Of a stretch of DNA of 64,000 nucleotides, positions 1 to 64,000 are shown piece by piece. Within the stretch, counting starts at the first letter, position 1. Each line of letters starts with the position of its first letter. The notes below the pieces were generated by a model. It saw only the letters and a list, made by a program, of their open reading frames with translations, was not told the DNA's origin and searched no databases. Source of the DNA: an uncultured Candidatus Saccharibacteria bacterium (lineage in GTDB: Bacteria; Patescibacteriota; Doudnabacteria; UBA920). The DNA lies in assembly GCA_964631145.1 (NCBI GenBank), contig CAZVXT010000002.1, positions 65,140 to 129,139 on the forward strand, in the 5' to 3' direction. The translations under genes were made by a program, and so were the position numbers.

Positions 1-36
1 GGACCAGAAACGTTTGGGTTAGGGTTTATTTTAGGT

Positions 37-528
37 ATGTTATTAAATATAGCTATTAGCTTAGGTATTAATGACGCTGTGGATTCTGCGTTTGAAATAG
101 CTGCGGGAAATTTTAAACAGGCAAAATTTTTAGCTGTAAGAGCTGCAACAAAAGTTGGGATGTTTGTTGTTTTATTATGCACACTGGTTACCATTTTTAC
201 TCCGCCGTTTGGTTGGATTATAGGACCAATCTTATTGATTTTGTTAAATATATATATGATTATGGGTTTTATTTTTAAGAATGTGGCTAGCTTGCAAGGT
301 TTAGTTTGGTGGGAAATAGGTTTGATAGTAATTGTAGATTTTATGTTTATTATATTCTTTTTAACCTTTACTGCAGCCGTTTTGTATTGGGTATGCGATC
401 AATCTGGTTTGGGCGGCGGCATTGCGGCGAACGCTGTGGCAAAAGTAGTAGATTGGTGGTCGGGGACAACTTATACAACTGTAGTTAATGATATGTGCAC
501 CTCGATTAGACCATATCTACCAAATTAA
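37..528 (+). CDS. hypothetical multi-pass membrane protein; the frame is open upstream to the window start, so the N-terminus may be truncated
   Basis: ORF track; hydrophobic segments; AT-rich host-like codon usage; no stop between position 1 and the Met at 37. Confidence 0.4.
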   Translation: MLLNIAISLGINDAVDSAFEIAAGNFKQAKFLAVRAATKVGMFVVLLCTLVTIFTPPFGWIIGPILLILLNIYMIMGFIFKNVASLQGLVWWEIGLIVIVDFMFIIFFLTFTAAVLYWVCDQSGLGGGIAANAVAKVVDWWSGTTYTTVVNDMCTSIRPYLPN

Positions 529-589
529 TATGGTATAATAATGGTAACAAATACTATTGTGAAAGAAATACAAAATAGAAAGGAAATAA

Positions 590-1714
590 GTGAATAAAAG
601 AGCCATAGCAATATTAGGTGCTATATTTTTGCTTATAGTCGGAACATTGGGTGTAATTATTTATTTGCGAAAAAAATCTACATCTACAACCCAGCAAACT
701 GTAAATAATCAAACAGAAGTAGAACAGCAGTCGCAAGTAGAAATTCCTCAAACTACCGATAATGCCCCCCAAGTTAATAATCAAGCTGTAAAATTAACAG
801 ATGAAGTAGTTATTACCCCTGCTTTGTTTTTTCAAGGTAATGGCATAACTTATTTTAATAAAGCTGGACAATTGTTTCAGACAGATCTTTCTATTTCTGG
901 TAACACTGTATTATTAAGCAATAAAAGAGAGTTAACTATTCCAGGAAAGTCTGATATCTCCAAGATTTTATGGCCTTTAGTAGGAAATGCCTTCGTGGCA
1001 GAAAGTGGCTCTGGATCAAGTAGAACTTGGAGTGTTTATGATGGTGGGCAAGGTGCTTATAATCAATTGCCTGGAGAAGTTAAAAGTTTAGATTGGATGC
1101 CAAACGGAGATAAAATCGCTTTTACTTGGGTTGATTCTAAAAGCAAAACAACTATAAATATAGCTAATCCTGATACTAGCGGCTACCAAACATTAACAGA
1201 ATTGTATGAACCGGATAATGAGATTAAAGTTTCTCCAGATGGACAGTTAATAGCATTTTACAGAACCCAAACTATAGATTTAAATAAAAATGTTATTGCA
1301 ACTGTAGGTATTGATGGTAAGACTTTTAAAGCTGTAGTTAAAGATGGATACAATACTGGAGTTGTTTGGTCTCCAGATAGTAAAAAGTTTTTATTTAATA
1401 AGCGCGATCCTTTTAACCAGAAAATGAGTTTATGGGTAACAGATGTTTCTACAGGCGAGACTAAAAATACTGGAGTTGTAACTTCTTATGATAAAGCAAT
1501 TTGGAGCAAAGACGGAAGCAGTATTTATGCAGCTGTACCAAATGATTCTGGACAAGATACTCTATTTAAAATAAACATCTCAAGTGGTGATAGGAAAGAA
1601 TTTAGCCCTGGCATTGATGTGAAAATGCAAGAGTTGTTTTATAATCTAGAAGAGAATGTAATCTTCTTTAAAAACAGTACGGATGGCTTCTTGTATTATA
1701 TGATCATTGGCTAG
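590..1714 (+). CDS. membrane-anchored PD40/TolB-like beta-propeller repeat protein
   Basis: N-terminal TM helix; repeated WSPDG/WSPDS motifs typical of PD40 repeats; GTG start preceded by an aggaaa RBS. Confidence 0.5.
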   Translation: MNKRAIAILGAIFLLIVGTLGVIIYLRKKSTSTTQQTVNNQTEVEQQSQVEIPQTTDNAPQVNNQAVKLTDEVVITPALFFQGNGITYFNKAGQLFQTDLSISGNTVLLSNKRELTIPGKSDISKILWPLVGNAFVAESGSGSSRTWSVYDGGQGAYNQLPGEVKSLDWMPNGDKIAFTWVDSKSKTTINIANPDTSGYQTLTELYEPDNEIKVSPDGQLIAFYRTQTIDLNKNVIATVGIDGKTFKAVVKDGYNTGVVWSPDSKKFLFNKRDPFNQKMSLWVTDVSTGETKNTGVVTSYDKAIWSKDGSSIYAAVPNDSGQDTLFKINISSGDRKEFSPGIDVKMQELFYNLEENVIFFKNSTDGFLYYMIIG

Positions 1715-1791
1715 GATTATTATAAAACAGCTCTTTACAGAGCTGTTTTTAAATTTAGCGAAATTTTATCAAACTAAGCTATAATATATTT

Positions 1792-3102
1792 ATGGCAACA
1801 AAAAGTGTATTTATTTGTTCTAATTGTGGTAATCAGAGTAGTCGCTGGCAAGGGAAATGTGCCAATTGCGGAGCTTGGAATAGTTATCAAGAACAAACGG
1901 TCTCGGTAAGCAATAAAAGTAAGACTGTCGGTGTTCCTAGTGGTACAAAGCCAATATCTTTATCAGAAGTTAAATCTGACAATTATTTAAGAGTCCAATC
2001 TGGTATTGCCGAATTGGATACTGTTTTGGGTGGCGGATTGGTTCCTGGTGCTGTTATTTTGCTTGGAGGGGATCCTGGTATAGGTAAGTCCACATTAGCT
2101 TTACAGCTAGCTAATTTGCTTGCAAAGCAAAATCATGATGTTTTATACGTTACGGGAGAAGAGTCTGCCCAGCAAATAAAAATGCGAAATGATAGATTGC
2201 CGATTAAACAAGATATTTCAGTTTTAGCAGATACAGATTATGATAATGTTGTTGCGGTGCTATCTACACAAAAGCCAGAAATTGTAATAATTGATTCTAT
2301 TCAAACTTTAAATTCTGCAGAAGTAAATGGTGTGCAGGGAGGGGTAGCTCAATTGAGTTATGTAACTAATGGATTAGTAAGGCTTGCTAAACAGCATCAC
2401 ATAACCACTATTGTGATAGGGCATGTTACTAAGGAAGGTATGTTAGCTGGTCCAAAAACCATAGAACATATGGTGGATGTGGTTTTGTATCTAGAAGGAG
2501 ATAGATTAAGCAGCCTGCGTTTATTAAGAAGTAGTAAAAATAGATTTGGCAGCATTGGCGAAGTTGGTGTATTCCAGATGGTGGAATCTGGTTTAGAAGA
2601 AGTTGCAAACCCCGCTGCCATGTTCTTGGAGCATAAAGATAAAACCATGCCTGGTAGTTGTGTGGCAGTGGTGGCGGAAGGTAATAAAATCTTACTTGTA
2701 GAAGTGCAGGCACTAACTAATACAACTACTGCTACTTATCCCAAAAGGGTTGCATCTGGCTTTGATATTAATCGCTTACAATTGTTATCTGCAATACTCC
2801 AAAAAAGTTTGGGTGTTAATTTATCTAATCAGGATATTTATATTAACATCGCTGGTGGTTTTAAAGTTACAGAACGTGCAGCGGATCTTCCGGTGGTTTT
2901 AGCTATATTATCTTCTTATTATGGCAAAGATTTAGGTCTGGGTACTGCTGCATATGGTGAAGTTGGATTGCTTGGTGAAGTTAGGGCTGTACCACAGGTG
3001 GATAAGCGTAGCAAAGAAGCAAAAAAATTAGGATATAGTAATTTATTTAATAATAAAACTTTAAAATCTATTAATGATATTAAATTATTTTCTAAAAAAT
3101 AA
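1792..3102 (+). CDS. radA: DNA repair protein RadA/Sms
   Basis: N-terminal C4 zinc finger (CSNCGN...CANCGAW), Walker A GDPGIGKST, and a Lon-like C-terminal domain pattern. Confidence 0.9.
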   Translation: MATKSVFICSNCGNQSSRWQGKCANCGAWNSYQEQTVSVSNKSKTVGVPSGTKPISLSEVKSDNYLRVQSGIAELDTVLGGGLVPGAVILLGGDPGIGKSTLALQLANLLAKQNHDVLYVTGEESAQQIKMRNDRLPIKQDISVLADTDYDNVVAVLSTQKPEIVIIDSIQTLNSAEVNGVQGGVAQLSYVTNGLVRLAKQHHITTIVIGHVTKEGMLAGPKTIEHMVDVVLYLEGDRLSSLRLLRSSKNRFGSIGEVGVFQMVESGLEEVANPAAMFLEHKDKTMPGSCVAVVAEGNKILLVEVQALTNTTTATYPKRVASGFDINRLQLLSAILQKSLGVNLSNQDIYINIAGGFKVTERAADLPVVLAILSSYYGKDLGLGTAAYGEVGLLGEVRAVPQVDKRSKEAKKLGYSNLFNNKTLKSINDIKLFSKK

Positions 3103-3120
3103 TTTAATATTAGGCAAATA

Positions 3121-3158
3121 AAAAACCGCCTTATAAACTGCAAAGGCGGTGTTTTTTA
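3121..3158. terminator. bidirectional rho-independent terminator hairpin between convergent genes
   Basis: aaaaaccgcctt...aaggcggtgtttttt: a GC stem flanked by an A-tract and a T-tract. Confidence 0.6.
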
Positions 3159-3169
3159 AAGTAACTATT

Positions 3170-3397
3170 TTAGGCAAACCTTGATGGGTAAGCCGGCGGC
3201 ACGGTAATAAACTCCAATCTATTACGATTAGTCTGTAATTCGCCTTTGTGAATCATATCTTGCATTTTACTTGCTTCTTCCAGCACGCAAAATTCAGGAG
3301 TCTTTCTGTTAGGAATTGTTCCTGAAGTTACGCCTGTTGTTAGGTCATGTAAATACTTCCCGTATTGCCCCGGTTCCCAAGGTCTCTTCTTTGCCAT
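3170..3397 (-). CDS. small hypothetical protein (75 aa)
   Basis: ORF track; locally elevated GC; no recognisable motif. Confidence 0.3.
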   Translation of the reverse strand: MAKKRPWEPGQYGKYLHDLTTGVTSGTIPNRKTPEFCVLEEASKMQDMIHKGELQTNRNRLEFITVPPAYPSRFA

Positions 3398-3508
3398 AAT
3401 TATTTTCCTCCAAATAGTTTTAAATTAAAATGTACATCGCAATTATTTGAGGTGTACATAAATTTTATAACAAATTTTGGAGGTGTTGTCAATGTCACTT
3501 AAACTTGC

Positions 3509-5563
3509 TTATTCTGTGCGAAGTTCTTTAACTAATTTTTCGGTAATTATCTTAAGTTGAGTATGATTTTTTAAAGAGTTATCGTTAGTAATTATATATT
3601 CTGCAATTTTTTGAGATTTTTCTAATGCACTAATTGTAAAATAACTGCTAAATCGAAATTTATGCCCAGATTGATTAAGTCCAAGTAAATCGCCAAACCC
3701 TCTTGTTTTAAGATCAAATTCTGCTAACACAAATCCATTTTGTGTACTAGCAAACTTTTGGAGCCTAGGCAGTTCTTCTGTTTGATTAGGAGACACAAAA
3801 ACATAGCAATAACTTGGTAAGTTACTTCGTCCGATTCTGCCTCGAAGCTGATGAAGTTGGGCAAGTCCAAACCGTTCTGCCCCTTCTATAATCATTACGG
3901 TAGCATTTGGAATATCTATCCCAACTTCTATTACAGTGCTTGCAACAAGAATATCATAATTATGTTCAGCAAAGTCTTGCATGATACTATTTTTTTGTTC
4001 AGGTGGTAAGCTGCCATAAATTACGCCAACTTTATTTTTGGGAAATAGCTTTTTGATTTTTTCAAACTCTGTCTTAACATCCTTAGTATCAGATTCGCTT
4101 TCTTCTACTTTTGCTAAAACAACAAAAGCTTGTTTTCCCGATTTGATTTCTTGTTTAATTTTATTGTAAGCTACTCCATAGCTACTTTGATCTAAAACTT
4201 GAGTAGTTATAGGTAATTTACCTTCTGGGAGTTGATCTATAACGCTAAGCTCAATATTTCCATATAGAGATAATGCTAAGCTACGTGGAATTGGAGTTGC
4301 AGATAAACTCAAATAATGAGGTGTATGCTTTTTCCCGCTCATATCTTGGAGTAAGAAATTGCGTTGCATAACACCAAAGCGGTGTTGTTCATCCACTATA
4401 ATTAATCCAAATTCATGCTTTTTGATAGAATCTTTTAATAAAGCATGGGTTCCAATAATGATATCTAGTTCTTTGTCGGTAATTGCATTAATCAATGTAT
4501 CCTTGTCAAAATCTTTTTGGTTAATACTAGAAATAGATCGAGTTAAGCAGCCTATATTAAGTTGGTAATTTGCGAATAATTTCCAAAAAGTTTGGTAATG
4601 TTGCTTGGCTAGTATTTCTGTGGGAACTAAAATTAGCACTTGTTTTTTTGCAGCAGTTGTACTTAGCGCACCAATAGCTGCAACTATTGTTTTACCGCTT
4701 CCCACATCACCAATTAGCATTCTATTCATTGCACTATTCTTTTCTAAATCTTGTAAAATTTCCCAAGCAGATTTTTTTTGTGACGCAGTTAAATCAAAGC
4801 TAAGTTTAGATAAAAAACCTTTTACTAGCGTTTGACTAAACGGTATTTGGTAGGATTTTTGGTTATTGTTAAGCTTTTGTAGTTTAAGGGCTAGTTGTTC
4901 GGGTAGTATTTCATTTATTGCCAATCTTTCATGATATGTCCCTAAATTATCTAACTCCTTTGGGTTATGGAAATATAAAATTGCTTCTTTGGTAGATGGT
5001 AAAGAAAAGTTTTTTATAACGCTATCATCCAGTAACTCTTTGTCAAATTCTATTGTTTGTAATGCAGCATTAACTAATTTTGTTAATTGTAAATTGGACA
5101 CACCGCTACTTAAGTGATATATAGGTAGAAGCTTGCCAGTATATATAGGGTCAGAATCAGGGGATTCGAATAAAGGATTGGTTAGTTGTTTTTGCTGACC
5201 TCTTTGTTCTATTTGCCCAGCAAGTAATATATCTTGACCTTCTTTTAGCTGTTTTGCCAAATATGACTGGTTAAACCATATGGATTTGATTATCCCAGTT
5301 TCGTCTTCTATAATAGCTTCGGTAAAGCTTAATCTGGATTTAAATGATCTTCTTGCTTCTACTTTAATCAACTTGCCAGAAATTGTTAATGTTTGTCCTA
5401 GGTTAGCATCGGCTATATTTACGATGCTTCTAAAATCTACATACCTAAATGGCACATGCAGCAACAAATCTTTAACTGTTTTTATATTAAGTTTTTTTAG
5501 CTTTAAAGATAAAGCCGGACCTACGCCCGGCAATTTTGTAATTAAATCTGTTTCAAAGAGCAT
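3509..5563 (-). CDS. recG: ATP-dependent DNA helicase RecG
   Basis: Walker A GDVGSGKT; DEQH(RFG) box; N-terminal wedge/OB-like region; length ~680 aa. Confidence 0.9.
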   Translation of the reverse strand: MLFETDLITKLPGVGPALSLKLKKLNIKTVKDLLLHVPFRYVDFRSIVNIADANLGQTLTISGKLIKVEARRSFKSRLSFTEAIIEDETGIIKSIWFNQSYLAKQLKEGQDILLAGQIEQRGQQKQLTNPLFESPDSDPIYTGKLLPIYHLSSGVSNLQLTKLVNAALQTIEFDKELLDDSVIKNFSLPSTKEAILYFHNPKELDNLGTYHERLAINEILPEQLALKLQKLNNNQKSYQIPFSQTLVKGFLSKLSFDLTASQKKSAWEILQDLEKNSAMNRMLIGDVGSGKTIVAAIGALSTTAAKKQVLILVPTEILAKQHYQTFWKLFANYQLNIGCLTRSISSINQKDFDKDTLINAITDKELDIIIGTHALLKDSIKKHEFGLIIVDEQHRFGVMQRNFLLQDMSGKKHTPHYLSLSATPIPRSLALSLYGNIELSVIDQLPEGKLPITTQVLDQSSYGVAYNKIKQEIKSGKQAFVVLAKVEESESDTKDVKTEFEKIKKLFPKNKVGVIYGSLPPEQKNSIMQDFAEHNYDILVASTVIEVGIDIPNATVMIIEGAERFGLAQLHQLRGRIGRSNLPSYCYVFVSPNQTEELPRLQKFASTQNGFVLAEFDLKTRGFGDLLGLNQSGHKFRFSSYFTISALEKSQKIAEYIITNDNSLKNHTQLKIITEKLVKELRTE

Positions 5564-5590
5564 AGCTTTTAATTACCTTTATATTAAATG

Positions 5591-6064
5591 TTAAAATCGA
5601 AATCTGTGAGCGATCCTTTGTGCTACGGTTGGATTTGTTTCAGTATGTTCTGGTAGTAGTTCTAATAGCACATCTCGTACTTCTTCTGCGTCTTGATCAG
5701 CAAGCTCTATATGTAGTTGATTGTTTATATAAGCTGATGTTTCTATGTTTAGAGCTTTATGGGTTCCATCATCAATCACCCAAAAATGTTGAATTCTAGA
5801 ATAAGGAATGAGAGTGTTGTCAAATATTATCCCTTGATCAGTGATGCTAATATTAATTATTTTTGGTTGTCTGCTACCAAAATATGCGATAAAGATTGCG
5901 ATAAAGACTAAACATGTTGCTCCAAAATAATCCTTTTGAATTATTTGATAAATAACAAGTAGTGTCATAATAATTATCATTGTTATATACCAAGCTGGAT
6001 TTTTTTGGTAATGACGAAATTCTGGAGCATCCCAAGATAAAATTGTAATAGGGGAATTTGGCAT
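5591..6064 (-). CDS. hypothetical membrane protein
   Basis: ORF track; two TM helices. Confidence 0.4.
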   Translation of the reverse strand: MPNSPITILSWDAPEFRHYQKNPAWYITMIIIMTLLVIYQIIQKDYFGATCLVFIAIFIAYFGSRQPKIINISITDQGIIFDNTLIPYSRIQHFWVIDDGTHKALNIETSAYINNQLHIELADQDAEEVRDVLLELLPEHTETNPTVAQRIAHRFRF

Positions 6065-6066
6065 TT

Positions 6067-6345
6067 TTATTTTTTATTATTGTTTGAATTATCTCCCCAT
6101 TGCCATTTTGGGGTTTCTCCAGTTTTGTAACACAATACTAGAAAGGCAGCGGTTAAAACAAACCAGTATAATACAATCTTCCAAGGGAAAACTTCTTGTT
6201 TTATATAGTTTGAATATAACGAAATTGGACCTATAAATAATATTAAGAATATTAAAGTTGCTAGCCAACCGTTTTTATTGGCAGGTGTCCATCCGTATCC
6301 ATATGTTTTTCGTCTAAACCATAATTGTTTAGGAGGTAAGTCCAT
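6067..6345 (-). CDS. small hypothetical membrane protein
   Basis: ORF track; TM helices; 2-bp spacing to the downstream ORF suggests an operon. Confidence 0.35.
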   Translation of the reverse strand: MDLPPKQLWFRRKTYGYGWTPANKNGWLATLIFLILFIGPISLYSNYIKQEVFPWKIVLYWFVLTAAFLVLCYKTGETPKWQWGDNSNNNKK

Positions 6346-6403
6346 AATTATATTTTAGCATAAAACAAGTATTATTATGTAAGGTTTTTGATATAATTAT
6401 ATT

Positions 6404-7021
6404 ATGCTTGAGCATCAAATCTTAGAAGCGATTTTATTATATAAACCCTTGGCTTATGTGCTGGTTTTGATTGGATTATTACTAGAAGGGGAATTGGTAT
6501 TATTTTCTGCCTTAATTTTAGCTAATCAAGGTTATTTAAGTTACTATATTTTATTACCGCTATCTGTTTTTGGTATTTTGACAGGAGATTTGTTGTGGTT
6601 CTATTTAGGTGTTTATTTTAATGGTAATAGTGGTAAGATTTCTCGTTATGTAGTAAAAGCCCAAAAACTGTTGCAATTCTCGATGTTTAAAACTATATTT
6701 AGAGCAGTTTTTATTAGCAAATTTACTTATGGATTACACAGAGCTATGTTAATTGCAGTTGGGTCTAGTGGGGTTTCTGTGAAAAAATTTTTAAAATCAG
6801 ACAGTGTTGCTGTAGCTATATGGTTGTCCATTATTTTTCTAGTTTCATTTTTGACCAGTTTTTCCATTAAAGCCTTTAATGGTTATGTTAGAGGGGTTGA
6901 AGTTTTAATTTTAATAGTCATAATATTATGGGTAGTGTTCCAAAAAATTATGTCTTACATATTTTTATCAAAAGAGAAAACCGCTATTGCTAATATAAAC
7001 AACCCTGATAATAAATCATAA
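6404..7021 (+). CDS. DedA/VTT-family-like membrane protein
   Basis: LLEGELVLF-type motif and polytopic membrane topology typical of DedA. Confidence 0.45.
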   Translation: MLEHQILEAILLYKPLAYVLVLIGLLLEGELVLFSALILANQGYLSYYILLPLSVFGILTGDLLWFYLGVYFNGNSGKISRYVVKAQKLLQFSMFKTIFRAVFISKFTYGLHRAMLIAVGSSGVSVKKFLKSDSVAVAIWLSIIFLVSFLTSFSIKAFNGYVRGVEVLILIVIILWVVFQKIMSYIFLSKEKTAIANINNPDNKS

Positions 7022-7093
7022 AAGAAACTTCTGCACGCAACTTCAGTTTTTATCCAGTGTAGATTTAAATTTTTTATGTTTTTTAAAATTATA

Positions 7094-7492
7094 CTATTTC
7101 CAATTAAAAAATGTAATTATAATTTGTAGGATGGTTGCAAATGATACCCAAAGCAAGTATGGAATATTAGCTAAGGCTACCCATTTAATATGCTTGTAAG
7201 ACACAGTAATTGCCCATATCAGAGTAATTAATACTAAGGATATATCAATAGTGGCAAGCAGGTTATTTTTTAGTCCAAATTGAATTGGAGAAAACAATAA
7301 GTTAAAAATTATGTTTAAAGCAAACGGGGTTGCAACAGATAATGGTATTTGTTTTTTTAAGGTTTTATAAAATACGGTTCCAAAAGTTATAGCAATAATT
7401 GTATATAAAATTGTCCATACAGGTCCAAACAGCCAAGCTGGGGGAGCCCAGTAAGGTTTGATTAAAAGTTCGTACCATTTAAATTGATTCAT
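7094..7492 (-). CDS. tspO: TspO/MBR family tryptophan-rich sensory protein
   Basis: W-rich N-terminal signature WYxxLxKPxWAPPxWxFGPVWTxLY. Confidence 0.6.
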   Translation of the reverse strand: MNQFKWYELLIKPYWAPPAWLFGPVWTILYTIIAITFGTVFYKTLKKQIPLSVATPFALNIIFNLLFSPIQFGLKNNLLATIDISLVLITLIWAITVSYKHIKWVALANIPYLLWVSFATILQIIITFFNWK

Positions 7493-7546
7493 ATATTTAT
7501 TTAGATATTTGTGAGATATGAATTAATTATATCATTTATATTTTGT

Positions 7547-7580
7547 AATAAAATAAAATAGCCAATTAGCTATTTTATTT
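7547..7580. terminator. perfect 13-bp inverted repeat hairpin abutting the tRNA 3' end
   Basis: aaaataaaatagc caatta gctattttatttt. Confidence 0.5.
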
Positions 7581-7582
7581 TC

Positions 7583-7670
<88 letters not shown>

Positions 7671-7851
7671 ATATTTGTATTAAATTTGATGACTAAATAA
7701 TTTTAACATAAACGATAAATTGAGGCAATAAATAAAAAACAGGCTTTACTCTAGATATTAGCCTGTTTTTTGATAATTTTTACCGTTCTTCCATTACAAT
7801 CTCTTCGGTATAGCTGCCAGCTTTAACAAGTTGGCAGTTAATCGAAATGAT

Positions 7852-8967
7852 TTAAAATTTTGGTTCTGCTATAAATCCGCCTGTTACCTTTGCTGAGGTT
7901 TCTACTTCTGGCTGTTGAGGTTCTGTATTAGGAGAGCTTGGTTTATTTTCAGTATTCTTTATAGCGTTTTGAGTTTTGGTTGTTTTTTCTATAGTAGGGA
8001 TTATTGCTGTTTTTACTTCAGGGATTAAGATTATTCTTTTTGCAATTAATTCGTTGTTTTGTTTGACCGCATTAACTGTAATTTTGCCAGAAATTTTGGT
8101 ACCTTCTGCAATTAAGTCTCCATCTTGACCAGAAACAATCGTATTTTTGTTAATAATAAATAATTGTTTATTTAAAGTAATTGCTGTTGGGGTGACGTTG
8201 CTAGGGTTTCCGGTCTCTGAGATTTTGCTAGATTCGGCTAATACTTGATCATTTGAAGCGGCAATAATTTTTACCAATGATTTTTGGCTAGCAGTAGAGA
8301 GATTATTAGCTAAAGTTTTAACTTCTTGGCTTGAGTCGTGGTTAACAACTTCGCTTAATATGGTTTGTTGTGCCTTATTTAAACTAATCAGATTATCTAA
8401 AATATTATATTGAGAATTGGTTTTGGTGGCAGGAATGGCTTTGAAGGTGTTTTCGACCTGATTATTTAGCTCTGTAATAGCCGCAATTTTTTGTTCAGAA
8501 GTTCCTGTTAGTAATGCTTGCTTGGTTTCTTCTAACCTTTTCTGTGCTAATTCTATTTGTAAATTAGTAAGCTTATCGTTGTCGAAGGTAAAGTTAAGCT
8601 GAGCTTTTTCGCTAGCACGTTTTAACGAATATAAAGAATCTCCTGGTAAGCTGTTGGATGCAAAAGATAATAGAGTATTACTTGCAAACATAACAATTAA
8701 AGCTGTAAGAGGTATTGCTGCAAGTTTGTAGTTTGTAAATAAGCTTTTAATCGAAAATTTCTGTCTGGAATATTCTTTAAATCTGTAATGTTTGTATCCA
8801 CGTGGTGTTGGCTTGATGGGGAGATTGCTTAGATTTAAGCTAATTGACCATATATCTAGTATTTCTTGTCTATGTTCTGGATACATTGTCAAAACTTCTT
8901 CCTGAGAAATTCCTTCAGAAATATAACCTAATACTTTGTCTAATTGTTCGTCTGTAAGCTGGTTCAT
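7852..8967 (-). CDS. membrane-anchored protein co-transcribed with the ECF sigma factor; putative anti-sigma factor
   Basis: 4-bp overlap with the upstream sigma gene; single TM helix after an N-terminal cytoplasmic segment. Confidence 0.4.
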   Translation of the reverse strand: MNQLTDEQLDKVLGYISEGISQEEVLTMYPEHRQEILDIWSISLNLSNLPIKPTPRGYKHYRFKEYSRQKFSIKSLFTNYKLAAIPLTALIVMFASNTLLSFASNSLPGDSLYSLKRASEKAQLNFTFDNDKLTNLQIELAQKRLEETKQALLTGTSEQKIAAITELNNQVENTFKAIPATKTNSQYNILDNLISLNKAQQTILSEVVNHDSSQEVKTLANNLSTASQKSLVKIIAASNDQVLAESSKISETGNPSNVTPTAITLNKQLFIINKNTIVSGQDGDLIAEGTKISGKITVNAVKQNNELIAKRIILIPEVKTAIIPTIEKTTKTQNAIKNTENKPSSPNTEPQQPEVETSAKVTGGFIAEPKF

Positions 8968-9545
8968 GATTTTTTTAGCTTTTCAAATAAATCTTGTAAT
9001 TGCTTGATTGCTCTATGCTGAATAACTCTAATTGCACCTTCTGTTTTATTTAACATTTGAGCAATTATATTGTTGTCTAAATGTTCAAAGAATTTTAGCT
9101 TGATTACAGATTGCTGCTCTTCATTTAATTCTTTAAGCAGCTTCATTAATAATCCTTGTTCTACTTCTAAATTAATCAAATCCACTATGTTATTTTCGTA
9201 TTCAACTATATTTTCGATATTTTCTAAAGCAACTTGCGGTCTTTTTTGCCGGTAATAATCTATTACTAAATTCCTTGCTATTTGATATAGCCATCCCTCA
9301 AAAGCTTTGAGGTTTTGAAGCTTAGAAATCCCTGAAAAAGCTTTTACGAAAGTGTCTTCAGTTATGTCTTCTGCTGTCTCTTTGTGGCTAACTCTATAGT
9401 AACAAAATTGGTATATTTTGCTATAATATTCTTCATAAACAGCGGTTAAAGCCGAATCTTCTCCTTTTTGGGCATTTTCAAGGGTGCTGAGGTATTCTGG
9501 TGACTCAGAAAAGCTAGAATAATAAAATATGTTACTACTGTTCAT
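8964..9545 (-). CDS. ECF-type RNA polymerase sigma-70 family factor
   Basis: Region 2 (YQIARNLVIDYYRQK) and a region 4 helix-turn-helix (AQMLNKTEGAIRVIQHRAIKQL). Confidence 0.8.
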   Translation of the reverse strand: MNSSNIFYYSSFSESPEYLSTLENAQKGEDSALTAVYEEYYSKIYQFCYYRVSHKETAEDITEDTFVKAFSGISKLQNLKAFEGWLYQIARNLVIDYYRQKRPQVALENIENIVEYENNIVDLINLEVEQGLLMKLLKELNEEQQSVIKLKFFEHLDNNIIAQMLNKTEGAIRVIQHRAIKQLQDLFEKLKKS

Positions 9546-9629
9546 AAAGACGTGCCGGCTAATGCTTTGTTACATATAATTTTACCATACAATTTGTCTT
9601 CTAAATGTAAGTTTTGGTAGAATTAATAT

Positions 9630-9869
9630 ATGAATAATAATACTTATTGCCATAGTTGCATGATGCCTTTTCATAAAGATAAAGGCGTGAGGGAAAATGA
9701 AAATTACTGCAGTTTGTGCTTTTCTAATGGAAAACTTAACTACGAAGGTAATGATTTAAAAGAGTTCCAAAGAGTTGTTTATAAAAGCATGATCGACAGG
9801 GGTGTTAATAAATGGTTGGCTAAACTTTATACTTTTATGATTAGATTTGCACCTCGTTGGAAGAAATAA
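9630..9869 (+). CDS. small zinc-ribbon protein
   Basis: CHSC...CSLC cysteine pairs. Confidence 0.4.
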   Translation: MNNNTYCHSCMMPFHKDKGVRENENYCSLCFSNGKLNYEGNDLKEFQRVVYKSMIDRGVNKWLAKLYTFMIRFAPRWKK

Positions 9870-9887
9870 TTAAATTTTCTTCAAATT

Positions 9888-9918
9888 TAAAACCAGCAAT
9901 ATTTATTGCTGGTTTTTA
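9888..9918. terminator. bidirectional rho-independent terminator
   Basis: aaaaccagcaata-ttt-attgctggttttt. Confidence 0.6.
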
Positions 9919-9948
9919 ATATATATTGAAGTCTGGGCGATATATAAT

Positions 9949-11361
9949 TTATAATCCTTGGCTTTTAATGTATTTTTTGGTATCAAATTTTTTATCGCAG
10001 CCACTTTTTGCCATATATCTAATTGTGCCAAAGATTGGTCTGGTAAACCAAGCTCTGTCATGAACTCCGCCTATACTCCAAGCTATTCCTGTATAGCCAT
10101 TGGGGTCCCTACCATCTAGTTCATATTTATCATTCAGGTAAATTGCAATTTCAATAGCTTCTTCTGGTGATTTGGTCCATTGCAGAATTTTTTTTGCCCA
10201 ATACATTCTCATATAACCATGCATTTTACCAGTATTGATCATTTCTAGTTGTGCTGCGTTCCAGAGCTCATCATGAGTTTTTGCAAATTCAAACTCTTGT
10301 TTGGTATAAATATATTCTCTCACATCTTCGCGGTGCTCATTTAAAGTTTTCTGTGCCCATTGAGGAAAGCCATTGAAATTGTCATAGTTGGAATTATAAA
10401 AACAGAAATTATCAGATAGTTCTTTTCTAACAACTAACTCTTCAATAAAAGCAGCAACATGGTCTTCGGCATTTAAACTTTTGTTTGTATCAACCTTTGC
10501 TTTGTTTTTATTAGATTCCAAAATCTGATCCAAAGATAATTTTGTAGATTTTAATACTTCTAACACTATTTGCTGAGCTGATATAAGTCCGTAATGTAGG
10601 TAAGGGGAGAGGTTTGACTGCGCTTCTGCTAGAGGGTTATTTCTATCCAATGCATAGCGATTTAAAATACTATCAATAAATTTTTTTAATTGCGTTTGAC
10701 CGGCTTTTGTTCCTGGTTGATAGGTTGTTGTATCTTCTTTATCATCCAATAGTCCATTTATATAATCCCAATCGGTTTTTGTTGTAATGGTTGCTTTTTT
10801 ATCTTGTTTTATTAGTTTTGGAAATTGATCAAGATAATCTGGCAGTAGGCGATAAATTTTTGGACGAATTGTGTAGGCTGCAAACTCTTGCTTATTTGAA
10901 GTCTCCCATACAGGCACAATATTGTGGGAATCAACTTCGAACATAGGTATTGAAACATTTTCGGCGATAGATTGTTTCCATGCTCTTTGAATTTTTAAAG
11001 GAGAAAAATCTGTCACTATGGCGCCGATTTTGTTTTCTTTTATAAAATCTTCTATTAGCTTAGGGGTTTTGTTGCCTGTGCTATCTAATAAAATATCAAA
11101 ATTTATATTTAACTCATCAAGATCTTGGTCTAATTCTAAGAGACTTTTGACTTTGAAATTTACGTGGCGTTTGCTCCCACCTAAAAAATTAGGGACTAAA
11201 TTATATACCACAACTAACCTCTGGTTATTTTTTTTGGCTAGATCTTCAGCAAAAATCATTGCCCAATTATATTTGGCTCTCATGTCTCGGTCCATCCAAT
11301 ACAAAATCAGCCCATTTTGGTAATTATGGTTATTTAGCTTCCTTGACCTTGAGCTAATCAT
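9949..11361 (-). CDS. phr: deoxyribodipyrimidine photolyase, class II-like
   Basis: C-terminal FAD-binding signature (GYMRMYWAKK...DPNGYTGIAWSIGGVHDRAW...RYMAKSGCDKKFD). Confidence 0.75.
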   Translation of the reverse strand: MISSRSRKLNNHNYQNGLILYWMDRDMRAKYNWAMIFAEDLAKKNNQRLVVVYNLVPNFLGGSKRHVNFKVKSLLELDQDLDELNINFDILLDSTGNKTPKLIEDFIKENKIGAIVTDFSPLKIQRAWKQSIAENVSIPMFEVDSHNIVPVWETSNKQEFAAYTIRPKIYRLLPDYLDQFPKLIKQDKKATITTKTDWDYINGLLDDKEDTTTYQPGTKAGQTQLKKFIDSILNRYALDRNNPLAEAQSNLSPYLHYGLISAQQIVLEVLKSTKLSLDQILESNKNKAKVDTNKSLNAEDHVAAFIEELVVRKELSDNFCFYNSNYDNFNGFPQWAQKTLNEHREDVREYIYTKQEFEFAKTHDELWNAAQLEMINTGKMHGYMRMYWAKKILQWTKSPEEAIEIAIYLNDKYELDGRDPNGYTGIAWSIGGVHDRAWFTRPIFGTIRYMAKSGCDKKFDTKKYIKSQGL

Positions 11362-11861
11362 TTTGCCAAAATATCCTGCAATATTTGCTTGCGACCGTTA
11401 ACAATAAATTTATATGTTTGGTTGTCTTTGGTTGTAACTTTTACCCCATTTGGAATAACGAAAAAAGTATTGTACAACTCAGCACTTTCAATATTAGATT
11501 TTGGTATTTTGATTGGTTGTTTTGATCCAAAGTTGACACTGTGAGGTAGGAAGTTAATCTCTTCTTTGCTTACTACTATTATCCCACCAATAGAATTGAT
11601 TCCTTGTACTAAATTGGCTCCAGCAGTGTTTGTTACTTCTTGTTTGGATTTTAAGTTATCGATCGCTGTTTGGTTTTCGGCTTGAGATACTGAAAGCATT
11701 GTGTACATTAAGACAGTCCCAGTAGCAACTATTAGCAATGTCCTTAAAATTATGATGGAGTAGCCCTGTCCACCAGTATAATGCTTGGCTATTAATTGTA
11801 TAATTAATGCGATAATAGCAAACGCTAATGCAAAATAGATACTCGAGTTAAATTTATTCAT
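11358..11861 (-). CDS. hypothetical membrane protein, possibly a bacterial PH/GRAM-like domain
   Basis: 4-bp overlap with the photolyase gene; N-terminal TM helices. Confidence 0.4.
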   Translation of the reverse strand: MNKFNSSIYFALAFAIIALIIQLIAKHYTGGQGYSIIILRTLLIVATGTVLMYTMLSVSQAENQTAIDNLKSKQEVTNTAGANLVQGINSIGGIIVVSKEEINFLPHSVNFGSKQPIKIPKSNIESAELYNTFFVIPNGVKVTTKDNQTYKFIVNGRKQILQDILAK

Positions 11862-11912
11862 AGCTATATTATACTATATTTGTGTTATAATATTAATAAT
11901 TAAACAAACATA

Positions 11913-12275
11913 ATGGATTCAGAAAATATGTCTATGCCGAGTACTTCGGCAAATACTTCTGGGCAAGGTCCTGCAAGCATCGTTCCAAAAGAAATCAAGG
12001 GTCTAAATTGGGGAGCTTTTGGGCTCAATTGGGTTTGGGGAATTTTTAATTCCACTTATCTAGCCTTTTTGGTCTTGATACCTTTTATTAACATCATTAT
12101 GATTTTTGTCTTGTTGTTGAAAGGGAATGAATGGGCATGGCGCAATAAGCATTGGGATAGTGTAGAGCAGTTCAAAGCTGTTCAAAAGAAATGGACTATT
12201 GCGTGGTTAGCCATATCAGGACTAGGTATATTATTTGTTATTCTTTCTGCTTTATTAGGCGGAGCTAATAATTAA
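11913..12275 (+). CDS. hypothetical membrane protein
   Basis: ORF track; TM helices. Confidence 0.35.
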   Translation: MDSENMSMPSTSANTSGQGPASIVPKEIKGLNWGAFGLNWVWGIFNSTYLAFLVLIPFINIIMIFVLLLKGNEWAWRNKHWDSVEQFKAVQKKWTIAWLAISGLGILFVILSALLGGANN

Positions 12276-12282
12276 TTATATT

Positions 12283-12314
12283 AAAAACCAGAGTAATAAC
12301 TCTGGTTTTTTTTG
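12283..12314. terminator. bidirectional rho-independent terminator
   Basis: aaaaaccagagt aataa ctctggtttttttt. Confidence 0.6.
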
Positions 12315-12327
12315 TTATCTTTATATA

Positions 12328-12795
12328 TTATTGTGCGGGTTGATTGTCACAGCTTTTATCAAACGAATTTACTTTCCATGCCTCATTTATTTTAACTAAC
12401 TGGATACAAGTGGTCATTGTTGTTCCTTCAAAAATTATCCTACCTTTTAATGTTGAGGTGTTATTATCTGCTTCATAACTATTAAAATAGATTTCTTTGA
12501 ACTGTCCTCTATTAGTAGATTCATAATTTATATAGGATTTGTTTTCTTGATAATTAGGTGATATAAAGGCGCTTGTGTCTTGGTTAGTAAATAAATTTTG
12601 CGAAAAACTTTTTGCAGTGTCCGAGCCAAATCCATTGGATCCGCTAAAAGTAAAAATTAAAATTGCAGACCAGATTAAAATTTGCAAAATAATTATACCT
12701 CCAAATATTGCTAAAAAGATCCAGCCAATTTTTGCTAACTTGTTTTGGTGATACTGAAAACTTTCAAAATCAAGAGATGAAACTTCCCAAGCCAT
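12328..12795 (-). CDS. hypothetical membrane-anchored protein
   Basis: ORF track; the upstream in-frame sequence is hydrophobic but has no start codon. Confidence 0.4.
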   Translation of the reverse strand: MAWEVSSLDFESFQYHQNKLAKIGWIFLAIFGGIIILQILIWSAILIFTFSGSNGFGSDTAKSFSQNLFTNQDTSAFISPNYQENKSYINYESTNRGQFKEIYFNSYEADNNTSTLKGRIIFEGTTMTTCIQLVKINEAWKVNSFDKSCDNQPAQ

Positions 12796-13040
12796 TTTCC
12801 TGCCTTTAAAGATTAGTTTAAGGTATAAATAAATGTTATATATAGGAACTAGAAATAACCAAAATTCTGTGTATAAGCCTGAAGCTAATGCATAAGCAGC
12901 TCCTAAATTGCCCCAGGAGTTGGTTTGTTAATATAAATTTCTTGTTCAGGTGTTAATGGTGCTTTTTCCATTGATCATTATTAATATTAATTACTTTTAT
13001 TATATCATTAAAAAAATTGGCCGGAGCCAATTTATTGTTG

Positions 13041-13631
13041 TTATAAATCAGTTTTTAATCCTATTTCTAACTGCTTGTAAATTTTATATAGATTCGGGTT
13101 TTGTGATTCACTCAATGTAATTTTGCCATATTCCATTACGCCGGCACCGCATTCATTTTTAAATATTTTCCTGAGCTTTATAATGTCTCGGAAAATAAGC
13201 CCATTATTTTTATGACATTTAATTAGAATATCCCGTGCATTTGAAATTGCTGCGCAGCAAGATCCTAATTCTGACTGCTCTATGCAATTAACTATACCTC
13301 TATCTCCAATTGCCAATTTCCATTGATGCTCTGCAATATTTACTGGTATAAATTTAGCCATTCTTTCGGCATGTTTTTTATTTTTATAAACCTCATGTGT
13401 GCTAAATATACAACTGGGATAATTATTGCAATTAAATCGGTTAAGTCGATAACCTTGTAAAATGGAAATGCACTCATCTGAATTTTGAATTACTTCAATT
13501 TGATAAGAAATAATTTGTGCTTTTTTTACAACAGACAAACTTCTAATTTGTTCAATTATCCAAACTTCTTCTAATAGTTTAAATTTGGGTAATTCGTGGT
13601 TTTCAAATTGCGGGATGATAAAATTTATCAT
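13041..13631 (-). CDS. hypothetical Cys-rich protein
   Basis: ORF track; host-like AT-rich composition; a hairpin (13010-13032) lies downstream. Confidence 0.4.
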   Translation of the reverse strand: MINFIIPQFENHELPKFKLLEEVWIIEQIRSLSVVKKAQIISYQIEVIQNSDECISILQGYRLNRFNCNNYPSCIFSTHEVYKNKKHAERMAKFIPVNIAEHQWKLAIGDRGIVNCIEQSELGSCCAAISNARDILIKCHKNNGLIFRDIIKLRKIFKNECGAGVMEYGKITLSESQNPNLYKIYKQLEIGLKTDL

Positions 13632-13787
13632 ATAAATCCTCCTAAGTAGTTTTCCAATATTTTAGTGCAAAATTTACTATGTGTCAACGATTAAAAATAC
13701 TAAGCCATCGCTTAGTATTTTTAATCTATGATTATTTATATTTTTTTTGCAAGTAGTCATTTGTGATACTAATATCACAAATAGCCA

Positions 13788-13809
13788 CTGGCGGAGAGGG
13801 AGGGATTCG
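13788..13809 (-). repeat. 22-bp partial copy of the tRNA-Ser 3' end; direct repeat with 18806-18827 and a putative att-site remnant
   Basis: ctggcggagagggagggattcg is identical to the 3' acceptor/T-arm of the tRNA-Ser at 18807-18900; similarity stops exactly where GC content rises. Confidence 0.7.
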
Positions 13810-14140
13810 GTTACCTCACGCTAGTCTCCTCAACACATTCGTTTTGCTCATAGTGTTTCGTCGACATAACGCTGCGGCAACCACCGACGATTTCAACTTG
13901 CCACTGGCAACTTGAAATCTATTTTCTCATCCCCCAAAACCATAAACTTTTATACCACTTCGTGATATAAAAGTTTATGGCGGTGTATGTGGGTATGGTA
14001 CCCATGGTTACAAGTGTTATAAGGGTATTCTAGCATATTTCTCTTTTTGTTTTTAGGGTTTGTGGGTCGGGGTCTATGTTTTGTAAATGCGACAAATGAG
14101 ACACGAAAAGGGCTTATTTGGCTTTGTCTCAATTACAGAA

Positions 14141-15175
14141 TTATTCAGGCTGGCTTATGCTTTCGCTCAAATCATAAGCATCCCCGTGAGACAATAAACC
14201 CTTATATGATGCGACCAATCTGTCTGTGCGATTTTCAGCAAGTTTCTTAAACATCCTCCTTTTTGTGGAAGTTCTTGGCACCCGATGATGCGGAAAATGC
14301 ACCCAGCCGAGAAAATCGACGCCGGAAGCGAGTGTTTTTATAAACACTTTATCCGGATGGAGCGAGAGCTTTAACTCCGTTTCCAAAAACAGCGATATCT
14401 CAGGTAGTATTTTTTCGAGATACTTTCTATCTTCGTGCAGAATTACGAAATCATTGGCATACCTGATACAGTATTCGGCTTTCAGGTTACGCTTCATATA
14501 GTGATCAAATTCATTCATGTATACATTCACTAAAAGTTGAGACGTGAGATTGCCCAGCGTAAGACCTACGCCGGGTCGGCCGTCAGTATGGAAACTACTG
14601 ATTACATCCCACAAGAGATTTACTGTATTGCCATCCGGCATTCTCCGTCTCAAAATATTAACTAAAACTGTATGATCGATATTGGCGAAGAATTTTCGGA
14701 TATCGCATTTTAAAACCCATATGGTGCGCGTATGATTCTTCGAAACTTTCCGTGCATAGTCGCGGAACCTATCAAGCGCCCGGTGTGTGTCTTTCCCGCG
14801 ACGGCAGGAATAGGAGTCGAAAATAAATTTCTGATCGAAATACGGATACAAGACTCTGTAAATAGCGTGATGAAGGAGGTGACCTCGCACGGTTGCTTTA
14901 TGTATATTGCGCGGCTTCGGATCATTGATGCGGAACGCTGTGTATCCGCCGTGGCGGTAAGTTTTCTCGGCAAGGTCGCTACTAAGGGGAATAATATTAT
15001 CGGTAAACCTAACGGAGAATTTTTTGACGTCTTTGCGGCCGCGCTTGCCTTTGAGGAATTCGCGCCATGCTACAAGCAGGTTTTCCACAGAAATGATATT
15101 ATTATAGGTATGAAAAAATCCGGCATTTCCTCTCTCTCTCTCTCTCGGTGGCGCCTCGATTCTCCAGAGAATCAA
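14141..15175 (-). CDS. diversity-generating retroelement reverse transcriptase; the YxDD box reads YAND
   Basis: N-terminal LLVAWREFLKGKRGRKDVKKF; motif 3 KCDIRKFFANIDH; the DGR-type motif 4 GLTLGNLTSQLL (IGNxxSQ in place of the group II QGxxxSP); RYANDFVIL; lies immediately downstream of the TR on the same strand. Confidence 0.85.
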   Translation of the reverse strand: MILWRIEAPPRERERGNAGFFHTYNNIISVENLLVAWREFLKGKRGRKDVKKFSVRFTDNIIPLSSDLAEKTYRHGGYTAFRINDPKPRNIHKATVRGHLLHHAIYRVLYPYFDQKFIFDSYSCRRGKDTHRALDRFRDYARKVSKNHTRTIWVLKCDIRKFFANIDHTVLVNILRRRMPDGNTVNLLWDVISSFHTDGRPGVGLTLGNLTSQLLVNVYMNEFDHYMKRNLKAEYCIRYANDFVILHEDRKYLEKILPEISLFLETELKLSLHPDKVFIKTLASGVDFLGWVHFPHHRVPRTSTKRRMFKKLAENRTDRLVASYKGLLSHGDAYDLSESISQPE

Positions 15176-15530
15176 AGAGGGATATTTGCTGTGGGTAAGT
15201 ATTGTTCCTCATATTTCCAAAGGCACTCGTTATACGATCGTTTCTAGGATATAAAATAAATTCCTAGACCTTCTTGAGCTTACCCATATCGCTTATTTTA
15301 CCGAAAAAGAAAAGAAAGCGGAAAAAATTTCCGAATGCATTTTAACGCTGGATACGCTCAAATTCTTAGTTGCAGTTGCGTGGGAAGGCAAGCTTGTCAC
15401 TAATAAGCAATGCGAAGAGGTGGCTAGAAAGCTTGAAGAAACCGGCAAGATGTTCCACGGCTGGAAGAAAAATCTGGAAAATCCTGAAAAGAAAAACCGC
15501 GACCTCTAAGATCGCGGAAAAGAAGACAGT

Positions 15531-15662
15531 TTCGAAGGCAGAACACGAACTTGTTGTCCGGATTCCACTCGTTGCCGGGATTCGCCCAATCGTTGTTCAG
15601 CCACAAACCGTCATCGTTGCGTTCGAGGTTGAAAACGTTCGGGTTGCCGTCGGAATCGGTTT
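15531..15662 (-). repeat. DGR template repeat (TR), sense on the minus strand
   Basis: ~130-bp near-copy of the target 3' end; in the VR frame it encodes GNPNVFNLERNDDGLWLNNDWANPGNEWNPDNKFVFCL, which is rich in AAC codons. Confidence 0.8.
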
Positions 15663-15934
15663 GTGCGATGCACCGTCAATACCACTGCCCGCCTGGTGCG
15701 CAGAGCGCAAAAGACTGGGCTGAATTTTATGCGTGATCAAGAATCAGCAAATGCACCACACCAAGTATTTTCTTTTTTTAGACTTTGATATAAATCCTCT
15801 CTGCCAAGCCGTAACCGGGCAGACTCTCAACTCATACAAGCCAGAAAGGTCTTGAAAAGCCGTAGCCGTTCAATACAACCTATCTTTCCGTATTATACCG
15901 CTTGATCTGTATTTTGTACCGCTTTTTTGCTAAA

Positions 15935-17779
15935 ATGAAATTGCATATGGAAAAACACCCGCTTCATCTTAAAAACCCAGAATTGCAGACTTCTCCTGAA
16001 GTCCAGCGTGCTGTCGTGCGCGACGAGCGGGAAAGCGGAGAGAAAGTTCCGAATAATCCATCGGAGCGCATCGAGGCTTACATGGATCGCCTTAAGAATA
16101 TCTTCCTTAATCCAGATCAACGCGTCCGAGAACGCAATCTCGAAATGTTCCGCGACAAGATCTATGACGCGCTTATCATAAAGAAAGAGAATTTCCCTGA
16201 TTCATACTTTGAGCTTCAAAAGCGCATCGCCCGGGAACGAGGCCAGCACATAGAAGAAATTCCCGCAGACGTCCGCGAACAGATAATGGATACCGCGATC
16301 GAAGATCAACGACATTCGCTTGATGCGTGGATGGAGTATCTTACTTCGCCCGATGCTGTTTATCCTGCTTGGTTCAAATACTACGCATGGAATCAGATCA
16401 TCAAACTCTCGCAATTCGACAAGGAACGCGGCGAGTTCAAGACGCGCACAGATTCTACCGTGGCGCCCTTCCCAGATATTTATCGCGAGCCGTTAGCTCA
16501 GATTGCCGATCTTTACGAACGAGTCAAAGACGATAACAAAGATTCCGAGGCCCGCCGAGAATTCGACAAGAAGTTTCCTGCGCTCTATGCCGATCTTATC
16601 TCAAAGTCTCTGGCGGCTTCCATGGAAAACCGCGAGGAAGTGCGCGGAGCGTGGATGAAATACGAACAGGGCGACGGCGAAGCGGCTCAAAAACTATTCC
16701 AGTCTCTTGAAGGAAAAGGAACTGGCTGGTGCACGGCGGGAAAATCGACCGCTGAAACGCAGATAGAATCCGGCGACTTTTATGTCTACTACACCAACGA
16801 TTCAAGCGGTACTCCAACACAGCCGCGCCTCGCTATCCGAATGAACGGACAAAACCAGATCGGAGAGGTGCGAGGCATCCTGCCTTCCCAAGGCGTTGAG
16901 CCGATGATGCAGGAAGTATTGGACGAAAAGCTCGGCGAATTCGGCACCGAAGCTGATGCCTACCGCAAGAAAAGCGAAGATATGCGCATCCTCACGGCTC
17001 TTGAGCGCAAGCATGAAAAAGAGGAGTCATTTACCAAAGAGGATCTTGCGTTTTTGTATGAAATCAATTCTTCAATCGAAGGATTCGGGTACGAGAAAGA
17101 TCCTCGCGTCGCAGAACTTCGACGCGGACGTAATACTGAGGAAGATATACTGGTCATTTTTGAATGCACAAAGGATCAGATCGCTCACATCCCAAGTCAG
17201 ATAACCAAAGACACAAAGGCATATGTCGGCCAGCTTGAGCCAGGCATTTTCCAGAAGCTTCCAGCCACATTGGAACATGTATATACTTCCTTCCCCGACA
17301 AGAAGATATGTAGAGAAAGCGTCGAGGTCGGAGGAAAATCCGCAGAGCAGCTTATCTCCGAAATGGAAGCAGCAGGAATTAATATCAACAGTTATGCTAA
17401 AAGCATGCTGCAAAACTCTGCCGAGTTCATTCCTAGCCCTTATGCCGAAGACATGACGCTCATCCGTCTTACTGTGGAAGATCTTGGTTTCAAAACCAGC
17501 GCAACCACTACACAGGTATTCGAACGAGCCGAAGAACTCGGCCTCGAGTTATGTCCGCCTGATACCGGACCCAGCTACCGCCTTAAATACAAAGACCATC
17601 CTCTTAACGAATGGTTCCGGATCGGGATGAAGCCAATCACCGTTTCCGGCCGCCCGGACGTTTTCTACCTCGGACGCTACGATGACGGTTTGTGGCTGAG
17701 CGGCGGTTGGGCGAATCCCGGCGACGAGTGGCCTCCGGACTACAAGTTCGTGTTCCGCCTTCGCAAGTCTGAAGCTTAG
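15935..17779 (+). CDS. DGR target (variable) protein, 614 aa; no recognisable N-terminal domain and no signal peptide
   Basis: The C-terminal 40 aa are encoded by the VR; GC-rich; start taken as the ATG at 15935 (the track ORF begins at an upstream TTG at 15902); extended -10 tgctaaaat immediately upstream. Confidence 0.8.
   Translation: MKLHMEKHPLHLKNPELQTSPEVQRAVVRDERESGEKVPNNPSERIEAYMDRLKNIFLNPDQRVRERNLEMFRDKIYDALIIKKENFPDSYFELQKRIARERGQHIEEIPADVREQIMDTAIEDQRHSLDAWMEYLTSPDAVYPAWFKYYAWNQIIKLSQFDKERGEFKTRTDSTVAPFPDIYREPLAQIADLYERVKDDNKDSEARREFDKKFPALYADLISKSLAASMENREEVRGAWMKYEQGDGEAAQKLFQSLEGKGTGWCTAGKSTAETQIESGDFYVYYTNDSSGTPTQPRLAIRMNGQNQIGEVRGILPSQGVEPMMQEVLDEKLGEFGTEADAYRKKSEDMRILTALERKHEKEESFTKEDLAFLYEINSSIEGFGYEKDPRVAELRRGRNTEEDILVIFECTKDQIAHIPSQITKDTKAYVGQLEPGIFQKLPATLEHVYTSFPDKKICRESVEVGGKSAEQLISEMEAAGININSYAKSMLQNSAEFIPSPYAEDMTLIRLTVEDLGFKTSATTTQVFERAEELGLELCPPDTGPSYRLKYKDHPLNEWFRIGMKPITVSGRPDVFYLGRYDDGLWLSGGWANPGDEWPPDYKFVFRLRKSEA
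17637..17768 (+). repeat. DGR variable repeat (VR) at the 3' end of the target gene
   Basis: Aligned to the TR: 16 mismatches all at TR adenines (A to C/G/T) and one non-A mismatch in the last 10 nt; encodes TVSGRPDVFYLGRYDDGLWLSGGWANPGDEWPPDYKFVFRLRKSEA. Confidence 0.8.
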
Positions 17780-17849
17780 AAGCTTGGTTTCTTTATAACT
17801 TTTTGATTCTTTGGATCTTGGATACTTTGACCCTTTGGCATTTACTCGC

Positions 17850-17882
17850 GGAGCGAGTCCGCGCAATTTTTTATCATGAACA
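17850..17882 (+). terminator. GC-rich hairpin plus T-tract ~80 bp downstream of the VR; target-gene terminator and/or the DGR-associated 3' hairpin
   Basis: actcgcggagcgagtccgcgcaatttttt, with two alternative 6-bp stems. Confidence 0.5.
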
Positions 17883-18027
17883 AGAAAGCCAAAAAACCGA
17901 AATTTCAATATCCATTTACGGATAAAGAGCATGAGGAATCATGCAAGTTTTTGACTGTTCGTTTAATGAATACTGTATCTGACAAAGGATCAAAGGTTGA
18001 GCTAACTGAAACTATATACACTGGCGG

Positions 18028-18284
18028 AACGTGAAGGGCTAGAAATTGTAACCATGAAGCGCGAAAGCCATTCCGCGAAAGAGACAGGACAAAGACCAGT
18101 GTTCAACGAAATTATTGAGGAGCTAAGGCATGGTAAATATAACGGCATTCTGACATGGGCACCTGATCGTATATCAAGAAACGCTGGTGACCTTGGAAAA
18201 TCGTAGACCTAATGGATGCTGGAAAACTTCATGAAATACGAACTTTCGGGCAAAAGTTCGGCAATAATCCGAACGAGAAATTTC
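18028..18284 (+). pseudogene. serine recombinase fragment (residues ~50-140 of the catalytic domain), frameshifted; left arm of an inverted duplication
   Basis: Translates to LAEREGLEIVTMKREAHSAKETGQRPVFNEIIEELRHGKYNGILTWAPDRISRNAGDLGK(fs)IVDLMDAGKLHEIRTFGQKFGNNPNEKFLVR; ~75% nt identity to the reverse complement of 18285-18540. Confidence 0.6.
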
Positions 18285-18694
18285 TCGTTCGGAGAATTAC
18301 TAAACTTTTGATTGTAGGTTCGTATCTCAACAAGTAAATGGTTTTCCATAAGGTCAACCAACACACCGAGGTCGCCCGCGTTTCTACTTAAGCGATCTGG
18401 ATTCCATGTGAGAATCGCATTGTATTTACCAGCTCTTAATTCTTCAATCATTTGATTAAAGACAGGTCGTTGTCCAGAATTTTTTGCAGAGTGAGCTTCT
18501 TTTCGCACTGTGGCGATATGGAGGTTATCTCGTTCTGCTATTTGCTTCATTTCTTTAAGCTGTGAATCAATAGACAAAGCTTGTCTTTCTTCATCTTCCA
18601 TTGATTTACGAGCATACAAACAGTATCTAATATCGGGAAGGGGTTTATTTGGTAAGGTCGCCTTTCCCTCAGACCTTTTATTTATATTATTCAT
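18285..18694 (-). pseudogene. serine recombinase N-terminal catalytic domain, truncated at a palindromic junction (the track ORF 18209-18694 reads through the junction into the other arm)
   Basis: YARKSMEDEERQALSIDSQ catalytic-serine motif; homology ends at NEKFLVR, where a perfect 24-bp palindrome ccgaacgagaaatttctcgttcgg (18265-18288) joins the arms. Confidence 0.6.
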
Positions 18695-18806
18695 ATACTC
18701 AAACTCTCATTGAAAAGAAAGTTTGAGTCAAACAAAAAAGAACGATCGAGTCGTTCTTTTTTGTCTAAACCCTAGCTTTGTGGGTCACAAAACTAACAGG
18801 TTTTCC

Positions 18807-18900
<94 letters not shown>

Positions 18901-18990
18901 TAAATACTTATATATTTTAGCCGTTATTTTGAGTAAGGTCAATAACTCTTATAAATAGGTGGGAGTGTGTTTATTTAGAGCTCTGACAAA

Positions 18991-19680
18991 TTAATCTTGG
19001 GCAAGAGCAAGACACCAGACCCTCTTTACGCCTGATTGCTTAAGTATTTTTGTGCATTCTAAAAGTGTGCTGCCTGTTGTGATAACATCATCTATCAATA
19101 GGACAAATGAAGGCATGTTGTATTTGGGATTAATAGTAAATGAATTTAAAAGATTGTTTAATCTTTCAGCTTTGCTGAGATCTTTTTGTGATCTCGACTG
19201 CCTCTTTTTAATTAGCAATTCTAAATTATAAAGCTTGAAAAATTTAGATATTGCTTGGCTTATAATAGTACTTTGATTAAATCCTCTAGATTTTAAACTT
19301 CCCTTGGTCATAGGGATGGGGCAAATTGTAAGATGGGGGAGGCTTAGGGTTTTTAGCCGCATTAGAGTAAGTTCGATAAACACATCTTTTAGGTATCTGA
19401 ACTTGGCTCCATTAATTGCTGCTTTAATAATACTATCTTTGTAGGAATAAATAGTAATTAAGCGTTCAGGTGATTGAGATGATTTGCAAGTTTGGTGCGT
19501 GTAACCATCAATGCTTAGTTTGCTACATATTATACATTTTTGTTGAGGTTGTGGTTCAATTGTGTTAATACAATCTTTACAAAAATATAAATCTATAATT
19601 CCACAGCCAAAACAATATTTAGGGAAAATTAAATTTTTAACATAATCTATTGCTTTCATTCTTGTATTGTAAGCGATCAA
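18991..19680 (-). CDS. comF: ComF-family protein (double zinc ribbon plus phosphoribosyltransferase domain)
   Basis: CFGCG...CKDC...CIICS...C; PRTase motif VLLIDDVITTGSTL. Confidence 0.75.
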   Translation of the reverse strand: MIAYNTRMKAIDYVKNLIFPKYCFGCGIIDLYFCKDCINTIEPQPQQKCIICSKLSIDGYTHQTCKSSQSPERLITIYSYKDSIIKAAINGAKFRYLKDVFIELTLMRLKTLSLPHLTICPIPMTKGSLKSRGFNQSTIISQAISKFFKLYNLELLIKKRQSRSQKDLSKAERLNNLLNSFTINPKYNMPSFVLLIDDVITTGSTLLECTKILKQSGVKRVWCLALAQD

Positions 19681-19755
19681 TATTCAAGTATTTTTAAAGT
19701 CTGGATAACAAAAAAGACGTTATTAACAAACATCTTTTTTATCAAACTAATTTCT

Positions 19756-22296
19756 TTATGCTACAGCTACTGTATTGGTCTTATTCTGGGTAATTGTTAG
19801 GGTGATTTGATTATTATTTACACCAAGCAAAATTTGAGAATTTTTTGTCATATTCTCACTGAGAATTTTTTCTGCTAATGGATCGCTAATCAAATCTTGA
19901 ATATTTTTTCGGATAAATCTTGCTCCTTGCATTGGGTCAAAACTTTTTTCTGTTATAAATTTTACAACAGCGGCAGTATATTTAAGATTGATATTTTGCA
20001 AGGCTAATCTTTTTTGCAAGTCAGATAATTGCAAGCTGGTGATTTTCTTAAGTTCTATGCTTGATAGTGGTTTAAAGATAATAATTTTATCTATACGGTT
20101 GAGAAATTCCGGACGCAAATCTCTCTTAAGTAAATCCATAACACCAGTTTTGATGCGCTCGTATTCTTTTTCTATTTTATGCTTTTCTAGTACTGTTTCG
20201 CTACTATCAGAAAAACCAATTTTGTTAGCTTGGGCATTAAGTTCTTGCATGCCCAAGTTAGATGTCATTATGATTACTGTGTTAGCAAAGTTTACTTTTT
20301 TGCCTTGCGCATCAGTTAATTGACCGTCTTCTAAAACTTGTAGAAGAATATTGAATACTTCAGGATGTGCTTTTTCGATTTCATCGAATAAAACGACCGC
20401 ATAAGGTTTGCGTCTTACAGCTTCGGTTAGCCTGCCGCCTTCTTCATAGCCGATATATCCTGCAGGGGCTCCAATTAATCGCGAAACATTGTGACGCTCC
20501 ATAAATTCTGACATATCTACGCGTATTAATGCATCACTGTCTCCAAATATTTCTTTAGCTATGGTTTTTGCAGTTTCTGTTTTACCTACACCTGTAGGTC
20601 CTAGAAACATAAACGAACCTAATGGTCTATTTGGATCAGATATTCCAGCTCTGCTTCTACGGATGGTTTTTGCTATTTCTGATACCGCCTCGTCTTGTCC
20701 TACGATTCGAGATTGTAAGACCTTTTCTAAATTAGATAGTTTGCCTATTTCTCCCGCAGTTAATCTTTGCAAAGGAATTTTAGTCATTATAGAAACTGTG
20801 TTAGCAATGTCATCAGCAGTAATAGAGTATACTGGACCTTTGTCTTTATTGTCTAAATTTTCTAATTCTTGTTTTTGAGATCGTAATTTTTCTTCTTGGG
20901 TGCGCAAATGTAATGCTGTAGTAAAGTCTTGAGATAATACGGCTTTGGCTTTTGCTTCTTCTAAAGCCTCTAGTTCTGATTCTACTTTACGTTTATTTTT
21001 AGCTAATTTGGAATTGCTATGGATGCTACGCAAAAAGGCTGCGGTTTCGTCTACCAAATCCACTGCTTTGTCAGGTAAAAAGTGATCTTGAATGTATCTA
21101 TCAGAAAGATCCACCGCTGCTTTAATTGCTTCGTCAGTGATTTTAACATTATGATGTTTTTCATAGTTTGGACGGATACCTTTAAGAATAGCAATGGATT
21201 CTTCTTTACTTGGTTCCTCGATTAAAATAGATTGAAAGCGACGTTCTAGAGCTGCATCGTGCTCTATGTGCTTTTTGTATTCTGCAAGAGTAGTTGCTCC
21301 AATCGTGCGAAGTTCTCCTCGTGCTAAAGCTGGCTTTAAGATATTAGCTGCATCTAAACTACCGGTGGTGGCACCTGCTCCAACCATTGTATGTAACTCG
21401 TCGATAAATAATATTACATTAGGGTTATTTTTGATTTCATCAATTATTTGCTTTAGACGGTTTTCAAATTCTCCGCGAAACATAGATCCTGCAACTACTA
21501 AAGCCAAATCTAGAGCCAAGATTTTCTTATCTAATAAATTGTCTGGAACATCACGGTTTGATATTGCTAAAGCTAATCCTTCAACAATTGCGGTTTTACC
21601 CACGCCTGCCTCACCAATTAGTACTGGATTGTTTTTTGTTCTACGACCTAAGATGCTAATCAAACGTTCAATTTCTTTTTTTCTACCGATTACGGGATCG
21701 ATTTTGCCATCTGCAGCTTTTTTGGTTAGGTCAGTTGTGTAATATTCTAAAGCTTGTCCCTTGCGGTTTTCTTGTATACCAGGATGCGCATGTCCTTCCA
21801 TACCAGAAGACATTGATCCTTCGTTAGGCATCTCTGGGAACTTAGAAATATTTTCGAATACAGCCATGAGGTTGTGTTCTATTTCGCTAATTTCGACACC
21901 AAGCTTGGATAAGATAATTCTAGCTTTATTATGATTTGTTGTTATTAAGCCATGAAGAAAATGTTCGGTGCCAATAAATTGATAGCCGTATTGGCTAGCA
22001 GTGATGGCTGACTTTTCTATTGCCGCTTTTAGATTTTCTGATAAAACTGGTTTCCAAGAATCAATCTCACTATTCTTATTTACTAAAATAGTTTCTGACT
22101 TGATTATTTCAGGGGAGAGGCGAGACTTAATAAGAATTTCTGCTGCAAATGAAGATTTTTCTGCTACAACACCAAAAAGCAAATGTTCTGTTCCGATATG
22201 GTCATGGTGAAGTTCTTCAGAAAGCATTTGCGCTGCAATAAGAGCATTTTTTGCTCTACTTGATAAACGTTCTAAAATAAATGCAAAGTTATTCAT
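19756..22296 (-). CDS. clpC: Clp ATPase, ClpC-type (two Clp_N repeats, two AAA+ modules, short middle domain)
   Basis: Walker A1 GEAGVGKTAIVEGLA at ~aa 229 and Walker A2 GPTGVGKTETAK at ~aa 566 (337-aa spacing, as in ClpC and unlike ClpB); KIGF loop. Confidence 0.8.
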   Translation of the reverse strand: MNNFAFILERLSSRAKNALIAAQMLSEELHHDHIGTEHLLFGVVAEKSSFAAEILIKSRLSPEIIKSETILVNKNSEIDSWKPVLSENLKAAIEKSAITASQYGYQFIGTEHFLHGLITTNHNKARIILSKLGVEISEIEHNLMAVFENISKFPEMPNEGSMSSGMEGHAHPGIQENRKGQALEYYTTDLTKKAADGKIDPVIGRKKEIERLISILGRRTKNNPVLIGEAGVGKTAIVEGLALAISNRDVPDNLLDKKILALDLALVVAGSMFRGEFENRLKQIIDEIKNNPNVILFIDELHTMVGAGATTGSLDAANILKPALARGELRTIGATTLAEYKKHIEHDAALERRFQSILIEEPSKEESIAILKGIRPNYEKHHNVKITDEAIKAAVDLSDRYIQDHFLPDKAVDLVDETAAFLRSIHSNSKLAKNKRKVESELEALEEAKAKAVLSQDFTTALHLRTQEEKLRSQKQELENLDNKDKGPVYSITADDIANTVSIMTKIPLQRLTAGEIGKLSNLEKVLQSRIVGQDEAVSEIAKTIRRSRAGISDPNRPLGSFMFLGPTGVGKTETAKTIAKEIFGDSDALIRVDMSEFMERHNVSRLIGAPAGYIGYEEGGRLTEAVRRKPYAVVLFDEIEKAHPEVFNILLQVLEDGQLTDAQGKKVNFANTVIIMTSNLGMQELNAQANKIGFSDSSETVLEKHKIEKEYERIKTGVMDLLKRDLRPEFLNRIDKIIIFKPLSSIELKKITSLQLSDLQKRLALQNINLKYTAAVVKFITEKSFDPMQGARFIRKNIQDLISDPLAEKILSENMTKNSQILLGVNNNQITLTITQNKTNTVAVA

Positions 22297-22419
22297 ATGT
22301 ATATTTGTGTATTAATTCAAAATCGCTCGTGTTACCTGTAGTGTATATCTAATTAAACGATCTAACTTCGGTTTTGTAACACTTTGAATTTGAAATTTTT
22401 GCTTATGCAAAGTTGTCAA

Positions 22420-22446
22420 TTAGCACTCTAATAACTAGACTGCTAA
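22420..22446. promoter_or_regulatory. CIRCE element (HrcA operator) upstream of the Clp ATPase gene
   Basis: TTAGCACTC-N9-GACTGCTAA against the consensus TTAGCACTC-N9-GAGTGCTAA; one mismatch. Confidence 0.6.
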
Positions 22447-22575
22447 TTTATTTATAAACCAATTCAGAGCTTATGTCAAGATCTAAACGCTATAAACAGA
22501 TTTTTTATTTAACCGATTATGCTAATCTTTATATAGTACTTCTATTGTAGCATTTTTAGTTAAACTTTTAATAAA

Positions 22576-23058
22576 ATGTTTAAGAAATCCAAACCGCTAA
22601 AAGATCCAACAGATTATGATCATGCATATAATTATGCTTTATTTTTGTTAAATTTAAGTATGCGAACTACCGGAGAAATAAAAGATAAAATGCGTAAGAG
22701 AGGTTATATAGATTCTGTTATAAATAAAGTTTTGACAGTCTTAGAAGAGAGCAAATATGTTGATGATAATTATTATGCTGAAGTTTTTATTAATAATGCT
22801 AAAAGTTTTAAAAATTGGGGAAAATATAATATTAGGCAAAAAATGTTTGAGAAGAAATTACCAGTAGAATTGATTGAGCAACAATTGTCTCAATTTTTAT
22901 CAGAAAATGATGAAATCGAAATTGCTACAAAATATGTAACTAAGAATTTTGGCAGCCTCGAAGATGTTAAAAACTTAGAATATAAAGATAAGCAAAAAAT
23001 TTATAACCGTTTATCGGCAAGAGGTTTTGGGTTAGATATCATAAAGCAGATAATTTAA
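22576..23058 (+). CDS. recX: RecX-like regulatory protein
   Basis: Three-helix-repeat pattern (YALFLLNLSMRT...KMRKRGY...VINKVLTVLEE). Confidence 0.5.
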   Translation: MFKKSKPLKDPTDYDHAYNYALFLLNLSMRTTGEIKDKMRKRGYIDSVINKVLTVLEESKYVDDNYYAEVFINNAKSFKNWGKYNIRQKMFEKKLPVELIEQQLSQFLSENDEIEIATKYVTKNFGSLEDVKNLEYKDKQKIYNRLSARGFGLDIIKQII

Positions 23059-23079
23059 AAAAGATAACACATCAGCGTG

Positions 23080-23406
23080 TTATCTTTTCATTATAAATAT
23101 TATCAATACGAGTAACTTAAATAAATTAAATTGATATTGTTGAATCTTTAATCCTCCCATAAATTTAGTTTTGCACAAATTTACCTTATTTTTTAAGTTA
23201 TCTATCTGTTCTGTTGTAACACTAGGTTGATTTTCATAAAAAGTAACTTCTTTTCGTAATTCAGAAATTTCTTGGTTTAACAATATTAAATTTAATTTTA
23301 AAGCCATCGATGTTTGAATGATTTTTAGCATTATTAAATAGTATATTCTAAACATTTTTCCTCCTAAATTATTTTTTATTTTCTCACGCGTGTAATAAAA
23401 AAGCAA
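23080..23406 (-). CDS. hypothetical protein
   Basis: ORF track only. Confidence 0.3.
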   Translation of the reverse strand: MLFYYTREKIKNNLGGKMFRIYYLIMLKIIQTSMALKLNLILLNQEISELRKEVTFYENQPSVTTEQIDNLKNKVNLCKTKFMGGLKIQQYQFNLFKLLVLIIFIMKR

Positions 23407-23418
23407 GATAGTGCTTGC

Positions 23419-23730
23419 TTAGTTTATACTATCAAAATGCTCTATTGTATCTGTTGTTCTATCGTTTTTATATATAAATATGGCATCTAAAGCTTTATTT
23501 AAATTTCTGCGCTCTGGTTCTGTGTCTGTTGAAAAATCCTTAGGGTCTCCAGCTAGCAAAGGTTCTAATATGGCATCTAGCTGCTCTTCGATTTTATCCA
23601 ATTCGGACAGTGAATATTTTTCATTTTCTACATCTTGCACAAATTGGTTTAGCTTTTGTTCGTCCATGTGCCAGTTTTCTGTAAAAAAGTCTTCATTAGC
23701 TTCTGGGTTATATTTTTGATATTCGCTCAT
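23419..23730 (-). CDS. hypothetical acidic protein
   Basis: ORF track; tightly linked upstream of htpX. Confidence 0.35.
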   Translation of the reverse strand: MSEYQKYNPEANEDFFTENWHMDEQKLNQFVQDVENEKYSLSELDKIEEQLDAILEPLLAGDPKDFSTDTEPERRNLNKALDAIFIYKNDRTTDTIEHFDSIN

Positions 23731-23734
23731 ATTT

Positions 23735-24643
23735 TTATAGGTTCATTTCTCTTAGACGTTTAATCCTATCCTCAATAGGCGGGTGGGTATTAAATAAATT
23801 TGCTAGCCAGCTAGTTGATTGCTTTCCTTCTGTATCTTTAAAAGGATTTGCAATATATAGATGCGCAGTAGCTTTATTTGCAGCTTCTAGTGGTTCCCGG
23901 TCGTTAGAAATTTTTTCTAATGCAGATGCTAGTCCTTCTGGGTAGCGAGTAAGTAGGGCTCCAGAAGCATCAGCAAGATATTCTCGTTTTCTGCTCACTG
24001 CAAGTTTTATTAAGGTTGCAATAATAGGAGAGAGTATTGCTAGGGCTATGCCCAAGATGAAGAAAATTGGATTACCTCCATTATTATCATTATTTTTACG
24101 ACCTCCTCCAAAGAAAGAAAATCTAAGCATCCAATCTGCGAGTAAAGTAACTGTTCCTACCAAAACTACAACTAAGGACATAAAACGGATATCATAATTT
24201 CCGATGTGTGAAAGCTCGTGAGCTAACACTCCTTCCATTTCGGTTTTGTTAAGTCTCGCGAGTATGCCAGTTGTTACACACACAACTGCATTTTTAGGAT
24301 TTCTTCCTGTGGCAAATGCATTCATTGCACTATCTTCTATAATATAAACTTTAGGCATTGGTAGTCCAGCCGTGATAGTTAGGTTTTCTACTAATCTGTA
24401 AAGTTCTGGATGTGACTTTAGGTCTATTTCTTTTGCACCAGACATCGCTAAAGTGATTTTGTCAGAAAAGAAATAGGATATTAATGCAGATATGCTACTA
24501 AATATAACAGCTATAAATAGCATTTCTGGTGTCTGATAAATTTGCGATAAAACAAATCCAATTGCGATAATAAATATCAAAAAGCCAAACACTAAAAGTG
24601 CCGAATAAGCTTTATTTTTTGATATTTCGGTATAGGTAAGCAT
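23735..24643 (-). CDS. htpX: zinc metalloprotease HtpX (M48)
   Basis: HELSHIGNYD HExxH motif; N-terminal TM helices. Confidence 0.85.
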   Translation of the reverse strand: MLTYTEISKNKAYSALLVFGFLIFIIAIGFVLSQIYQTPEMLFIAVIFSSISALISYFFSDKITLAMSGAKEIDLKSHPELYRLVENLTITAGLPMPKVYIIEDSAMNAFATGRNPKNAVVCVTTGILARLNKTEMEGVLAHELSHIGNYDIRFMSLVVVLVGTVTLLADWMLRFSFFGGGRKNNDNNGGNPIFFILGIALAILSPIIATLIKLAVSRKREYLADASGALLTRYPEGLASALEKISNDREPLEAANKATAHLYIANPFKDTEGKQSTSWLANLFNTHPPIEDRIKRLREMNL

Positions 24644-24664
24644 TAATAGTAGGAATGATTTTGG

Positions 24665-25216
24665 TTAAAACTTTACTTCAACATTTTGGCTTTCTGGACC
24701 ATTGTCATCAATATCAAACAATGCTTTTTTGGTAAAACCTAACATTGAAGCAAATAAGTTAGTAGGGAAAACTTCAATTTTGGTATTAAAGTCGCGCACA
24801 TTGCCATTATAAAATCGTCGTGCTGCTTGAATTTTGTTTTCTGTATCTGCTAAGTCATTTTGCAATTGCAAAAAGTTAGTGTTTGATTTTAGATCAGGAT
24901 AGTTTTCTGATACAGCAAACAAAGTTTTTAAAGTACCAGATAAAGCATTTTCATCTTGTTGTTTTTCCTGAATGGTTTGCGCGCCCATTGCATTGGTGCG
25001 AGCTTCGGTAACTTTTTGAAGTACAGAAGATTCTTGTGTTGCAAAACCTTTTACTGTATTTACTAAGTTTGGAATCAAGTCATAACGACGCTTAAGCTGA
25101 ACTTCAATATCACTCCAAGCTTCTTCAACTTGATTCTTTGATTTGATTAAAGAGTTGTATACGCCAATTACCGCAAGGGCGATAACTACAACAATGGCAA
25201 TAAAAATCCATGGCAT
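24665..25216 (-). CDS. lemA: LemA family protein
   Basis: N-terminal TM helix plus the LemA signature (YNSLIKSKNQVEEAWSDIEVQLKRRYDLIPNLV). Confidence 0.8.
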   Translation of the reverse strand: MPWIFIAIVVVIALAVIGVYNSLIKSKNQVEEAWSDIEVQLKRRYDLIPNLVNTVKGFATQESSVLQKVTEARTNAMGAQTIQEKQQDENALSGTLKTLFAVSENYPDLKSNTNFLQLQNDLADTENKIQAARRFYNGNVRDFNTKIEVFPTNLFASMLGFTKKALFDIDDNGPESQNVEVKF

Positions 25217-25304
25217 AAAATTTTGTCTATAATTTAATAATGCTAAACTTGTATATATATTAGCTCAAAAATATAAATTTGGCTACTTAATGTGGATAAT
25301 CTAA

Positions 25305-25333
25305 TTTGACATATTTTTTAGCAAACAATATAA
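25305..25333 (+). promoter_or_regulatory. consensus sigma70 promoter TTGACA-N17-TATAAT
   Basis: ttgaca (25305-25310), a 17-nt spacer, and tataat (25328-25333), all exact. Confidence 0.5.
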
Positions 25334-25542
25334 TTTATTTAACTTATGAGAACTAACTGGTATCAAATTCGTATTTTGTGCACCAAGGCCATTTTTATGG
25401 TCATTTTGCCTTTGCGACTTGAAGCAGTTAGAGCTTAAGAAGTTTTTAATAAAAACATTTCAAACTCACTGCCACTAGTCCAAAAGGCTAATCAGTGAGT
25501 TTTTTTGTTTCAATAAATAAAATAAATGGAGGATTGAAGTTT

Positions 25543-25980
25543 ATGACAGAATATTTTTATTATTGGGGCAGGGAAATCCCGGTAAATTCTAGCGATCATT
25601 ATTTACGAACAAAAGCATTAGAAATATCCGTAGATAAAAAGATGGATGAGTATGAGGTCTTTGAGCAATTAGTTTCTTTGCGAAATAAACATCAACAAGC
25701 AAATTCACAAAATTCTAAACCGTTTTTTAGAACACATAAATGCTTTATGGAATATTGCGAGATGTGTGGAAAATTTGAAGTAGATGAACATGTTGCCTGC
25801 GAAATAGATGAAACTTCTTTTGGCGGAGACATAGTGCAAAAGATGCTAAAAAAGACTACATCAGATAATGATTCAGTAGAGGTAAAAGAAGAAAAATTCC
25901 CTGCTTTTGCGGCTCCGCCAGAATTTTTTACTGGCAAGAATTTGTCCCATGAATTTGAGGAAGGATATGCTATTTCATGA
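25543..25980 (+). CDS. hypothetical protein
   Basis: ATG at 25543 preceded by a ggagg RBS at 25528-25532; the track ORF begins earlier, at 25495. Confidence 0.4.
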   Translation: MTEYFYYWGREIPVNSSDHYLRTKALEISVDKKMDEYEVFEQLVSLRNKHQQANSQNSKPFFRTHKCFMEYCEMCGKFEVDEHVACEIDETSFGGDIVQKMLKKTTSDNDSVEVKEEKFPAFAAPPEFFTGKNLSHEFEEGYAIS

Positions 25981-26062
25981 ATTAAACTTCTTATATATTT
26001 ATGTGGCTTTAGGATAACTAAAGCCGCTTTTCTTTTTGTTCAGTTTTAATTATAATATCTAT

Positions 26063-26347
26063 ATGTTAACTACTGATGAAGTAAAAAAAGTTGCCACTTT
26101 AGCACGAATTGAGCTAAGAGAAGGTGAAGTGGAAAAATACCAAAAAGAGCTTTCTTCTATAATAGATTATGTAGAGCAGCTTAAAGAAGTAGATACTGAA
26201 GGTTTAGAAATCGTTTCTTCGGTAACCGGTCTTAGTAATGTTACTCGTCCAGATAAGCCAGTTTTGATTAAGTATCAAGAAGATATTTTGAACAATGCGC
26301 CGGCTACTAAGGACGGATATTACAAAGTAAAAAGCATTTTGAATTAA
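26063..26347 (+). CDS. gatC: Asp/Glu-tRNA amidotransferase subunit C
   Basis: LTTDEVKKVATLARIEL...YVEQL GatC signature; lies upstream of gatA and gatB. Confidence 0.8.
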   Translation: MLTTDEVKKVATLARIELREGEVEKYQKELSSIIDYVEQLKEVDTEGLEIVSSVTGLSNVTRPDKPVLIKYQEDILNNAPATKDGYYKVKSILN

Positions 26348-26491
26348 GCCTAAAATTTAGACTATTTCTGCGTCAAAATTTCCGTACTCCCTTCATCGTA
26401 CGTTTATTATGGTTCGCTCGTTGCTCAATTTTTACTTGAACTAGACTAAATTTAAGATTTAATTTATTTATCTTGAGAGAATAATTTATCC

Positions 26492-26578
26492 AACTTCTTC
26501 GTTAAAATGCTCCGGTAAATTTTCACCGTAACAATTATTACGGCTCAAATTATCCTCACATTTTGCCTCAAATTTGAA
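26492..26578. repeat. ~85-bp intergenic repeat element, copy 1 (downstream of gatC)
   Basis: ~90% identical to 36810-36896; contains the ccgtaa-caatta-ttacgg hairpin. Confidence 0.6.
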
Positions 26579-26638
26579 TAAATTCTTCTACTCAGTTTAT
26601 AATCGCAGTACATAGAAATTATTTTTGAAACTATATTA

Positions 26639-28117
26639 ATGGAATTTGAAAAATTATCTTTAAAAGAACTTAGAAGTTTATTAGATCAAAAAAAAGTCAC
26701 TTCGGTAGAATTAACGAAGTATTTTTTGGATCGCATAAAATCACAAAATCCAGAGCTTAATGCATTTATCACGGTTACTGAAGAGGAAGCTTTAAGGCAG
26801 GCGCGTGAGGCAGACGAATTTATAGCTGGTGAAGGTGATAATTTTGCTTTAACAGGAATTCCTTTTGCGGCTAAAGATTTATTTTTGACTAAAGGAATTT
26901 TAACAACTGCTGCATCAAAAATTTTAAGTAATTATATTCCTCCATATGACGCCATAGTTATAGCAAAGCTAAAAGAACAAAAGGCTGTATTGCTTGGTAA
27001 AACAAATATGGATCAATTTGCTCATGGTAGTAGCGGCGAGACTTCTTTTTATGGTGCGGCAAAAAATCCTTGGGATATAACTCGAATGCCTGGAGGGTCT
27101 TCTAGTGGATCTGCTTCAGCTGTTGCGGCAAGTATTACTCCTTGGGCTCTTGCTACCGAAACAGGTGGAAGCATTCGTCAGCCTGCATCTCTTACTGGAA
27201 TAAGCGGTTGGAAGCCGACTTATGGGCGAGTCTCTCGTTATGGAGTTGCAGCCATGGCATCTAGTCTAGATAGTATGGGCGCAATGGCTTGGAGCGTTGA
27301 AGATTTGGCTATCATTGCTGGTGTTATTTCTGGGAAAGATTCCAAGGATGGAACTACTGGGACAGAAGAAGTGCCGGATTATTATGCAAATTTAAAGTCT
27401 GACATCAAAGGATTAAAGGTTGGCGTACCAAAAGAATATTTTATTGAAGGTATGCAACCAGAAGTGCGCAGTGCTGTAGAAGCTGCTATTGAAGAGTTCA
27501 AAAAGGCTGGTGCAGAAATTGTTGAAGTTAGTTTGCCAAACACTAAATACGGATCATTGGTTTATGCAATAGTTTGCCCTTCAGAAGTTTCTTCTAACCT
27601 GGCTAGATATGATGGTATTCGTTATGGTCACTCTACTGTAGAGGGTGACAATCTTTTGGATATTTATATGAAGAGCCGTGCTGAAGGTTTTGGCGATGAA
27701 GCAAAGCGCCGTATTATGACCGGTACTTATGTTTTGTCTGCTGGGTATTATGATGCTTATTACAAAAAGGCTCAACGCGTCCGTCGTTTGATAATGAATG
27801 AATTTGAAGAAGTGTTTAAGCAAGTGGATATTTTACTTGCACCATCTAGCCCCAATGTCGCACTTCCTTTAGGAAAAGCTGCTGACGATCCATTATTTGG
27901 TTACATTGCAGATCAGTTAAATATTCCAGGGTCTCTTGCTGGGCTTCCAGCGCTTTCTGTACCATGTGGTTTTGCTAAATCTGAAGATGGTAAAGTTGAT
28001 TTACCTGTTGGCTTACAGATTATTGGCGCGCAGTGGCAAGACCAAAAAGTTTTTAATGCAGGGTTTGCATATCAACAATTAACTAATTGGCACACTCAGC
28101 GCCCAGGAGTTAAATAA
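26639..28117 (+). CDS. gatA: Glu-tRNA(Gln)/Asp-tRNA(Asn) amidotransferase subunit A
   Basis: Amidase signature GGSSSGSASAVAA. Confidence 0.9.
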   Translation: MEFEKLSLKELRSLLDQKKVTSVELTKYFLDRIKSQNPELNAFITVTEEEALRQAREADEFIAGEGDNFALTGIPFAAKDLFLTKGILTTAASKILSNYIPPYDAIVIAKLKEQKAVLLGKTNMDQFAHGSSGETSFYGAAKNPWDITRMPGGSSSGSASAVAASITPWALATETGGSIRQPASLTGISGWKPTYGRVSRYGVAAMASSLDSMGAMAWSVEDLAIIAGVISGKDSKDGTTGTEEVPDYYANLKSDIKGLKVGVPKEYFIEGMQPEVRSAVEAAIEEFKKAGAEIVEVSLPNTKYGSLVYAIVCPSEVSSNLARYDGIRYGHSTVEGDNLLDIYMKSRAEGFGDEAKRRIMTGTYVLSAGYYDAYYKKAQRVRRLIMNEFEEVFKQVDILLAPSSPNVALPLGKAADDPLFGYIADQLNIPGSLAGLPALSVPCGFAKSEDGKVDLPVGLQIIGAQWQDQKVFNAGFAYQQLTNWHTQRPGVK

Positions 28118-29620
28118 ATGACAGATTTAAAAGGATACAAACCAGTTATTGGGTTAGAAATTCATGTACAGCTCTTAACCAAGAGTAAGCTTTTTGGTAG
28201 TGCTCCAAATAATCCTTTAGAAAAAAGTCCGAATGTAAATATTGATGAAGTTGCCACTGGTGAACCTGGTACTTTACCTGTGCTAAATAAAGAAGCTGTT
28301 AGACTTGGTTTGATGGTTGGTTTGGCACTTAACTGTGAAGTTCCTCTACATAGTAAATTTGACCGCAAGCATTATTTTTATCCAGACTTGCCAAAAGGTT
28401 ATCAAATTTCTCAGTATGATGAACCAATTGTAAAAAATGGTTACGTCGATATTTTAGTTCCTGCAAATGAAACCCGCGAAGCTTATACTAAGCGTGTGCG
28501 TATTACCCGTGCTCATTTGGAAGAAGATGCTGGTAAGAATGCTCATCCAGAAGGTTTGCCGTATTCTTTGGTTGATCTTAACCGTGCAGGTTGTCCGTTG
28601 TTAGAAATTGTAACCGAGCCAGATATAGAAACTGCAGAAGAAGCACGTCTTTTCTTGCAAGAGTTGCAACGCATTGTGCGTTATGTCGGTGCTGGTATTG
28701 CTGATATGGAAAAAGGTACAATGCGCTGCGAGCCAAATATTTCTGTTCGCAAGCCAGGTGAAGAATCTTTACCAAAATATAAAGTTGAAGTTAAAAACAT
28801 CAACAGTTTTAGGTTTGCAGAAGCAGCTATTAATTATGAAATTCCTCGTCATATTGAAATGCTTGAAAAAGGTGAAATGCCAAAACAGGTAACTATGGGT
28901 TGGAATGAGAAAGAAAACAAAACAGTAGAACAGCGCAGTAAAGAAGAGGCAAATGATTACAGATATTTTCCAGAGCCAGATTTAGCGCCTTTAGAATTCA
29001 CAAAAGAGTATATTGAAGATTTGCGTGGTACATTACCAGAACTTCCGGCAGCAAAGAGACTTCGCTTTGCTAGAGAATTTGGACTTGATGATGCAGCAAT
29101 CGAAACTCTACTAAATTGGAAAGAATTAAACGAATATTTTGAAAATGTTGTTAGCGAAATTGACGCTTGGATAGAAGCTGATGGAGGCGGCGATAGGGCA
29201 AAACTAATTAAGCTTGCCTCTAATTGGTGCTTGCAAGATTTTAGTGCTTTGTTAAATAACGAGTTGGCTAATCCGCTACAAAGTAAAGTTAATCCAGAAA
29301 ATTTTGCAGAGTTGATTAAGATGATTGATTCAGGAAAAATTTCTGGTAGTGCTGCTAAGCAGGTGTTTAAAGTAATGTATGAAAAAGGCGCGGAGCCAGA
29401 CCATATTGTAGAGGATCTGGGACTTGCTCAGGTAAGTGATACAGGGGCTATAGAATCTATGGTAGATGAAGTATTAAGTAATAATTCCAAAGCAGTCGAG
29501 GATTATAAAGCAGGAATGCAAAAATCATTTGGATTTTTAGTAGGTCAAGTGATGGCTGCCATGAAAGGTAAAGCTAATCCTGGTATTGTGAACGAGATTT
29601 TAAAGAAGAAATTACAATAA
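28118..29620 (+). CDS. gatB: amidotransferase subunit B
   Basis: GatB N-terminal domain and C-terminal YqeY-like domain; start overlaps the gatA stop. Confidence 0.9.
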   Translation: MTDLKGYKPVIGLEIHVQLLTKSKLFGSAPNNPLEKSPNVNIDEVATGEPGTLPVLNKEAVRLGLMVGLALNCEVPLHSKFDRKHYFYPDLPKGYQISQYDEPIVKNGYVDILVPANETREAYTKRVRITRAHLEEDAGKNAHPEGLPYSLVDLNRAGCPLLEIVTEPDIETAEEARLFLQELQRIVRYVGAGIADMEKGTMRCEPNISVRKPGEESLPKYKVEVKNINSFRFAEAAINYEIPRHIEMLEKGEMPKQVTMGWNEKENKTVEQRSKEEANDYRYFPEPDLAPLEFTKEYIEDLRGTLPELPAAKRLRFAREFGLDDAAIETLLNWKELNEYFENVVSEIDAWIEADGGGDRAKLIKLASNWCLQDFSALLNNELANPLQSKVNPENFAELIKMIDSGKISGSAAKQVFKVMYEKGAEPDHIVEDLGLAQVSDTGAIESMVDEVLSNNSKAVEDYKAGMQKSFGFLVGQVMAAMKGKANPGIVNEILKKKLQ

Positions 29621-29624
29621 AAAT

Positions 29625-29652
29625 AGCACCGGCGTTTGCTGGTGCTTTTTGT
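29625..29652 (+). terminator. rho-independent terminator after gatB
   Basis: agcaccggc gttt gctggtgcttttt. Confidence 0.55.
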
Positions 29653-29661
29653 TAATTGTTT

Positions 29662-29982
29662 TTAGGTAAGGCTAAATTTATGTAAATATATATCTTTGCT
29701 ATTTCCCGCACCTTTATTAACATGTGCAAAAAACCTCAAACCTGGTGTTATTTCAAAATTTGCTTCTGATTGCAGACGTCGCAAATTTAATTTTATCGTG
29801 ATGTCAGAATCCCATCCAGGAATAACTATATGTGCTGTCTTTTTGCTGATTCTTTCTATACGGATAAGAGCTCTATATGGCTTTCGTTCCGGCGAAAAAG
29901 TTCCTGACATTTCTTCTTCTGAAAAATTTGGCAACCGTTTATTGTATGACATAAAATCTCCTATAAAATAAGCACCGAACAT
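29662..29982 (-). CDS. hypothetical protein
   Basis: ORF track; an overlapping plus-strand ORF is also possible. Confidence 0.3.
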   Translation of the reverse strand: MFGAYFIGDFMSYNKRLPNFSEEEMSGTFSPERKPYRALIRIERISKKTAHIVIPGWDSDITIKLNLRRLQSEANFEITPGLRFFAHVNKGAGNSKDIYLHKFSLT

Positions 29983-30013
29983 AATTTGGAACGGTGCTTG
30001 TTAGTATTTAAAT

Positions 30014-30484
30014 TTACAGTAATATTACTTTTAAAAATGATATTACTATATCCGAAGATTGAATTTTTACCCACCGGCGATTATGAATTTTTGGATTTTC
30101 ATATCCGTAATTTATTACACAAGGTGTATGGTTGATTGATAACACAATCACTCCATTTGTATAATCAACCCATCCATGGTTAAGTAACATGGATTGTTGA
30201 TTTTTGGTTGTCATAATCACACCGTTTATGTTGCCAAGCTGATTAATATAGTTAATTATGTTCGCAATAAAATCTTTGATTTTTACATCCGAAATTAAAT
30301 GCGGCTTGTTTTCGTTGCCTTTTAAATTGCGTATTTCATCGATTGCATTTCTTCCATTTAGCTGGAATATCGGGTATTCTTCTTTCTTTGGTGCTGTTTG
30401 TGGCATATTATCCTCCAAAAAGTTTTTTATTTCTACATTTTTAGGTAGAAATAGAAGTTTAGCAAATCCTTGCATGTTTGGCAA
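30014..30484 (-). CDS. hypothetical protein (true start uncertain; the TTG start overlaps a palindromic motif)
   Basis: ORF track. Confidence 0.35.
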   Translation of the reverse strand: MPNMQGFAKLLFLPKNVEIKNFLEDNMPQTAPKKEEYPIFQLNGRNAIDEIRNLKGNENKPHLISDVKIKDFIANIINYINQLGNINGVIMTTKNQQSMLLNHGWVDYTNGVIVLSINHTPCVINYGYENPKIHNRRWVKIQSSDIVISFLKVILL

Positions 30485-30485
30485 G
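30469..30485. promoter_or_regulatory. 17-bp palindromic motif CTTGCATGTTTGGCAAG, copy 1
   Basis: Identical 17-mer at 31343-31359; both copies lie at gene 5' ends. Confidence 0.4.
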
Positions 30486-30520
30486 AATAAAAAAACCGTC
30501 GAATTTTCGACGGAATATAG

Positions 30521-31279
30521 CTAGTTTTTGTAAATAGCTAGATTAACTTTATCCCCCGAAGTTAATTGGCTTTCCCAGTATTCGGTATATGCTTTGATAA
30601 AGATTATGGTTTCATTACTTTGTATGATACCCGCATCTAATGTTTCAATAACTTCTTTCAAATCACGTAAGTTGTAGTTTTTTGGAACATTATTAGCAAG
30701 TGTTGAAAGATGATTTCTAAATCTTAGTGATTGCAATACGCTAAGTCTGGCTGTATTGGCTTCAATAGGGTAACTGTCTGAATCACAGAATGTTTTAAAC
30801 CAATCAGAAATTAATTGAGAACTACGAACTGGTTGTTTGTTGCCATAATACATTAAATGATCTAATACAGCATCTAAAATTTGATCATAAATTTGATCCC
30901 AGATTAATATATCTAACTTAGCACCGCTTTGCACAATCGTTTGAGGGATTGCCAAAAACCCAGATATAACAAATGCACTATCAATAGTTGCACCATTATG
31001 CTTAAACCATGTAATTAAATCTTTGCCAGTTTCAATTCCTTGTGACAAATATATTGCAGAAATTATTTTGGCAATTCCTATATTGGTTATTGCTTTTCCG
31101 GTTAACAAGTTAATAAAATCTGTGACAGGACGGCTTTCTTTACTTGTGATTAGCGTTGTAATCTGTCTAAAAACTTTTTCATCCATCAAATAATTTTCTG
31201 CCTGTGGCGTTAAGCATATTAAACTATATTTCTTCTTTCTAGTTATTTTTCTACGCTCTAATGCAGTCTTTGCCTTCAT
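30521..31279 (-). CDS. hypothetical protein, paralog of 32570-33319
   Basis: Shared basic N-terminus and the IISAIYLSQGIE / IYAALFISQSID segment. Confidence 0.4.
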   Translation of the reverse strand: MKAKTALERRKITRKKKYSLICLTPQAENYLMDEKVFRQITTLITSKESRPVTDFINLLTGKAITNIGIAKIISAIYLSQGIETGKDLITWFKHNGATIDSAFVISGFLAIPQTIVQSGAKLDILIWDQIYDQILDAVLDHLMYYGNKQPVRSSQLISDWFKTFCDSDSYPIEANTARLSVLQSLRFRNHLSTLANNVPKNYNLRDLKEVIETLDAGIIQSNETIIFIKAYTEYWESQLTSGDKVNLAIYKN

Positions 31280-31342
31280 AAAGTATCCTCCTAAAACAAA
31301 TTATCTATTTTTAAAAAATAGATTTATAATTTTAGCTTAATC

Positions 31343-31359
31343 TTGCATGTTTGGCAAGG
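31343..31359. promoter_or_regulatory. 17-bp palindromic motif CTTGCATGTTTGGCAAG, copy 2 (19 bp upstream of the GH1 ATG)
   Basis: Identical to 30469-30485. Confidence 0.4.
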
Positions 31360-31377
31360 CTTGGATATGGTTATGTT

Positions 31378-32538
31378 ATGTCTAATTTCGACAAATTTTT
31401 ATTTGGAACAGCTAGTAGTAGTCAGCAGGTAGAGGGTGGTAATGATGCAAATCAGTTTGTTAAGTTTGAGCATCAAGGCTATTTTCCTCAAGCTGGAAGC
31501 GCGGTTGATTTTTATAATTGTTACGAAGAAGATATTTTATTAGCCAAAGAGCTTGGGTTAAATGCTATGCGTATTCAGATTGAATGGAGTAGGGTGATGC
31601 CATTGCCTGGGGAAGTAAATATGGATGCTGTAAATCATTATGCAAAGATTTTACAATTTATGAGAGCTCAGAATATAGAGCCGATTATTACTTTATTTCA
31701 TTGGACTTATCCAGCATGGCTTGAGGAAAAATTTTATAGCAAAGAATTTATAGAAGCTTTTGAAACATTTGTACAGGCGGTGATAAAAAATTTAAAAGTA
31801 CATGACAAATACTGGTTAATAATAAATGAACCTGAAGTTTTTGCTTTTGAAATTATTCATCATGGGACTGGTAAAAGTAAAGCTATTTTTAAAAGGGTTT
31901 GGCAATCTCTTAATGCTTATTTGGTTTTGTTAAAAATGCATAAAAGGTCTTATAAGATAATAAAGTGTGTGGATAGTGGTGCTAGTGTTGGAATTGCAAA
32001 AAATGTGGCTTATCACGAGCCATTTAGACAAAATAATATCTTAGATAATTTTTTAATTTCGGTGGCAAACTTTTTTGGCAATGAGCTGTTTATCCACTTG
32101 ATTGCAAAACAATTAGATTTTATAGGATTAAATTATTATTTTTATCATAACCTAAAGTTTAGTTGGTCTAGGTTATTTGAAAGGCAGAATAAATTTGTTC
32201 AAAAGTCTGACATGGGAGAAAAAACATATCCAAAAGGTTTGTATTATTTATGTAAACAATTTGCCAAATTTAATATGCCTATTTTGATTACAGAAAATGG
32301 CATTGCTAATGCTCATGATCAAATGAGAGTTAGGTTTATAAAAGAACATTTAAACGCGATAAAACAAGCAAGGCATGAAGGTATAAATGTATTTGGTTAT
32401 TTATATTGGTCATTAACGGATACTTACGAATGGAAAAGTGGCTATGATCTTAAATTTGGATTGGTGGAAGTGGATTTGCAAACTCAAGCGAGACGTATTC
32501 GTAAAAAATTAGATATTGATATTAACAAATATTTATAA
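31378..32538 (+). CDS. glycoside hydrolase family 1 (beta-glucosidase-like)
   Basis: N-terminal FLFGTASSSQQVEGG; NEP (LIINEPEVF) and ITENG (ITENGIANAHD) catalytic motifs; start moved to the ATG at 31378. Confidence 0.75.
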   Translation: MSNFDKFLFGTASSSQQVEGGNDANQFVKFEHQGYFPQAGSAVDFYNCYEEDILLAKELGLNAMRIQIEWSRVMPLPGEVNMDAVNHYAKILQFMRAQNIEPIITLFHWTYPAWLEEKFYSKEFIEAFETFVQAVIKNLKVHDKYWLIINEPEVFAFEIIHHGTGKSKAIFKRVWQSLNAYLVLLKMHKRSYKIIKCVDSGASVGIAKNVAYHEPFRQNNILDNFLISVANFFGNELFIHLIAKQLDFIGLNYYFYHNLKFSWSRLFERQNKFVQKSDMGEKTYPKGLYYLCKQFAKFNMPILITENGIANAHDQMRVRFIKEHLNAIKQARHEGINVFGYLYWSLTDTYEWKSGYDLKFGLVEVDLQTQARRIRKKLDIDINKYL

Positions 32539-32542
32539 ATAA

Positions 32543-32566
32543 AAAAGCCGGAATATTTTCCGGCAG
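32543..32566. terminator. rho-independent terminator hairpin
   Basis: aagccggaatattttccggc. Confidence 0.5.
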
Positions 32567-32569
32567 TAT

Positions 32570-33319
32570 CTAAGTCATAATTATTTTAAGCTTATCTTCT
32601 AAACTAGCAATTGAAACAGAATTTATGATAAATCCTTTATAAAATGCTTCAGCCAGCGTTAACCTCTTGTCATTATGCTCGATATAAGAGAACTTTTGAT
32701 GTCCATTATACCCTTTAAACTTTTCCTGACGAAGTATGCTTTCGCCAAGGTGAACTAAAGATTCCTTCACGCTATTGCAATTAATGGCTTTATACAGAGC
32801 ATTGCTATCTTTGACAAATTCCCTTTTGAAACAATTATCTAAAGTTTTGAGAATAAGTTCTGATCCATTAGTATTTTGAATTGTTTCTATATGATGACCA
32901 CTTTCCGACAATAACAACATACATTCATTAAATATGACAAAATATAAATCTTCGTATTGTTTTGTGTTAAAAAATAATGTTGTCTTGTTAATTTCTTGTA
33001 TGGTTAGTAATAAAGATAAAATTTTTTCCGTGACCGAACTTTTTAAATTTCTTAACGGATAAATTACTTTCATTAAGGCATCAATGCTTTGGGAAATAAA
33101 TAAGGCAGCATATATTTTAGACAAAACATGTGAATTTGGTTTCCATTTTTCTATTGAATTTAAAAACTCAGATGGTTCGCTTCCTAACATAATCAATTGA
33201 ACTATTTCTTGTCTTGCCCATAAAGTTTCGTCTTCAGAAATTTCAGAAAATAAACATTGCAAGGCGTGGTGTAAATTTGTTTTATCAGACTTATTGTTCG
33301 CTCTTTTTACTTGGGTCAT
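32570..33319 (-). CDS. hypothetical protein, paralog of 30521-31279
   Basis: See 30521-31279. Confidence 0.4.
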   Translation of the reverse strand: MTQVKRANNKSDKTNLHHALQCLFSEISEDETLWARQEIVQLIMLGSEPSEFLNSIEKWKPNSHVLSKIYAALFISQSIDALMKVIYPLRNLKSSVTEKILSLLLTIQEINKTTLFFNTKQYEDLYFVIFNECMLLLSESGHHIETIQNTNGSELILKTLDNCFKREFVKDSNALYKAINCNSVKESLVHLGESILRQEKFKGYNGHQKFSYIEHNDKRLTLAEAFYKGFIINSVSIASLEDKLKIIMT

Positions 33320-33349
33320 AAAAATTCCTCCTAAATTTTGTTTGCTAAA

Positions 33350-34288
33350 TTAGCTTTTTAGTTTAGCAGATATAAACTTATTTGCCAAGGCAGGGGTTTT
33401 GAACCAATTTATAGCTTTATTTCGTTTCCACCAGGTTAATTGGCGTTTTGCGTATTGTCTAATAGCCGTAAAAAGTAATTGCTTCATTTGCGCTTCCGAA
33501 ATTTTATTTTGCAAAAACTGCGCAATAAATTTATATTCCAAACCAAAATCTTCTAATTTTTGCCAAGATAATCCATTATCGTGCAGAGTTTTTACCTCTT
33601 CAATCATTCCTTCTTTAAATCTGGTATCTAAGCGCGTTTGAATTTTTTTCTCTAAAGTTTGCATGTCTGGATTAATGGCAATCCATAATACATTTTCGTA
33701 ATAAGGTTTAACTGAATTTTTTGGTACAGGTTTACCGGTTGTTAAAACAATTTCTAAAGCCCTAATTAATCGTCTTGGATTTTGTGGATCAATATTTTTT
33801 GCACGATCAGGATCAAGTTTTTTTAACTTGTTAAATAGTTGCTGAGTAGTGAGGTGCTCTAAACTGCTTCGTAGTTTGGCGTCCGGCTTTATCTGTGGGA
33901 TTTGCGATTCAAAAATTACGCTATCAATAAAATAACCTGTGCCTCCGCAGATAATTGGCATTTTGACAGCTTTATGTAACTTTGTAATAACTTTCCTTGT
34001 TGTGTTTTGAAAATCTGACACACTAAATTGATGTTTGGCTGGATCAACTTCATCGATTAAGTAATGGGGAATGTCTTTGTATAAAAATACTTTTTTTGAT
34101 GCAAGTTTTGTCCAAGTGCCTTCTACTTTACCGCTACCAATATTTAATCCTTTATAAATTTGTCTGCTGTCTGCAGAAATAATTTCACCATTGTATTTTT
34201 GAGCAAGCTTAACAGCTAGTTCGCTTTTACCAGAAGCTGTGGGTCCGACAACACAGATGATTAGATTGTTTTGGCTCATCTTATTCAT
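33350..34288 (-). CDS. miaA: tRNA dimethylallyltransferase
   Basis: P-loop GPTASGKS; ADSRQIY motif. Confidence 0.9.
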   Translation of the reverse strand: MNKMSQNNLIICVVGPTASGKSELAVKLAQKYNGEIISADSRQIYKGLNIGSGKVEGTWTKLASKKVFLYKDIPHYLIDEVDPAKHQFSVSDFQNTTRKVITKLHKAVKMPIICGGTGYFIDSVIFESQIPQIKPDAKLRSSLEHLTTQQLFNKLKKLDPDRAKNIDPQNPRRLIRALEIVLTTGKPVPKNSVKPYYENVLWIAINPDMQTLEKKIQTRLDTRFKEGMIEEVKTLHDNGLSWQKLEDFGLEYKFIAQFLQNKISEAQMKQLLFTAIRQYAKRQLTWWKRNKAINWFKTPALANKFISAKLKS

Positions 34289-34438
34289 GTTAATATAATG
34301 TTAGCAGTAATAAAATATTATGAAAACTAAAATTATTTACGGCTTAATTTCTTTATTTATTTTATTGATTATTAGTTTCTTGGTCTACTTAAGTTTTGCC
34401 TAATATTTAAGGCTTTTCCATGATATAATTTAGATATA

Positions 34439-35170
34439 ATGGAAACGAAAATTGCCACTAATAAAAGTCAAACTTTGCTTGATTTGCATTTAACAAACAA
34501 GCAGCTTGGTCATGCATATTTGGTTATTGGCAGACCTTATTTGGATTATTCTGATTTGTATAACAGGTTTTTGGAAAAGTATACAACTGTTTATGGTGTA
34601 CAGGCTGAAGTTTTGATTTTTGATACCGCTGTTCAAGGAAGTTTGGATGAGTTAAGAGAGGTAATTACATGGTCTACGTTAAGTAGTTTTAATGGCGCCC
34701 ATAAAATTGTAATTTTAAAAAACTTTCAACAACTAAGTATTGCGGGAAGTAATTTATTATTAAAGACTCTGGAAGAGCCTACAGGTAAAGCACTGTTTTT
34801 ATTATTGTCTGATAACTGGAAGATCTTACCAACTATCAGGTCTAGATGCACTATTTTTAGCTATCGTGGTTTGGAATCCAATTTAATTGATGGTACAGAA
34901 GAGTTGGAAGAGCTAAATACAGCTTTTGTTGATGCTGTTGGTTCGAAATCTTTAGCACACAGGTTGTTGTTGGTTAGTCGTCTTGCTGAAAGTTCTACCG
35001 AAGATGTTATTTCTATTATTTATAAATACGCACAAAAATTGGCAAAAAATTTAAATACAGAAAAGGACGTATTAAATATGCAACTAGCTAATGTTGCGTT
35101 GTCTCAATTGCAAGGAAATTTTAATACAAAATTAACTCTTCAAAATCTTTTAATAAATATCAAAATATGA
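34439..35170 (+). CDS. DNA polymerase III delta-prime-like clamp-loader subunit with a degenerate P-loop
   Basis: GHAYLVIG in the Walker A position; AAA+ lid pattern; length 243 aa. Confidence 0.4.
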   Translation: METKIATNKSQTLLDLHLTNKQLGHAYLVIGRPYLDYSDLYNRFLEKYTTVYGVQAEVLIFDTAVQGSLDELREVITWSTLSSFNGAHKIVILKNFQQLSIAGSNLLLKTLEEPTGKALFLLLSDNWKILPTIRSRCTIFSYRGLESNLIDGTEELEELNTAFVDAVGSKSLAHRLLLVSRLAESSTEDVISIIYKYAQKLAKNLNTEKDVLNMQLANVALSQLQGNFNTKLTLQNLLINIKI

Positions 35171-36204
35171 AAAAGCTTGTCTTAGGCATGGCTATATTTT
35201 TATTAGCTGCAAGTTGTGACTTTAGTAATGCCAATGTAGGGATTATAAAAACCGCTAATGGTGGTAGTAACTGGCAGCAAGCCAATAAAATTAAAAATAG
35301 TGATCAAACTTTATTAAAGTTAAGCATTTCGCAAGTGAGGTATGATAACCAGTTCGAAAATTTATACGCCAGCTCATTTGATGGTGGTTTGTATAAATCG
35401 GCTGATGCGGGGGAAAGTTGGGAAGAAGTTCTGGGCGTGGCTCAGGTTTATGATTTTGCCTTTAATCCAAATGATAATAAAATTATTTATGCAGCTACGT
35501 TTTTAAATAGTAGAGGAAGAATTTTGGTTACCAAGGATCAGGGTAAATCTTGGACAGAAATTTATAGCGATGCTTCTAAAGACAATCCTGTTCGTACTGT
35601 AGCGATCAATCCATTAAATCCGCAAGAAATTTTGGCAGGATTGGGTAGGGGCTCTATTATCCATAGTGGTGATGGTGGTCAAACATGGAAGCTGGTCGCA
35701 AATTATAATGATCGCATATATAGGATAGTTTGGAATAATGGCGTGGTTTACGCAGTAGTAAAAAGTACAGGGGTGATGAAGAGTTTGGATGGCGGGCAAA
35801 GTTTTCAGCAAATTACTGGAACCATTACAAATAGCGGTAATATTTTAGGAGTTTCTATTTTTGGAGAAAATACCTCGGATTATAGACAAATTGCAATAGG
35901 TACAAATAACCCAAATTTACTATATTTAACCACCAATAACGGTCTATATAAAACTCAAGATGGCGGTAGTACTTGGAATTATGTTAGTATGCCTTATAGA
36001 CAAGACGACACTTCACCATATGCTGTAGCTATGGCTAGTGGTAATGATTTTGTGGTTTATTCAAGTGTTGGCAGTATTATTTATAAATCTGTTGACGGGG
36101 GAGCAACTTGGACCGCTAACGATACCGGAACCAATGGATTGATTACGGTTATTGAAGTAGATCATAGTCTTCCGCAAATAGCTTTTGCTGGAGTATCTAA
36201 GTAA
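35167..36204 (+). CDS. BNR/Asp-box repeat beta-propeller protein (Ycf48-like), lipoprotein-like N-terminus
   Basis: Six SxDxGxTW-type repeats (SADAGESW, TKDQGKSW, SGDGGQTW, SLDGGQSF, TQDGGSTW, SVDGGATW); a Cys follows the signal-like N-terminus. Confidence 0.65.
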   Translation: MKKLVLGMAIFLLAASCDFSNANVGIIKTANGGSNWQQANKIKNSDQTLLKLSISQVRYDNQFENLYASSFDGGLYKSADAGESWEEVLGVAQVYDFAFNPNDNKIIYAATFLNSRGRILVTKDQGKSWTEIYSDASKDNPVRTVAINPLNPQEILAGLGRGSIIHSGDGGQTWKLVANYNDRIYRIVWNNGVVYAVVKSTGVMKSLDGGQSFQQITGTITNSGNILGVSIFGENTSDYRQIAIGTNNPNLLYLTTNNGLYKTQDGGSTWNYVSMPYRQDDTSPYAVAMASGNDFVVYSSVGSIIYKSVDGGATWTANDTGTNGLITVIEVDHSLPQIAFAGVSK

Positions 36205-36234
36205 TTAATAGTAATTATAGAGTAAATTATTTTT

Positions 36235-36789
36235 ATGGACGAGATTATCAAAAAATTTAAACCAGATTTTGAAAAGCATATGGAACATTATGTCCACGAG
36301 CTGTCTACAGTTAGGACTGGGCGTGCAAACCCGGCTTTGCTAGCAACAGTGATGGTGGATGTTTATGGTGCAAAGCAGCCCATAGAGCATATTGCTAGTG
36401 TGAATGTTAGTGATGCAAAAACTTTAGTGATTAGCCCGTGGGATAAAACTCAGCTAGCTGAAATTGATAAAGCAATTATGGCTGCTAACTTAGGCTTTAC
36501 CCCAAGCAATGATGGAAGTGTGATTCGTATTACTTTGCCCCCATTAACAGAAGAACGTCGTCGTGAAATGGTAAAATTGGTTGGTCAAATAGCAGAGCAA
36601 ACTCGTGTTAGCGTTCGTCAAACTCGCGAAGAAGTAATAAAGGCAATGAAGCGTGAAGAAACAGAAGAACTCGCAACTAAAGACGATGTTATCTCTGGTC
36701 AAAAAAAGCTTCAAGATGTAATAGATAAATATAATGCAGAAATTAAACAGCTTGCTGAGGATAAAGAGCAAGAGCTTATGACTGTTTAG
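36235..36789 (+). CDS. frr: ribosome recycling factor
   Basis: Typical RRF sequence, 184 aa (VRTGRANPALL..., ITLPPLTEERRRE). Confidence 0.9.
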   Translation: MDEIIKKFKPDFEKHMEHYVHELSTVRTGRANPALLATVMVDVYGAKQPIEHIASVNVSDAKTLVISPWDKTQLAEIDKAIMAANLGFTPSNDGSVIRITLPPLTEERRREMVKLVGQIAEQTRVSVRQTREEVIKAMKREETEELATKDDVISGQKKLQDVIDKYNAEIKQLAEDKEQELMTV

Positions 36790-36809
36790 TAAAGCTTTTG
36801 ATTTTTGAG

Positions 36810-36896
36810 TAACTTCATCGTTAAAATGCTCCGATAATTTTCGCTGTAACAATTATTACGGCTCAAATTATCCTCACATTTTGCCTTGAATTTACT
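36810..36896. repeat. ~85-bp intergenic repeat element, copy 2 (downstream of frr)
   Basis: ~90% identical to 26492-26578. Confidence 0.6.
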
Positions 36897-37031
36897 TCAA
36901 AAAATAAAAAGCCACAGTAAGTCCACTCCTTGAACTTACAGTAAGGTGTGCAAACTCTAACCTATTTGCATTCATCCTACCTTGAATTTATCTCAAATAG
37001 TATCAAAGCCAAATTAATTTAAAAACAAACA

Positions 37032-38165
37032 ATGATTTTAACCGTAGTAATATTTTTAGTAATCTTAAGCGTTTTAGTTTTTGTCCACGAGTTGGGGCAT
37101 TTTGTTGTGGCTAAAAAAAGTGGAATGAAGGTTGAGGAATTTGGTTTTGGATTCCCGCCGCGTGTATTTGGAATAGTAAAGCAAGACGGTAGATGGCAAA
37201 TTGTTTGGGGTAAAAAAGCTCCAATTACCGAAAATACAATATATTCTGTTAATGCTATCCCTTTAGGTGGCTTTGTTAAAATTTTGGGTGAAGACAATGC
37301 GGATGAACATGATCAAAGAAGTTTTGTAAACAAGCCATTTTGGCCAAGATTTGCTACATTAGTTGCTGGTGTAGTGATGAATGTTATTACCGCGTGGCTA
37401 ATTTTTGCTATAGGTTTTATGGTTGGATTACCGACCGCTATTAGTGATGTAAGCGATGTTCCAAGCAATGCTAGATTTACTAGGCAGTCAACTATAATTG
37501 CAGAAGTTTCTCCAGACAGTCCAGCAGATAAAGCTGGATTAAAAGCAAATGATATTTTTGAAAAAGTAGATGATCAATCTTTTGCTACAACAATCGAATT
37601 GCAAAGCTATCTTAAATCAAATGCTGGCAAAGAATATTCTTTCAAAGTAAAGCGCGGTGCGGAAGATTTGGATCTTAAGGTTCAGTCAGTTGCTAAGGAA
37701 GGTCAACCTGCAGTAGGTATAGGATTAGCAGAATATGGAACCATTAAATTTTCTACTTTTGCTGCAGTTATTCAATCGGTAAATACAGTATTTACTCAGA
37801 TTGGAGCTATATTTGGAGGTTTGTATAATCTCTTTACCACCACTACTGGATTAAAGAGTGTTGGCGGTCCTGTAAAGATTGCTCAGCTCACCGGACAGGT
37901 TGCTCAATTAGGCTTATTGCCTTTACTTCAATTTACAGCATTTTTATCCCTAAATTTAGCTGTTTTAAATATTTTACCAATTCCGGCTCTCGATGGTGGT
38001 CGCTTGATGTTTTTGATTATAGAAAAGCTTCGTGGCAAGCCAAATAATCAAAATTTAGAGCAATATGTTAATGCAATTGGATTTATGGTATTATTAGCTT
38101 TAATGTTGGTTATTTCTATTAGAGATGTATCTCAACTCCATTTTGTAAAGAATTTGTTTAATTAA
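37032..38165 (+). CDS. rseP: RIP metalloprotease RseP (site-2 protease, M50) with a PDZ domain
   Basis: HELGHFVVAK HExxH motif in TM1; LDG motif (ALDGGRL). Confidence 0.85.
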   Translation: MILTVVIFLVILSVLVFVHELGHFVVAKKSGMKVEEFGFGFPPRVFGIVKQDGRWQIVWGKKAPITENTIYSVNAIPLGGFVKILGEDNADEHDQRSFVNKPFWPRFATLVAGVVMNVITAWLIFAIGFMVGLPTAISDVSDVPSNARFTRQSTIIAEVSPDSPADKAGLKANDIFEKVDDQSFATTIELQSYLKSNAGKEYSFKVKRGAEDLDLKVQSVAKEGQPAVGIGLAEYGTIKFSTFAAVIQSVNTVFTQIGAIFGGLYNLFTTTTGLKSVGGPVKIAQLTGQVAQLGLLPLLQFTAFLSLNLAVLNILPIPALDGGRLMFLIIEKLRGKPNNQNLEQYVNAIGFMVLLALMLVISIRDVSQLHFVKNLFN

Positions 38166-38167
38166 TT

Positions 38168-39634
38168 ATGTCTAAGTCGTTTTCAAAAAAAGGTCTAACT
38201 CCAAAATCAGAAAACATATCAGATTGGTATCACGATTTGGTCGTTTTAGGAGATTTGGCTGATTATTCTGATGTAAAAGGAAGTATGATTATAAAGCCAA
38301 ATGGCTATGCTATTTGGGAAAAAGCTCAAGCTTACTTAGATAAGCAATTTAAAAGTGATTATTCTAGTCCGGTAGAAAATGTTTATTTTCCTTTATTTAT
38401 CCCAATGAGCTTACTTCAAAAAGAGAAAGAACATTTAGAAGGATTTTCCCCCGAGCTTGCGGTTGTTACTCATGCCGGCGGTGAAGAATTATCAGAACCT
38501 TTGGTGGTAAGACCAACTTCAGAAACTATAATGTATAAGACATTTGCAGATTGGATACATAGTTATAGAGATTTGCCTTTGAAGATCAACCAATGGTGTA
38601 ATGTAGTTCGATGGGAAAAAAGAACTAATCCTTTTTTGCGCACCTCCGAATTTTTGTGGCAAGAAGGTCATACTGCTCACGCAACCGCTGAAGAAGCTAA
38701 GAGAATGGCTGAACAGGCGCTTGGCTGGTATGCAGATTTCTATAAGAACATTTTTGCAATAGATCCTATTGTTGGTATTAAAAGTGCAAGCGAGCGTTTC
38801 GCTGGAGCTGATGAGACTTATACTATTGAGTTAGTTATGCCAGATGGTAAAGCTTTGCAAGCAGCAACATCACATAATTTAGGTCAAAATTTTTCTAAAG
38901 TTTTTGAAATCGAATTTTTAGATGCAGAAAACAATAAACAAAATCCTCATCAAACATCCTGGGGTCTTTCAACTCGTTCGATAGGGGGTTTGATTTTAAC
39001 TCATGGCGATGATTCTGGATTAGTTGTTCCGCCGCAGGCTGCGCCTATACAAGTTGTTTTGTTAGTTTTTCCTGAAAAGGATCAGACTAAAATGGATTTA
39101 TTATTAGAAAAGGCTAATGAGATAATTGTTAACTTAAGAAATCTTGGTATCTCTGCAAGATTAGATGTTAATATGTCTTCAAGTTTTGGTAGTAGAATTA
39201 ATCATTGGGAGTTACGTGGTGTTCCACTTAGATTAGAGCTTGGATCAAAAGAACTGGAGGCTAATCAAATTAAATACGTTCGTCGTGATAACTTCGAAAA
39301 GGATTTTACTGGTTTCGATGGCATAGAGACATTTATTGAAAATACGCTTAGCAATATTCAGCAAAACTTGTTCGACAAATCCGTAGAAACTAAAAATAAA
39401 TTAGTGCAGGATGTCACAAATTATGATGACTATAAAAACATTCTCTCTGGTGAAAGAACTTTAATGAGAGTGTTATGGTGTGAAAAGCCAGAGTGCGAAG
39501 CCAAGGTTAAGGAAGAAACTAAATCAGTAAGTCGTTGTTTGGAGTTAAGTAGATTAGATGAAAAATTAAACGGAGAATGTATTTTCTGTGGAGATAAAGC
39601 AAGTCGTAAATGGATTTTTGGACAAAGTTATTAG
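38168..39634 (+). CDS. proS: prolyl-tRNA synthetase, archaeal/eukaryotic-type
   Basis: Class II motifs; C-terminal zinc-binding domain ending CIFCG...GQSY with a terminal Tyr. Confidence 0.85.
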   Translation: MSKSFSKKGLTPKSENISDWYHDLVVLGDLADYSDVKGSMIIKPNGYAIWEKAQAYLDKQFKSDYSSPVENVYFPLFIPMSLLQKEKEHLEGFSPELAVVTHAGGEELSEPLVVRPTSETIMYKTFADWIHSYRDLPLKINQWCNVVRWEKRTNPFLRTSEFLWQEGHTAHATAEEAKRMAEQALGWYADFYKNIFAIDPIVGIKSASERFAGADETYTIELVMPDGKALQAATSHNLGQNFSKVFEIEFLDAENNKQNPHQTSWGLSTRSIGGLILTHGDDSGLVVPPQAAPIQVVLLVFPEKDQTKMDLLLEKANEIIVNLRNLGISARLDVNMSSSFGSRINHWELRGVPLRLELGSKELEANQIKYVRRDNFEKDFTGFDGIETFIENTLSNIQQNLFDKSVETKNKLVQDVTNYDDYKNILSGERTLMRVLWCEKPECEAKVKEETKSVSRCLELSRLDEKLNGECIFCGDKASRKWIFGQSY

Positions 39635-39650
39635 AAAGATTTAAATTATA

Positions 39651-40703
39651 ATGTTAGAACCGATTTTTAAAAGATTTTCTCAGGACCTTGGAATTGACCT
39701 TGGAACTGCAAATACCCTCGTCTATGTTAAAGGCAAGGGTATTGTTATCAATGAACCTTCTGTAGTTGCTATTAATCAAAGAACAAAACAAATCTTGGCA
39801 ATCGGTAGTGAAGCTCAAAGAATGGTCGGGCGTACTCCTGGGCATATCGTTGCTACTCGTCCGCTTGTAGACGGGGTTATTTCAGATTTTGAAATAACAG
39901 AAGCTATGCTTCGTTACTTTATTGATAAGGTCCATAATCAAACTTATAGCTTTTTGCGTCGTCCCCGAGTTGTGGTAGGTATACCAAGTGGTGTGACCGA
40001 GGTGGAGAAGCGTGCGGTTCAAGATGCTGCGGTTAACGCAGGTGCGCGTCAGGCATTTTTGATTGAAGAACCGATGGCAGCAAGTATTGGTGCGCGTTTA
40101 CCGGTTCAAGAAGCTCATGGTTCTATGATCGTTGACATTGGTGGGGGTACAACAGAGATCGCAGTAATTAGTTTGGGCGGGGTTGTTATTGCTAGAAGTT
40201 TGCGTATTGCAGGGGATGCCATGAACGAACAAATAGTTCAATATGTTAGAGATAATTTTGGATTGCTTATTGGTCTACGTACAGCAGAAGAATTAAAAAT
40301 TAAAATTGGTTCTGCAACTGTTTTACCAGAACAGTTAACAGGAAAAATGCGCGGACGAGATTTAGTTTCTGGGTTACCGAAAGAGATTACTGTTTCAGAT
40401 GCACATATTCGCGATGCATTATCTCCAGCTGTTAAAAATATTTTAAATAATGTTAAAGCTGTCATAGAAGAAATACCCCCAGAAATTATTGGCGATATTA
40501 TGAGCCGGGGAATAATGCTTGCTGGCGGTGGTGCATTGTTGCGTGGTTTGGATAGTTTGTTAGCAGAAGAAACAAAAATGCCAATTACAATTGCTGATGA
40601 TCCTTTAACTTGTGTAGCTCGTGGTGCAGGTATTGTAGTTGAAGATTTAGAAAACTTAAAAGAAGTATTGGCAGATACCGATTTTACAAAGTTTATCCGT
40701 TAG
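39651..40703 (+). CDS. mreB: rod shape-determining protein MreB
   Basis: Actin-fold motifs DLGTANT, VDIGGGTTE and LAGGGALLRG. Confidence 0.9.
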   Translation: MLEPIFKRFSQDLGIDLGTANTLVYVKGKGIVINEPSVVAINQRTKQILAIGSEAQRMVGRTPGHIVATRPLVDGVISDFEITEAMLRYFIDKVHNQTYSFLRRPRVVVGIPSGVTEVEKRAVQDAAVNAGARQAFLIEEPMAASIGARLPVQEAHGSMIVDIGGGTTEIAVISLGGVVIARSLRIAGDAMNEQIVQYVRDNFGLLIGLRTAEELKIKIGSATVLPEQLTGKMRGRDLVSGLPKEITVSDAHIRDALSPAVKNILNNVKAVIEEIPPEIIGDIMSRGIMLAGGGALLRGLDSLLAEETKMPITIADDPLTCVARGAGIVVEDLENLKEVLADTDFTKFIR

Positions 40704-40728
40704 TTTATTTTAAAAAATAATTTGTGCC

Positions 40729-41529
40729 ATGAAGTTTATTTATTCCAAAATTACTTATACGTTTATCGCACTATTAGTGGTAATAGTTGGTTTAATGATA
40801 CTTCAAACTAAAGGTTGGTTGGGTTCTATTGAATATGTTTTGCTACAAGCTCCAAGCCCTGTAGTGAAAAGTATTAACTGGTTAGTACGACCAATTATCA
40901 CTACTGCAGATACTTTAACTAGCTTGCCTTCAATAGTTAGAGAAAATCGACAGTTGCAAGATGAGCTAAGTGCTGCGAAACAAAAAATTGTTGACTTTGA
41001 TCAATTGCAAAAAGATAAAGATTTATTACAACAAGAGTTAAATTATAAAAGCAAAAGTCCCTATCAGTTAGTATCTTGTGGGGTCCTTGCTTTTGATACG
41101 CAAAATTTTAGTGACACTATAACCTTAAATTGTGGCTTTGAGCAAGGTTTGGAGGCTGGGCAAGCTGTGATGGCTGGTGGCTATTTAATTGCGCAAATAG
41201 TACATGTAGGAAATTCTACCAGCACAGCATTATTATTAACCAATGCTCAATCATCCGTTGATGCAAAACTTTCAAAAAATAATACTGAAGGTGTGGTAAA
41301 AGGTTCGTTTGGTTCTGGTATGATTTTTGATTTAGTCTCCCAGAGTGCGGATGTTGCTAACGGTGATTTGGTCGTTACTGCCGGAATAAATCCAAAAGTT
41401 CCAAAAAATTTATTAATCGGTGAAATTGGCTCTGGTCTTTCTGGTAGCAATGACTTGTTCAAAAAATTGACTATTGTTTCGCAAGTAAAACCTTATCAAA
41501 TTGATATGGTATTTGTAATAAAACAATGA
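40729..41529 (+). CDS. mreC: rod shape-determining protein MreC
   Basis: Position after mreB; N-terminal TM helix, coiled coil, beta-domain. Confidence 0.6.
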   Translation: MKFIYSKITYTFIALLVVIVGLMILQTKGWLGSIEYVLLQAPSPVVKSINWLVRPIITTADTLTSLPSIVRENRQLQDELSAAKQKIVDFDQLQKDKDLLQQELNYKSKSPYQLVSCGVLAFDTQNFSDTITLNCGFEQGLEAGQAVMAGGYLIAQIVHVGNSTSTALLLTNAQSSVDAKLSKNNTEGVVKGSFGSGMIFDLVSQSADVANGDLVVTAGINPKVPKNLLIGEIGSGLSGSNDLFKKLTIVSQVKPYQIDMVFVIKQ

Positions 41530-42053
41530 GAGCTTGGATTTTAACAATTTTAATAGTTGTGTCTGTTATTTTTACTCAAACTATTTTGCGTTTAATAGAT
41601 TTTAATGGATTTGTTCCCAATCTACTGTTATTATTTGTAGTATTTTTTGCGCAATCTAGCGATGACTTTGAATATTTAATTCTCGCTGCAGCAGGTGGCA
41701 TGTGGATAGAAGTATTAAGTGGTTTGCCAATTGGTGCGGTGTCTTTGGGTTTAGTTTTTTCAGCCACATTAGTATATTTATTTGTCCATAGATTTTTATT
41801 AAAGAATAGGGATTGGCGTTATTACTTTGTGTTTGTCGTATTTTCTATATTCTTTGGTCAGCTATGGCTTTGGATATATACTCAGGTTTTATCATACTTC
41901 CAGATTTATAAAGTTGTTGTTGATTTTGGAACAATTTGGCATATCTCATGGAAGATTGTTGTAATGAATTTGATCATTGCTGTCCCTGTATATTTTATTA
42001 GCGATTATTTTCTTGCCAGAATCCAAAATCGCAAATCAACATATTATTTTTAA
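41526..42053 (+). CDS. mreD: rod shape-determining protein MreD-like
   Basis: 4-bp overlap with mreC; polytopic membrane protein. Confidence 0.45.
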   Translation: MRAWILTILIVVSVIFTQTILRLIDFNGFVPNLLLLFVVFFAQSSDDFEYLILAAAGGMWIEVLSGLPIGAVSLGLVFSATLVYLFVHRFLLKNRDWRYYFVFVVFSIFFGQLWLWIYTQVLSYFQIYKVVVDFGTIWHISWKIVVMNLIIAVPVYFISDYFLARIQNRKSTYYF

Positions 42054-42065
42054 TTATATAGACTT

Positions 42066-44030
42066 ATGAGTAACAGTCTTGTTCCTAATCCCTTTTTGGA
42101 TTTAGGAGAAAAAAAAATATCTCAAAAAACTCATGGTTTGGAATGGGAAGAAGGCGCGGTTGATGGTAATAGCAGCGTGGAAGGTTTTGCAGAAGATCAC
42201 CATAGATCCACTAGTTTTAAGTGGCTTTTTGGATTGGTGAGCTTGTTATTTGTCATTATTTTGGGACAGTTGATTAACTTGCAGATTGTGCAAGGTGGTA
42301 AGTTTAGAGGAATGGCCGAGGGAAATAGGTTAAGACTTCAGGCTATACCAGCTCCTCGAGGTTTTATTATGGACAGAAATGGTGAGATTATTGCCAAAAA
42401 TCAACCTAGTTTTAACCTAGCTGTGGTGCCTTCCGATTTGCCCAAAGATACCAAAGATCAGATTATTAATAAGGCTGCTCTAATGTTTGGTTTTGACAGT
42501 AATGAAGTAAAGGATAAGTTACAGCAAAACAACAATGCATTGCTACAGCCTATGGTTGTCAAAAAGGGTTTAACTCAGCAAGAGACAATTATGTTTGAGG
42601 TGTCTTCAAAAGAATTGCCCGGGTTTCAAGTAATAAGCGTTCCTGTTAGAGATTATGTTGATACAGAAATATTTTCTCATGTCTTAGGTTATACATCAAC
42701 AATTTCTGATACAGAATATAATAATAAAATTGATCAAGGTTATGATATTAATGATTTGGTTGGTAAAACAGGAATTGAGCTAAGCTATGAAAAATATTTA
42801 CGCGGAGTTAATGGAAATACTCAAGTCGAGGTTGATGCTTCTGGCAAGCCTATTAAAGTTCTTGGGCAAGTCGATCCTAAACCGGGTAATATAGTAGAGT
42901 TAAATATAGATAAAGGTTTACAAGAGGTTTTGTATAATTCTTTTGCAAAACGCTCTAGTCCAAAAGGTGCGGCGATTGCATTAAATCCTAAGACTGGAGA
43001 AGTTTTGGCATTGGTGTCTGTGCCTGGATTTAATAATAATTTGTTTGCTACTGGAATTTCTTCATCAGATTATAAAAATTTATTAGATGATAAAAATTTA
43101 CCTTTATTTAATAGATCTATATCAGGAGTGTACCCCCCTGGGTCTACTATTAAACCTGTAGCAGCCGCTGCTGTGTTGCAAGATAAAATTGTTGATGCAC
43201 AGACAACCATATATGATGGAGGTGTGTTAAAAATTCCAAATCAGTTTAATCCCACAATATCATACAATTTTTATGGTTGGAAAAAAGACGGTCTTGGTCC
43301 AATGACCGTAACTTCGGCGATAGCACAAAGTAGTGATATATATTTTTATACTGTTGCCGGTGGACATCCTTCATCTCCGATAAAGGGTATTGGAGCAGAG
43401 AAGTTGGCAGATTATTATCGAGATTTTGGCATGGGAGCGACGACCGGTATTGATATCCAAGGTGAAAAATCTGGAACTGTGGCAGATCCAGATTGGAAGT
43501 TGGCTTATCATGATAATGATAAAATTTTAGGAAAATGGTATTTGGGAGATACTTATCATATCTCTATCGGGCAAGGTGACATGTTGGTAACACCATTGCA
43601 GGTTGCATTATGGACCTCAATTATTGCCAATAATGGGACTATTAATAAACCAACAATTTTAAAACGAGTTGTTGATCAGCAGGGTAAGGTGGTTTACCAG
43701 CCAAAATCAGAGGTATTATTAAAGGTTAATGTATCTCAAGAGAATTTAAAAGTTGTTCAAGAGGGTATGAGAGAGAATGTTATATCTAGTAAAGGTAGCG
43801 GTAGGGCATTGGATAGTTTGTCTGTAACTGCCGCAGGAAAAACTGGAACTTCTCAATTTGATGGTTCTGACCCTTCTAGGACTCATGCATGGTATACTGC
43901 CTATGCTCCTTATGAGGATCCAGAAATCGTTGTAACTGTATTAGTAGAAGCCGGGGGAGAAGGTCATGCGGCAGCGGTGCCAATTGTAAAAGAGGCAATT
44001 GCATGGTGGGCAGAAAAATATAAAAAATAA
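42066..44030 (+). CDS. mrdA: penicillin-binding protein 2 (transpeptidase)
   Basis: STIKP (SxxK), SxN and KTGT motifs; N-terminal TM helix. Confidence 0.85.
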   Translation: MSNSLVPNPFLDLGEKKISQKTHGLEWEEGAVDGNSSVEGFAEDHHRSTSFKWLFGLVSLLFVIILGQLINLQIVQGGKFRGMAEGNRLRLQAIPAPRGFIMDRNGEIIAKNQPSFNLAVVPSDLPKDTKDQIINKAALMFGFDSNEVKDKLQQNNNALLQPMVVKKGLTQQETIMFEVSSKELPGFQVISVPVRDYVDTEIFSHVLGYTSTISDTEYNNKIDQGYDINDLVGKTGIELSYEKYLRGVNGNTQVEVDASGKPIKVLGQVDPKPGNIVELNIDKGLQEVLYNSFAKRSSPKGAAIALNPKTGEVLALVSVPGFNNNLFATGISSSDYKNLLDDKNLPLFNRSISGVYPPGSTIKPVAAAAVLQDKIVDAQTTIYDGGVLKIPNQFNPTISYNFYGWKKDGLGPMTVTSAIAQSSDIYFYTVAGGHPSSPIKGIGAEKLADYYRDFGMGATTGIDIQGEKSGTVADPDWKLAYHDNDKILGKWYLGDTYHISIGQGDMLVTPLQVALWTSIIANNGTINKPTILKRVVDQQGKVVYQPKSEVLLKVNVSQENLKVVQEGMRENVISSKGSGRALDSLSVTAAGKTGTSQFDGSDPSRTHAWYTAYAPYEDPEIVVTVLVEAGGEGHAAAVPIVKEAIAWWAEKYKK

Positions 44031-44035
44031 TTATT

Positions 44036-44866
44036 ATGATTATAGACGGTAGAGAAATTTCTCAGCAAATTTTACAATCCATACAAGAGCGCATACAACA
44101 TTTATCTTTTAAGCCAGTATTGTGCGATATTATAGTTGGCGATGATAAAGTCTCAATGTCTTATGTAAAAATCAAGCAACGAGTTGCAGAAAAATGCGGG
44201 TTAGATTTTGTATTAGTTAATTTACCTCGCACATCAAATTTATCCGATGTAGTCGGTACAATTCATAAAGTTCAAGAAGATAAAAACTTGTGTGGGTTAA
44301 TAGTGCAGCTACCATTGCCAGAACATTTGAACACCAAAGAAATTTTAAATGCTATTGATCTAAAAGTAGATGTAGATTTATTATCTGAAAAATCTTCAGA
44401 ACAATTTTATGCTGGAAGTCATAATTTAATACCTCCGACAGCAGCAGCCATTTGGCATATTTTACAAGATTTAAAAATTGATTTGACTACTAAAAATATT
44501 TTGGTAATCGGGCAGGGGCAATTAGTTGGTATGCCTATAACTTATTTGCTCAAGTCTAATGGTTTTAATGTAAATATTGCCACAAAGGATACAGCTGATA
44601 TAAAAGCTTTAACCAAAAACGCTGATATTATTATTAGTGGTGCTGGTAAAGATAAATTATTGAGCGGTGATATGGTTAAGGATGGTGTAATTATTATTGA
44701 TGCAGGTACATCAGAAGTAGATGGTGGTATTGCGGGGGATGTGGATTTCCAATCGGTTGCACCTAAAGCGCAGTTTATTACCCCAGTTCCAGGAGGTGTT
44801 GGACCAGTTACTGTTGCTAAGTTGATAGAAAATGTAGCCACTGTGGCAGAAGAAATGGCTTTGTAG
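44036..44866 (+). CDS. folD: bifunctional methylenetetrahydrofolate dehydrogenase/cyclohydrolase
   Basis: FolD fold; GxGxxVG-like NAD(P) site (VIGQGQLVGMP); PGGVGP motif. Confidence 0.8.
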   Translation: MIIDGREISQQILQSIQERIQHLSFKPVLCDIIVGDDKVSMSYVKIKQRVAEKCGLDFVLVNLPRTSNLSDVVGTIHKVQEDKNLCGLIVQLPLPEHLNTKEILNAIDLKVDVDLLSEKSSEQFYAGSHNLIPPTAAAIWHILQDLKIDLTTKNILVIGQGQLVGMPITYLLKSNGFNVNIATKDTADIKALTKNADIIISGAGKDKLLSGDMVKDGVIIIDAGTSEVDGGIAGDVDFQSVAPKAQFITPVPGGVGPVTVAKLIENVATVAEEMAL

Positions 44867-44939
44867 TCCTTAGAGTTGACATGCTATTAAAACTTCTGTA
44901 TCATAAGACCAGTCTTTATATAAAAATTATCAAATTTCA

Positions 44940-45401
44940 ATGTCTAAAAAATATTTATTGACCCAAGAAGGGTTAATTAAACTAAACGAAGAATTAAAGC
45001 ATCTAATCAATGATAAGCGTAAGGAAGTAATCGAACGTATCAGAGAGGCTGCTGCTCACGGTGATTTATCTGAAAACGCTGACTATGCTCAGGCACGTGA
45101 AGAACAAAGCTTTATTGAAGGTCGTATCATGGAAATTGAAGACATGATCAAGAATGCAGAAATTATTACAGCTTCTACTCAAAGATCTAATGTGACTATT
45201 GGTTCTACTATAACTGTAAAAGTTGGGGGCGAAGAAAAAACATACTCGATTGTCGGTAGTAATGAAGCCAATCCTTTAGAAGGAAAAATTTCTAACGAAT
45301 CTTTGGTTGGACGAGCGTTGTTAGGAAAAAAAGCAGGGGATAAAGTAACTGTAACAACTCCAGCAGGCGATAAGGAATACGAAATAATTTCTATTAACTA
45401 A
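44940..45401 (+). CDS. greA: transcription elongation factor GreA
   Basis: N-terminal coiled coil containing the conserved acidic residues; C-terminal FKBP-like domain. Confidence 0.85.
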   Translation: MSKKYLLTQEGLIKLNEELKHLINDKRKEVIERIREAAAHGDLSENADYAQAREEQSFIEGRIMEIEDMIKNAEIITASTQRSNVTIGSTITVKVGGEEKTYSIVGSNEANPLEGKISNESLVGRALLGKKAGDKVTVTTPAGDKEYEIISIN

Positions 45402-45403
45402 AA

Positions 45404-45432
45404 TAAAAACGTAGTTAAGTGCTACGTTTTTA
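45404..45432. terminator. bidirectional terminator hairpin
   Basis: aaaacgtag ttaagtg ctacgttttt. Confidence 0.55.
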
Positions 45433-45868
45433 TTTTAGAATCATCTATAAGCAGTTTTTCAAGTTTATACTTGATTGCATAAATTTGGACTATGCTTTTG
45501 ATGCTTTGGTCATATAAATATATATCAGTGACATTGTTATAAACCGATTTTGTTGACATTAAAATATATGGTTTGATTATCTTAAGTTTAACAAGCAGTT
45601 TTTTGATAAAATTTAATTTGCTATTATCAATAATGCATAACTCTTGTCTTCGTTCAAATTGTCCAGCGTAATCTACACCCCAATAGTTTACCGGAGATAT
45701 TTCTGCATTTGGATAAGAATCCTTTATTTTATTTAAAATGTCAGTAAAGAAATTTGCGATTATAATATTTCTTTTTTCTTGTTCTTTTTCATATGATTCT
45801 TTCATAAAACCTCCTTTTAGTATCATGCTATCATATAGCTTTTTGGGATTAGTGTCAATAAAAAACAA
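45422..45868 (-). CDS. hypothetical protein
   Basis: ORF track. Confidence 0.35.
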   Translation of the reverse strand: MFFIDTNPKKLYDSMILKGGFMKESYEKEQEKRNIIIANFFTDILNKIKDSYPNAEISPVNYWGVDYAGQFERRQELCIIDNSKLNFIKKLLVKLKIIKPYILMSTKSVYNNVTDIYLYDQSIKSIVQIYAIKYKLEKLLIDDSKIKT

Positions 45869-45897
45869 GCGGACAAAATTTGTCCGCTTTTTTTAAA

Positions 45898-46377
45898 TTA
45901 CCTTTTAACTTTTTCTTTATTAGCACAATCTGTGCGAAAATAACTGCTTTGGAAATTGTCGCCAAGTCCTAGTTGAAAAAGAGTCTCGTCTTGCTCTTCT
46001 TCATCCGGCTTGCAATAAAAGCACTGGCTTGGATTACCACATTTATACTGATGTCGGTAATACCAGAATGTTTTAGTTATTATTTTGCTAGACGAATATA
46101 TGATCGCACCAAATAATATATAATACAAAGCATTGCTGATAAATTCTACTATTGATGCGTTTTCACTGGCAGTCAAAGCCAACAACAGAACTAGTGTAGT
46201 AAACGGTAATTGCATAAAAATAGCCCACCAAAACAAAAAATATTTTGGACCTAATCTTAAATAAGGAAAAAAATTTTCAAGCCTTTTATTTAAAGCAAGT
46301 TCGGTTTTGGTTTCCATGTATCCTTCAATTAATCCTTTGATCAAAATAGCTACCCAATACAATCCGAAATAATCCAT
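45898..46377 (-). CDS. hypothetical membrane protein with a C-terminal Cys cluster
   Basis: ORF track; TM helices. Confidence 0.35.
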   Translation of the reverse strand: MDYFGLYWVAILIKGLIEGYMETKTELALNKRLENFFPYLRLGPKYFLFWWAIFMQLPFTTLVLLLALTASENASIVEFISNALYYILFGAIIYSSSKIITKTFWYYRHQYKCGNPSQCFYCKPDEEEQDETLFQLGLGDNFQSSYFRTDCANKEKVKR

Positions 46378-46491
46378 AATATCTCCTCCTAAAATTTGTA
46401 ATTTGTTTTATAATACCGCTTTTATACTAATTTGTCAAACTATGACAAACTTTAGAAAATTGCTATAATAAATACAATTATTGTAATAAAA

Positions 46492-47952
46492 ATGAACGAA
46501 AGATTAGAAGATATTATAGGTCACCGCAAAAATAAACTGCAGAATATTTTAGCATCTGGTAAAGAGGCTTTTCCGTCCACTACTTCCAGAACGCATACTA
46601 ACAAGCAGGTGTTGGAAAATTTTGAAAGCATTGGCGATGATAAAGTAACTATCGTTGGACGTATTCGTAGTCAACGCGCTATGGGCAAGTTAGTATTTTT
46701 GCATATTGATGATGGTACTTCTCGTATTCAAGTTTTGATCAAAGAAGATAATGTAGGCAGTAATGCTTTTGCCTTTTTTATTGATAACTTTGATTTAGGC
46801 GATTTTGTAGAAGCAACAGGTGATTTATTTATTACAAAGACAGGTGAAAAAACTTTACAAGCAACAAGTTATAACATGCTTGCTAAGTCTTTAAGACCTC
46901 TCCCAAGTGAGCACTATGGTTTAGAGGATACTGAGATAAAATTACGTAAGCGTTATTTGGATATTTTGCTTGATAGCGAAACTAAAGAATTATTTGTAAA
47001 AAAAGCAAAGTTTTGGAGTAGTATGAGAAAGTTTTTGGAGGACAGAGGCTTTTTGGAAATGCAAATGCCAATACTCGAAAATACTCCCGGTGGTGCCGAA
47101 GCAGAACCTTTTGTTACTCATCATAATGCATTAGATAAAGATTTTTATTTACGCATATCATTAGAGTTGCCACTCAAAAAAATGCTGGTAGCAGGTTATG
47201 AAAAAGTTTTTGAAATTGGACGAATCTTCCGCAACGAAGGTATCTCTACCACTCACTTGCAAGATTACACTCAAATGGAATTTTATTGGGCATACGGAGA
47301 CTTCGAAGCTTTGCAAAAAATGTTGCAAAAAATGTATCAATATATTTTGCAAGAAACTTTTGGAAGTTTGCAAATTACATCAGGTGGTATTACCTGTGAT
47401 TGGAGTGGTGATTGGGATAAAGTGGATTATGTGTCTTTATTTAAGGAACATACAGGACTGGACCTAGAGGTTTGTAGTGATGATGATCTAAAAGAATATG
47501 CTAAATCTCAACATATTAAATTTGAAGATTTTGCACAACGTGGAAGATTAATAGATGTGATTTTCAAAAAAGTTAGAACTCATATAAAAGCAGACCGACC
47601 AGTATTTTTAATTAATCAGCCTATCGAGTTAGAACCTCTTGCAAAACGAGACCCTAAAAATCCAAAGATTGTACAAAGATTGCAAATTGTTGCTTATGGG
47701 ACAGAATTGGGAAAAGGCTTCGGAGAGCTTAATGATCCAATAGATCAACGCAGTCGTTTTGAAGATCAAGCAAAGTTACGAGAAGCAGGTGATAATGAAG
47801 CGCAAATGCTTGATGAAGACTATGTAGAAGCTATGGAGTATGGAATGCCTCCAGCCGCTGGTTTTGGTTTATCCGAAAGATTATTTGCTGTTTTGTCTGA
47901 CAGATCAGTACGCGAAACAGTGATTTTCCCTCCAATGAAAGATAATAACTAG
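46492..47952 (+). CDS. lysS: lysyl-tRNA synthetase, class II
   Basis: N-terminal OB fold; class II motifs (FRNEG, GxGxG[ID]R). Confidence 0.85.
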   Translation: MNERLEDIIGHRKNKLQNILASGKEAFPSTTSRTHTNKQVLENFESIGDDKVTIVGRIRSQRAMGKLVFLHIDDGTSRIQVLIKEDNVGSNAFAFFIDNFDLGDFVEATGDLFITKTGEKTLQATSYNMLAKSLRPLPSEHYGLEDTEIKLRKRYLDILLDSETKELFVKKAKFWSSMRKFLEDRGFLEMQMPILENTPGGAEAEPFVTHHNALDKDFYLRISLELPLKKMLVAGYEKVFEIGRIFRNEGISTTHLQDYTQMEFYWAYGDFEALQKMLQKMYQYILQETFGSLQITSGGITCDWSGDWDKVDYVSLFKEHTGLDLEVCSDDDLKEYAKSQHIKFEDFAQRGRLIDVIFKKVRTHIKADRPVFLINQPIELEPLAKRDPKNPKIVQRLQIVAYGTELGKGFGELNDPIDQRSRFEDQAKLREAGDNEAQMLDEDYVEAMEYGMPPAAGFGLSERLFAVLSDRSVRETVIFPPMKDNN

Positions 47953-47975
47953 TTTTAAAATTTTAATTTAAAAAT

Positions 47976-49319
47976 ATGCTCGATATTAAATTTGTTCGTG
48001 ACAATGTGGATGCTGTCAAAAAAGCCATTGTAGATAAGCGCATTGATTTGGATTTAGATGCTTTATTGGATTTAGATTCTAAACGTCGCACTGCTTTAGC
48101 AGAAGTAGAAAGCTTGCAGTCGACAAAGAATGCATTTTCTAAAGAAATAGCCAATTTATCTGATGCTGATAAGCAAGTGAAGCTTTTAGAAATGAAAGAA
48201 TTAGATGCTCGCCAAGCAGAATTTAAAGAGCAACTAAAAAGTATAGATGAAGAGTATTCCCGCTTATTGTATTTGGTTCCAAATATTCCATCCAAAGAAA
48301 CTCCGATCGGTAAAGATGATACAGAAAATGTACCATGGAGTTACTGGTCTCCAGAGCTTGGTCATGTTGATCCAAAAGATACAGACAAGGTTGCTGCTAT
48401 GGCAACAAAATTTGATTTTACACCCAAAGATCATATTACTTTAGTTGAAGATTTAAATTTGGCAGATTTTACCCAAGGAACAAATGTATCTGGTTTCCGT
48501 GGATATTTTTTGAAAAATGAGGCTGTGTTATTACAACAGGGTTTGCTTTGGTATGCGATGGAAAAGTTAAGAAGTAAAGGTTTTACTTTAATGCAAACTC
48601 CTACATTGGTAAAGGAATTTGCTTTGATTGGTAGCGGTCATTTTCCTGCTGGACGCGGCGAAGTTTATCAAGTTGCTAACGCGGCTCGTTTGGAAGATGA
48701 TAGTAAAGAGCCTCGCTTTTTAGCAGGGACGAGCGAACCAAGCTTAATTGGATATTTTGCAGATCAAATTTTGGAGGAAAAGAATTTGCCAATTCAAGTT
48801 TCTGGTATTTCTGCTTGCTATAGAAGTGAAGCTGGTAGTTATGGTAAAGATACAAAAGGACTTTATCGTGTCCATGAGTTCCAAAAAGTCGAGCAGGTAA
48901 TTATCTGTAAAGCAGATATTAATGAAGCTGATATGTGGCTCGAAAAATTGCGTGAAATTAGTGAAGAAATTTTGCAAGATCTTAAACTCCCATATCGTGT
49001 TTTAAATATTTGTACAGGCGATATGGGCGCAGGTAAATACAAGATGTATGATATTGAAACTTGGATGCCAGCTAGAAATGGCTATGGTGAGACTCACAGT
49101 GATTCTAATTTAACAGATTGGCAAGCAAGGCGTTTGAATATTCGTTATCGTGATAGCGAAGGAAAAATTAAGCATGCTTACACTTTAAATAATACAGCTG
49201 TTGCTAGTCCACGCATTTTAATACCGATTTTGGAAAACTATCAGCAAGCAGATGGTAGTGTAAAGGTTCCTGAGGTTTTACAAAAATATGTAGGAACAGA
49301 CGTAATCAAAAAGAAGTAG
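47976..49319 (+). CDS. serS: seryl-tRNA synthetase
   Basis: N-terminal coiled-coil arm; class II motifs. Confidence 0.9.
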   Translation: MLDIKFVRDNVDAVKKAIVDKRIDLDLDALLDLDSKRRTALAEVESLQSTKNAFSKEIANLSDADKQVKLLEMKELDARQAEFKEQLKSIDEEYSRLLYLVPNIPSKETPIGKDDTENVPWSYWSPELGHVDPKDTDKVAAMATKFDFTPKDHITLVEDLNLADFTQGTNVSGFRGYFLKNEAVLLQQGLLWYAMEKLRSKGFTLMQTPTLVKEFALIGSGHFPAGRGEVYQVANAARLEDDSKEPRFLAGTSEPSLIGYFADQILEEKNLPIQVSGISACYRSEAGSYGKDTKGLYRVHEFQKVEQVIICKADINEADMWLEKLREISEEILQDLKLPYRVLNICTGDMGAGKYKMYDIETWMPARNGYGETHSDSNLTDWQARRLNIRYRDSEGKIKHAYTLNNTAVASPRILIPILENYQQADGSVKVPEVLQKYVGTDVIKKK

Positions 49320-49364
49320 TGCTTTATAGACTTTAAAGGTTAAAGAGTTGAAGTAAAAATATCA

Positions 49365-50627
49365 ATGATTAAAAAAAATGTTCAGCAACAACTCGCAGGG
49401 TTAGCAAAACAGATTTTGCAGAAGCATCGCCCAAAAATTGTGGGCATTACTGGTAGCGTTGGCAAAACTTCTACTCGCGACGCTATCGCAGCAGTATTGA
49501 AACAAGATTTCAAAGTTCGTAGTCCAAAAAAGAATTTCAATAATGAATTTGGACTTCCTTTTGCTATTTTAGGAGTGGATACGCCAGGTCGTAATCCACT
49601 GCTTTGGCTTTGGGTATTTATTAAAGGCTATTTGGTTTTGTGGATCGGACACTATCCAGAGGTATTGGTATTAGAAATGGGTGTAGATAGGGTCGGTGAT
49701 ATGGATTATTTACTTTCTATTGCACCCCCTGACATAGCAGTTCTTACTGCTATTGGGAGCTCTCATTATCAATATTTTCAAAGTATGGAAGCGGTAGCTG
49801 CAGAAAAAAGTAAGCTTATTGTTTTTCCTTCTGTACAGACTGTGATTATTAATGCTGATAATGATTTTGCTTTAGCCCAACAAACAAAAGTAAAGACTAA
49901 AATAATTACATACGGAAAATCCCAACAGTCCGTTGTTAAAATTAATATTTTGGAAGAAAAATTTACTTTACCCGCAACTACATACTTTAAAGTTGATACT
50001 GCATATAGTAGCTTCGAGTCTAAATTGTTTGCGGTGGGAACACCTCATTTATCGGCAGCTGCTGCAGCGGTTGCGGTTGGTCTAAGCTTAAATATGACTG
50101 TCGAAGATATCTGTAATGGTTTGCTAAGTTATAGACCAGTGCCAGGTAGATTAAATTTTATACAAGGTATTAAACAGTCTACTATTATTGAGGATAGTTA
50201 TAATGCATCTCCAGAATCCACTCTCGAAGCGTTACAGGTTTTATCTCGCATGCCTCAAACTCACAAAGTTGCCGTTCTAGGTGATATGTTAGAATTAGGT
50301 GATTTAGAAGTTAATAGTCACAAAGAAGTAGGGCAAGCGGCAAGTTCGGTTATTAACTTAGATTGGTTAATTGGTATTGGTCCGAGAGCAAAAATGATTT
50401 TAGAATCTGCTATTAGCTCAGGATATGACGAACGACAGACCAAATGGTTTGAGCACTCCACCGACTCCATAAGTTTTATAAAATCATTACTAGAGCCTCA
50501 GATGGCAGTTTTGATTAAAGGTTCTCAAGGAGTCAGGATGGAAATAATTAGTAAAGAATTACTTGCGGAGCCATCCGCAGCAGCACAGTTATTGCCTCGT
50601 CAATATGGTAAATGGCTTAATGATTAG
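49365..50627 (+). CDS. murF: Mur ligase family enzyme, MurF-like
   Basis: ITGSVGKTST P-loop; C-terminal Mur ligase domain. Confidence 0.55.
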   Translation: MIKKNVQQQLAGLAKQILQKHRPKIVGITGSVGKTSTRDAIAAVLKQDFKVRSPKKNFNNEFGLPFAILGVDTPGRNPLLWLWVFIKGYLVLWIGHYPEVLVLEMGVDRVGDMDYLLSIAPPDIAVLTAIGSSHYQYFQSMEAVAAEKSKLIVFPSVQTVIINADNDFALAQQTKVKTKIITYGKSQQSVVKINILEEKFTLPATTYFKVDTAYSSFESKLFAVGTPHLSAAAAAVAVGLSLNMTVEDICNGLLSYRPVPGRLNFIQGIKQSTIIEDSYNASPESTLEALQVLSRMPQTHKVAVLGDMLELGDLEVNSHKEVGQAASSVINLDWLIGIGPRAKMILESAISSGYDERQTKWFEHSTDSISFIKSLLEPQMAVLIKGSQGVRMEIISKELLAEPSAAAQLLPRQYGKWLND

Positions 50628-50631
50628 ATAA

Positions 50632-51696
50632 ATGATTTTTAAAGCAAAACAAAAAAAACTGGATTCAAAAACTAGATTTCAACACCAAACTTTTACAAAG
50701 CAGTTAAAGGTGGCTAGTAGTTATAAGCGAAATACAAAACCTGTTCCAGAAAATCGTTTTGGTTATATTTTAAAGTTTGTTGGACTAAATTCCTGGTGGA
50801 AGCAGCTGTTAGTAGCTGTCTTTTTAGGAGTGATGTTATATTTGGTTTATATGCCAAACTTTTTAACTTTAAAAAATATCATAGTTAGCGGTATTGATCA
50901 AAATGGTCAGAATCAAATAATTTCTGACAGCCAAAAATATTTGAATGCCCAATTATTTTTGAAAGCCCCAAAAAATTTATTATTTTTAAGTACAAAAAAT
51001 TTAAAAAATTATTTAGCTCAAAATAAAGATATTAACCAAGTTGTAAATATTAAAAAAGATTTTTCCCATCAATCTTTGCATATTGATGTTGAGGCTAAAT
51101 ACACCCAGTTTTTACTTTATACTCCTCAATCGGTTTTTGATATTTATAATGACGGCAGCTTAAGATCTACAGCAGGGATTAAACCTGACCAATTTTTAAC
51201 TGTAGCAAATACCCAGATAATAAAATTATATACTGACGGCTTGTTGCCAGATGGAGAAAATATACAAATTATCACACCAGAGTATACTCAAAAAATCGTA
51301 GCTCTAAATAAACTTGTATTAGAAAAAATTAACTTAAACCTACTTTATTATAAAATTGAATCCCTTAATAAGAAAATCATAAATAATAATCAGGAAACGC
51401 AGTCCAATGATCAATCTGCAAATGGAGTTGTTACTACAGACAATATACAGCAATGGGAGATTGTAACTCCTTACAAAGCTTCAAGTATAGATTTTATTTT
51501 GACCCCTGACAAAAATTCTAATAATGGGTTTATAGTTAAGATTGATCCACAGTTGGATTTATCTAAAACCATAGATCAGTTAAGTAAATTACTCAATCAG
51601 ACTAGTAGCGAGAGGTTGCATTCATTATCGTATATAGATTTAAGGGTGCAGGATAAAGCTTATTTATGTCTTAAGAATACCGTTTGCAATAATTAA
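50632..51696 (+). CDS. ftsQ: FtsQ/DivIB-like cell division protein
   Basis: Single TM helix followed by a POTRA-like segment (LKNIIVSGID...); position after murF. Confidence 0.45.
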   Translation: MIFKAKQKKLDSKTRFQHQTFTKQLKVASSYKRNTKPVPENRFGYILKFVGLNSWWKQLLVAVFLGVMLYLVYMPNFLTLKNIIVSGIDQNGQNQIISDSQKYLNAQLFLKAPKNLLFLSTKNLKNYLAQNKDINQVVNIKKDFSHQSLHIDVEAKYTQFLLYTPQSVFDIYNDGSLRSTAGIKPDQFLTVANTQIIKLYTDGLLPDGENIQIITPEYTQKIVALNKLVLEKINLNLLYYKIESLNKKIINNNQETQSNDQSANGVVTTDNIQQWEIVTPYKASSIDFILTPDKNSNNGFIVKIDPQLDLSKTIDQLSKLLNQTSSERLHSLSYIDLRVQDKAYLCLKNTVCNN

Positions 51697-51934
51697 AGGT
51701 AGTGAATTGACGTGGTTTTTTGTGACACCGATTCAAATGAAAGTTTTTAAATAAAATTAAAACGAGGGAATTTAGTTGCCTCGTTATTTTTTTTCTAATT
51801 TTTGTCAATAGAATATTGACAAGACGAGGGTGAAGTGTGGGCTGCTAATCCACACCCACTAACTTTAACGCAATGTTAAAGTCATTTATCAAATACAATT
51901 TCCCGTATTTGTGACAAAAAACAAAAACGCTTAT

Positions 51935-51970
51935 ATTTTATATAAAATATAAGCGTTCTTTCTTATTCAT
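51935..51970. terminator. perfect 15-bp inverted-repeat hairpin at the 3' end of the minus-strand GT gene
   Basis: aacgcttatatttta tataaaatataagcgtt. Confidence 0.5.
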
Positions 51971-51998
51971 AAAATTAAAATATGAATTTTGCAGTGAG

Positions 51999-53543
51999 TT
52001 ATTCTACTTTATATTGTGTTGCTACTACCCAAGTTCCAACATATGGTCTTACTTCGGCAAAACCTTGTTCGTCGATTTGCTTCCAGTTTTTTGGCACCGC
52101 TGGCTTGCTTCCACCAAAACCATTTGTCCATATTACCCATATTACATCGCCGGTCTTTCCAGCTTCATTAAAGTCTAAAACCAAATCGTCATTGGTGAGA
52201 ATGGCTGTTCCAGCAAAATGAGGAAGATTTTCTACTTTGTTTTTATTGGTGTATAACAGTGGTTTTACTGATGTTTTGTTGTAATATTTATAATTAAAGA
52301 ATTCAAAGCTACTTGCTACAAATATTTTTTGATTAGACTGTACATTATTCGCTAACATTTTTGATAAAGCTGCCATGCCTGGTTTTTTATCTACTTTTAA
52401 TTCTTGCCAGTAATATGCAATGCTAAATAAATTTATAATGATGAGTACAATTAATGCAATTGTCTTTAAGCCATAAATTTTAATTTTTGTTATCCATAAG
52501 CTTACTAACATAAGCAAGAATGGACTTGCAAACAAAAAATATCTTACTAAATAAACAGAAGAATTGCTTCCAGAAAGCTTAGCTAATAGTGCAAAAAGTA
52601 GTGACCCAATAAACGGAGCTAAGAAAGTAAATAGGATTAAATATTTTTCTGGTTGATTATATGTTTTTATAACTTGCACGCATACCAAAATGACGAAAGC
52701 CAAGACTAATATCATTATAATATTGCCTGGTTGACCTATATGAATAAGCAAATCATATAATGTTTGTGGGACGCTCCACACATTGATGGGCGGTATCCAA
52801 TAACCACTACCAACTTGCTTGTATTGAAAGAGGAATACTTTTAACCAAGGAATAAATAAAATTAATATGCTAATTCCGCTTAAAATGATTAACCAGTATT
52901 TTTTAATATCCCATTTAAAAAATTTGATATTAAACCATAACCCATAAGCTCCTAACATTCCTACTGTAAAGAGTAAATAGTAATGGGTATAAATCATGGC
53001 GGCTGATGCTAGAATAAAGCCGACGTAATTTAAAATTAAAGACTTCTTATTTGTATTAGAATTTTCATAATAATCTTTAGTTAAATTTAGTGCTTTAGCT
53101 AAAAATATTGCTCCTAATACTGCAAGGAGTGCACCCATTGTGTACATTCTAGCTTCGGTGACATACTGTACGCTGAACGGATTTATTGCCACTAGTAAAC
53201 CAGCTATTAAAGCAGTTTTTACATCAAAATATTTTTTGATAAAAATATATACCAGACTAACTGTAGCAACTCCAAATGCTACTGACATTAATCTTAAAGA
53301 AAATAAAGAGTACCCAAAAATGTAATGCCAAATTCTTAGTACTATATAGTAAAGGGGTGGGTGGACATCCAACCCAATTCTATACATCATTTCTCCCCAT
53401 GAATACTTAATTAGTAGGGCAGAGAAGGCTTCGTCATGCCATAAGGAGATTTTTGTTAAATTGTATAATCTTACAATAATACCTAAAAGTGTAATAGATA
53501 ATATTGCAAAATGGGTTTTTATGTAGGTGTTGATTTTTTGCAT
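51999..53543 (-). CDS. GT-C fold membrane glycosyltransferase (ArnT/PMT family 39/83-like)
   Basis: 12+ TM helices; DE motif in the first periplasmic loop (SLWHDEAF). Confidence 0.6.
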   Translation of the reverse strand: MQKINTYIKTHFAILSITLLGIIVRLYNLTKISLWHDEAFSALLIKYSWGEMMYRIGLDVHPPLYYIVLRIWHYIFGYSLFSLRLMSVAFGVATVSLVYIFIKKYFDVKTALIAGLLVAINPFSVQYVTEARMYTMGALLAVLGAIFLAKALNLTKDYYENSNTNKKSLILNYVGFILASAAMIYTHYYLLFTVGMLGAYGLWFNIKFFKWDIKKYWLIILSGISILILFIPWLKVFLFQYKQVGSGYWIPPINVWSVPQTLYDLLIHIGQPGNIIMILVLAFVILVCVQVIKTYNQPEKYLILFTFLAPFIGSLLFALLAKLSGSNSSVYLVRYFLFASPFLLMLVSLWITKIKIYGLKTIALIVLIIINLFSIAYYWQELKVDKKPGMAALSKMLANNVQSNQKIFVASSFEFFNYKYYNKTSVKPLLYTNKNKVENLPHFAGTAILTNDDLVLDFNEAGKTGDVIWVIWTNGFGGSKPAVPKNWKQIDEQGFAEVRPYVGTWVVATQYKVE

Positions 53544-53552
53544 AAATGCAAA

Positions 53553-55322
53553 TTAATTAAAATTAATAATATAAACTGCCAAAACTGTTTGGTTAAATTT
53601 ATTTCTATCTTCCCGCATTAGTTTGGCTTCAGGATGGTATTGCTTAAACTTTTTAATGTCAAAAATGCTAGATTGTGTAAAAACAATCTGGTCACCATTT
53701 TTTAAATTATTAAGTTTCCAAGAATCTTCAGGATCAACTTGTATATAAGGTTGATTTTGAGGGTCGTTAGCGTTGCTTGGATCGTGACTCGTAAAATACT
53801 CTACTGTCTGGACCGAAAACTTATCTAATATTAAATAAGTATTATTTTTATTGCCAAAAACTTTTAGATAATCTGAAACAACTGTTAAATCGCTTCTAAA
53901 AGCATAAAAATTTTCTGGTGAGTTAGCAGCTTTAACGAAATACAACACATAAGAGTAAGAAATTATACTTAATACATAAACAATAATTAAAGCATATTTT
54001 GCACCAGTCAATAATTTTTGCTTCGGAGTAGAAATTTGTGCCCAAAATTTGTTACAGATTTTTTCTGCAATTTCATACACTTTCCACAAGCCGATTGCAG
54101 ACATAATAAAGATAACAGGAATTGTTCCAATTGACCTTAGTCCATGGGGAATACCTTCTGCTGTCGTTATTACAGGAATTAACATAGACCAGAACCAGCC
54201 AGTTAGCAAAAAGTATGGCCATAAATATTGCTTTTTGATAGGAGATAATGCATAAACCACAGCCCAATAAAAACATAAAATTAATCCCAGTACAAAAAAT
54301 GGGGATATCATAATTGGCAAAAAACCTGCACCAGAAATATTATGACGCCAATTTAAATCTCCATCCATAAAGTAGGCTGTTAGGCTGGCACGGGTAACCT
54401 CAGTTATTGTTCCTATTAAATTGCCGTTGTTAAGTTCGGGATTAAATACAGATACTTGTCCGCTTCTACCGACAAAGCTATCTGGATGAGTATAAAAGTA
54501 GTGGGCAATAGGAGATATAACAATAATAAATGCTATGCCTGCAAACAAGATGCTCGTTAAATGAGTTTTTATGTTTGCCCACAATGGCTTTTGCCATAAA
54601 TAAGCAGCAATTGGCCAAAGAACTGCAATAAATATCAACGGTACCATAATGCGATAAGCAATATAGGTGTAAAAGCCTAATGCAAAAAAGGTTCCTGTTA
54701 AGATTGCATAAATATATTGTTTAGATTTTGTAGATGTCCTTATATAGCAAAGCAGTCCCAAAAAAGTCAGTGTTGTAAATAAAGGTATAAGATTAGCTCT
54801 GAATGCTGTGCGTGATAAAACAATATACCAACTAGAGCTTGCCATGAAGAAAGCGCTAATCAACGCAATCCAATTGGCTTTATTATTATTTTTTTCTTCA
54901 ATTATTTCGTCTGCATCAGATTGCTTTACTTGGGTTTGTAAAATTAATTTTCGAGTTAGATAGAAAGTAAAAATAGTTGCAAATAGTCCCACTAAAGCAG
55001 AAACTATGTGGTGTTGCCATGGTCCTTTTCCAAATATGGCTACACTTGCCCATAACATATAGAAAAATAAAGCTTCTCTACCATTTCCTCTCTCATAAAA
55101 TGGCTGTAAGTGCCCTTGCTGCATTAAATTAATATCTAGTCCGTTAGCAGCTTCATCAGGGAATAGTCCTCCTGGCATATGATTTATTTGCCAGAACCTA
55201 AAAAACGCCGCAAGGACGATAACGGCGATAAGTAAGTATTTTATATTTTTGTTCATTTTCATAGGTTGTTTATGTTCATAAAGTTTTGTTATAATTGCTC
55301 TATGAATCAAATTGGAAACCAA
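53553..55322 (-). CDS. GT-C fold membrane glycosyltransferase (ArnT/PMT-like), second paralog
   Basis: GLFPDEAANG DE motif; polytopic membrane protein. Confidence 0.6.
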   Translation of the reverse strand: MVSNLIHRAIITKLYEHKQPMKMNKNIKYLLIAVIVLAAFFRFWQINHMPGGLFPDEAANGLDINLMQQGHLQPFYERGNGREALFFYMLWASVAIFGKGPWQHHIVSALVGLFATIFTFYLTRKLILQTQVKQSDADEIIEEKNNNKANWIALISAFFMASSSWYIVLSRTAFRANLIPLFTTLTFLGLLCYIRTSTKSKQYIYAILTGTFFALGFYTYIAYRIMVPLIFIAVLWPIAAYLWQKPLWANIKTHLTSILFAGIAFIIVISPIAHYFYTHPDSFVGRSGQVSVFNPELNNGNLIGTITEVTRASLTAYFMDGDLNWRHNISGAGFLPIMISPFFVLGLILCFYWAVVYALSPIKKQYLWPYFLLTGWFWSMLIPVITTAEGIPHGLRSIGTIPVIFIMSAIGLWKVYEIAEKICNKFWAQISTPKQKLLTGAKYALIIVYVLSIISYSYVLYFVKAANSPENFYAFRSDLTVVSDYLKVFGNKNNTYLILDKFSVQTVEYFTSHDPSNANDPQNQPYIQVDPEDSWKLNNLKNGDQIVFTQSSIFDIKKFKQYHPEAKLMREDRNKFNQTVLAVYIINFN

Positions 55323-55655
55323 AACCCTAAGTTTGTTTCTTTTGCAAAGTATGCATGGCTTATTAGCCTTACTTTTTTAATTTTAACACTTCTTACTGTA
55401 ATTATCAAAATTTTCCGTGCTTCAGATATATCAGCTTTGCATTATAATGTGGTGCTTGGGGTAACTCAAATTGGCAGTAAATATCAATTATTAAAAGTTC
55501 CTGCAACAGGGCTAATTATCACGGCTATTAATTATCTGCTTGCGAAATTATCAGTAACTCGTCAAGATTTGATGCCGTTTTTATTAAGCCTGCTTACTTT
55601 ATTTATAAACTTTATTTTATTTATCTCAGCTATATTTTTATTTAACGTTAGTTAA
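55302..55655 (+). CDS. hypothetical membrane protein (GtrA-like?)
   Basis: ATG at 55302; 4 TM helices; precedes the GT2 gene. Confidence 0.35.
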   Translation: MNQIGNQNPKFVSFAKYAWLISLTFLILTLLTVIIKIFRASDISALHYNVVLGVTQIGSKYQLLKVPATGLIITAINYLLAKLSVTRQDLMPFLLSLLTLFINFILFISAIFLFNVS

Positions 55656-55659
55656 TTTT

Positions 55660-57312
55660 ATGTTTCGAAAACGAACTTTTAGAGAACGAGTTTGGGAAAT
55701 TATTCCTGGACTTTCATTTTGGACTGTAATTATTGCGGCAATATTATTGTCGTATTTTAAGCCTGTATGGGCAGCTGTGTTTATTGTATGCTTTGATCTT
55801 TACTGGGTGCTTAAAGCTTTAAATGTAGCAACTCATTTGATAGCTAGTTATAGACGGTTTAGAGTATATTCCAAAATAGATTGGATGGCTCTTTTACCTT
55901 TGTTGACTAATAAAAAACAGATACTGGATCAACTTACCTCTTATAAAACAAGTTCAAAAAAATTAATAGAAAAAAGAATTTGGTCTAAAGAGCTATCTCG
56001 TTTAAAAAGTCTAAATGATAACCAAGTTATACATAAACCTTTTACTGACTTTTATCATATGGTTATTATTCCTTTCGTGGACGAAAGTGTTGAAGTTTTA
56101 AGTACTACAGTTCAAGCTTTGGCTGACAGTAAATATCCTAAAGATAAAATGATGGTTGTTTTGGCTCGCGAAGAACGGGTTGGGGAAGAGAGCCAAAAAG
56201 TTGCAGATCAGATTTTGCAAAAATTTGATGGACAATTTTATAAAATGTTTGTCACACATCACCCAGACGGATTACCTGGGGAGATTAAGGGGAAAAGTGC
56301 TAATGCAAGCTATGCGGTCTCTTCTTTATTACCGGTGTTAACTCAATTAGGTATTGATTATGACAATGTTCTAATTTCTAATCTTGATAGCGATACCATT
56401 GTTCATCCTCAATATTTTGCTCGTGTAATGTACGAGTTTTTAACTAATGAAAAACCTTATCGTCGTAGTTATCAGCCTATTGCTATTTATAACAATAATA
56501 TTTGGGATAGTCCTGCGTTTATTCGCGTTGTTTCTGTTTCTAATTCATTTTGGCAGTTTACAGAAAGTAGTAGACCCGACAGGCTTAGGACGTTTGCTTC
56601 ACATACTATGACGCTACGAACTTTAATTGACGTAGGTTTTTGGAAAAAAGATATTATTAATGAAGATGGTTATATCTTTTGGCAATGCTATTTGCACTAT
56701 GAAGGAGAATATGAAGTTGTGCCATTATTTTTGCCAGTGTCATTAGATACATGTTTGGCAGATACTTTTTGGCAAACTCTTATTAATCAATATAAGCAAA
56801 AACGTCGCTGGGCTTATAACGTTGAATACTATCCTCATCTAATTTCTAAATTGGTGTTTAGTCGGGCTCCATTTTTTGATCGCATGTACAAATTATTTCA
56901 GTATGTAGAAGGTAATTTTAACTGGGCAACTGCCAGCTTGCTGATTACTGTTATGGGTAGACTTCCTTTATTAATTGGAGGTGAGGCATTTCAACAAAGT
57001 GTTATTGGATATAACTTACCTCAAGCAACGAGTTGGTTGATGATAATTGCAACTGCATTTTTGATTTTTAGCGTATATATTAATTTGATATTGTTGCCGC
57101 CAAGACCGGCTAAGTATGGACCAATGCGCAGCGTGATGATGTATTTGCAATGGTTTTTGGTTCCAATAACTTCTGTAGTATTCGGTAGTTTGCCAGCCAT
57201 TGAAGCACAAACAAGATTGATGCTAGGTAGATACTTAGAATTTTGGGTCACTCCAAAAGCTCGAAAGGGCGAGGTTACTGCCGGCGGTCTTGAAGAAATG
57301 AAAGGGGTATAG
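55660..57312 (+). CDS. processive family 2 membrane glycosyltransferase (cellulose/chitin-synthase-like)
   Basis: DxD (NLDSDT) and QxxRW (QYKQKRRW) motifs; flanking TM helices. Confidence 0.7.
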   Translation: MFRKRTFRERVWEIIPGLSFWTVIIAAILLSYFKPVWAAVFIVCFDLYWVLKALNVATHLIASYRRFRVYSKIDWMALLPLLTNKKQILDQLTSYKTSSKKLIEKRIWSKELSRLKSLNDNQVIHKPFTDFYHMVIIPFVDESVEVLSTTVQALADSKYPKDKMMVVLAREERVGEESQKVADQILQKFDGQFYKMFVTHHPDGLPGEIKGKSANASYAVSSLLPVLTQLGIDYDNVLISNLDSDTIVHPQYFARVMYEFLTNEKPYRRSYQPIAIYNNNIWDSPAFIRVVSVSNSFWQFTESSRPDRLRTFASHTMTLRTLIDVGFWKKDIINEDGYIFWQCYLHYEGEYEVVPLFLPVSLDTCLADTFWQTLINQYKQKRRWAYNVEYYPHLISKLVFSRAPFFDRMYKLFQYVEGNFNWATASLLITVMGRLPLLIGGEAFQQSVIGYNLPQATSWLMIIATAFLIFSVYINLILLPPRPAKYGPMRSVMMYLQWFLVPITSVVFGSLPAIEAQTRLMLGRYLEFWVTPKARKGEVTAGGLEEMKGV

Positions 57313-58379
57313 TGCAAGCTTATTATTTAATTTATTTGGCTATAGCCGCTGCTTTTGCTGTATTATTTACACCTGCAGTTAAGTATTTTGCTTTTAAATA
57401 CGGCTTTATGGATATTCCTAAGCCTCCGCGTAATCTTCATGCTAAACCGATTCCTAAATTAGGTGGATTAGCAGTTTATTTATCTTTTGTTTTGGTGCTG
57501 ATTGGTTATCTTTATTTTGGTAATATAGATTTTCAAATTTTGCCTTTAAAATTTATTTTAGCTTTAATTTTAGGTGGTCTAGTTTTGATGATTGGTGGAT
57601 TAATAGATGATAAATATGATTTATCTGCAAAATGGCTTTGGATGTTTCCTGCTATTGCAAGTTTAATAGTTGTTTTATCTGGAATCGGTGTAGGTATTAA
57701 GTTTTTAACTAATCCTTTTGGTGGTACGGTCAGCTTGGATTATTTGTGGTTTGGCATGCCTCTATCTGGAATTGTAGTTTTTTTGTGGCTAATGGGTATG
57801 ATGTTTACTTCAAAATTTTTGGATGGTATAGATGGCTTAGTGGCAGGTATTGGAGTAATTTCTGGGTTTACTATGTTTGGTTTATGTTTAACTTCTACTG
57901 TGGATCAGCCTATGATTGCCAATATTGCAATTATTTTTGCCGGCAGTCTATTAGGATACCTAATTTATGCTTGGCATCCTGCAAAGATATTTTTAGGAGA
58001 AGGTGGAAGTACATTTGTTGGTTTTGTTTTAGGTGTACTATCAGTAATTTCCGGTGCCAAAATCGCGACTGCATTGTTAGTAATGGGTATTCCAATTTTA
58101 GATGTGGCATGGGTAATACTTCAAAGACTTATTGCTGGAAAAAGTCCTTTTAAAGGAGATCGATTGCATTTGCATTTTAGACTTTTAGATCTTGGACTTA
58201 GTCAAAGACAAGTAGTGGTGATTTTGTATAGCTTGTCTGCGCTGTTTGGAGTTATAGCGATATTTTTGCAAAGTATGGGCAAGTTAGTTGCATTAGGTGT
58301 ACTATTTGCATCCATGATTAGCGTTTTAACTTTGTTATATTATTTGTATAAAAAGAAAAAGAAGTTAGTACAAAATTAA
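57312..58379 (+). CDS. polyprenyl-phosphate sugar-1-phosphate transferase (MraY/WecA family, GT4)
   Basis: GLIDDKYDL motif; 10-11 TM helices. Confidence 0.7.
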   Translation: MQAYYLIYLAIAAAFAVLFTPAVKYFAFKYGFMDIPKPPRNLHAKPIPKLGGLAVYLSFVLVLIGYLYFGNIDFQILPLKFILALILGGLVLMIGGLIDDKYDLSAKWLWMFPAIASLIVVLSGIGVGIKFLTNPFGGTVSLDYLWFGMPLSGIVVFLWLMGMMFTSKFLDGIDGLVAGIGVISGFTMFGLCLTSTVDQPMIANIAIIFAGSLLGYLIYAWHPAKIFLGEGGSTFVGFVLGVLSVISGAKIATALLVMGIPILDVAWVILQRLIAGKSPFKGDRLHLHFRLLDLGLSQRQVVVILYSLSALFGVIAIFLQSMGKLVALGVLFASMISVLTLLYYLYKKKKKLVQN

Positions 58380-58385
58380 GATTTA

Positions 58386-58730
58386 TTGTATAATAAAAAT
58401 ATGGAAATTAAATTAAACCCCGAACAATTAAACTCTGACATTGATAAAAATGAAGAATTTGCAGCGTCCGAAGTTGATCATGATATTAATCGTGAGCCTC
58501 ATATAAAAAATTCTGAACCTATTACATCACAAGAAAATACCAATGATTTGCCTAATTTAGTAATAGAGCCAATTGAAACTACCAAGCACGATCAATTGGA
58601 CTTAGAGCAAAATGAAGAAGAGCAAAACCACTTGTTTGAGCAAAGAGTGGAAGAAGCTGCTATAAAAGAGAATAATTTGGTAGATTCTAACTCCGCGTAC
58701 GAGCTTACAAAAATTTTAAACGGCGAGTAG
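58386..58730 (+). CDS. hypothetical acidic protein
   Basis: ORF track; rich in Glu and Asn. Confidence 0.35.
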   Translation: MYNKNMEIKLNPEQLNSDIDKNEEFAASEVDHDINREPHIKNSEPITSQENTNDLPNLVIEPIETTKHDQLDLEQNEEEQNHLFEQRVEEAAIKENNLVDSNSAYELTKILNGE

Positions 58731-58790
58731 TATTTAAACAAATAGTCAAAAAATAACACAATAACAAAACTCCAAACAAAAATATAATTA

Positions 58791-61343
58791 ATGCCAATTG
58801 ACCAAAACACAATTATCATCGCTAGTATAGTTTTAGCCATTTTAGTAATGGTTTTTTTGAGTGTATTAGCATATTATGTTCATCGTCATTGGTATTACAC
58901 CAGAGTAATTGTTCCAAGAACAAAAAATTGGGTATTTTTAGAAGTGCAGATGCCTAAAGATAATTCTGAAGATAAAGAGCAAACAAGAACTCTAGAAGAA
59001 AAAAAGAATTTAATTGCTATCGCAGAGCAGCTCTTTACTGCATTGTCTGGTATTAGCCATCAAAATTGGTTTTGGCAGCCAAAAGATTATATTAGTTTTG
59101 AAATCGCATGCATAGATAAAAAAATATCTTTCTTTATTAATTGTCCAAAGCATTTGCAAGAGCTTATTGAAAAGCAACTGCAAGCACAATATCCTCATGC
59201 TTTTGTAGAAGAGATTAAGGGCTATAATCCTTTTCAGCCAAAGGGTGATTTAGAAGCATCAGAATTAAAACTTAACCAAGGTTATATGTTTCCTTTCCGA
59301 ACTTATAAGAATATGGAAACAGATCCTCTTAATAGTTTGACAAATGCAATGAGTAAGTTGTCCGAGCAAGATGGGGCGGCTATTCAATTTATTTTGTATC
59401 CAGCTGGACATAGGTGGCAAGAAAAACCTCGTCATATGGCTTTGGAGATTCAGCAAGGAAAGAATCCAAATATCGTGGCGAAATCTGCAACGGGAAGATT
59501 TATTAGTGAAGCCGGGCATGGCATTAAAGAAGGTGTATTAGGAAGAGATCAGCAGGATCATGAAGCGGCAAAACGCCGCGAGGATTTAAGTGGTTTTTAT
59601 AACCCTATTCACTTAACGCCTATGCAGCAAGAAATGGTAAAGCGATTTGAGGAAAAGGCTAGTCGACCTGGTTTTAATACAAATATTCGCATCATTACTT
59701 CTTCTAGTATTCCGGGAAATGCAAAAGTGATTATGCATAATTTAGTTGCGTCATTTTTGCAATACAATATGCCTCCGTTTAATGGTTTTTCTCGCAAACG
59801 TCGTCTTAAGAAGAGAGTAATTAAAGATTATATTTTTCGAATTTACAGACGCTATGGTCGAAAATATATTTTAAATACAGAAGAATTGGCAAGTCTTTGG
59901 CATTTACCAACCCCATTTTTAGAAACTCCAAATATCAAATGGCTTCAATCTAAAAAAGCTCCTGCGCCAATCGATATTGCTAGCGAAGGTGTTCTAATCG
60001 GTAAAAATATTTATCGTGGTTCTGAAACAAAAATTATGATGGCAAGGGAAGATCGTCGTCGTCATATGTATATCCTTGGTCGTACTGGTAGTGGAAAAAC
60101 AGAAATCATGAAGTATATGGCAACTCAAGACATAAAGAATGGCGAAGGTCTTTGTATTATAGATCCTCATGGTGATTTCATCGAGGATGTTTTGCCACAT
60201 ATTCCAAAAGAGCGCGCTGAAGATGTTATTTTGTTCGATCCTTCAGATATAGACAGACCAATGGGTCTTAATATGCTAGAAGTTAGAAGCGAAAATGAAA
60301 AAGACTTTTCTGTTCAAGAAATGATCAGTATTTTTTATAAGCTAGTTACAGATCCGGCAATGCTTGGTCCAATGTTTGAACATAACATGCGTAATGCTAT
60401 GTTAACGTTGATGGCAGATGAAGAACACCCTGGTACTTTAGTAGAAATTCCACGTATTTTTACAGATACTGATTTTCAAAAGTATAAAATCAGCAAACTT
60501 CATGATCCTGTTGTAAGGGCATTTTGGGAAAAAGAAATGGCTAAAACTTCTGATTTCCATAAATCAGAAATGCTTGGCTATTTAGTATCAAAAGTTGGGC
60601 GCTTTGTAGAAAATAGCATGATGCGCAATATTGTAGGGCAACCAAAAAGTTCTTTCAATTTTCGAGATGTGATGGATAATGGAAAAATTTTGTTGGTAAA
60701 TTTAGCAAAAGGAAAAATTGGCGAAATGAATGCTAAGTTATTAGGATTAATTTTGGTCAGTAAAATTCAAATGGCAGCTTTGTCTCGCGCTGATATGCCA
60801 GAAGAAAAGCGCCGCGACTTTTATTTGTATGTAGATGAGTTTCAAAATTTTATTACAGATGCTTTTTCTTCCATTTTATCCGAAGCTCGTAAATATAAAT
60901 TAAATTTGATCATTGCTCACCAATTTTTGGGACAGTTGTCACAAGGCGCTGGGGCTCATGGGGCAGGGAGCAGTGATTTGCGTGATGCGGTATTTGGTAA
61001 TGCTGGTACAGAAGTTTGTTTTCGTATTGGCGTAGAAGATAGCGAAATTATGGCAAAAGAATTTTCTCCAGTGTTTAACCAGTTTGATTTGGTTAATGTA
61101 GATCGTTTTAATGCCTTCGTAAAATTAATGATAAAAGGTACTGCAAGCAAGCCGTTTAATATGGCGACTTATCCTTTACCAAAACCAACTCCAGAAGAAT
61201 TACAAACCGCTCAAGCTATTAGGCAGTTGTCTCGATTGAAGTTTGGACGCGGTAGGGCAGAGGTAGAATCAGAAATTTTAGAAGCAAGCCAGATCGCAGA
61301 CATGATGGCTGCTGGGCAAGGTTCGATCGAAAAAACTATTTGA
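58791..61343 (+). CDS. membrane-anchored HerA/DUF87-type P-loop ATPase, VirB4/VirD4 (type IV secretion)-like
   Basis: N-terminal TM helix; Walker A GRTGSGKT followed by IDPHGD; Walker B LYVDEFQNF. Confidence 0.55.
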   Translation: MPIDQNTIIIASIVLAILVMVFLSVLAYYVHRHWYYTRVIVPRTKNWVFLEVQMPKDNSEDKEQTRTLEEKKNLIAIAEQLFTALSGISHQNWFWQPKDYISFEIACIDKKISFFINCPKHLQELIEKQLQAQYPHAFVEEIKGYNPFQPKGDLEASELKLNQGYMFPFRTYKNMETDPLNSLTNAMSKLSEQDGAAIQFILYPAGHRWQEKPRHMALEIQQGKNPNIVAKSATGRFISEAGHGIKEGVLGRDQQDHEAAKRREDLSGFYNPIHLTPMQQEMVKRFEEKASRPGFNTNIRIITSSSIPGNAKVIMHNLVASFLQYNMPPFNGFSRKRRLKKRVIKDYIFRIYRRYGRKYILNTEELASLWHLPTPFLETPNIKWLQSKKAPAPIDIASEGVLIGKNIYRGSETKIMMAREDRRRHMYILGRTGSGKTEIMKYMATQDIKNGEGLCIIDPHGDFIEDVLPHIPKERAEDVILFDPSDIDRPMGLNMLEVRSENEKDFSVQEMISIFYKLVTDPAMLGPMFEHNMRNAMLTLMADEEHPGTLVEIPRIFTDTDFQKYKISKLHDPVVRAFWEKEMAKTSDFHKSEMLGYLVSKVGRFVENSMMRNIVGQPKSSFNFRDVMDNGKILLVNLAKGKIGEMNAKLLGLILVSKIQMAALSRADMPEEKRRDFYLYVDEFQNFITDAFSSILSEARKYKLNLIIAHQFLGQLSQGAGAHGAGSSDLRDAVFGNAGTEVCFRIGVEDSEIMAKEFSPVFNQFDLVNVDRFNAFVKLMIKGTASKPFNMATYPLPKPTPEELQTAQAIRQLSRLKFGRGRAEVESEILEASQIADMMAAGQGSIEKTI

Positions 61344-61373
61344 TATAATTAAATTAAGTATTAATAATATTAT

Positions 61374-62861
61374 ATGGCAAGAAAACCTGGAGAATTTGGG
61401 ATACTTGGGCTAACCGAGCAGAATAAACAAGCTGCGGAGTTTGTTGGTATAAAAAATACTAAAGAAAATTGGGAAGCAAAAGATTCTAAGCCATGGAAAG
61501 AACGCTTTAAAGAAGGTGTTACTTATGCTAAAGATAAGATTTCAGGTTTAGGCGGTCATATCAAGGGTAAAATTAGAGATTTTAAGCAGCGTAACGAACT
61601 TATTTCGTTAAATATTTCTGGTGGACCAGAAGATAATAGCAAAAATAATTTTACAGAAGCAGATAGGCAAGAGCTTCATGGTAATTTAGAAAAATTGGTT
61701 AAACAACCTCAAAGTGGCACAGAAAAAGTTGGTAAAGTTATAGAAGGTGAAGCTATAAAAATTGGAAAACAAGAAGCTCCTACATTTGATCCGCAAGCAA
61801 AATATAATGAAAAATTTGGTATAAAAAATCGTCAAGATTCGGAAGCAATAACAAAAGAATTGCCAAAAATAGAAGAAGTTAACAAAGAACTAGCAGATAA
61901 ATCTGGAGAAGAAATTGCAGGTGAAGTACAAAAAGACGTAGAGGTTTTAGAAAATATTTCTGGAGAAGCAAGGTCCTCAGCAGAACGACGCCCAGACGGA
62001 GAATTGATTACTAACTTAGAACAAGTGGGCGAAAAAGCTAGCTTAAAATTAGAAGCTTTAAAATCGCAATTAGAACAAACAGATTCTTCTTCAGAAGATT
62101 TGCAAAAGCAATTTGGCGAGCTTAAGGCAAAAATGGATCAAATTCATCAAATGTTAGTTGAGCAAGGGGTTTTGGCTGGTTCTGAAGAAAAACAAGATAA
62201 TGTTGTAGATATGGCAGATTGGAAGGCTGCACGAGGTAAAGAATCTAAAGGTGAACAGTCTAGTGAGATAGATATCGAAACTGCAGAATTGTCTGGCGAT
62301 CAAGCCGTTGAAAAAGCTTTGGAACGATATGGTTTTATGTTTTTAGAAAAAGAAGATGGAGCGCAGTGGTTGGCGTCGAAGTTTGAAGATGGTGCTAAGA
62401 ATAATGCAGATATGACCATTGCTTTGGGAGTATTAAGACAATATAAAGATGATAGAGAAAATGGACAAATTTCTGGACTTGGAGCTATAGATGAAAATCA
62501 TGTGGTGAGTAAGGCAATTGATCATTTAGAAGGAGAGTATGATTATACTGGATATTATTCCAAACCAGAAAAAACTATTGCCAACTGGTTAGAAGCAGAA
62601 GCTAACCTTACAACTGATCCAGAAAAACAGCAGCAAGCAGAAAAACGATTAGAACTTATTAATCCTGATCAGCTTCTTAACAGAAATACTATGTTAGAAG
62701 CACAGCATGCATTAGAAGGTTTGCGTAAAGATAAAGATTTTTGGGGACAATTTGATCTAGATACAATAGATATGATGCAGCAACAATTAAAAACTGCACA
62801 AGAAAGACTGGATCAAAGTAGTAAATTTATAAAAGAAGACGTTAATGAGCAGGCGGCTTAA
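61374..62861 (+). CDS. hypothetical acidic coiled-coil protein
   Basis: ORF track; K/E-rich heptad-like sequence. Confidence 0.4.
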   Translation: MARKPGEFGILGLTEQNKQAAEFVGIKNTKENWEAKDSKPWKERFKEGVTYAKDKISGLGGHIKGKIRDFKQRNELISLNISGGPEDNSKNNFTEADRQELHGNLEKLVKQPQSGTEKVGKVIEGEAIKIGKQEAPTFDPQAKYNEKFGIKNRQDSEAITKELPKIEEVNKELADKSGEEIAGEVQKDVEVLENISGEARSSAERRPDGELITNLEQVGEKASLKLEALKSQLEQTDSSSEDLQKQFGELKAKMDQIHQMLVEQGVLAGSEEKQDNVVDMADWKAARGKESKGEQSSEIDIETAELSGDQAVEKALERYGFMFLEKEDGAQWLASKFEDGAKNNADMTIALGVLRQYKDDRENGQISGLGAIDENHVVSKAIDHLEGEYDYTGYYSKPEKTIANWLEAEANLTTDPEKQQQAEKRLELINPDQLLNRNTMLEAQHALEGLRKDKDFWGQFDLDTIDMMQQQLKTAQERLDQSSKFIKEDVNEQAA

Positions 62862-62867
62862 AATTAT

Positions 62868-63206
62868 ATGAATCAAATATTACAATTATGCACTCAATTA
62901 GTGCAGGCAAGTAATTTGTCAGATCCTCAAAAGCAAGCTTGGTTATCTCAACTATCAAGTGTTGGTATAACTTCGGAGTCCTTTTTGGATTTGCAAAAAG
63001 AGATTGAGCAGTCTAATCAAACTGCGCAGTTGGAACTAGACCAAAAGCTGGATGGAATATTAAAAGAAATTGATAATGTCGCCACAGAATTTAATCAAGA
63101 ATATAATGCTATTTCTGATCAGGTAAAAGAGGCAAAAAGCAATATTGCAAAACAACAAGAGCAACAGTTATTAAGCAAAGTTCGTGCTCAATTAGGATTG
63201 CAGTAG
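62868..63206 (+). CDS. hypothetical coiled-coil protein
   Basis: ORF track; Q/E-rich. Confidence 0.35.
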   Translation: MNQILQLCTQLVQASNLSDPQKQAWLSQLSSVGITSESFLDLQKEIEQSNQTAQLELDQKLDGILKEIDNVATEFNQEYNAISDQVKEAKSNIAKQQEQQLLSKVRAQLGLQ

Positions 63207-63441
63207 ATTTTCCAGACTATGAAATAAGCAAAATCAGAATAAATTATTAACGAATCTTTTGTGCACAGTTTGCAATTTTGTGTTAGCAAAATTAGCAAAC
63301 GTAGCACAATCTCGATGAGTGTTAATTTATTCTGATTTTGTTATTAAGAGCATCTAAATTTCTTAATTGTCAGCAATTATTGACAAAATTGTAAAATTTT
63401 GCTAGTCTTAAGGTGAGTTTTTAACTCATAAAATTTAAATT

Positions 63442-63954
63442 TTGGAGGAAAATGAAATGAAAAATTTCAATTTTAATTTCGTTGCTTTGATTTTCGCTTT
63501 AGCCTTATTAGCAATTGCTTGGATTTTGTTATACTTGGTCGGAATGCCAACTAATAAAACCATGAATGGTATTGTTACCGGGACTTTAATCATTTCGGCA
63601 TTATGCTTTGTTGTTTCTTTAACTTCAATTAAAGCATACTTGGTAAATTTACTACCATCGGTTTTATTTACTCTGGCAGTAATTGCAGGTGTAATTGCTG
63701 GTGCTTCGACTGTTGTCTCGCTTTTGTGGAAAGTTAACTTTCCTACTTATTACGGTTTAATTACCGCTACAAACGCTGCTCAGTGGCATGGATTTGCCAT
63801 GGCATGGGGATTTATTTCTCTGTTTGCCGGAATAATCTCTTGGCTAAACTTTTATCAGACCCAGTCTGAGCATCAAAAACTTTATCCAGATGATTCTAAG
63901 ATTAAAGCAACGACAACAACTGTCGGTGGCTTTGCCACCAGTAAAGGCAGTTAA
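63442..63954 (+). CDS. hypothetical membrane protein
   Basis: ggagga RBS upstream; 4 TM helices. Confidence 0.4.
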   Translation: MEENEMKNFNFNFVALIFALALLAIAWILLYLVGMPTNKTMNGIVTGTLIISALCFVVSLTSIKAYLVNLLPSVLFTLAVIAGVIAGASTVVSLLWKVNFPTYYGLITATNAAQWHGFAMAWGFISLFAGIISWLNFYQTQSEHQKLYPDDSKIKATTTTVGGFATSKGS

Positions 63955-64000
63955 TTATTTACGAGGTCTAGATATTATTTCTAGCCTCTTTTTTTTGTAA

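Follow-up and report, generated by a model that had tools for sequence, protein, structure and literature searches.

The region described here is, with a probability that we put at roughly 80%, a diversity-generating retroelement (DGR) of the CPR type, a type known to be widespread among the CPR bacteria (Patescibacteria), with Architecture B3, located on an island of ~5 kb at a tRNA-Ser(GCU) gene, with decayed mutagenesis machinery and a frozen variable repeat (VR). The window, meaning the whole 64-kb stretch of DNA that was analysed, had been given a first-pass annotation that proposed a DGR at this place. That identification holds, since the locus combines a template repeat (TR), an adenine-mutagenised VR at the 3' end of a target open reading frame (ORF) and a DGR-type reverse transcriptase (RT). 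The features of the locus are as follows.

13788-13809 (no strand): left island boundary, an orphan 22-nt copy of the tRNA-Ser 3' end, CTGGCGGAGAGGGAGGGATTCG, exact direct repeat of 18806-18827
14141-15175 (minus): DGR RT ORF, RVT_1 match at 1.7e-18, 344 aa from TTG 15175
14447-14461 (minus): degenerate catalytic box YANDF, read from the sequence
14537-14557 (minus): LGNLTSQ motif, RT residues 207-213, read from the sequence
15110-15509 (plus): avd, a bAvd-like accessory gene, disrupted; found by homology to the avd of related locus L002 and by PF22296
15130-15146 (no strand): (CT)8.5 tract, where the 5' regions of avd and RT overlap
15486-15517 (minus): 9-bp stem-loop followed by a U-tract, a terminator-like match with 9 pairs
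15529-15660 (minus): AAC-rich TR, from repeat search and alignment
15935-17779 (plus): DGR target gene, ORF of 614 aa, no Pfam, NCBIfam or PADLOC family
17639-17768 (plus): VR at the target gene's 3' end, terminating in an IMH-like sequence, from adenine-specific mismatches
17847-17863 (plus): GC-rich hairpin with T-run, terminator-like, downstream of the target, from the terminator search
17876-18280 (plus): degraded N-terminal fragment of a serine recombinase, PF00239 Resolvase match at 3.5e-5 on 18054-18206
18209-18694 (minus): truncated serine recombinase, 161 aa, PF00239 match at 5.4e-17
18807-18900 (minus): tRNA-Ser(GCU), putative integration target, from ARAGORN; Rfam tRNA 56.2 bits

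Repeat pair, reverse transcriptase and target

The repeat search returned two arms of 120 nt at 15530-15649 and 17647-17766 that are 87% complementary, which confirmed the near-copy of the ORF's 3' end where it had been described. The VR makes up the last 130 nt of the 614-aa ORF and so lies in a protein-coding target, and no TR copy other than the VR was found in the 64-kb window. Both peptides given in the annotation, for TR and VR, were reproduced exactly; in the target frame the TR, with its ten AAC codons, reads T D S D G N P N V F N L E R N D D G L W L N N D W A N P G N E W N P D N K F V F. Aligned without gaps over 122 nt (VR 17647-17768), the repeats differ at 17 positions. Fifteen of these are TR adenines (A>G at nine, A>C or A>T at the remainder); adenine supplies 32 of the 122 TR bases (hypergeometric P=9e-9 for the enrichment). 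The annotation had counted 16 of 17 mismatches at TR adenines, so that its adenine restriction stands and its count is right to within one; the discrepancy comes from the choice of repeat boundaries. Its single non-adenine mismatch becomes two near the 3' end, T>C at 17756 and C>G at 17767. By codon position 1, 2 and 3 the mismatches number 9, 6 and 2, which places 15 of the 17 in positions 1 or 2. Extension of the alignment in the 5' direction requires a 3-nt indel, the VR being one codon short, and brings one further A>T mismatch.

The same pattern recurs across the family. In ~45 related loci, 773 of 868 TR/VR mismatches fall at a TR adenine, the rest being distributed over C (36), T (32) and G (27) by TR base. 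Among 48 homologues, the TR Asn codons and part of the remaining A-containing codons reach an entropy of 2.6-3.5 bits, against about 0.15-0.4 for most scaffold positions. The terminal difference between CGCAAG in the VR and CGAAAC in the TR is kept in all relatives examined, and we infer that these ends are the candidate IMH and IMH*, respectively. The C/T difference between the repeats at 17756, by comparison, is private to this copy and un-homogenised.

The RT carries the LGNLTSQ motif that had been reported for it. Among PDB structures it matches the Bordetella phage RT (bRT, 8ub7) best, with 120.7 bits and E=7e-34, and no group II or retron-type RT structure exceeds 68.5 bits. It scores 127 bits with the NCBIfam group II intron model TIGR04416 (cutoff 300) and 47.9 bits with the retron model NF038233 (cutoff 235), and in PADLOC a generic RT model reaches 161.9 bits and the best retron-type model, RT_II-A, 46.7 bits. 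Judged by sequence, with bRT as closest match and a motif of the form [I/L/V]GxxxSQ where other RT classes have a different one, the RT is assigned to the DGR lineage. GTG 15088 (315 aa) is the more likely start codon, over TTG 15175.

These results bear on the possibility that TR and VR are an ordinary, diverged partial gene duplication beside an RT of a retron or group II intron that has nothing to do with them. Such an arrangement is favoured by nothing more than the presence of a repeat and of an RVT_1 domain. The adenine-restricted mismatch spectrum, repeated from locus to locus, the RT scores far under both family cutoffs with bRT as best structural-database match, the absence by Rfam of group II intron or retron RNA in 13500-19000, and the presence of an Avd homologue together refute it, and we give it practically no credence. 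The annotation had named substitutions outside TR adenines and an RT of group II intron or retron class as evidence against a DGR; what we found was substitution at TR adenines in 15 of 17 cases and an RT of neither class.

Contrary to the annotation, which saw no confident avd gene, a homologue of avd is present between TR and RT, antisense to both. It was missing from the ORF list because of an in-frame stop inside it. Its conserved body spans 15153-15506 with the stop at 15507-15509, and the ATG farther upstream, at 15110, is in another frame. The gene is 86% identical to the L002 avd, which itself matches PF22296, and with the internal stop masked it scores 48.7 bits against the bAvd model (cutoff 40). 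The order is thus TR at 15660-15529 (minus), avd at 15153-15509 (plus) and RT at 15175/15088-14141 (minus). This layout had been suggested as unusual and in fact equals the published Architecture B3, TR-(avd)-RT, which Wu et al. (2018, NAR, PMC5758913) report for 90% of CPR DGRs. TR, antisense avd and RT follow in this order in 25/25 complete cassettes among the related contig loci.

Directly 3' of the TR in the TR RNA lies a stem-loop at 15517-15497, CCGCGATCTTAGAGGTCGCGG, which overlaps the avd stop codon in antisense. It is found in all relatives, with compensatory changes at 5/5 core pairs. Putative Avd-binding stem-loops just downstream of the TR have been described for 207/278 DGRs, including those of CPR, with 9 bp as the commonest stem length (bioRxiv 10.1101/2023.10.23.563531), and the present stem-loop matches this class of candidate Avd-binding elements. 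The hairpin at 17847-17863 lies ~80 nt past the VR end and is therefore not an IMH-adjacent cruciform.

No member of the target's family, which is very large and conserved (>2,389 homologues in Patescibacteria, >2,000 clusters), has been characterised. The family consensus start is ATG 15947, which gives 610 aa. The annotation had asked what fold the C-terminus adopts; in the AF2 model (mean pLDDT 85.8) it is predicted to be C-type-lectin-like, with modest match scores, and the remaining about 450 residues form helical and GNAT-like α/β structure; a confident structural model of the family is now at hand. At the sequence level there is no match to the FGE-sulfatase Pfam family or to any PDB chain. 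The target had been described as lacking a recognisable domain or signal peptide. Such targets are not unusual, being the norm for CPR DGRs: Roux et al. (2021, PMC8144416) report this of CPR clade 2.

By analogy with the Bordetella phage paradigm and from the conserved anatomy of the family, the following mechanism may be proposed. A minus-strand transcript would carry the TR with the stem-loop just downstream, and an RT-Avd complex would copy this TR RNA into cDNA, misincorporating opposite template adenines. The cDNA would then replace the VR that ends the divergent target gene, and would so recode about 15-20 positions, at the TR's Asn/AAC codons and further codons with an A, in the predicted C-type-lectin-like C-terminal domain.

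Decay of the mutagenesis machinery

The DGR had been called complete. Its avd, however, carries an in-frame TAA at 15252-15254, where relatives have GAA or GAG, which leaves roughly the first third of Avd. In the RT, N241 aligns to the catalytic D215 of bRT and changes YADD to YAND, whereas all 32 relatives have RY[A/C]DDF at the catalytic box. Altogether, five RT columns that are otherwise invariant carry changes private to this copy (D98G, R99H, G129D, P206T and D241N); the four residues besides D241 are invariant in 28 relatives and conserved in bRT. The target, by comparison, has no private substitution at an invariant column. The RT thus lacks an intact YxDD box and several conserved residues, which bears on its activity and not on its ancestry.

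Since the source is evidently a metagenome-assembled genome from an uncultured Paceibacterota-like organism, and low-complexity tracts are garbled in some assemblies of related contigs, the avd TAA, RT D241N and the convergent recombinase fragments described below might be suspected as assembly or sequencing artefacts. The region recurs in two contigs that were assembled independently from different sequencing runs: L085 has 100% identity to it over 13815-17927, the avd lesion included, and L084 is 99.93% identical over 14265-18755, including the recombinase junction. The decay lesions (avd TAA, YAND and the private RT changes) recur in both, and they are single-base substitutions in non-repetitive sequence. 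An artefact is therefore very improbable.

With a nonsense codon in avd and an RT that has lost its catalytic Asp and four further invariant residues, the element is probably inactive. We also weighed whether the DGR might be intact and currently active, the avd stop and RT changes being tolerated or compensated by readthrough, an internal start, residual YAND activity or trans-complementation. In favour of this, no stop interrupts the RT ORF, the TR and its stem-loop are intact, as are the IMH-like end and the target gene, and the differences between VR and TR at 15-16 adenines mean that homing occurred at some time. Yet Avd is cut short by the nonsense codon after about a third of its length, the catalytic position is occupied by Asn, and four more invariant residues are changed in the RT and none in the target. 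The window and both independent assemblies share one VR sequence, and one of these assemblies differs by 3 SNPs elsewhere and by none in TR or VR (a comparison of assemblies, not of mapped reads), and the private non-adenine TR/VR difference is still present. The 64-kb window contains no second RT, avd or TR and hence no second cassette. Current activity is accordingly unlikely, though it deserves more weight than an artefact.

Comparison with relatives establishes the decayed state of this copy, and its functional consequence we infer: the RT and Avd are probably broken and the variable protein frozen. Given the decayed machinery and the truncated recombinase, the VR would be a frozen record of past mutagenic homing next to an intact target gene. 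The locus offers a clear natural example of cassette decay with retention of the diversified target gene. This fits the many orphan target homologues without a nearby DGR, found at 10/70 loci that each have at least 3 kb of flank on both sides, and it suggests that proteins diversified by a DGR explore variants for a time and are then often fixed.

Island boundaries and the avd/RT junction tract

The right copy of the 22-nt direct repeat, 18806-18827, is the 3' end of tRNA-Ser(GCU), and the left copy is identical to both tRNA-Ser genes across exactly 22 nt and diverges beyond. The GC content is 45% on the island (41-50% inside) and about 33-34% in the flanks. The independent contig L085 begins at 13815, beside the left boundary. 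The best explanation of the sequence is that 13810-18805 is a putatively horizontally acquired ~5-kb island, integrated at the 3' end of tRNA-Ser(GCU). The 161-aa recombinase retains the catalytic Resolvase domain only, without the Recombinase and Zn-ribbon domains, and is not a full large serine recombinase; full-length homologues have 440 aa in L012 and 447 aa in L087 (PF00239, PF07508 and PF13408 in L087). The plus-strand fragment matches the minus-strand one at 56-63% (tblastn), the two converge, and inverted repeats I2 and I3 join between them at 18280/18281. No duplicated tRNA end was detectable in relatives beside tRNA genes.

The (CT)8.5 tract, which reads as (CT)n along the avd strand and as (GA)n along that of the RT, is the sole dinucleotide repeat of at least 6 units or long homopolymer in the 64-kb window. 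In this CPR DGR clade such a tract follows the avd start codon and precedes the conserved Avd body, and on the opposite strand it is just upstream of the RT start. In 32 related loci, 29/31 such tracts sit at the avd/RT junction, where they measure 8 to 43 nt and consist of (CT)n or poly-C. We tentatively consider, as a possibility that is more doubtful than not, that the tract is a slipped-strand phase switch: a hypermutable (CT)n/poly-C tract may turn Avd, and hence targeted hypermutation, on and off. It would then be a contingency locus controlling a mutator. The conserved tract of variable length at the avd/RT junction is a testable candidate for on/off control of hypermutation, of which no description was found in the searchable literature. 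In a related and equally tentative reading, DGR, target and serine recombinase would form a minimal ~5-kb tRNA-targeting integrative element, which would spread the target family horizontally across Patescibacteria.

Comparison with known systems

Like tRNA-targeting islands with large serine recombinases, the present island is integrated at the 3' end of a tRNA gene, has a second copy of that end at its other boundary, carries a recombinase beside the tRNA and deviates in GC content. It differs in being very small (5 kb), in having DGR and target as its sole cargo and in its truncated recombinase. Compared with TvpA of Treponema denticola and other variable proteins of the C-type-lectin/FGE fold, the target has no sequence match, and the rest of the protein (~450 residues) is unrelated.

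The DGR of Bordetella phage BPP-1 (mtd-avd-TR-brt) is the mechanistic prototype. The two RTs are homologous over nearly their full length and share the [I/L]GxxxSQ motif, and both systems have an Avd homologue, adenine-specific transfer from TR to VR, a stem-loop directly 3' of the TR and differing TR and VR 3' ends (IMH* versus IMH, here candidates). In contrast to BPP-1, avd is on the opposite strand between TR and RT, so that the sequence 3' of the TR, the position of the BPP-1 Sp spacer, overlaps avd in antisense. The element is chromosomal, on an island rather than in a phage, its target is not a tail fibre, and no GC-rich cruciform directly follows the candidate IMH.

The closest likeness is to the CPR DGRs of Architecture B3 (PMC5758913; clade 2, PMC8144416), with the same order and strands of TR, reverse-strand avd and RT, a Patescibacteria-type host, a target without recognisable domain or transmembrane segment, an AAC-rich TR and a VR at the target C-terminus. 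Membership of DGR clade 2 is presumed from taxonomy, not from a tree. This copy differs by the inactivating-looking mutations in avd and RT. Its module lies upstream of the target in inverted orientation, an arrangement shared by 3/25 complete relatives, whereas 19/25 have it downstream and co-oriented. The element is an ordinary member of a DGR class catalogued since 2017-2018, and knowledge of DGRs is therefore unchanged by this copy.

Template bias and the class of the reverse transcriptase

A repeat search recovered an inverted pair of 120 nt (15530-15649 and 17647-17766, 87% complementary), in agreement with the existence and location of the repeats that the first-pass annotation had read as the template repeat (TR) and variable repeat (VR) of a diversity-generating retroelement (DGR). 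The peptides it had given for the two copies were reproduced exactly on re-translation.

Features of the region, in window coordinates
13788-13809: exact 22-nt copy of the tRNA-Ser(GCU) 3' end, left boundary
14141-15175, minus strand: reverse transcriptase (RT) ORF with an RVT_1 domain and the motif LGNLTSQ
15130-15146, avd strand: (CT)8.5 tract, flanked by an ATG and the conserved Avd body
15153-15506, plus strand: avd body, with its stop codon at 15507-15509
15517-15497 and onward, minus strand: 9-bp stem-loop, then a U-tract, directly 3' of the TR in the RNA sense
15529-15660, minus strand: TR
15935-17779, plus strand: target ORF (614 aa), with the VR (17639-17768) at its 3' end
18807-18900, minus strand: tRNA-Ser(GCU), right boundary

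Aligned in the target sense, TR and VR differed at 17 of 122 ungapped positions, and at 15 of these the TR copy carried A and the ORF copy G, C or T. With A making up 32 of the 122 TR bases, the probability of 15 out of 17 mismatches falling on A is 9e-9. Codon positions 1 or 2 took 15 of the 17. The two mismatches at other bases were T>C at 17756, found in the window only among the relatives examined, and C>G at 17767. Extending the homology in the 5' direction to 15660 and 17639 added a 3-nt indel, which leaves the VR one codon short, and one extra A>T change. The earlier count of 16 of 17 mismatches at adenines was thus correct to within one, but it had passed over the indel and the second mismatch at a base other than A. 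We considered the indel as a sign of decay and rejected this, since such indels are a known outcome of DGR activity. The realignment kept substitution concentrated at template adenines. The same bias was seen in related loci. A scan of species-representative genomes found a relative in at least 196 genomes, from which 80 loci were kept and a TR was located in approximately 45; summed over the loci with a TR, mismatches fell at 773 A, 36 C, 32 T and 27 G of the template. In every relative examined the TR ended in …CGAAAC and the VR in …CGCAAG, and the constancy of these ends indicates that the boundary is conserved and IMH*/IMH-like.

The RT scored 127 bits against the NCBIfam group II intron RT (cutoff 300) and 47.9 bits against the retron RT (cutoff 235). 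Its best match among solved structures, near full length at 120.7 bits, was 8ub7, the Bordetella phage DGR reverse transcriptase (bRT), while group II or retron-type RTs reached at most 68.5 bits. Since it fell below both cutoffs and matched bRT best, we classed the enzyme as a DGR RT, neither group II intron nor retron. The region is a genuine DGR.

Lesions in the module and its island

The first-pass annotation had called this DGR complete and had found no confident avd gene. Neither statement held. In L002, a related locus, the 106-aa gene between RT and target has a precomputed match to PF22296 (bAvd), and tblastn located a plus-strand sequence 86% identical to it in the window. avd is therefore present, between TR and RT on the opposite strand. 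It was absent from the ORF list because its reading frame holds a stop codon: at 15252-15254 the window has TAA, and relatives GAA or GAG. With this stop masked, the sequence scored 48.7 bits against a Pfam bAvd gathering score of 40.

The RT is altered at its catalytic box, which reads RYANDF in the window and RY[A/C]DDF in 32 of 32 relatives. The YMDD of bRT sits at D215/D216, residues that have been named as catalytic (bioRxiv 10.1101/2023.10.23.563531), and N241 of the window RT aligns with the catalytic aspartate D215. In a leave-one-out comparison of 29 RTs, the window enzyme carried private substitutions at five otherwise invariant columns (D98G, R99H, G129D, P206T and D241N), all of which are also conserved in bRT. 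Only one related locus, L080, had more private RT changes; its avd is also broken and no TR was detected there. A frameshifted RT start codon in the window was considered as well and dropped, since starts differ among relatives, some using an upstream ATG and others the GTG of 'SVENLL', which the window keeps.

Two Logan contigs from other runs cover the region independently. L085 was 100% identical over 13815-17927, and L084 showed three SNPs over 14265-18755, none of them in TR or VR, so that the VR is the same in all three sequences. Since the lesions were reproduced in these contigs, assembly errors are ruled out.

The cassette segment has 45% GC in a surrounding genome of 33-34%, and lies between tRNA-Ser(GCU) and the exact copy of that gene's 3' end. 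A 161-aa N-terminal fragment of a serine recombinase adjoins the tRNA gene and is met head-on by a second, degraded recombinase fragment at a near-palindromic junction (18280/18281). The two fragments (17876-18694) share 71% DNA identity and are cut at the same homologous position. Recovery of the junction in L084 indicates a real rearrangement and no assembly chimera. Intact recombinases at the equivalent position in relatives are 440-447 aa long (L012, 2346-3668; L087, 254-1597). The region is a small integrated island that now carries a defective integrase.

A tRNA gene abuts the cassette in 8 of 31 relatives scanned (L001, L003, L012, L013, L017, L045, L078 and L079), several of which keep an intact recombinase of 440-447 aa. 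Counting the window, the tRNA gene points its 3' end toward the cassette at 8 of the 9 sites. This pattern suggests that DGR and target travel together as a minimal integrative element. No duplicated tRNA end was found at the far side of the cassette in the 8-9 tRNA-adjacent relatives, so that the evidence for a tRNA direct-repeat island comes from the window only. The tRNA-Ser genes of the window at 7583-7670 and 18807-18900 (UGA and GCU anticodons) have an identical 3' end, the 22-nt att-like core followed by AACCCTCGG. This shared end makes the former a second potential integration site, unoccupied and approximately 11 kb away.

Searching the 64-kb window gave no further RT, avd, TR or target. 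We infer an end to mutagenic homing and a frozen VR, with residual activity or complementation in trans from beyond the window as possibilities. The nonsense codon in avd, the RYANDF box and the four further private RT changes contradict the description of the element as complete; most likely the DGR machinery is dead and the island immobilised. Elsewhere in the clade, the RT of L016 has an in-frame stop, and avd is interrupted by stops in L073 and L080. Decay of the cassette seems to be recurrent in this clade.

The avd/RT junction tract and the target family

The (CT)8.5 tract is the only one of its kind in the 64-kb window. Such tracts read as (GA)n or poly-G on the RT strand, where they immediately precede the RT start. 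Relatives carry (CT)n or poly-C of 8-43 nt. The 32 related loci together span 372 kb and hold 31 tracts of this kind, 29 of them at the avd/RT junction. The tract was noted at ~7180-7215 in L001/L002 and at the avd/RT junctions of L003 and L087-L090. Of the 8 loci with a short tract or none, 6 have the ATG in frame with avd, against only 7 of the 18 in which the tract measures at least 10 nt. A near-identical pair of MAGs had as its sole difference C9(TC)7, in frame, versus C9(TC)11, out of frame, and in another lineage C11 and C14 were in frame and C10 out of frame. Poly-C lengths are partly garbled in short-read assemblies (L088, L089), and we therefore weighed only how L001 and L002 differ in (CT)n, together with the C10/C11/C14 cases, which are clean. 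Contig breaks or garbled poly-C/G occur at the tract in L088 (~1360-1395) and L089 (~1200-1215), which belong to the same lineage, and are consistent with sequencing difficulty or with heterogeneity of tract length within a sample. Judged from sequence, the tract could be the signature of a slipped-strand contingency locus, a candidate phase-variation switch turning Avd and DGR activity on or off. No description of it was found in the literature searched, and the tract or the target family may have been described earlier in the primary CPR DGR paper (Paul et al. 2017).

Homologues of the target number more than 2,389; the closest are 75-86% identical, and their named sources are Paceibacterota, Minisyncoccia or Patescibacteria. 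No homologue has a Pfam domain, and searches of Pfam, NCBIfam, PADLOC and PDB sequences, including one with a 129-sequence profile, returned no match at E values up to 10. Pfam did not bear out the 'PcfJ-like' lead taken from Wu et al., whose sole trace was a weak BFVD match (E 0.49). In a 48-homologue alignment of the C-terminal segment, column entropy was ~0.15-0.4 bits at most scaffold positions and peaked at 2.6-3.5 bits at the Asn positions of the window TR and at some other A-containing codons. None of the 48 invariant columns was changed in the window target. AF2 modeling from a shallow alignment of close homologues was unusable (pLDDT 57); after distant homologues were added, the 129-sequence alignment gave a mean pLDDT of 85.8, with values above 90 over most of the C-terminal ~150 residues. 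The best PDB matches of this model in Foldseek were all C-type lectin CRDs, at E 0.16 or worse, and the predicted structure makes a C-type-lectin-like VR domain plausible.

Ten target homologues (L005, L007, L008, L020, L042, L057, L065, L072, L076 and L082) stood alone, with at least 3 kb of sequence on each side free of RT, avd and TR. One such homologue, P0093 (L086), lies among the housekeeping genes PfkB and transketolase; identical copies are indexed in 71 of the collection's blocks, and 24 contigs were examined. The target family is often retained without its DGR.

Module layout and comparison with known DGRs

All 25 complete cassettes on genome contigs had the order TR, antisense avd, RT. 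Relative to the target, the module was downstream and co-oriented in 19, inverted upstream in 3 and inverted downstream in 3; the window has the inverted upstream arrangement. The stem-loop was found in all relatives, with compensatory changes at 5 of 5 core pairs. In antisense, it overlaps with the stop codon of avd. Apart from the tRNA, searching the island with Rfam gave no known RNA family. A putative Avd-binding stem-loop just downstream of the TR, most commonly with a 9-bp stem, has been described in 207 of 278 Avd-containing DGRs, CPR ones included (bioRxiv 10.1101/2023.10.23.563531), and the window stem-loop matches this class in place and stem length.

The interest of the region lies mainly in decay with the target kept, in a target family that is very large and uncharacterised, and in the candidate phase-variation tract. 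Its layout and domain-less target had been taken as unusual, but both are the published norm. Patescibacteria DGRs form a separate clade 2, whose targets are typically without a recognisable transmembrane or conserved domain (Roux et al. [quoted passage not shown] 2018, PMC5758913). By these descriptions, the features that had seemed striking are those of the group as a whole. The window shares with Architecture B3 the order TR, antisense avd, RT, and the element is a typical member of this well-catalogued CPR class.

Follow-up and report, generated by a model that had tools for sequence, protein, structure and literature searches.

The reverse transcriptase (RT) of the DGR described here has Y-A-N-D as its catalytic box instead of YxDD, and the reading that we prefer, at a probability of about 0.88, is that this box is genuine, that it is fixed or nearly fixed, and that the enzyme belongs to an inactivated, frozen DGR of the Patescibacteria type at a tRNA-Ser island. 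An earlier note on this DNA had suggested an RT that may have lost its activity and a DGR that may be frozen, past adenine mutagenesis notwithstanding, and the suggestion gains support from several sides: four more near-universal RT residues are substituted, the accessory gene avd has a premature stop, and the variable repeat (VR) is identical in three runs while neighbouring SNPs segregate. Direct observation covers the sequence itself, its recurrence in separate runs, the statistics of conservation and the constancy of the VR from run to run. Loss of catalysis would follow by analogy, from the equivalent Asp in bRT (the RT of the Bordetella phage BPP-1 DGR) and in HIV-1 RT and from the requirement for Avd in Bordetella. 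Below, “the window” means the whole 64-kb stretch of DNA that was analysed, and coordinates are positions in it.

The catalytic box

The RT gene is an ORF of 344 codons on the minus strand (14141..15175, from a TTG at 15175) that matches Pfam RVT_1 at 1.7e-18; the public gene call starts at a GTG at 15088 and gives 315 aa. Among solved structures the closest is bRT (PDB 8ub7, 7.2e-34), and the DGR RT signature (I/L)GxxxSQ is present in motif 4 as LGNLTSQ (residues 207-213). Minus-strand translation of 14479..14423 gives AEYCIRYANDFVILHEDRK, from the codons GCC GAA TAC TGT ATC AGG TAT GCC AAT GAT TTC GTA ATT CTG CAC GAA GAT AGA AAG. The earlier note had read the box as Y-A-N-D rather than YxDD and had placed it a single G-to-A change away from an Asp codon; the minus-strand codons TAT GCC AAT GAT bear out the first point, and the homologs, which have GAY where the window has AAT, the second. 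Its position for the aat codon, about 14449-14451, has to be corrected: codon 241 lies at 14453..14455 on the minus strand (read from 14455 to 14453). It takes the place of the first Asp of YxDD, aligned to bRT D215, and is followed by D242 (bRT D216), while the motif-3 Asp is retained as D158 (bRT D138). A catalytically competent RT has both Asp residues of YxDD and the motif-3 Asp; the window RT, with its Y-A-N-D box, lacks the first of the pair.

A comparison with the closest DGR RT homologs, proposed at the outset, points the same way. In a MAFFT alignment of the best 120 database homologs (62-75% identity, all from Patescibacteria/Parcubacteria where named) the column of N241 is Asp in 120 of 120, and the residues around it, R-Y-A-[D]-D-F, are essentially invariant. 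The same column is Asp in 83 of 83 related loci from species-representative genomes (L001-L083) and in 135 of 136 diverse DGR-type RT representatives (33-65% identity), the sole exception being a sequence that aligns to the query just up to residue 228. Conservation of this degree (120/120, 83/83 and 135/136 Asp) rules out chance variation as the source of the Asn, and among the approximately 350 homologs examined no intact one has N at this position.

The role of this residue is known from other systems. In the cryo-EM structure of the bRT-Avd-RNA complex the catalytic aspartates are D138, D215 and D216, and a putative Mg2+ lies 2.2 Å from D138 and 2.3 Å from D215 (bioRxiv 10.1101/2023.10.23.563531), which agrees with the earlier statement that the first Asp of YxDD binds catalytic Mg2+ in characterised RTs. 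The bRT mutants YMAD, YMDA, YMAA and SMAA gave no bRT-dependent product (PMC5703328). In HIV-1 RT, D185N “genetically ablates RT” and disrupts metal binding (PMC7871456, PMC1976467), and it serves as an RT-dead, metal-binding-defective mutant (PMC7871456, PMC1976467, PMC10415136). These engineered mutants, used as RT-dead controls, concern the same residue class, the first Asp of YxDD; unlike them the Asn of the window is a natural allele, and a D>N change in bRT is not reported in the bRT literature examined.

Natural occurrences of the box were sought by a degenerate scan of a metagenome collection for [IV]RYANDFVI[LF], which returned eight loci. The sole same-family RT with YAND among them, L090 (Ga0066639_10183878), is a DGR RT of 59% identity that has D241N together with a TGA stop in place of W153. 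The other seven (L084-L089 and L091) are group II intron maturase-like ORFs with YANDF for YADDF; the frames of L084 (582 aa) and L089 (538 aa) are long and open, those of L085, L086 and L088 are remnants of 133 aa, and L091 has, in addition, Gly in place of the motif-3 Asp. Truncation or other lesions thus mark at least five of the eight loci, so that N at this position goes with decay there and not with activity. A further member of the RT family, L015 (DAIDAY010000030.1), has a TAG stop at W153 and three other changes at conserved columns. The stops of L090 and L015 at the conserved Trp153 (TGA and TAG) are both G>A changes.

Further lesions in the RT and in avd

The RT frame is open, and five near-universal residues are replaced in it. 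Besides D241N these are D98G (ggt for GAY, 14884-14882), R99H (cac for CGN, 14881-14879), G129D in the KGTH motif (gac for GGY, 14791-14789) and P206T in motif 4, GLPLGNLTSQ (acg for CCN, 14560-14558), all on the minus strand and equivalent to bRT D83, R84, G114 and P180. Each of the four is a single-base change between perfectly conserved flanking codons. Of 29 positions at which at least 93% of diverse DGR RTs agree, six differ in the window RT, among them Y236C, a variant common in the family; the best 120 homologs deviate at 0 to 2 of the same 29. Its private residues number nine, against a homolog mean of four, with no excess at variable columns, and the window RT, open in frame and otherwise well conserved, is not a classic decayed pseudogene. 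In a survey of DGRs, Wu et al. discarded more than half of the candidates for premature stops, truncations or poor TR-VR matches, and they advise caution in inferring function (PMC5758913). The window RT differs from such degenerate DGRs in that its frame is open and its lesions fall on catalytic or universal residues instead of being scattered.

Several general accounts of these changes were tried and set aside. Global acceleration of the RT does not fit, since its terminal branch is long but within the range (8th of 121) and it has just nine private residues. Self-mutagenesis by the DGR was rejected as well, as only one of the five changes starts at a sense-strand A. The number of deviations at family-conserved columns is not extreme on its own, some of the 83 related loci reaching five, mostly conservative ones. 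The signal lies in which columns are struck.

The accessory gene is damaged as well. Searches by tblastn with homolog Avd proteins place avd at 15186..15509 on the plus strand, divergent from the RT, with 78-84% identity to its homologs over the full length, and a premature TAA (ochre) at 15252-15254 replaces codon 23 of about 107. With this stop restored to Glu the sequence matches Pfam bAvd (PF22296) at 1.3e-12. The position is Glu in 61 related loci and Asp in 18, and an early stop is absent from avd in all 79 related loci where avd was matched. A second change, G19V (gtt, 15240-15242), affects a Gly conserved in 75 of the 79. Cut by TAA at codon 23, the window avd is a pseudogene and not a functional member of the Avd family. 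Deletion of avd abolishes cDNA synthesis in the Bordetella system (PMC5703328), and avd nonsense mutations cut retrohoming to about 1e-9 (PMC12875486).

The template repeat (TR) has one private C>T change (R>C in the encoded FVFRLRK) at a base that is C in 13 of 13 related TRs. With this change counted in, the RT accounts for three G>A changes, one C>A and one A>G, avd for two G>T and the TR for its single C>T. All eight lesions are substitutions, with zero indels, and seven of them are single-base changes from GC to AT, as expected in a host of 34% GC.

Template repeat, variable repeat and target

The remaining parts of the cassette show what the DGR once did. The TR lies at 15530..15649, between the 3′ end of avd and the 5′ end of the target, with its sense on the RT strand (minus). 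The target gene, on the plus strand, encodes 610 aa from an ATG at 15947 to 17779 (the ORF is open from 15902) and is intact; the VR, at 17647..17766 on the plus strand, forms the target C-terminus and ends 13 nt before the stop, at the target 3′ end as in other DGRs. Over the 120-nt TR/VR core there are 16 mismatches; of the 32 adenines of the TR, 15 have another base in the VR. The earlier count of 16 A-specific differences therefore stands as regards a past adenine bias, with 15 mismatches at TR adenines, but has to be reduced by one, which lies at a TR thymine. This lone non-A mismatch was considered as a sign of decay and found too weak, as 27 of 68 related loci have at least one.

Homologous targets are found at more than 85% coverage in 36 related loci, and the window target is 84-87% identical to those of L008, L002 and L006. 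It deviates at none of 66 invariant columns, against a homolog mean of 2.1. Its C-terminal region has no significant match in Pfam or, by sequence, in PDB. An active DGR would be expected to go on diversifying its VR in the population; here the contigs of three runs pass through the VR without a break and agree in every base of it, with segregating SNPs about 1.7 kb or more away from it, so that diversification, as judged from the contigs of these three runs, is not seen.

Relatives and known DGRs

The cassette resembles the BPP-1 DGR (bRT-Avd-TR RNA, PDB 8ub7 series) in its IGxxxSQ-type motif, in an accessory gene of the pentameric Avd family (Pfam bAvd) and in a TR/VR pair with adenine-specific differences at the target 3′ end. 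It differs in having Asn at the position of D215 and replacements at the equivalents of bRT D83, R84, G114 and P180, in an avd that is a pseudogene lying antisense between TR and RT, and in a target that is inverted relative to the TR and has no recognisable Mtd-like domain.

Its nearer kin are the DGRs of Patescibacteria (CPR), whose MAGs supply all of the closest homologs of the window RT and whose targets, as in the window, lack known domains. The “CPR set” of Wu et al. 2018 consists mostly of DGRs of architecture B3 (PMC5758913), which the layout of the window appears to match, and the DGRs of clade 2 (Patescibacteria) have below-average activity (Roux et al. 2021, PMC8144416). Compared with the related Patescibacteria DGRs, the window copy alone has inactivating RT and avd lesions. 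In every related locus with an avd match, avd stands directly upstream of and divergent from the RT, with the TR beyond the 3′ end of avd; wherever avd was matched in this RT family it lies between TR and RT on the opposite strand. A transcript running from TR to RT would then cross avd in antisense, and its “spacer” RNA, which recruits RT-Avd, would consist of avd sequence in antisense. The orientation of the target among related loci is direct in 55 and inverted in 13, including the clade of the window.

Target and avd are 84-87% identical to those of the L008/L002/L006 clade, within which L008 shares 87-88% with L002 and L006. The RT module is more diverged from this clade than the avd and target modules are: the window RT is just 72-74% identical to the L008, L002 and L006 RTs, which share 86-92% with one another, and its distance to every clade is about equal. 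DNA identity with L002, L006 and L008 falls at the avd/RT boundary (approximately 15235-15046). The cassette is a mosaic, which suggests that its RT module was exchanged by recombination.

The island

The DGR lies in an island of about 5 kb (13788-18827) with a GC content of 44-50% against 33-34% in the host. A 22-bp direct repeat, CTGGCGGAGAGGGAGGGATTCG, marks its left boundary (13788..13809, plus strand), and the right copy (18806..18827, plus strand) is the 3′ end of a tRNA-Ser(GCT) gene at 18807-18900 on the minus strand. The tRNA 3′ end, repeated at both borders, together with the recombinase fragments and the atypical GC identifies an island integrated at a tRNA gene. One truncated fragment of a large serine recombinase (17979..18289, plus strand) covers residues ~38-139 of 440 and has an internal stop and a frameshift; a second, inverted one (18260..18667, minus strand, within the ORF 18209-18694, Pfam Resolvase) covers residues ~9-143. 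Both belong to the N-terminal resolvase domain, and they meet at a near-palindromic junction with an inverted repeat (18226-18280 / 18281-18335). A full-length large serine recombinase of 440 aa adjoins the DGR in L002 and L003; in the window it is left only as two truncated fragments, so the island is immobilised as well. It looks like a small integrative element with the DGR and the recombinase as its sole cargo.

The order of events that we propose is as follows. The cassette, comprising target with VR, TR, avd and RT, would have arrived on the integrative island of about 5 kb at tRNA-Ser, and past diversification of the target would have left the 15 adenine-specific TR/VR differences. The RT would then have lost its Mg2+-binding Asp (D241N) and the four other near-universal residues, avd would have gained its ochre stop, and the serine recombinase of the island would have been broken. 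The last VR sequence would now be a fixed allele, because the target is still intact and the machinery is lost.

The allele in separate runs

A control search with ClpC, encoded in the same window, led to public per-run assemblies with an identical ClpC protein, and exact look-ups of window proteins then gave the contigs (the 90% cluster of the window RT itself is represented by a 166-aa fragment). In SRR12712864 one contig (L095/L101) covers window 13815-17927 at 100% identity; in SRR12712865 two contigs (L094 and L099) cover 13815-15940 and 15942-18833, also at 100%; and in SRR12712853 one contig (L098/L100) covers 14265-18755 at 99.93%, with three differences alone, at 15686, 15941 and 15979. 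The three cluster in the TR-to-target intergenic region and the first target codons, one being 6 nt upstream of the target ATG and one synonymous. At least two strains, told apart by these three SNPs, therefore coexist. Position 15941 is polymorphic within SRR12712865, where the assembly breaks exactly there and is unbroken through RT and VR. AAT and every other lesion of RT and avd are present in the contigs of all three runs, and RT, avd and VR are identical among these separately assembled contigs. The population evidence is of contig level, not of reads, so that low-frequency VR variants would be missed, and the three runs, whose accession numbers are neighbours, may stem from closely related samples.

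Contigs of different runs end at the same positions at both island borders (13815/13843 and 18810/18833), which may point to short sequences in common or to alternative junctions within the community, from other strains, an empty site or an excised form. These ends may, but need not, mark an empty-site allele, the overlaps looking like short shared k-mers at the tRNA/att region. A same-strain search of the metagenome contig collection for the exact DNA pattern, allowing R at the variable base, found nothing (0), and the GTDB species representatives hold no close relative of the window RT, the best being at 75%. In the ClpC control three of 316 invariant columns deviate, all conservatively.

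Alternative explanations

Error and polymorphism are the simplest alternatives to a genuine, fixed Asn. The N codon differs by one G>A change, and D98G turns GATC into GGTC, a type of change that occurs at methylation sites in some long-read data, which could both be taken as signs of an error in sequencing or assembly; however, the separately assembled contigs of three runs are identical over RT, avd and VR, the target gene on the same island is free of deviations at its invariant columns, ClpC, GatA, GatB and the aminoacyl-tRNA synthetases of the window are full length, and the eight lesions are all of substitution type with no indels, so that we give this reading next to no weight. At the contig level the three independent run assemblies exclude both the sequencing error and the minor within-population variant that the earlier note had offered as alternatives. 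A polymorphism in which AAT stands beside a functional GAT allele, to which the presence of at least two strains (the three SNPs in L100 and the contig break of SRR12712865 at 15941) lends some colour, is very improbable: AAT occurs in both strain backgrounds, the contigs run continuously across 14453-14455 in three runs although a lone SNP, at 15941, sufficed to interrupt the SRR12712865 assembly, and the exact-pattern metagenome scan with G or A at the variable base returned nothing else. The earlier note had also considered that the substitution might be tolerated; on this reading the DGR would still work, perhaps by means of Mn2+ or of Avd from elsewhere. In favour of a working system, the RT frame is open, conserved columns outside the catalytic ones are unaffected and the target is intact. 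The substitution is nevertheless unmatched in any intact homolog, the same-family YAND RT L090 is a pseudogene with a premature stop, at least five of the eight YAND loci are truncated or bear other lesions, avd has a nonsense mutation, four other universal RT residues are replaced, the VR is invariant across the contigs of three runs, the aligned bRT D215 lies within 2.3 Å of Mg2+, and the bRT YMAD mutant and HIV-1 D185N are dead; we therefore regard tolerance as improbable. Some points do weigh against the frozen DGR that we prefer. Asn can weakly ligate metal, and the loss of catalysis is argued by analogy; the RT has kept an open frame and good conservation elsewhere (nine private residues against a mean of four); a second DGR outside the 64-kb window could supply RT and Avd in trans, there being no second RT or VR within the window; and the monomorphism of the VR rests on the contigs of three runs with neighbouring accessions.

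How the RT was lost is a separate question, raised by the odd distribution of its lesions. All five fall in the 20 columns conserved in at least 95% of diverse DGR RTs and none in the 109 columns whose conservation is confined to the close family (Fisher p = 5.6e-5, or p = 3e-4 after weighting for GC>AT opportunity), a clustered pattern that is unexplained by neutral passive decay, which predicts scattered lesions. Such clustering could have arisen if selection shut the mutator off, if the RT was retained as a non-catalytic protein, or if some selection against misfolding persisted. That the universal catalytic and substrate-binding residues were specifically replaced (5/20) and the family-specific ones kept (0/109) through a selected switch-off or in a retained non-catalytic RT is a tentative idea, which we hold to be doubtful. 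The broader view that the loss was not passive, selection having shut hypermutation off stepwise, through several partial losses of function, to lock a favourable VR or the RT having been kept as a non-catalytic protein, we consider unlikely, if worth keeping in mind. It can call on the clustering itself, on private residues that are not in excess at variable columns, on the conserved target, and on a comparison of 150 diverse representatives in which the other multi-lesion sequences are almost all fragments and scattered multi-lesion loss occurs in no other full-length sequence bar P0145. In this DGR-type RT, which is full-length, Trp stands at four positions where Gly is universally conserved, most likely as an artefact of the genetic code, UGA=Gly (genetic code 25) having been translated as Trp by the gene caller. 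On the other side, the case is a single lineage whose nearest relative, at 75%, is too distant to date the substitutions or put them in order; D241N by itself should be enough to end activity, and further selected lesions would then be needless; the avd nonsense mutation argues against a kept RT-Avd function; and residual selection against misfolding of an expressed dead protein could mimic the pattern.

Implications

Dead DGR cassettes are a common and ordinary outcome, and the inactivated DGR of the window adds one well-documented case to a known high rate of inactivation. A DGR with an RT ORF, an A-biased TR/VR pair and a target passes the usual detection and can still be dead, and the evidence of its death may lie in single codons that automated pipelines do not check. 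The clustering of the RT lesions could mean more. If it is true that selection made the pattern, the window would hold direct genomic evidence of cells switching targeted hypermutation off to lock in a useful variant, something that has so far been hard to show.

Follow-up and report, generated by a model that had tools for sequence, protein, structure and literature searches.

Our analyses of a 64-kb stretch of DNA (the window) have identified a genomic island of 5 kb that is bounded on each side by a copy of a 22-bp sequence from the 3' end of a serine tRNA gene and that carries a DGR together with the remains of two large serine recombinase genes, which are designated here as A and B. The features of the island are summarized in Table 1. 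The two copies of the repeat (13788-13809 and 18806-18827) are 100% identical and 5,018 bp apart. The GC content between them is 0.467 as compared with 0.348 for the window (47% versus 35%), and it climbs from ~28% to >40% immediately to the right of the distal repeat. The start of B lies 113 nt from tRNA-Ser(GCT). The locus thus combines the characteristics by which tRNA-linked islands are recognized (viz. tRNA 3'-end repeats at both boundaries, an integrase gene beside the tRNA, and deviant composition), and the description of this region in the initial annotation as a genomic island with destroyed integrases is borne out. The 3' 30 nt of tRNA-Ser(GCT), including the 22-bp repeat, are identical to those of tRNA-Ser(TGA) at 7583-7670, and the latter gene could accordingly serve as a second attachment site, which is unoccupied.

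Table 1. Coordinates and some characteristics of the features of the tRNA-Ser island in the 64-kb window.
Feature	Position	Strand	Characteristics
Distal 22-bp direct repeat, CTGGCGGAGAGGGAGGGATTCG	13788-13809		Displaced duplicate of the tRNA-Ser 3' end, marking the far island boundary
DGR reverse transcriptase	14141-15175	-	Pfam RVT_1, E=1.7e-18
DGR template repeat	15530-15649	-	120 nt; 87% complementary to 17647-17766
DGR target gene, 625-aa ORF	15902-17779	+	Variable repeat (17647-17766) at gene end
Left arm, remnant of the large serine recombinase gene A, now a pseudogene (about residues 64-153 of 458)	18012-18280	+	Homology to A of L005
Perfect 24-bp palindrome, probable deletion junction	18269-18292		Centred at 18280/18281
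Right arm, 5' portion of the large serine recombinase gene B (residues 1-138 of 459)	18281-18694	-	Homology to B of L005
Perfect hairpin with 14-bp arms, between the tRNA and the start of B	18732-18764		Conserved; same element in L003 and L005
tRNA-Ser(GCT), integration target	18807-18900	-	ARAGORN; 3' end holds the proximal repeat (18806-18827)

The DGR (14141-17779) looks complete, as it contains a reverse transcriptase and a pair of template and variable repeats that differ from each other at template adenines (15 of 16 differences), which is the combination by which these elements are defined. An Avd-like gene (15189-15503, plus strand), which is 86% identical to bAvd of the related locus L043, is interrupted by an in-frame stop near 15252, and this may render the DGR inactive. 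Cassettes collinear with this one are present in seven related loci (L042-L048). The family of the DGR target protein comprises at least 120 clusters, all of those listed being at least 75% identical, and among the matches listed those with a named source are mostly from Paceibacteria. The closest of these cassettes (target 86% identical) are found in L042 and L043, where only a C-terminal recombinase remnant follows in antisense orientation (9199-9592), a further instance of an integrase that has decayed next to a DGR of this family. In L044, an A-like gene is located between tRNA-Ser(GCT) and the DGR.

The remains of the two recombinase genes are arranged as inverted arms between the DGR target gene and the tRNA. 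The right arm, which derives from B, forms part of a 161-aa ORF (18209-18694, minus strand) that continues for 19 codons into antisense left-arm sequence. This ORF contains the Pfam Resolvase domain (PF00239, E=5e-17), within which the catalytic-serine motif YARKS is retained, and it shares 89% aa identity with B of the related locus L005 over residues 1-145 (86.6% nt identity). The left arm, which derives from A, shares 92% aa identity with A of L005 over residues 64-126 (89.7% nt identity), and its match to PF00239 (E=1.5e-6) covers profile positions 25-82 only. A family HMM, which was built from more than 100 family N-termini and applied to the left arm and the sequence upstream of it in all three frames, begins to match within the left arm only at model position 50 (~18012 in the window), leaving positions 1-49 and the serine among them missing; no decayed A sequence was detected with it upstream of 18012 in the three frames. 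Since homology is lacking in any frame upstream of ~18012, the left arm is devoid of the catalytic-Ser (YARKS) region, as the initial annotation had noted. A similarity upstream of 18012 in the MAFFT alignment was considered as a possible remnant of A and rejected, as it is not significant and has no match to the family HMM. The frameshift that had also been reported in this arm consists of the loss of 1 nt from a run of A residues, of which four are present at 18197-18200 and five in the relatives.

The truncation of both arms, which had been suggested as a point to be checked against full-length large serine recombinases, is evident from such alignments: the orthology to full-length family members holds for both arms, and both stop at PNEKF, the start of helix E, with the endpoint at the PNEK/F codons. 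Searches of the 64 kb by tblastn with full-length A and B of the relatives as queries revealed no remnant of the Recombinase (PF07508) or zinc-ribbon (PF13408) domains, in agreement with the earlier view that neither copy reaches them. Without these domains, the window copies fall outside the definition of a functional large serine recombinase and are best filed as pseudogenes by descent; judged from their sequences, neither of them can be functional. As both genes are truncated, the island would be without a working integrase, and the 5-kb island with its DGR is probably immobilised and incapable of autonomous excision. The proposal that the island had become fixed is supported as probable by this loss of both integrases. 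The reference to a single island integrase is to be amended, in that an integrase function was indeed destroyed but two integrases, A and B, were involved.

An ORF of 52 aa (17876-18034) spans the gap between the terminator hairpin of the DGR target gene and the left arm; neither a Pfam match nor homology to the N-termini of recombinases was detected for it. Exactly where the homology of the left arm to A begins, the octamer CTGGCGGA (18021-18028) is identical to the 8 nt with which the 22-bp attachment repeat begins. This octamer could represent a pseudo-att site, or a crossover at microhomology, that removed the 5' end of A, and it may equally be due to chance; the Ala codon at this position varies freely across the family.

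The two arms meet at a perfect 24-bp palindrome (CCGAACGAGAAATTTCTCGTTCGG), which is present as a single copy in the window and was matched in 0 of 100 shuffled sequences in a control. The palindrome reported in the initial annotation is thus perfect and real, although the position given for it (18265-18288) and the boundary between the arms (18284/18285) are both 4 nt too low. The head-to-head arrangement of catalytic-domain sequences around it is likewise real and consists of two inverted pairs, viz. 18069-18196/18366-18493 (128 nt, 71% identity) and 18226-18280/18281-18335 (55 nt, 76% identity). Over ~280 nt, the left arm and the reverse-complemented right arm are 72% identical at the nt level in a MAFFT alignment with a single 1-nt gap, and not ~75% identical as was first estimated. 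The junction region is predicted to fold as single-stranded DNA with -32.5 kcal/mol and is more stable in this respect than its shuffles (z=-6.6), as would be anticipated of arms that are inverted paralogues. With up to 3 mismatches allowed, the palindrome has no second copy in the window, and a tail-to-tail junction was not found there either.

The origin of the palindrome can be traced in the A gene of L005. Its left 18 nt are the native A sequence, CCGAACGAGAAATTTCTC, which at the junction site of L005 is followed by CTGATG, this hexamer there continuing the gene after TTTCTC. The central 12 bp, GAGAAATTTCTC, which code for E-K-F-L, are native to the same gene and constitute one of its two 12-bp perfect palindromes, so that the earlier suggestion of a palindrome intrinsic to the coding sequence is correct. 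The homology of A orthologues to the window ends at 18285-18286 and that of B orthologues at 18276-18278, and the crossover cannot be placed exactly within the 24 bp.

Palindromes can confuse de Bruijn graphs, and contigs of the relatives often end inside the recombinase gene (L006, L008, L012, and L030), a gene that in Patescibacteria metagenomes seems often to be a pseudogene or a point at which assemblies break; both observations would accord with a contig that was falsely joined at the palindrome or with chimeric foldback reads, the alternative mentioned in the initial annotation. However, the 161-aa ORF is present, in exactly this form and with its 19 junk codons, on Logan contigs of two different runs, one of which (L001, SRR12712853) matches the window from 14265 to 18755 at 99.93% and the other (L002, SRR12712865) from 15942 to 18833 at 100%. 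Logan contigs are assembled with k=31. Because this length exceeds that of the palindrome, and because native A continues with CTGATG after TTTCTC, the 31-mers that span the junction (e.g., CAATAATCCGAACGAGAAATTTCTCGTTCGG) cannot derive from intact A or B genes and must exist in the reads. Additionally, the arms are diverged paralogues, where foldback chimeras would give identical copies, and both flanks are collinear with the remainder of the island. We therefore consider an assembly or amplification artefact to be extremely improbable.

When the species genomes of GTDB were scanned with the protein of the right arm, 28 loci were recovered, most of which hold intact genes of 418-460 aa. In three of these (viz. 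L005, JBGAFY010000122; L009, JBDHUP010000002, from Paceibacteria; and L010, CALRFT010000007), A and B are both intact and form a convergent pair, so that the search for an intact homolog in relatives, which the initial annotation had recommended, was successful for both genes. B (459 aa) and A (458 aa) are located on opposite strands and their coding 3' ends overlap by 20 nt. Each contains the Resolvase, Recombinase, and Zn_ribbon_recom domains, and the two proteins are 54.5% identical to each other (52-54% nt identity overall). The start of B is near a tRNA-Ser in L009 and L010, while the contig of L005 begins too near to B to show the tRNA. The tRNA-Ser neighbours of the pair differ in their anticodons (GCT, TGA, and GGA). 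In this ancestral-type arrangement the cargo sits beyond A, and in L009 it comprises a type I methylase and a UvrD-like helicase beside A. A distal direct repeat was not detected inside the retrieved flanks of the relatives' loci, and a relative with an empty attachment site was likewise not recovered. The A and B lineages are each found in several genomes. This conserved convergent recombinase pair is the sole mildly new point of the present work. A literature search for serine recombinases in CPR/Patescibacteria returned no papers.

The assignment of the arms to a family of small resolvases of ~200 aa was considered and rejected, in view of the intact genes of 418-460 aa at these loci and of the many family members of 420-600 aa in the representative library. 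The best 120 protein matches listed are all of 240 aa or less; these short matches are contig-end fragments and pseudogenes. Independent decay of B is seen in three other loci, where the gene is cut at residue 185 (L003, with a remnant that is 97% identical at the aa level to B of L005), carries an in-frame stop at codon 172 (L007), or is cut at residue 154 (L011). In L003 (1-1700), the remnant lies next to a degenerate 3' end of a tRNA-Ser gene, and it directly adjoins a gene for a 266-aa protein with a Gly/Arg-rich C-terminus, the GC content of which is 60-67% as compared with 35-40% for the rest of the contig.

A comparison of the window with these relatives indicates that the locus is, with high probability, the scar of a single 1,864-bp deletion within a convergent pair of large serine recombinase genes. 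The window corresponds to the ancestral pair minus the segment between the equivalent PNEK/F codons of A and B, and the interval that is absent from it measures 1,864 bp by site coordinates in both L005 (2110-3973) and L009 (6415-8278). Both genes have thereby lost helix E as well as their Recombinase and zinc-ribbon domains. The head-to-head arrangement of the arms and the perfect palindrome between them would also be produced by a true foldback, in which one recombinase gene underwent an inverted duplication and its arms diverged later; a foldback rearrangement had been proposed in the initial annotation. This proposal is contradicted by the identities of the arms, which are 87-90% at the nt level to two different orthologues and only 72% to each other, and by the presence of each of the A and B lineages in several genomes, and we regard a foldback as having next to no probability. 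The arms are orthologues of two different pre-existing genes, which are convergent and intact in L005, L009, and L010, and this argues for a deletion and not a duplication.

The manner in which such a deletion could generate the palindrome follows from the arrangement of the genes. As A and B are inverted paralogues, the palindromic coding stretch shared by them would read alike on the plus strand in both, and it may thereby have acted as a short direct repeat on either side of the 1.86-kb interval. The likeliest event would be replication slippage or another form of short-homology illegitimate recombination over 2-12 nt of homology, its endpoints possibly being brought together by intrastrand pairing of the inverted A and B genes. 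The joining of CCGAACGAGAAA from each side at the same codon would then produce a perfect 24-bp palindrome automatically. The removal of the first ~63 codons of A would be due to a later or separate event, and a 1-nt deletion would have shifted the frame of the left arm. Deletion between short direct repeats by slipped mispairing is a classical event.

Several observations bear upon the extent of homology that was available. The GAGAAATTTCTC site opens the most similar block of DNA between A and B, with an identity of 0.71-0.78 over B nt 413-503 versus 0.52 overall. All close relatives of B read CCRAATGAAAAG at this site, versus CCGAACGAGAAA in the window, and hence the ancestral B allele may have contributed no more than 2-6 nt of homology; how long the microhomology was may hinge on whether this allele was CCGAACGAGAAATTTCTC or CCGAATGAAAAGTTT. 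A search for long inverted seeds between A and B in the intact relatives revealed none, and at a nt identity of only 52-54% the formation of a stable hairpin between the two genes is doubtful. A degenerate search of the metagenome collection for a symmetric junction, in which the PNEK codons meet their own reverse complement, returned 9 matches, all of them unrelated palindromes and none of them recombinase-related, which points to a one-off, non-recurrent event and not to a programmed rearrangement.

The DGR cassettes of L046-L048 are followed by an A-type recombinase in the same orientation as in the window (87.5% aa identity to A of L005) and without B, which suggests that A and its cargo may form a module of their own, docking beside B. 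This arrangement lends some plausibility to an antiparallel insertion, in which a circular DGR element carrying A recombined into a resident B at the palindromic site, either illegitimately or by recombinase catalysis, creating the head-to-head junction that is observed here and, at the other end, a tail-to-tail C-terminal junction that was later lost. However, such an insertion needs two events where one suffices, the window contains neither a C-terminal remnant nor a second copy of the palindrome, and the convergent pair with overlapping 3' ends is already intact in three relatives; it is accordingly an unlikely origin for the junction. The site itself is a perfect inverted repeat with a symmetric AT central dinucleotide, which could in principle be joined in either alignment, and the endpoints are exactly equivalent in both genes, as would be anticipated if A and/or B had cut the dyad-symmetric GAGAAA/TTTCTC in their own genes and resolved the two copies as a deletion. 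Against such a recombinase-catalysed self-deletion, the 22-bp tRNA repeat, to which the motif is unrelated, is the real attachment core, the motif is absent from the B relatives, the degenerate junction search yielded no recombinase-related instance, and the sites paired by large serine recombinases are normally unlike (attP and attB) and not identical. A self-deletion of this kind is thus very improbable, and a deletion by short-homology recombination is the preferred explanation of the scar.

Slipped-mispairing deletions offer the closest parallel to the inferred event. In the model of Albertini, Glickman and Ripley, deletions between short repeats are reportedly promoted by intervening (quasi-)palindromes. 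The window resembles such cases in that a segment made of two inverted homologous halves has been lost and one copy of the direct repeat is left at the junction. It differs from them in that the direct repeat arises only because a coding motif of inverted paralogues is palindromic; the mechanism here is deduced from its product, with an ancestral repeat of 2-12 nt. The island itself shares with degraded tRNA-linked islands the tRNA 3'-end target, the direct repeats, the deviant GC content, the cargo, and the dead integrases; such islands classically carry mostly tyrosine integrases, whereas here serine recombinases and a DGR are present. In terms of domain architecture (Resolvase, Recombinase, and zinc ribbon), intact A and B resemble the large serine recombinases SPbeta SprA/YokA, TP901-1 Int, phiC31 Int, and Bxb1 Int, and like the integrases of phages and ICEs they are located at the edge of an integrated element with short flanking direct repeats. 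Their best match among solved structures is SPbeta SprA/YokA (E=5e-9), and their identity to phage integrases is only ~23-26%. The window copies differ from all of these in being fragments without helix E and the DNA-binding domains, one of them also lacking the catalytic serine.

In the SCCmec elements of staphylococci, two paralogous large serine recombinases, CcrA and CcrB, act together at the 3' end of rlmH. The A/B pair shares with this system the presence of paired paralogous recombinases at the end of an island, a target at the 3' end of a conserved gene, and direct repeats of ~20 bp. In contrast to the co-directional ccrA and ccrB, A and B converge and overlap at their 3' ends, and their target is a tRNA-Ser; moreover, A and B co-occur in L005, L009, and L010, but A-type genes also occur without B (L046-L048). 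By analogy, the convergent pair might tentatively be viewed as an obligate CcrAB-like two-subunit integrase of a Patescibacteria-wide family of tRNA-Ser islands moving cargo such as DGRs and restriction-modification systems, a reading that we consider possible but rather doubtful. If it were true, the scar would record the moment at which the island and its DGR became locked into the host chromosome.

The locus is a case of ordinary mobile-element decay in a Patescibacteria tRNA-Ser island and involves no new system or mechanism. Its significance is that an odd palindrome can be explained, in all probability, as a simple deletion scar, which has probably left the 5-kb island and its DGR fixed. 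The recognition of a convergent, overlapping recombinase pair beside tRNA-Ser should also aid the annotation of Patescibacteria genomes, in which these genes are often fragmented or break contigs, and the arrangement suggests two testable integrases with known targets, viz. the 3' ends of tRNA-Ser genes.

Further rearrangements were observed around the recombinase genes of two relatives. In L005 (51-1700), the promoter region of B and the tRNA-side hairpin are separated by the insertion of a 505-aa DUF6119 gene, which is bracketed by two copies of a sequence that matches window 18730-18789. L004 carries an intact A-like recombinase of 456 aa (1676-3046) and, 3.4 kb downstream of it and in the same orientation, a truncated A-type copy of 183 aa (P0015; 6406-6957).
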